A DNA stretch of 64,000 nucleotides, from NCBI GenBank assembly GCA_041395385.1, contig JAWLAN010000006.1:398548-462547 (forward strand), read 5' to 3'. Below, one piece after another: positions 1 to 64,000 of the stretch (its first letter is position 1; each line of letters begins with the position of its first letter). The notes under the pieces are model-generated. The model searched no databases, was not told where the DNA came from, and saw only the letters and a list, made by a program, of their open reading frames with translations. The stretch is from Gammaproteobacteria bacterium (GTDB taxonomy: Bacteria; Pseudomonadota; Gammaproteobacteria; JAJPIJ01). The position numbers and the translations under genes were made by a program.

Positions 1-27747: not shown

Positions 27748-28107
27748 TTACTGCAAGAGTCGACGCCCTTCAATCTTAACGTCCCCGCTAACCACTTTCC
27801 AGAAATTGGATAGCTTCCTCGCGATCTGATAGGCAAACGCTCGCCCGACATCTGGCCCCTCTTCGTCGAACTCCTTACGAATTTCTATTCCAAGTATCTC
27901 TTCGTATTTCCTGATTGTTCTCTTGTTATGGACTAGAATCAGCGGCTTCCAGCCAACGTGCCTACCTATCATGTAGAAGCCAACCGCTTGCTCGATTTCC
28001 TCGAATGTTCCGTCATACCGCACAATTGCCTTGTCAAGAAGATCGATAATTCGCTTTGCCTCTTGAGCACTCGCCGCCGCCAAGTTGCCTTTCGTTTTTC
28101 GGCCCAT
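27748..28107 (-). CDS. hypothetical protein (island cargo, low GC)
   Basis: 119-aa ORF, third gene of the co-directional low-GC cargo cassette; no recognisable motif. Confidence 0.55.
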   Translation of the reverse strand: MGRKTKGNLAAASAQEAKRIIDLLDKAIVRYDGTFEEIEQAVGFYMIGRHVGWKPLILVHNKRTIRKYEEILGIEIRKEFDEEGPDVGRAFAYQIARKLSNFWKVVSGDVKIEGRRLLQ

Positions 28108-28195
28108 TTAATGGACTCCCAGCATTTCGCGTAGCCCGCCCACAGGCTACGCATACTCCCTTTGGCGTGCAACCACAACCATAGAAAGCCCGACC

Positions 28196-29536
28196 CTATT
28201 TCTTCCTGGAGGTGTGAAAGACCACCCGACTAGTGCTGCCAGAAACCACCAACAACCGTTCGAACTCGTTGGTAAAAATGCGAATTACCTCCGACAAATC
28301 TCTATCGGAACTAGCTCTCCAAGCAGCGTCAGTAGCATCACGATATTGCGCCAACGCAAACGCGCGGTAAATTGGGTCCGAGAACGAGTACAGTCCTGAA
28401 GTTGAGTCATACCTCAGGATTCCGCCGTACTCGGGAGTCGTAAGTCTTGGCAGGATATTTTTTAAATTATATTCGGGATAACTTGGCTCCGCTTGGCGAA
28501 TCCGCTTATGCAGATCAAATCTACTCGCACCACGCTCCGGAGATCGGCACAGCGCTTTAATGACTATAGTCGCATTATCAAACCTAGTCTTTCGCCGCTG
28601 CCTCACTGCACTGTCGAAGGCACTCCTTATGCTATCCGACGCATCTTCGGCATATGCCTTGATCGCCGTTTCAAAATGTTCTTTCGCGAGCGCTATCGGT
28701 GAGCTAACCGTGCAGTGAACTCCGGCCGCATCACACATGTTCAAACATAGATGGTGACACGCCGACGCCAACCCGTTGGAATAGCGAGCAATAAGACTTT
28801 TTATTTCCTTTCCAAAAACAATATTAAGTGCTGCTTCACCCTTGCTAATGATTGCCTCTATTTCTTTTTCCGTCATAAGCGTCACGTGTATTTCGGCAAC
28901 CCGATTTCGCATTTCTCTATCGCAATCGATCACCTGGCGGGCAGTATCCACGGCGCCTAGCGCCACAATTTTTAGTTCCCCATACTCGTCGGCGAGGTCC
29001 ATAAATACTTTCATCAACTGCGACAGTTTGACCTTCTCCGCTTCGTCAATCTTGTGAAAATCCTCAAGTACCCAACAACATTTCGCCGCACCCATGAAAC
29101 GACCAAGCGCTTGGGGCGTGAGTTGAGGCGGCAGGATTCGAACCTCCTTTTCGCTGGTCTCTGTCGTCTTAGTACCTCCAATCTTGGATTGGATATTTAG
29201 GTACGACCCAGCCAGTTCACCAGAAATCGATTTTGAACTTGCAGCAGTGCGTTCAGCGATGTAAAAGGGCGCCAGTTGGTCGAATCCATCCAGTATTAAT
29301 TGTTCAAACGTCAACCCCCGCATACATCGCGTTGTAACATGGTTCTCGTATAATTGATTGAGTTTGTTAATTAGTAATGTGGTCTTCCCCGATCCCGAAT
29401 GCCCATACACAACGACTTGCTTCCCGGGCGTTGTGAGTGCGCTTACGAGCCGATCGTTTACAGCGTCACGCTCTACGAACGCGACCCGGGCTGGCTTCGT
29501 TGGTGTAAATACATCCCGTGCTAAGTATTGTCCCAT
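28196..29536 (-). CDS. P-loop NTPase (AAA+/archaeal-ATPase-like) of unknown function (island cargo)
   Basis: Walker A GHSGSGKTTLL near the N-terminus preceded by F.ERD..N.RL motif resembling the Arch_ATPase family; Walker B hhhhDE (CCWVLEDFHK); about 290-aa C-terminal helical domain of unknown function; low GC. Confidence 0.7.
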   Translation of the reverse strand: MGQYLARDVFTPTKPARVAFVERDAVNDRLVSALTTPGKQVVVYGHSGSGKTTLLINKLNQLYENHVTTRCMRGLTFEQLILDGFDQLAPFYIAERTAASSKSISGELAGSYLNIQSKIGGTKTTETSEKEVRILPPQLTPQALGRFMGAAKCCWVLEDFHKIDEAEKVKLSQLMKVFMDLADEYGELKIVALGAVDTARQVIDCDREMRNRVAEIHVTLMTEKEIEAIISKGEAALNIVFGKEIKSLIARYSNGLASACHHLCLNMCDAAGVHCTVSSPIALAKEHFETAIKAYAEDASDSIRSAFDSAVRQRRKTRFDNATIVIKALCRSPERGASRFDLHKRIRQAEPSYPEYNLKNILPRLTTPEYGGILRYDSTSGLYSFSDPIYRAFALAQYRDATDAAWRASSDRDLSEVIRIFTNEFERLLVVSGSTSRVVFHTSRKK

Positions 29537-29626
29537 CTCGCCCTCCCCGAGTTCGTTTCAGTCTTTCCGAAGTCTGGATCGTTCCTACCGTCGACCATCG
29601 TTGCCCGGATATCTCAGTGGCAATTT

Positions 29627-30205
29627 TCACCAACCGCTAATAGCGTCCATTATTCTGCCGAACAGCGCCACAAGCTTGTCTCCCTTAAGCGCGACGTCAG
29701 TAGTCGCATTCACAACCCTCCATAATTCGCGAAGCTTAGTCACTGTCTCGGTGCCCGAGTTCTCGCGCACAGTTTCCTGGGCCTCAAGCAGTTCCCCGCT
29801 AGCAATATGTGCCGACTCCCGCAATGCCTTAGCCCCGCATATCGGATACCAAGCCAACCCTCGTCTGATAAGTCCAATATGGTGCCGGACCAGAAGTACT
29901 ATGCTCTCTGGTACATTCGAATGCTCTACAAGCGCTTCTAACTCGCTAACTCGACGCTCGATTTCCCCAAGCTCTTCGGCGTCAATAGCCACCTCTTCGT
30001 CATCTAGGATTTCTGCACAGAATGCCAAGGCCGTTAGAGTTTCTGGCTTTATTTGCGAGATGACGTTGCTCCAAGGTCCGTTCAGGAAGCTTGGCTGAAT
30101 ACTGCTTCTCAGCCTTTCCACCAACTTGCTGTACAGCTCCGGACTGAGATCCCGCTCGCCAAGCTGCTTGGCGATTGCCTGGATCTCCCTTTCGACTAGG
30201 CTCAA
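29627..30205 (-). CDS. hypothetical helical protein (island cargo, low GC)
   Basis: 192-aa ORF, first gene of the cargo cassette, predicted all-helical/coiled-coil; no recognisable motif. Confidence 0.55.
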   Translation of the reverse strand: MSLVEREIQAIAKQLGERDLSPELYSKLVERLRSSIQPSFLNGPWSNVISQIKPETLTALAFCAEILDDEEVAIDAEELGEIERRVSELEALVEHSNVPESIVLLVRHHIGLIRRGLAWYPICGAKALRESAHIASGELLEAQETVRENSGTETVTKLRELWRVVNATTDVALKGDKLVALFGRIMDAISGW

Positions 30206-30486
30206 CCTCTCAACGACCGCAAATTGAGTAGAGAGACTGTCCTCAGTCTCTACGCCCAGCAGAAGTGCCCAATTGTCACTAGCAGGTTTAGTGTCCGGAA
30301 TGCCGGCACCTTTTGGAATATGGCAAGCAACCGGGCGGCGCTATTGACTTTCCTGACCATGGATTCCCTCCTCAAATTCCATTCTAGCGCCAGTCCCGTT
30401 TCACCGTGATCCACAGCCGCTGGCGCCTCCGTGCATTGACCCGGGCAAGTTAGCAGCCCGGGTCCACGCCAGCTATGGGCTATGGA

Positions 30487-30747
30487 CTACGGGGAAAACG
30501 CAGCCCCGGGGATACCATCCCTAAATGTGCTTCGGAGGAAGATTTCGTCCTGGATCTCATGTGACACCTCTGGCCTGCTGTCCATTCTGATTCCAAACCA
30601 TCCACCCCGCGCATCGAATCGCAGATATTCGACTTTTCCGGTCGAATCGACCGGCGTATCGCTTCCCATTGATTGGACGACCACAAACCGCCGCCCTATG
30701 AAGATACCTGGCGATAACCGCACCGTGTTTACTCGCTGCTTTCCCAT
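30487..30747 (-). CDS. possible PRC-barrel domain small protein
   Basis: 86-aa segment starting MGKQRV with PRC-barrel-like pattern (DSTGKVEYLRFDARGGWFG...); the parent ORF runs into the tRNA-fragment repeat so its start is uncertain. Confidence 0.35.
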   Translation of the reverse strand: MGKQRVNTVRLSPGIFIGRRFVVVQSMGSDTPVDSTGKVEYLRFDARGGWFGIRMDSRPEVSHEIQDEIFLRSTFRDGIPGAAFSP

Positions 30748-30887
30748 GTCTATGCCTTCCACAACGTGACTGAATCGTGACCAACGTCGGTCACTGGCAA
30801 CCGCTTTATGTCCCGTCTGGTCACATTTGCACGGGGCTGGCGTGCGTAACTGATTGAAGGATCGAGAGGGAGAACGGTCCTGCAGGA

Positions 30888-30932
30888 TTCGCAATGCGAA
30901 GGTCGGGGGTTCGATCCCCCCCGTCTCCACCA
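30888..30932 (+). repeat. attR-type direct repeat: duplicated 3' half of tRNA-Ala
   Basis: Exact 45-nt copy of tRNA positions 25197..25241 including CCA end. Confidence 0.9.
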
Positions 30933-31573
30933 TAAATACAATAAATTAGACTTCATTTTCGTCTGGCAATCCCTGCGGTTTTTGATGTAAGTCCGAGATA
31001 AGTCCTCCGTGATCGATCTCGCGACTCTCTTCGCCTCATACGAGGCGGCGCCGCACATAAGACTAATTATTCGGTGGCGCGACGACGAACCGCACTACCT
31101 CGCACAGCCACCCCTGAACCACCGTCTGCCCGTCCTCTAGCCGCTCATAGCCGCGTAGCCGGAGACCGTCCGCAACGATTGCCACGAGGACGGATACATA
31201 GAGCGGAGAAAAGGCCACTTCGGCCATGGACGAATTTGCCAGCTGCAGCGTCGCAACCTGATATGGCCGCTCCCCGTACACTTGGTGATGGGGCTTCAGA
31301 TCGCCCTCGACGGGTGCCATAACCGCTATTTCTCTCCACGGCAATTGCCTGCCTCATTTACGAAGCACCCGGACCCGAACGTGCATAACAGAATACTGTA
31401 CTCATATACAGCGGCCGAGCAGCTCGCTGGCCTCCGCAGCAGTCCCACGCGCCATCGCGGCCAGACAGTCGGTCAGCAGCATGTCCTGGAGGTGATGCTC
31501 GCTGATGTGGACGTCGAAGATGTCGCTCATGTTCGATCGAGAATCGCCACCTGCTTTACGGGTACCAGTATCT

Positions 31574-32995
31574 TCATGATTCTCGCTCTGGGTTGGTAGT
31601 GGAACTCGAATCGTCCGCAACCGCCGCCGGCCGTTGCGGCTGCCCGCGCCGAATCAGCGCCCGCAGCGCCGCGAATCGCACGTGCGGATCCGGATCCTCG
31701 GTGAGGTTTTCCAGATCCTCTTCGGTGAGCGCCGGATGTTCCGCGAGCATGACGCGGTTCAGCGGGTAGGGGTCCTCCCGCAGCGTGTGAAGAACCTGCC
31801 GCGGGGCGGCCCTGTTCAGTATGACTGCGCGCCGCAGGTCGCTGTTCCCGCTCGCGGCGATGCGCAGCAAGACCCCTGTTGCCGTGTTCGGATTGCGGCC
31901 GATCGCCGAGGCGACATCCGGATCGTCTTCGGCGGACAGGCGCGCCAGCGCCTCCGGCGGTATGTCGGGACGCAGCGCCACGCCTGCCCTGACCCAGGCG
32001 ACCGGGTCCGTCGCCAGGCGGTTCAGCAGCGCGGGCGTGCAGCTCGGATTGCGGCTCACCGCGCGCCGCACCTCGAATTCCCGGTCCGCCGCCAGTCTGC
32101 CGAGCACCGGCTCCGGCACGCAGCGGTTGCGGCCCAGCCAGCGTCGCACCCAGGCATCGGGGTCGCGCGACAGCCGTTCGACCACGGTTGCCGGCAGGGC
32201 GTCTCGCCTTGCCTCCGCGCGCCGCACCTGCGAGGAGGGGTCGGCGGCAAGGCCGCTCAGCTCCTCCGCGGAAACGCTCGCGCCCTGCACGGCCGCCGCT
32301 CGCACTTCGGCCGCCGGGTCGCTCAGAAGTCGGAGCAGCGCCTGCATGGACGCGGCGGGATTCGCCGCCACCATGCGCCGCACCGCAGGCTCCGGACTGC
32401 GTTCCGCCGCCTCCATGATCGCGGGCGGGCAGTTCGGATGCGCCGCGACCTGCGCGCGCAGGTACGGATCGGGCGACGCCCACAGGTGCGCCAGCAGCCT
32501 GGCGTCCGCATGCGGATTGCTCGCGATCCCCTTGCGCGCGGGCAGGGGCGCGCCTTCCATCAGCGCGCGCAGCAACGCGAGCGGCGCGCGAGGATTCCAG
32601 CACAGGGCGTCGCGCACGCCCGGATGCGCGCGCCACGGCAAGCCCTCCAACACGGCCGCGGGCGCGTTCCGGTGCCGTGCGACGGCCTCCAGGATCTCGA
32701 TGCAGGCGTCCTCGCGCGCCAGCTGCCGCAGCACCTCCGGCGGCGTGGCCGGATGGCGCGCCACCTTGCGGCGGATCTTGCGATCGGACTCGCCGGCGAG
32801 GCGGCGCAGCACCTCCGGCGGCGTGAACGGGGCCTCGGCGAACTGCCGCTTCAGGCGGTAAGAGGCAAGAAGGATCGGCTCCAGTCGGCCGCGGTCCTCC
32901 TCGCCGGTGGCGGCGTAGGCGGCCGCGGCCAGGAAGGGATCTTCGCGCCGCACGGCCTTGGCAATCACCCTGGCGAGCGCATCGACGAGCATCAT
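31574..32995 (-). CDS. leucine-rich repeat variant (LRV) / HEAT-like repeat protein
   Basis: 473-aa ORF composed of repeated VRxxAAxNPxxPxxxLxxLAxDPdxxVRxxA units. Confidence 0.75.
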   Translation of the reverse strand: MMLVDALARVIAKAVRREDPFLAAAAYAATGEEDRGRLEPILLASYRLKRQFAEAPFTPPEVLRRLAGESDRKIRRKVARHPATPPEVLRQLAREDACIEILEAVARHRNAPAAVLEGLPWRAHPGVRDALCWNPRAPLALLRALMEGAPLPARKGIASNPHADARLLAHLWASPDPYLRAQVAAHPNCPPAIMEAAERSPEPAVRRMVAANPAASMQALLRLLSDPAAEVRAAAVQGASVSAEELSGLAADPSSQVRRAEARRDALPATVVERLSRDPDAWVRRWLGRNRCVPEPVLGRLAADREFEVRRAVSRNPSCTPALLNRLATDPVAWVRAGVALRPDIPPEALARLSAEDDPDVASAIGRNPNTATGVLLRIAASGNSDLRRAVILNRAAPRQVLHTLREDPYPLNRVMLAEHPALTEEDLENLTEDPDPHVRFAALRALIRRGQPQRPAAVADDSSSTTNPERES

Positions 32996-33017
32996 GGCGG
33001 CCGCGCTGCCGTCGCCC

Positions 33018-35168
33018 TCAGGCCGTCGCCGTCTGGCCGGCGGCGGCGCCGTGCTGATCGAAATCCATGCAATCCGCGACCAGCTCGATCAGTTCCATGA
33101 CCTGGAACCTCTCTTCGTTGCCCGTGGACTTGCGCGCGTCCTCGAACATGTTCATGCACTTCGGGCAGTTCACCACGAACACGTTCAGCCCGTCGATCTG
33201 CGCCGCCTCGCGCATGCGGTTCTCGGACGGCTTCTGCTTGTCGGTCGGATCGGGCATCCAGATGCGGCCGCCGCCGGCCCCGCAGCAGAAGGAGTTGTCG
33301 CGCGAGCGCTTCATCTCGACGAGCTCCGCGCCCAGCATGCGTATGGACTCCCGCGGCGGGTCGTAGCCCTTGTTGAGCCGCCCCAGGTGGCAGGGGTCGT
33401 GATACGTCACTCGATAGTCGAGCTTCTTCTTCAGCCGGATCCGCCCCTCCGCCAGCATGCGCCGGATCATCGCGCTGGCGTGCTCGATCTCGTAGCGGCC
33501 GCCGAACTCCGGATACTCGTTCCTGATCGTGTTGTAGGTATGCGGATCCGTGGTCACGATGCGCCTGAACGTGCAGGCGCCCAGCGTCTCGATGTTGGTC
33601 TCGGCCAGGTGCTGGTAGAGGCCCTCCTCGCCGACGCGGCGCACGTCGTTGCCGGCCGTCATCTCGTCCTCGTACAGGATGCCGAAGTCGACCCCGGCCG
33701 CATGCAGGATCCGGGCGAAGGCCTGCGAGACCTTCTGGTAGCGCGGATCGAAGGACGCGTAATCGCCGACGAACCACAGCACGTCCACGGGCTCTTCGCG
33801 CGCGTCCTTGATCTGGAAGTCGAGCTTCTTGGTCCAGGCGGGGCGCTTGCGCTTGTTCTCGCCCAGGGAGTTGCCCTTGGTCTGGATGTTCTGCAGGACC
33901 TTCTGCAGCGTCGGCTCCATGCTGCTCATGTCGATGAGCGCCCGCCGCATCTCGACGATGACCGGCACGTGCTCGATGCCGACGGGGCAGATCTCCACGC
34001 ACGCCGCGCAGGTCCGGCACGACCACAGGGTCTCGGGCCGCACCTGATTGACGCCGGCGCCGATGGCGGCCAGGGCGTCCCTGGGCGGCAGGGCCGCCGA
34101 GCCAAGCGTGTCGTTGGCGAGCTCTCTCAGGGTCAGCACGAGATCGCGCGGCGAGAGCGGAAATCCCGTGGCGTTGGCCGGGCAGGCCTCGTGGCAGCGC
34201 CCGCACTTGGTGCAGGCGTCGAAGTGCAGCAGCTGCTTCCAGGTGAAGTCCGTGATGGCGCTGGCGCCTATGCCCGAGGCGCTCAGGTCGGCCTTGGGCA
34301 GCAGCGCCGCGGGCTTGCTGTCGCGCAGGGCCAGCGCCGCCATCGCGGTGAAGATGTGTTTGGCCTTGGTGAACGGTATCAGCGCGATCAGCGTGAGCGC
34401 GAGCAGCCCGTGGAACCACCACAGCCCCATGCGCATCGTCCCGGCGCCCTCCGCCGAGGTTCCGGCGGCGTCCAGCAGCCAGGCGATTGCCGCGCCGACC
34501 GGCGACCACCAACGAAGGTCCCAGACCAGCGGGTCCGCACGCAGCCAGACGAGTCGCGCGGCCTCCAGCAGGAATCCGGTCAGGCCGATGAGCACGAGTG
34601 CCCAGAGAAACGCCCAGTCCTCCCGCCGGTAGCCGCTGCGGTCGTAGTCCGGGTCCTGGGGACTGCGGTCCGGGCGCGCGTAGTCGAGCTTGGGCAGCGC
34701 CAGCCACTTGCGGCGATACATCATGTAGAGCAGGCCGAGGATCAGACCGGCGCCGGCGATGTCCATCACGAGGGAGAACCAGAGATAGAAATCCCCGTAC
34801 CAGAATTTTACCCCCGCCAGCGGGGCCAGGATGTCGTACTCCAGCGTGATCGTCGCCGTGCCCAGGAAGAGCAGGCCGAATCCGAAAAAGATGAGCCCGT
34901 GCGTATGCCCCGCGGCGGTGTCACGGCGCCTGAGGGTCCGGTGGGACAGCATGGCTAGCACCATGTCCCACGCCCCACGGCCGAGGGAGGCGATGCCGAG
35001 CGGCCTGCCGCGGCGGTACTTGCGTATCTGCACGTAGCAGCCATAGAGGAACACGCCGATCGCACTGAAGCCGACGATATAGAAGACCGCCTCGAGCCAT
35101 CCCGGGAATCCCTGGAAGAGGATGCGGGTGATCTGCTGTGCGCCTTGTGTGGTATCGAGCGGATTCAT
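33018..35168 (-). CDS. membrane-anchored (Fe-S)-binding oxidoreductase: heterodisulfide-reductase D/GlpC-like with N-terminal multi-TM (NarI-like) domain
   Basis: N-terminal 5-6 TM helices; two 4Fe-4S ferredoxin motifs (CTKCGRCHEACP, CRTCAACVEICP) and CCG-type cysteine-rich domains (HDPCHLGR, CCGAGGG, CPKC). Likely start MNPLDTT at 35168; ORF extends to 35396. Confidence 0.8.
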   Translation of the reverse strand: MNPLDTTQGAQQITRILFQGFPGWLEAVFYIVGFSAIGVFLYGCYVQIRKYRRGRPLGIASLGRGAWDMVLAMLSHRTLRRRDTAAGHTHGLIFFGFGLLFLGTATITLEYDILAPLAGVKFWYGDFYLWFSLVMDIAGAGLILGLLYMMYRRKWLALPKLDYARPDRSPQDPDYDRSGYRREDWAFLWALVLIGLTGFLLEAARLVWLRADPLVWDLRWWSPVGAAIAWLLDAAGTSAEGAGTMRMGLWWFHGLLALTLIALIPFTKAKHIFTAMAALALRDSKPAALLPKADLSASGIGASAITDFTWKQLLHFDACTKCGRCHEACPANATGFPLSPRDLVLTLRELANDTLGSAALPPRDALAAIGAGVNQVRPETLWSCRTCAACVEICPVGIEHVPVIVEMRRALIDMSSMEPTLQKVLQNIQTKGNSLGENKRKRPAWTKKLDFQIKDAREEPVDVLWFVGDYASFDPRYQKVSQAFARILHAAGVDFGILYEDEMTAGNDVRRVGEEGLYQHLAETNIETLGACTFRRIVTTDPHTYNTIRNEYPEFGGRYEIEHASAMIRRMLAEGRIRLKKKLDYRVTYHDPCHLGRLNKGYDPPRESIRMLGAELVEMKRSRDNSFCCGAGGGRIWMPDPTDKQKPSENRMREAAQIDGLNVFVVNCPKCMNMFEDARKSTGNEERFQVMELIELVADCMDFDQHGAAAGQTATA

Positions 35169-35253
35169 GCTTGCCTCGTCCGGGAGGGACGGCTGTCGGA
35201 GAAAAGGGCAGCCCGGCGACGTGCAGTGCCGCCGGGCTGCCGCTTGCAGCGGA

Positions 35254-37482
<2,229 letters not shown>

Positions 37483-37978
37483 TCAACCGTGAGTAGGGAG
37501 CTGCGGAATCAGCCCGGAAGCGCGCCCGCCGGCGGCACTCGCGTGCACGGGCCGACCGCTGGGGTTTCCCGTGCCGCCGGGACCGCCCCCCGGCCGGTTC
37601 CGCGAACCTCGAAGAACCACGCGACCGAGATCGTTCCCGAGAGTTGTCGGTGCACGGATCGTCGATTCCTTTTCTTCTGGTCTTGCGATCTTGCCGGCGA
37701 GCCGCCTGCGCTCGAGCCGCGGCTCTCCGAAGAGTGCGCGATGCAATTCACTGCAACAGTCCGTCGCCAGTGTCCCTGCACCGGGATGGGCTCGCAATCG
37801 TCTACAGGAGTTACCTCCTTGGTGTTAGAGAACTCCTCGCATCATCGGCTGCGCCACCAGCGCCGCCACGCGCGCGTTGCCATGCAGGCATATGCGCGCG
37901 CAAGCAGGTCGGTCAGATCATTCATCGAGACCGCCGGGATCGCATCATCCCGAGCCCCCGCGCCACCGTCCCATGGCG

Positions 37979-64000: not shown

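Follow-up and report, generated by a model that had tools for sequence, protein, structure and literature searches.

A PDC-S59-like candidate defence ATPase at the backbone/cargo junction of a 5.7-kb tRNA-Ala integrative element

Defence islands that integrate into tRNA or tmRNA genes, and that encode AlpA and a Gp2-like inovirus protein besides a tyrosine integrase, have been described (PNAS 2025, PMC12595487). Also compared here are the 'phage defense elements' cited in that article and PICMI, which is named as a minimalist satellite in PMC11389934. At the level of single genes, the PDCs ('phage defence candidates') were proposed because they lie within BREX, DISARM or type I restriction-modification (R-M) systems (Payne et al., bioRxiv 10.1101/2024.01.29.577857), and winged-helix ATPases of the ORC/Cdc6 type recur in BREX-type defence systems (PMC12839542).

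Positions 27748-30205 of the window (the whole 64,000-nt stretch of gammaproteobacterial DNA analysed) are the junction between backbone and cargo of a 5.7-kb integrative element in a tRNA-Ala gene. The features of the element and its target are:

25197-25242 to 30888-30933: island, 5,691 bp between 46-nt att repeats, which are exact direct repeats
25166..25241, plus strand: tRNA-Ala(CGC), the integration target, whose 3' part is attL (ARAGORN; Rfam tRNA, 65.5 bits)
25197..25242: attL, 46-nt direct repeat identical to 30888-30933
25256..26365, minus strand: tyrosine integrase, backbone (Pfam Phage_integrase, E 4.8e-33)
26194..26547, minus strand: excisionase (Xis)/AlpA-like helix-turn-helix (HTH) protein, backbone (Pfam HTH_17, E 1e-8; PHROG excisionase families)
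26547..27692, minus strand: rolling-circle replication initiator (Rep) of the inovirus gpII/RstA type, backbone (Pfam Rep_trans, E 5.6e-24; phrog_453, E 2.7e-75)
27701..27730, minus strand: match to a sigma-70-like promoter in the p119/rep gap (TTGACA-18-TAGACT, 10/12 positions; a consensus match only)
27748..28107, minus strand: p119, 119 aa, first backbone gene (235 homologs)
28196..29536, minus strand: p446, 446 aa, cargo 1, predicted ORC/Cdc6-STAND-like AAA+ ATPase, PDC-S59-like candidate defence gene
29627..30360, minus strand: cargo 2, frameshifted copy of a family of ~245 aa (the 192-aa ORF p192, 29627-30205, covers its 3' part, and ORF 30250-30414 contains the 5' part)
30296..30297, minus strand: 1-nt frameshift, reading TTCC-GG where TTCCCGG is expected
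30433..30469: 14-nt inverted repeat, ~75 nt upstream of the cargo 2 ATG
30888..30933: attR, 46-nt direct repeat of the tRNA 3' end

An earlier note, made from the sequence alone, had described a tRNA-Ala island here, and the exact repeats and the tRNA establish its boundaries. The island has six ORFs, including three on the minus strand that have the sizes given in the note and lie at 27748-28107 (119 aa), 28196-29536 (446 aa) and 29627-30205 (192 aa). These three are co-directional with gaps of 88-90 nt. Each is a real gene: homologs were found for all of them, at E values of 1e-195, 1e-50 and 3e-40. Their low GC was also correctly read (0.49, 0.49 and 0.53, against 0.67-0.69 in the flanks and 0.58-0.61 in int, xis and rep). 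Promoter and terminator scans of the region gave signals at or below chance, and an Rfam search returned nothing beyond the tRNA and the att repeat. The Xis ORF as listed runs into the start of int, so that the two overlap.

Like the tRNA/tmRNA-integrating islands and minimalist satellites introduced above, the element is integrated at a tRNA 3' end between direct repeats, combines an integrase with an AlpA/Xis-type HTH protein and an inovirus-type Rep, belongs to a group with variable defence cargo and encodes no genes for its own transfer within its 5.7 kb. It differs in that the p119 family of elements is much smaller (4.7-7.7 kb) and is marked by the p119 gene. By tblastn, the Rep matches 165 phage records, and the organism names listed are all filamentous phages. 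We rejected an inovirus prophage as a description of the island: a gpII-type Rep is present, but none of the six ORFs matches coat or Zot. At most, the gene content suggests a satellite-like derivative of an inovirus. To our knowledge, no helper of p119 elements has been identified.

The p119 gene is followed on the same strand by Rep and/or Int, in that order, in 24 of the 27 loci with at least 3 kb of downstream sequence, and p119 with Rep and/or Int next on the same strand was also seen in L042, L045 and L146-151. Homologs of p119 occur in more than 80 sister elements and never adjoin p446 or p192; relatives of the latter two were found at none of the 85 loci that carry a p119 homolog. Because it is conserved with Rep and Int in elements that lack p446 and p192, p119 is a member of the backbone (p119, inovirus-type Rep, Xis, Int) and not cargo. 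The cargo position that had been assigned to all three genes is thus right for p446 and the 192-aa gene and wrong for p119. An AF2 model of p119 is all-helical (pLDDT 83.5), and the comparison made with it gave no fold match. The protein has no match in the phage or plasmid collections; SepF and DsrK, which appeared in searches with the p119 and p192 families, were discarded as sub-threshold noise. As had been stated of the two flanking proteins, neither p119 nor p192 matches a described family significantly in Pfam, NCBIfam, PADLOC or PHROG.

The cargo slot, 2.8 kb from p119 to attR, holds two unrelated genes that are independently distributed. We delimited 17 sister elements in tRNA genes, in which a variable segment of 1.1-4.9 kb ends at p119. 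Their slots contain PADLOC matches to AbiLi/ii, NsnA/B, type II R-M, PD-T4-2, AriA (PARIS) and TIR-NLR, and Pfam matches to RloB, GmrSD_N, AbiTii, PIN_8, HEPN, TIR_2 and MqsA. With a tyrosine integrase beside the tRNA, direct repeats and a variable defence slot in its relatives, the island belongs among small tRNA-integrating elements with defence cargo. The slot upstream of p119 is plausibly a defence hotspot, and this context supports defence-type cargo here.

The second cargo gene is longer than had been recognised: the 192-aa ORF is real, but it covers only the 3' part of a gene for 244 aa, which carries a frameshift. Insertion of one C at 30296/30297 restores 244 codons that align without gaps to residues 1-233 of a family member, P0122, and the gene then starts at ATG 30360, preceded by a GAGGAGG ribosome-binding site. 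Although p192 looked like an orphan with one homolog in a word-indexed search, a full HMMER profile search recovered 1,702 clusters, almost all of 242-258 aa; the single homolog was a sensitivity artefact. Cargo 2 is probably an inactive, broken copy of this widespread uncharacterised family. The frameshift could be an assembly error; cargo 2 would then be intact, and a functional link with p446 in this island would be possible.

The 446-aa protein contains the Walker A (GHSGSGKTT) and Walker B (WVLEDFHK) motifs that had been noted, and both are invariant across its family (G45-T53 and E158/D159 in the alignment), as is R200. R200 follows strand 5 and may be the arginine finger. The AF2 model, of medium confidence (pLDDT 75, pTM 0.56), shows helices at 77-98 and 103-123 after the strand at 65-70 (a helical hairpin insert after strand 2), a helical lid at 223-311 and a C-terminal winged helix at 321-398. 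On this model, p446 is predicted to be an AAA+ ATPase of the ORC/Cdc6-STAND type with lid and winged helix, with the defining features of that clade present. The C-terminal region of 290 aa, in which the earlier note had seen no recognisable catalytic motif, is accordingly not featureless and would consist of the rest of the AAA+ core, the lid and the winged helix. We recognised no enzymatic effector domain in p446. Its matches to Pfam ATPase_2 and nSTAND1 are below the gathering scores (for nSTAND1, 21.2 bits against 27.1). Single-sequence and profile searches of the PDB with p446, p119 and the p192 family gave P-loop-level or chance matches only.

The ATPase had been presented as novel, but in HMM searches it matches phrog_6841 and PADLOC PDC-S59. 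The sole PDC-S59 model (PDLC05049) aligns its positions 18-367 of 428 to residues 18-366 of p446 (E 4.9e-24, 83.2 bits), a match judged on E value and bit score rather than on PADLOC per-model cut-offs. Relatives of p446 from five other lineages match the model as well as p446 does, and family members in other phyla score 85-107 bits. Given the moderate score of p446 (83 bits), we place its clade, which scores 83-107 bits over 350 residues, as a sister of the PDC-S59 seed family. By this sequence match, p446 is already catalogued as a candidate (PDC-S59-like). Both are single-gene modules; the PDC-S59 prediction came from genes located inside BREX, DISARM or type I R-M systems, whereas p446 lies on a mini integrative element. 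PDC-S59 is itself a guilt-by-embedding prediction only, and it is not mentioned in the literature that we searched.

Homologs of p446 were found at 41 genomic loci in Pseudomonadota, Bacteroidota, Campylobacterota and Verrucomicrobiota. Partners were sought by tblastn, all-vs-all clustering, adjacency and gap analysis and profile search; none of the 41 loci has a relative of p119 or p192 or any other conserved neighbour, and the p192-family profile was positive only in the window and at L046 among the loci fetched. The neighbours are mixed: many have housekeeping functions (methylmalonyl-CoA mutase, dehydrogenases, histidine kinases), and defence genes account for only some. We conclude that p446 is a solo gene, a single-gene module. 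It has no match in the phage collection and only remote ones in the plasmid collection; one remote relative belongs to a P2-like phage-plasmid, with the Tum gene on one side and the portal gene on the other.

Identity to archaeal SSO1545 (2fna) and PAB2304 (2qen) (Pfam ATPase_2), to Cdc6/Orc1 and to BREX BrxC/BrxD is only 11-17%; p446 lacks BREX partner genes, and PADLOC reports no Brx matches. In our own reading of the alignment, a Cys/His-rich helix seems to stand in place of the sensor-2 arginine of the GDAR-type lid motif. Compared with STAND/Avs (AVAST) and TIR-NLR proteins, p446 corresponds to the NOD-like module only, with neither sensor repeats nor an effector domain, and Avs proteins are far longer than its 446 aa. 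The earlier note had found no architectural match to Septu, Gabija, PARIS, Lamassu or AVAST, and this is upheld: PADLOC gives no Avs/NLR match for p446, PtuA, AriA and LmuB matches and partner genes are absent, and only P-loop-level matches to GajB (E 0.005-0.02) appear.

Taken together, we favour, with reasonable but far from full confidence, the reading that the region is a backbone/cargo junction at which p446 is a solo defence ATPase and cargo 2 is frameshifted. A defence role of p446 is plausible from the known defence genes in sister slots, from the PDC-S59 match and from its remote relatives, of which some carry a TIR domain and one adjoins the Tum and portal genes. Defence-type cargo on a small integrative element, as first proposed, is therefore retained, without the idea of one novel system. 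Since p446 has no recognisable effector, we conjecture that it acts by obstructing DNA: p446 alone would be an ATP-driven switch, it would oligomerise on nucleic acid through the hairpin insert and the winged helix, and the assembly might keep an invading phage, or another mobile element, from being replicated or packaged.

The protein might instead serve the maintenance or replication of mobile DNA, as an Orc/Cdc6-like initiator, a helicase loader or a target-DNA ATPase of the TnsC/MuB/TniB kind. Its location on a mobile element beside a Rep gene would suit such a helper, as would the resemblance to Pfam TniB (E 0.0053), although at 16.6 bits this falls below the gathering score of 22.4, and with no transposase in the island we rejected a TniB/TnsC/MuB transposition ATPase. 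The gene is missing from the 85 other elements that share this backbone, and none of the 41 homologs is linked to a transposase or Rep gene; integrases make up 4 of the 138 ORFs that neighbour them. The C-terminal TIR_2 domain of two remote relatives (H6 and H7) and the match to a model made from defence-embedded genes also argue against this role, which we consider unlikely.

Alternatively, p446 could be an ATP-dependent transcription regulator of the MalT/AAA_16 type, acting on host or island genes through its winged helix; the Pfam AAA_16 match is above threshold and the Walker B has the form hhhhEDxH. Yet p446 has no ligand-sensing repeat domain, and its fully variable neighbours include no conserved target operon. 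Its patchy spread over distant phyla (33-68% identity) is what would be expected of an accessory gene that spreads by horizontal transfer, and not of a regulator tied to one regulon. A regulatory function is for these reasons improbable.

We give little credence to an island-specific two-gene system in which an intact 244-aa protein would be the sensor or regulator for p446, an instance of a conserved first gene with variable second genes. Several genes of the p192 family closely precede a co-directional unrelated gene (encoding a 283-aa, a 276-aa, an SLFN_AlbA_2 or a DUF2971 protein), much as the window copy precedes p446 with a 90-nt gap. However, the 283-aa and 276-aa partners show no mutual similarity, other members of the family stand solo among housekeeping genes, p446 homologs have no such partner and the copy in the window is frameshifted.

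A single three-gene defence system, as proposed in the earlier note on the strength of co-directional genes, short gaps and a common low GC, is scarcely credible: p119 is kept with Rep and Int in the elements that lack the other two genes, the 41 genomes with p446 homologs lack both partners, the contexts seen for P0122 and eight further p192-family proteins contain neither p446 nor p119, the window's own p192 copy carries a frameshift, and a survey of triad conservation in other genomes, set beforehand as the test, found the triad nowhere (0/41 p446 loci, 0/85 p119 loci, no p192 context), the outcome that the note itself had named as refuting it.

On the favoured reading of p446 as a solo defence ATPase, protection by p446 would validate a PADLOC candidate, add an effector-less ATPase of the ORC/Cdc6 type to the single-gene immune proteins and raise the question of how so minimal a switch stops a phage. 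A bolder proposal, which we regard as doubtful, is that the p119-Rep-Xis-Int elements would be undescribed inovirus-related satellites of ~5-6 kb that shuttle single defence genes between tRNA sites of Proteobacteria, that both cargo genes here would be new single-gene immune proteins, and that the ATPase would defend without an enzymatic effector by ATP-dependent assembly on invading DNA. As it stands, the island is an ordinary defence-cargo island with candidate genes. The finding of wider reach lies outside the original claim: p119 marks tiny tRNA-integrating elements with one hypervariable slot. In many relatives known defence systems occupy this slot (in one sister element the cargo is AbiTii, in another a reverse transcriptase, RVT_1, plus an HTH gene), and so it could be mined for further defence genes, the uncharacterised 245-aa family among them.

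The region lies on an island that starts at a tRNA-Ala gene and is delimited at 5,691 bp by an exact repeat of the end of that gene. Its parts are:

25166-25241, tRNA-Ala(CGC)
adjoining the tRNA gene, minus strand, tyrosine integrase gene (Phage_integrase, E 4.8e-33)
adjoining the tRNA region, minus strand, excisionase-like gene (HTH_17)
26547-27692, minus strand, rolling-circle initiator gene, rep (Rep_trans; phrog_453, E 2.7e-75)
27748-28107, minus strand, p119 ORF (119 aa)
28196-29536, minus strand, p446 ORF (446 aa)
29627-30205, minus strand, p192 ORF (192 aa)
30888-30933, exact second copy of the last 46 nt of tRNA-Ala

The physical observations of the earlier note (three co-directional ORFs with depressed GC on a tRNA-Ala island) are sound. 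GC content is 0.67-0.69 in the flanks, 0.58-0.61 in int, xis and rep, and 0.49, 0.49 and 0.53 in p119, p446 and p192, respectively. A sigma-70-like promoter match (TTGACA-18-TAGACT) is found at 27701-27730, between p119 and rep.

We conclude that the region is a typical small defence-cargo integrative element, loaded with a catalogued candidate similar to PDC-S59 (a single-gene phage defence candidate in PADLOC) and a damaged gene from an uncharacterised family. Defence-carrying islands that encode an integrase, AlpA and an inovirus Gp2-like protein are a known kind (PMC12595487; PMC11389934), and this island resembles them in its integrase, AlpA-type gene, inovirus-type Rep and cargo slot. 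The proposal that the three genes form one defence-type system is rejected, since p119 belongs to the backbone, 41 loci with p446 relatives lack the partners and the p192 gene is frameshifted. The accompanying view that the set is unlike Septu, Gabija, PARIS, Lamassu and AVAST is borne out, the region being none of Septu, Gabija, PARIS, Lamassu or Avs.

We found 235 homologs of p119, all 119-131 aa long. We examined its neighbourhoods in genomes and metagenomes (loci L042, L045, L047-L126 and L146-L152); at 24 of the 27 loci whose downstream flank reaches 3 kb or more, the genes after it on the same strand are Rep, in most cases a small Xis-like gene, and a tyrosine integrase. The Rep at L045 is of a different family (REP_ORF2-G2P), thus p119 goes with the type of element rather than with a particular Rep family. 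p119 is part of the backbone, and its conserved place ahead of Rep and Int sets it apart from p446 and the p192 gene, for which the placement as cargo stands. Sister elements, the other p119-bearing islands, could be delimited in 17 cases via repeats of the tRNA 3' end (4.7-7.7 kb, inserted at tRNA-Arg, Phe, Lys, Ser, Met or Gly genes), each with a variable segment (1.1-4.9 kb) between the distal att site and the p119 start. The window element, with a variable segment of 2.78 kb in its 5,691 bp, is typical for the family. Locus L042 (NCBI JBFOMS010000871.1, 2000-10130) has two tandem Rep-Int elements at a single tRNA-Arg; the proximal copy, 5.3 kb long and bounded by a 45-nt repeat, is the only one with a p119 gene.

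From one sister element to the next, the ORFs upstream of p119 are almost wholly dissimilar. Among 58 of these slot ORFs scanned with PADLOC and Pfam models, PADLOC matches comprise AbiLi/AbiLii, NsnA/B, a type II methyltransferase and restriction enzyme, PD-T4-2, PARIS AriA, TIR-NLR, HEC-01/02 and several PDCs (candidates of the PDC-S59 kind), and Pfam matches include RloB, AAA_21, GmrSD_N, AbiTii, PIN_8, HEPN, TIR_2, Vsr and MqsA as well as some IS transposases. Of the individually annotated elements, one carries AbiTii and an IS110 transposase, and another a reverse transcriptase and an HTH gene. In this slot the p119-marked element family has a defence hotspot, and the family is worth following as a source of new defence genes. 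Because sister slots hold defence genes, both window cargo genes keep such company, which is guilt by location and not proof.

The island would excise by Int and Xis, and the circle would replicate through its own Rep. This Rep has matches in 165 phage records, whose listed organism names are all filamentous phages (Ralstonia RSS/PE226, Vibrio CTX-type, Stenotrophomonas, Xanthomonas). We found no coat, morphogenesis or conjugation genes in the island, so it must depend on a helper and may represent a satellite-like inovirus derivative.

p446 matches AAA_16 in Pfam (E 6e-9; nSTAND1, ATPase_2 and TniB are sub-threshold), PDC-S59 across 350 residues (E 4.9e-24) and phrog_6841, of unknown function (E 3.7e-28). 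Family members from other phyla score similarly and moderately against PDC-S59 (85-107 bits), which makes the whole family a sister clade of the PADLOC seed. According to their authors, PDC systems are candidates, predicted from their embedding in BREX, DISARM or type I R-M loci (bioRxiv 10.1101/2024.01.29.577857). More than 1,000 homologs, mostly betaproteobacterial, share 60-70% identity with p446, and a genome scan gave 41 loci (33-68% identity) in Beta- and Gammaproteobacteria, Bacteroidota, Campylobacterota, Verrucomicrobiota and others. None of the 41 has a relative of p119, p192 or Rep, clustering of the neighbours gave no family common to more than three, and the adjoining ORFs differ in length, orientation and distance, which makes p446 a one-gene module. 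Around its homologs lie housekeeping genes and four integrases, together with some genes of defence systems (SoFic, MADS components, AriA, type IIG and type I R-M, GajB-like, Ppl, DRT).

Remote relatives occur in plasmid records (23-31% identity). One, in Salmonella plasmid CP074296.1 (4929-6146; 23% identity, E 3e-11, weak PDC-S59 match), lies between the Tum and portal genes of a P2-like phage-plasmid, a position we take to be the P2 anti-phage hotspot. Two others, in a Gloeothece plasmid (L127, 4725-6239) and a Curtobacterium plasmid (L128, 4722-6194), join a p446-like core to a C-terminal TIR_2 domain, amid other TIR, caspase-family and papain-like protease genes.

The AF2 model of p446 (pLDDT 75) is divided as follows:

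residues 1-215, P-loop core with a two-helix insert after strand 2
residues 223-311, helical lid
residues 321-398, winged helix
residues 399-446, poorly conserved, low-confidence tail

In structural comparison, the model scores highest with the archaeal AAA+ ATPase SSO1545 (2fna, 12.0), followed by Cdc6 (1fnn, 10.7), PAB2304 (2qen, 10.5), TnsC (9g0f, 10.4), ORC4 and ORC5 (10.3 and 10.1), the wheat G10 NLR resistosome (9h2l, 10.0), MuB (8xvb, 9.9), the ZAR1 NLR resistosome (6j5t, 9.5) and MalT (8bob, 8.6); ArsR/SmtB-type winged helices score 9-10. The 290-aa C-terminal domain previously described as having no recognisable catalytic motif is, in this model, rather the remainder of an AAA+ NOD-like module, and p446 is a solo ORC/Cdc6-STAND-like ATPase related to PDC-S59. 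The family shows no variation in Walker A, Walker B (E158, D159) or R200. C71, C154, C260, H261, H262, C264 and C268, mostly in lid helix 257-270, are invariant or nearly so; they occupy the usual place of the ORC/Cdc6 sensor-2 arginine motif and may form a metal or redox site.

We consider a defence role for p446 somewhat probable, most likely with p446 as sole actor. We infer that ATP binding would lead to oligomerisation, to which the invariant arginine and the ORC/TnsC/MuB-like fold point, and that the insert and winged helix would bind nucleic acid. As p446 lacks any nuclease, TIR or protease domain, we favour a block on the invader's replication or packaging; alternatively, it could recruit a host factor. 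ORC/Cdc6-type ATPases with winged helices are recurrent scaffolds in BREX-type systems (PMC12839542), and how an effector-less one could confer immunity is a question worth following.

A word-indexed search with p192 returned a single homolog, P0122 (245 aa, 44% identity), whose N-terminus is 52 residues longer. The counterpart of this extension lies upstream in another frame, in ORF 30250-30414. When one C is added at 30296/30297 (TTCC-GG to TTCCCGG), a 244-aa reading frame results, which starts at ATG 30360 downstream of a GAGGAGG Shine-Dalgarno sequence and whose product shows a gap-free alignment with P0122 residues 1-233; the missing C separates the 192-aa ORF from the first 21 codons of the gene. 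A full HMMER profile search recovered 1,702 representative clusters at 50% identity (684 at E ≤ 1e-10, 113 at E ≤ 1e-30), nearly all of 242-258 aa and covering the whole profile. The 192-aa ORF is thus a truncated reading of a frameshifted gene; the frameshift may reflect a genuine pseudogene or an error in the MAG assembly.

We found no relative of this ~245-aa family in Pfam, PADLOC or the PDB; the earlier statement that p192 could be matched to no described family holds. Run over all fetched loci, the profile matched in the window and L046 only. At L046, the gene sits within a type I R-M operon, flanked by hsdS on one side and on the other by a partial ORF that by eye looks like the N-terminus of hsdR; RhuM adjoins. 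Across the family loci (L046, L131-L145), members are followed by SLFN_AlbA_2 and RES genes, by a DUF2971 gene or by unrelated unknown proteins (283 or 276 aa), diverge from an AAA_15/AAA_23 ATPase or stand alone amid housekeeping genes; none of the contexts seen has an adjacent p446 homolog. This Pfam-less family is worth following up. A 14-nt inverted repeat lies at 30433-30469, ~75 nt upstream of the start codon of the frameshifted gene.
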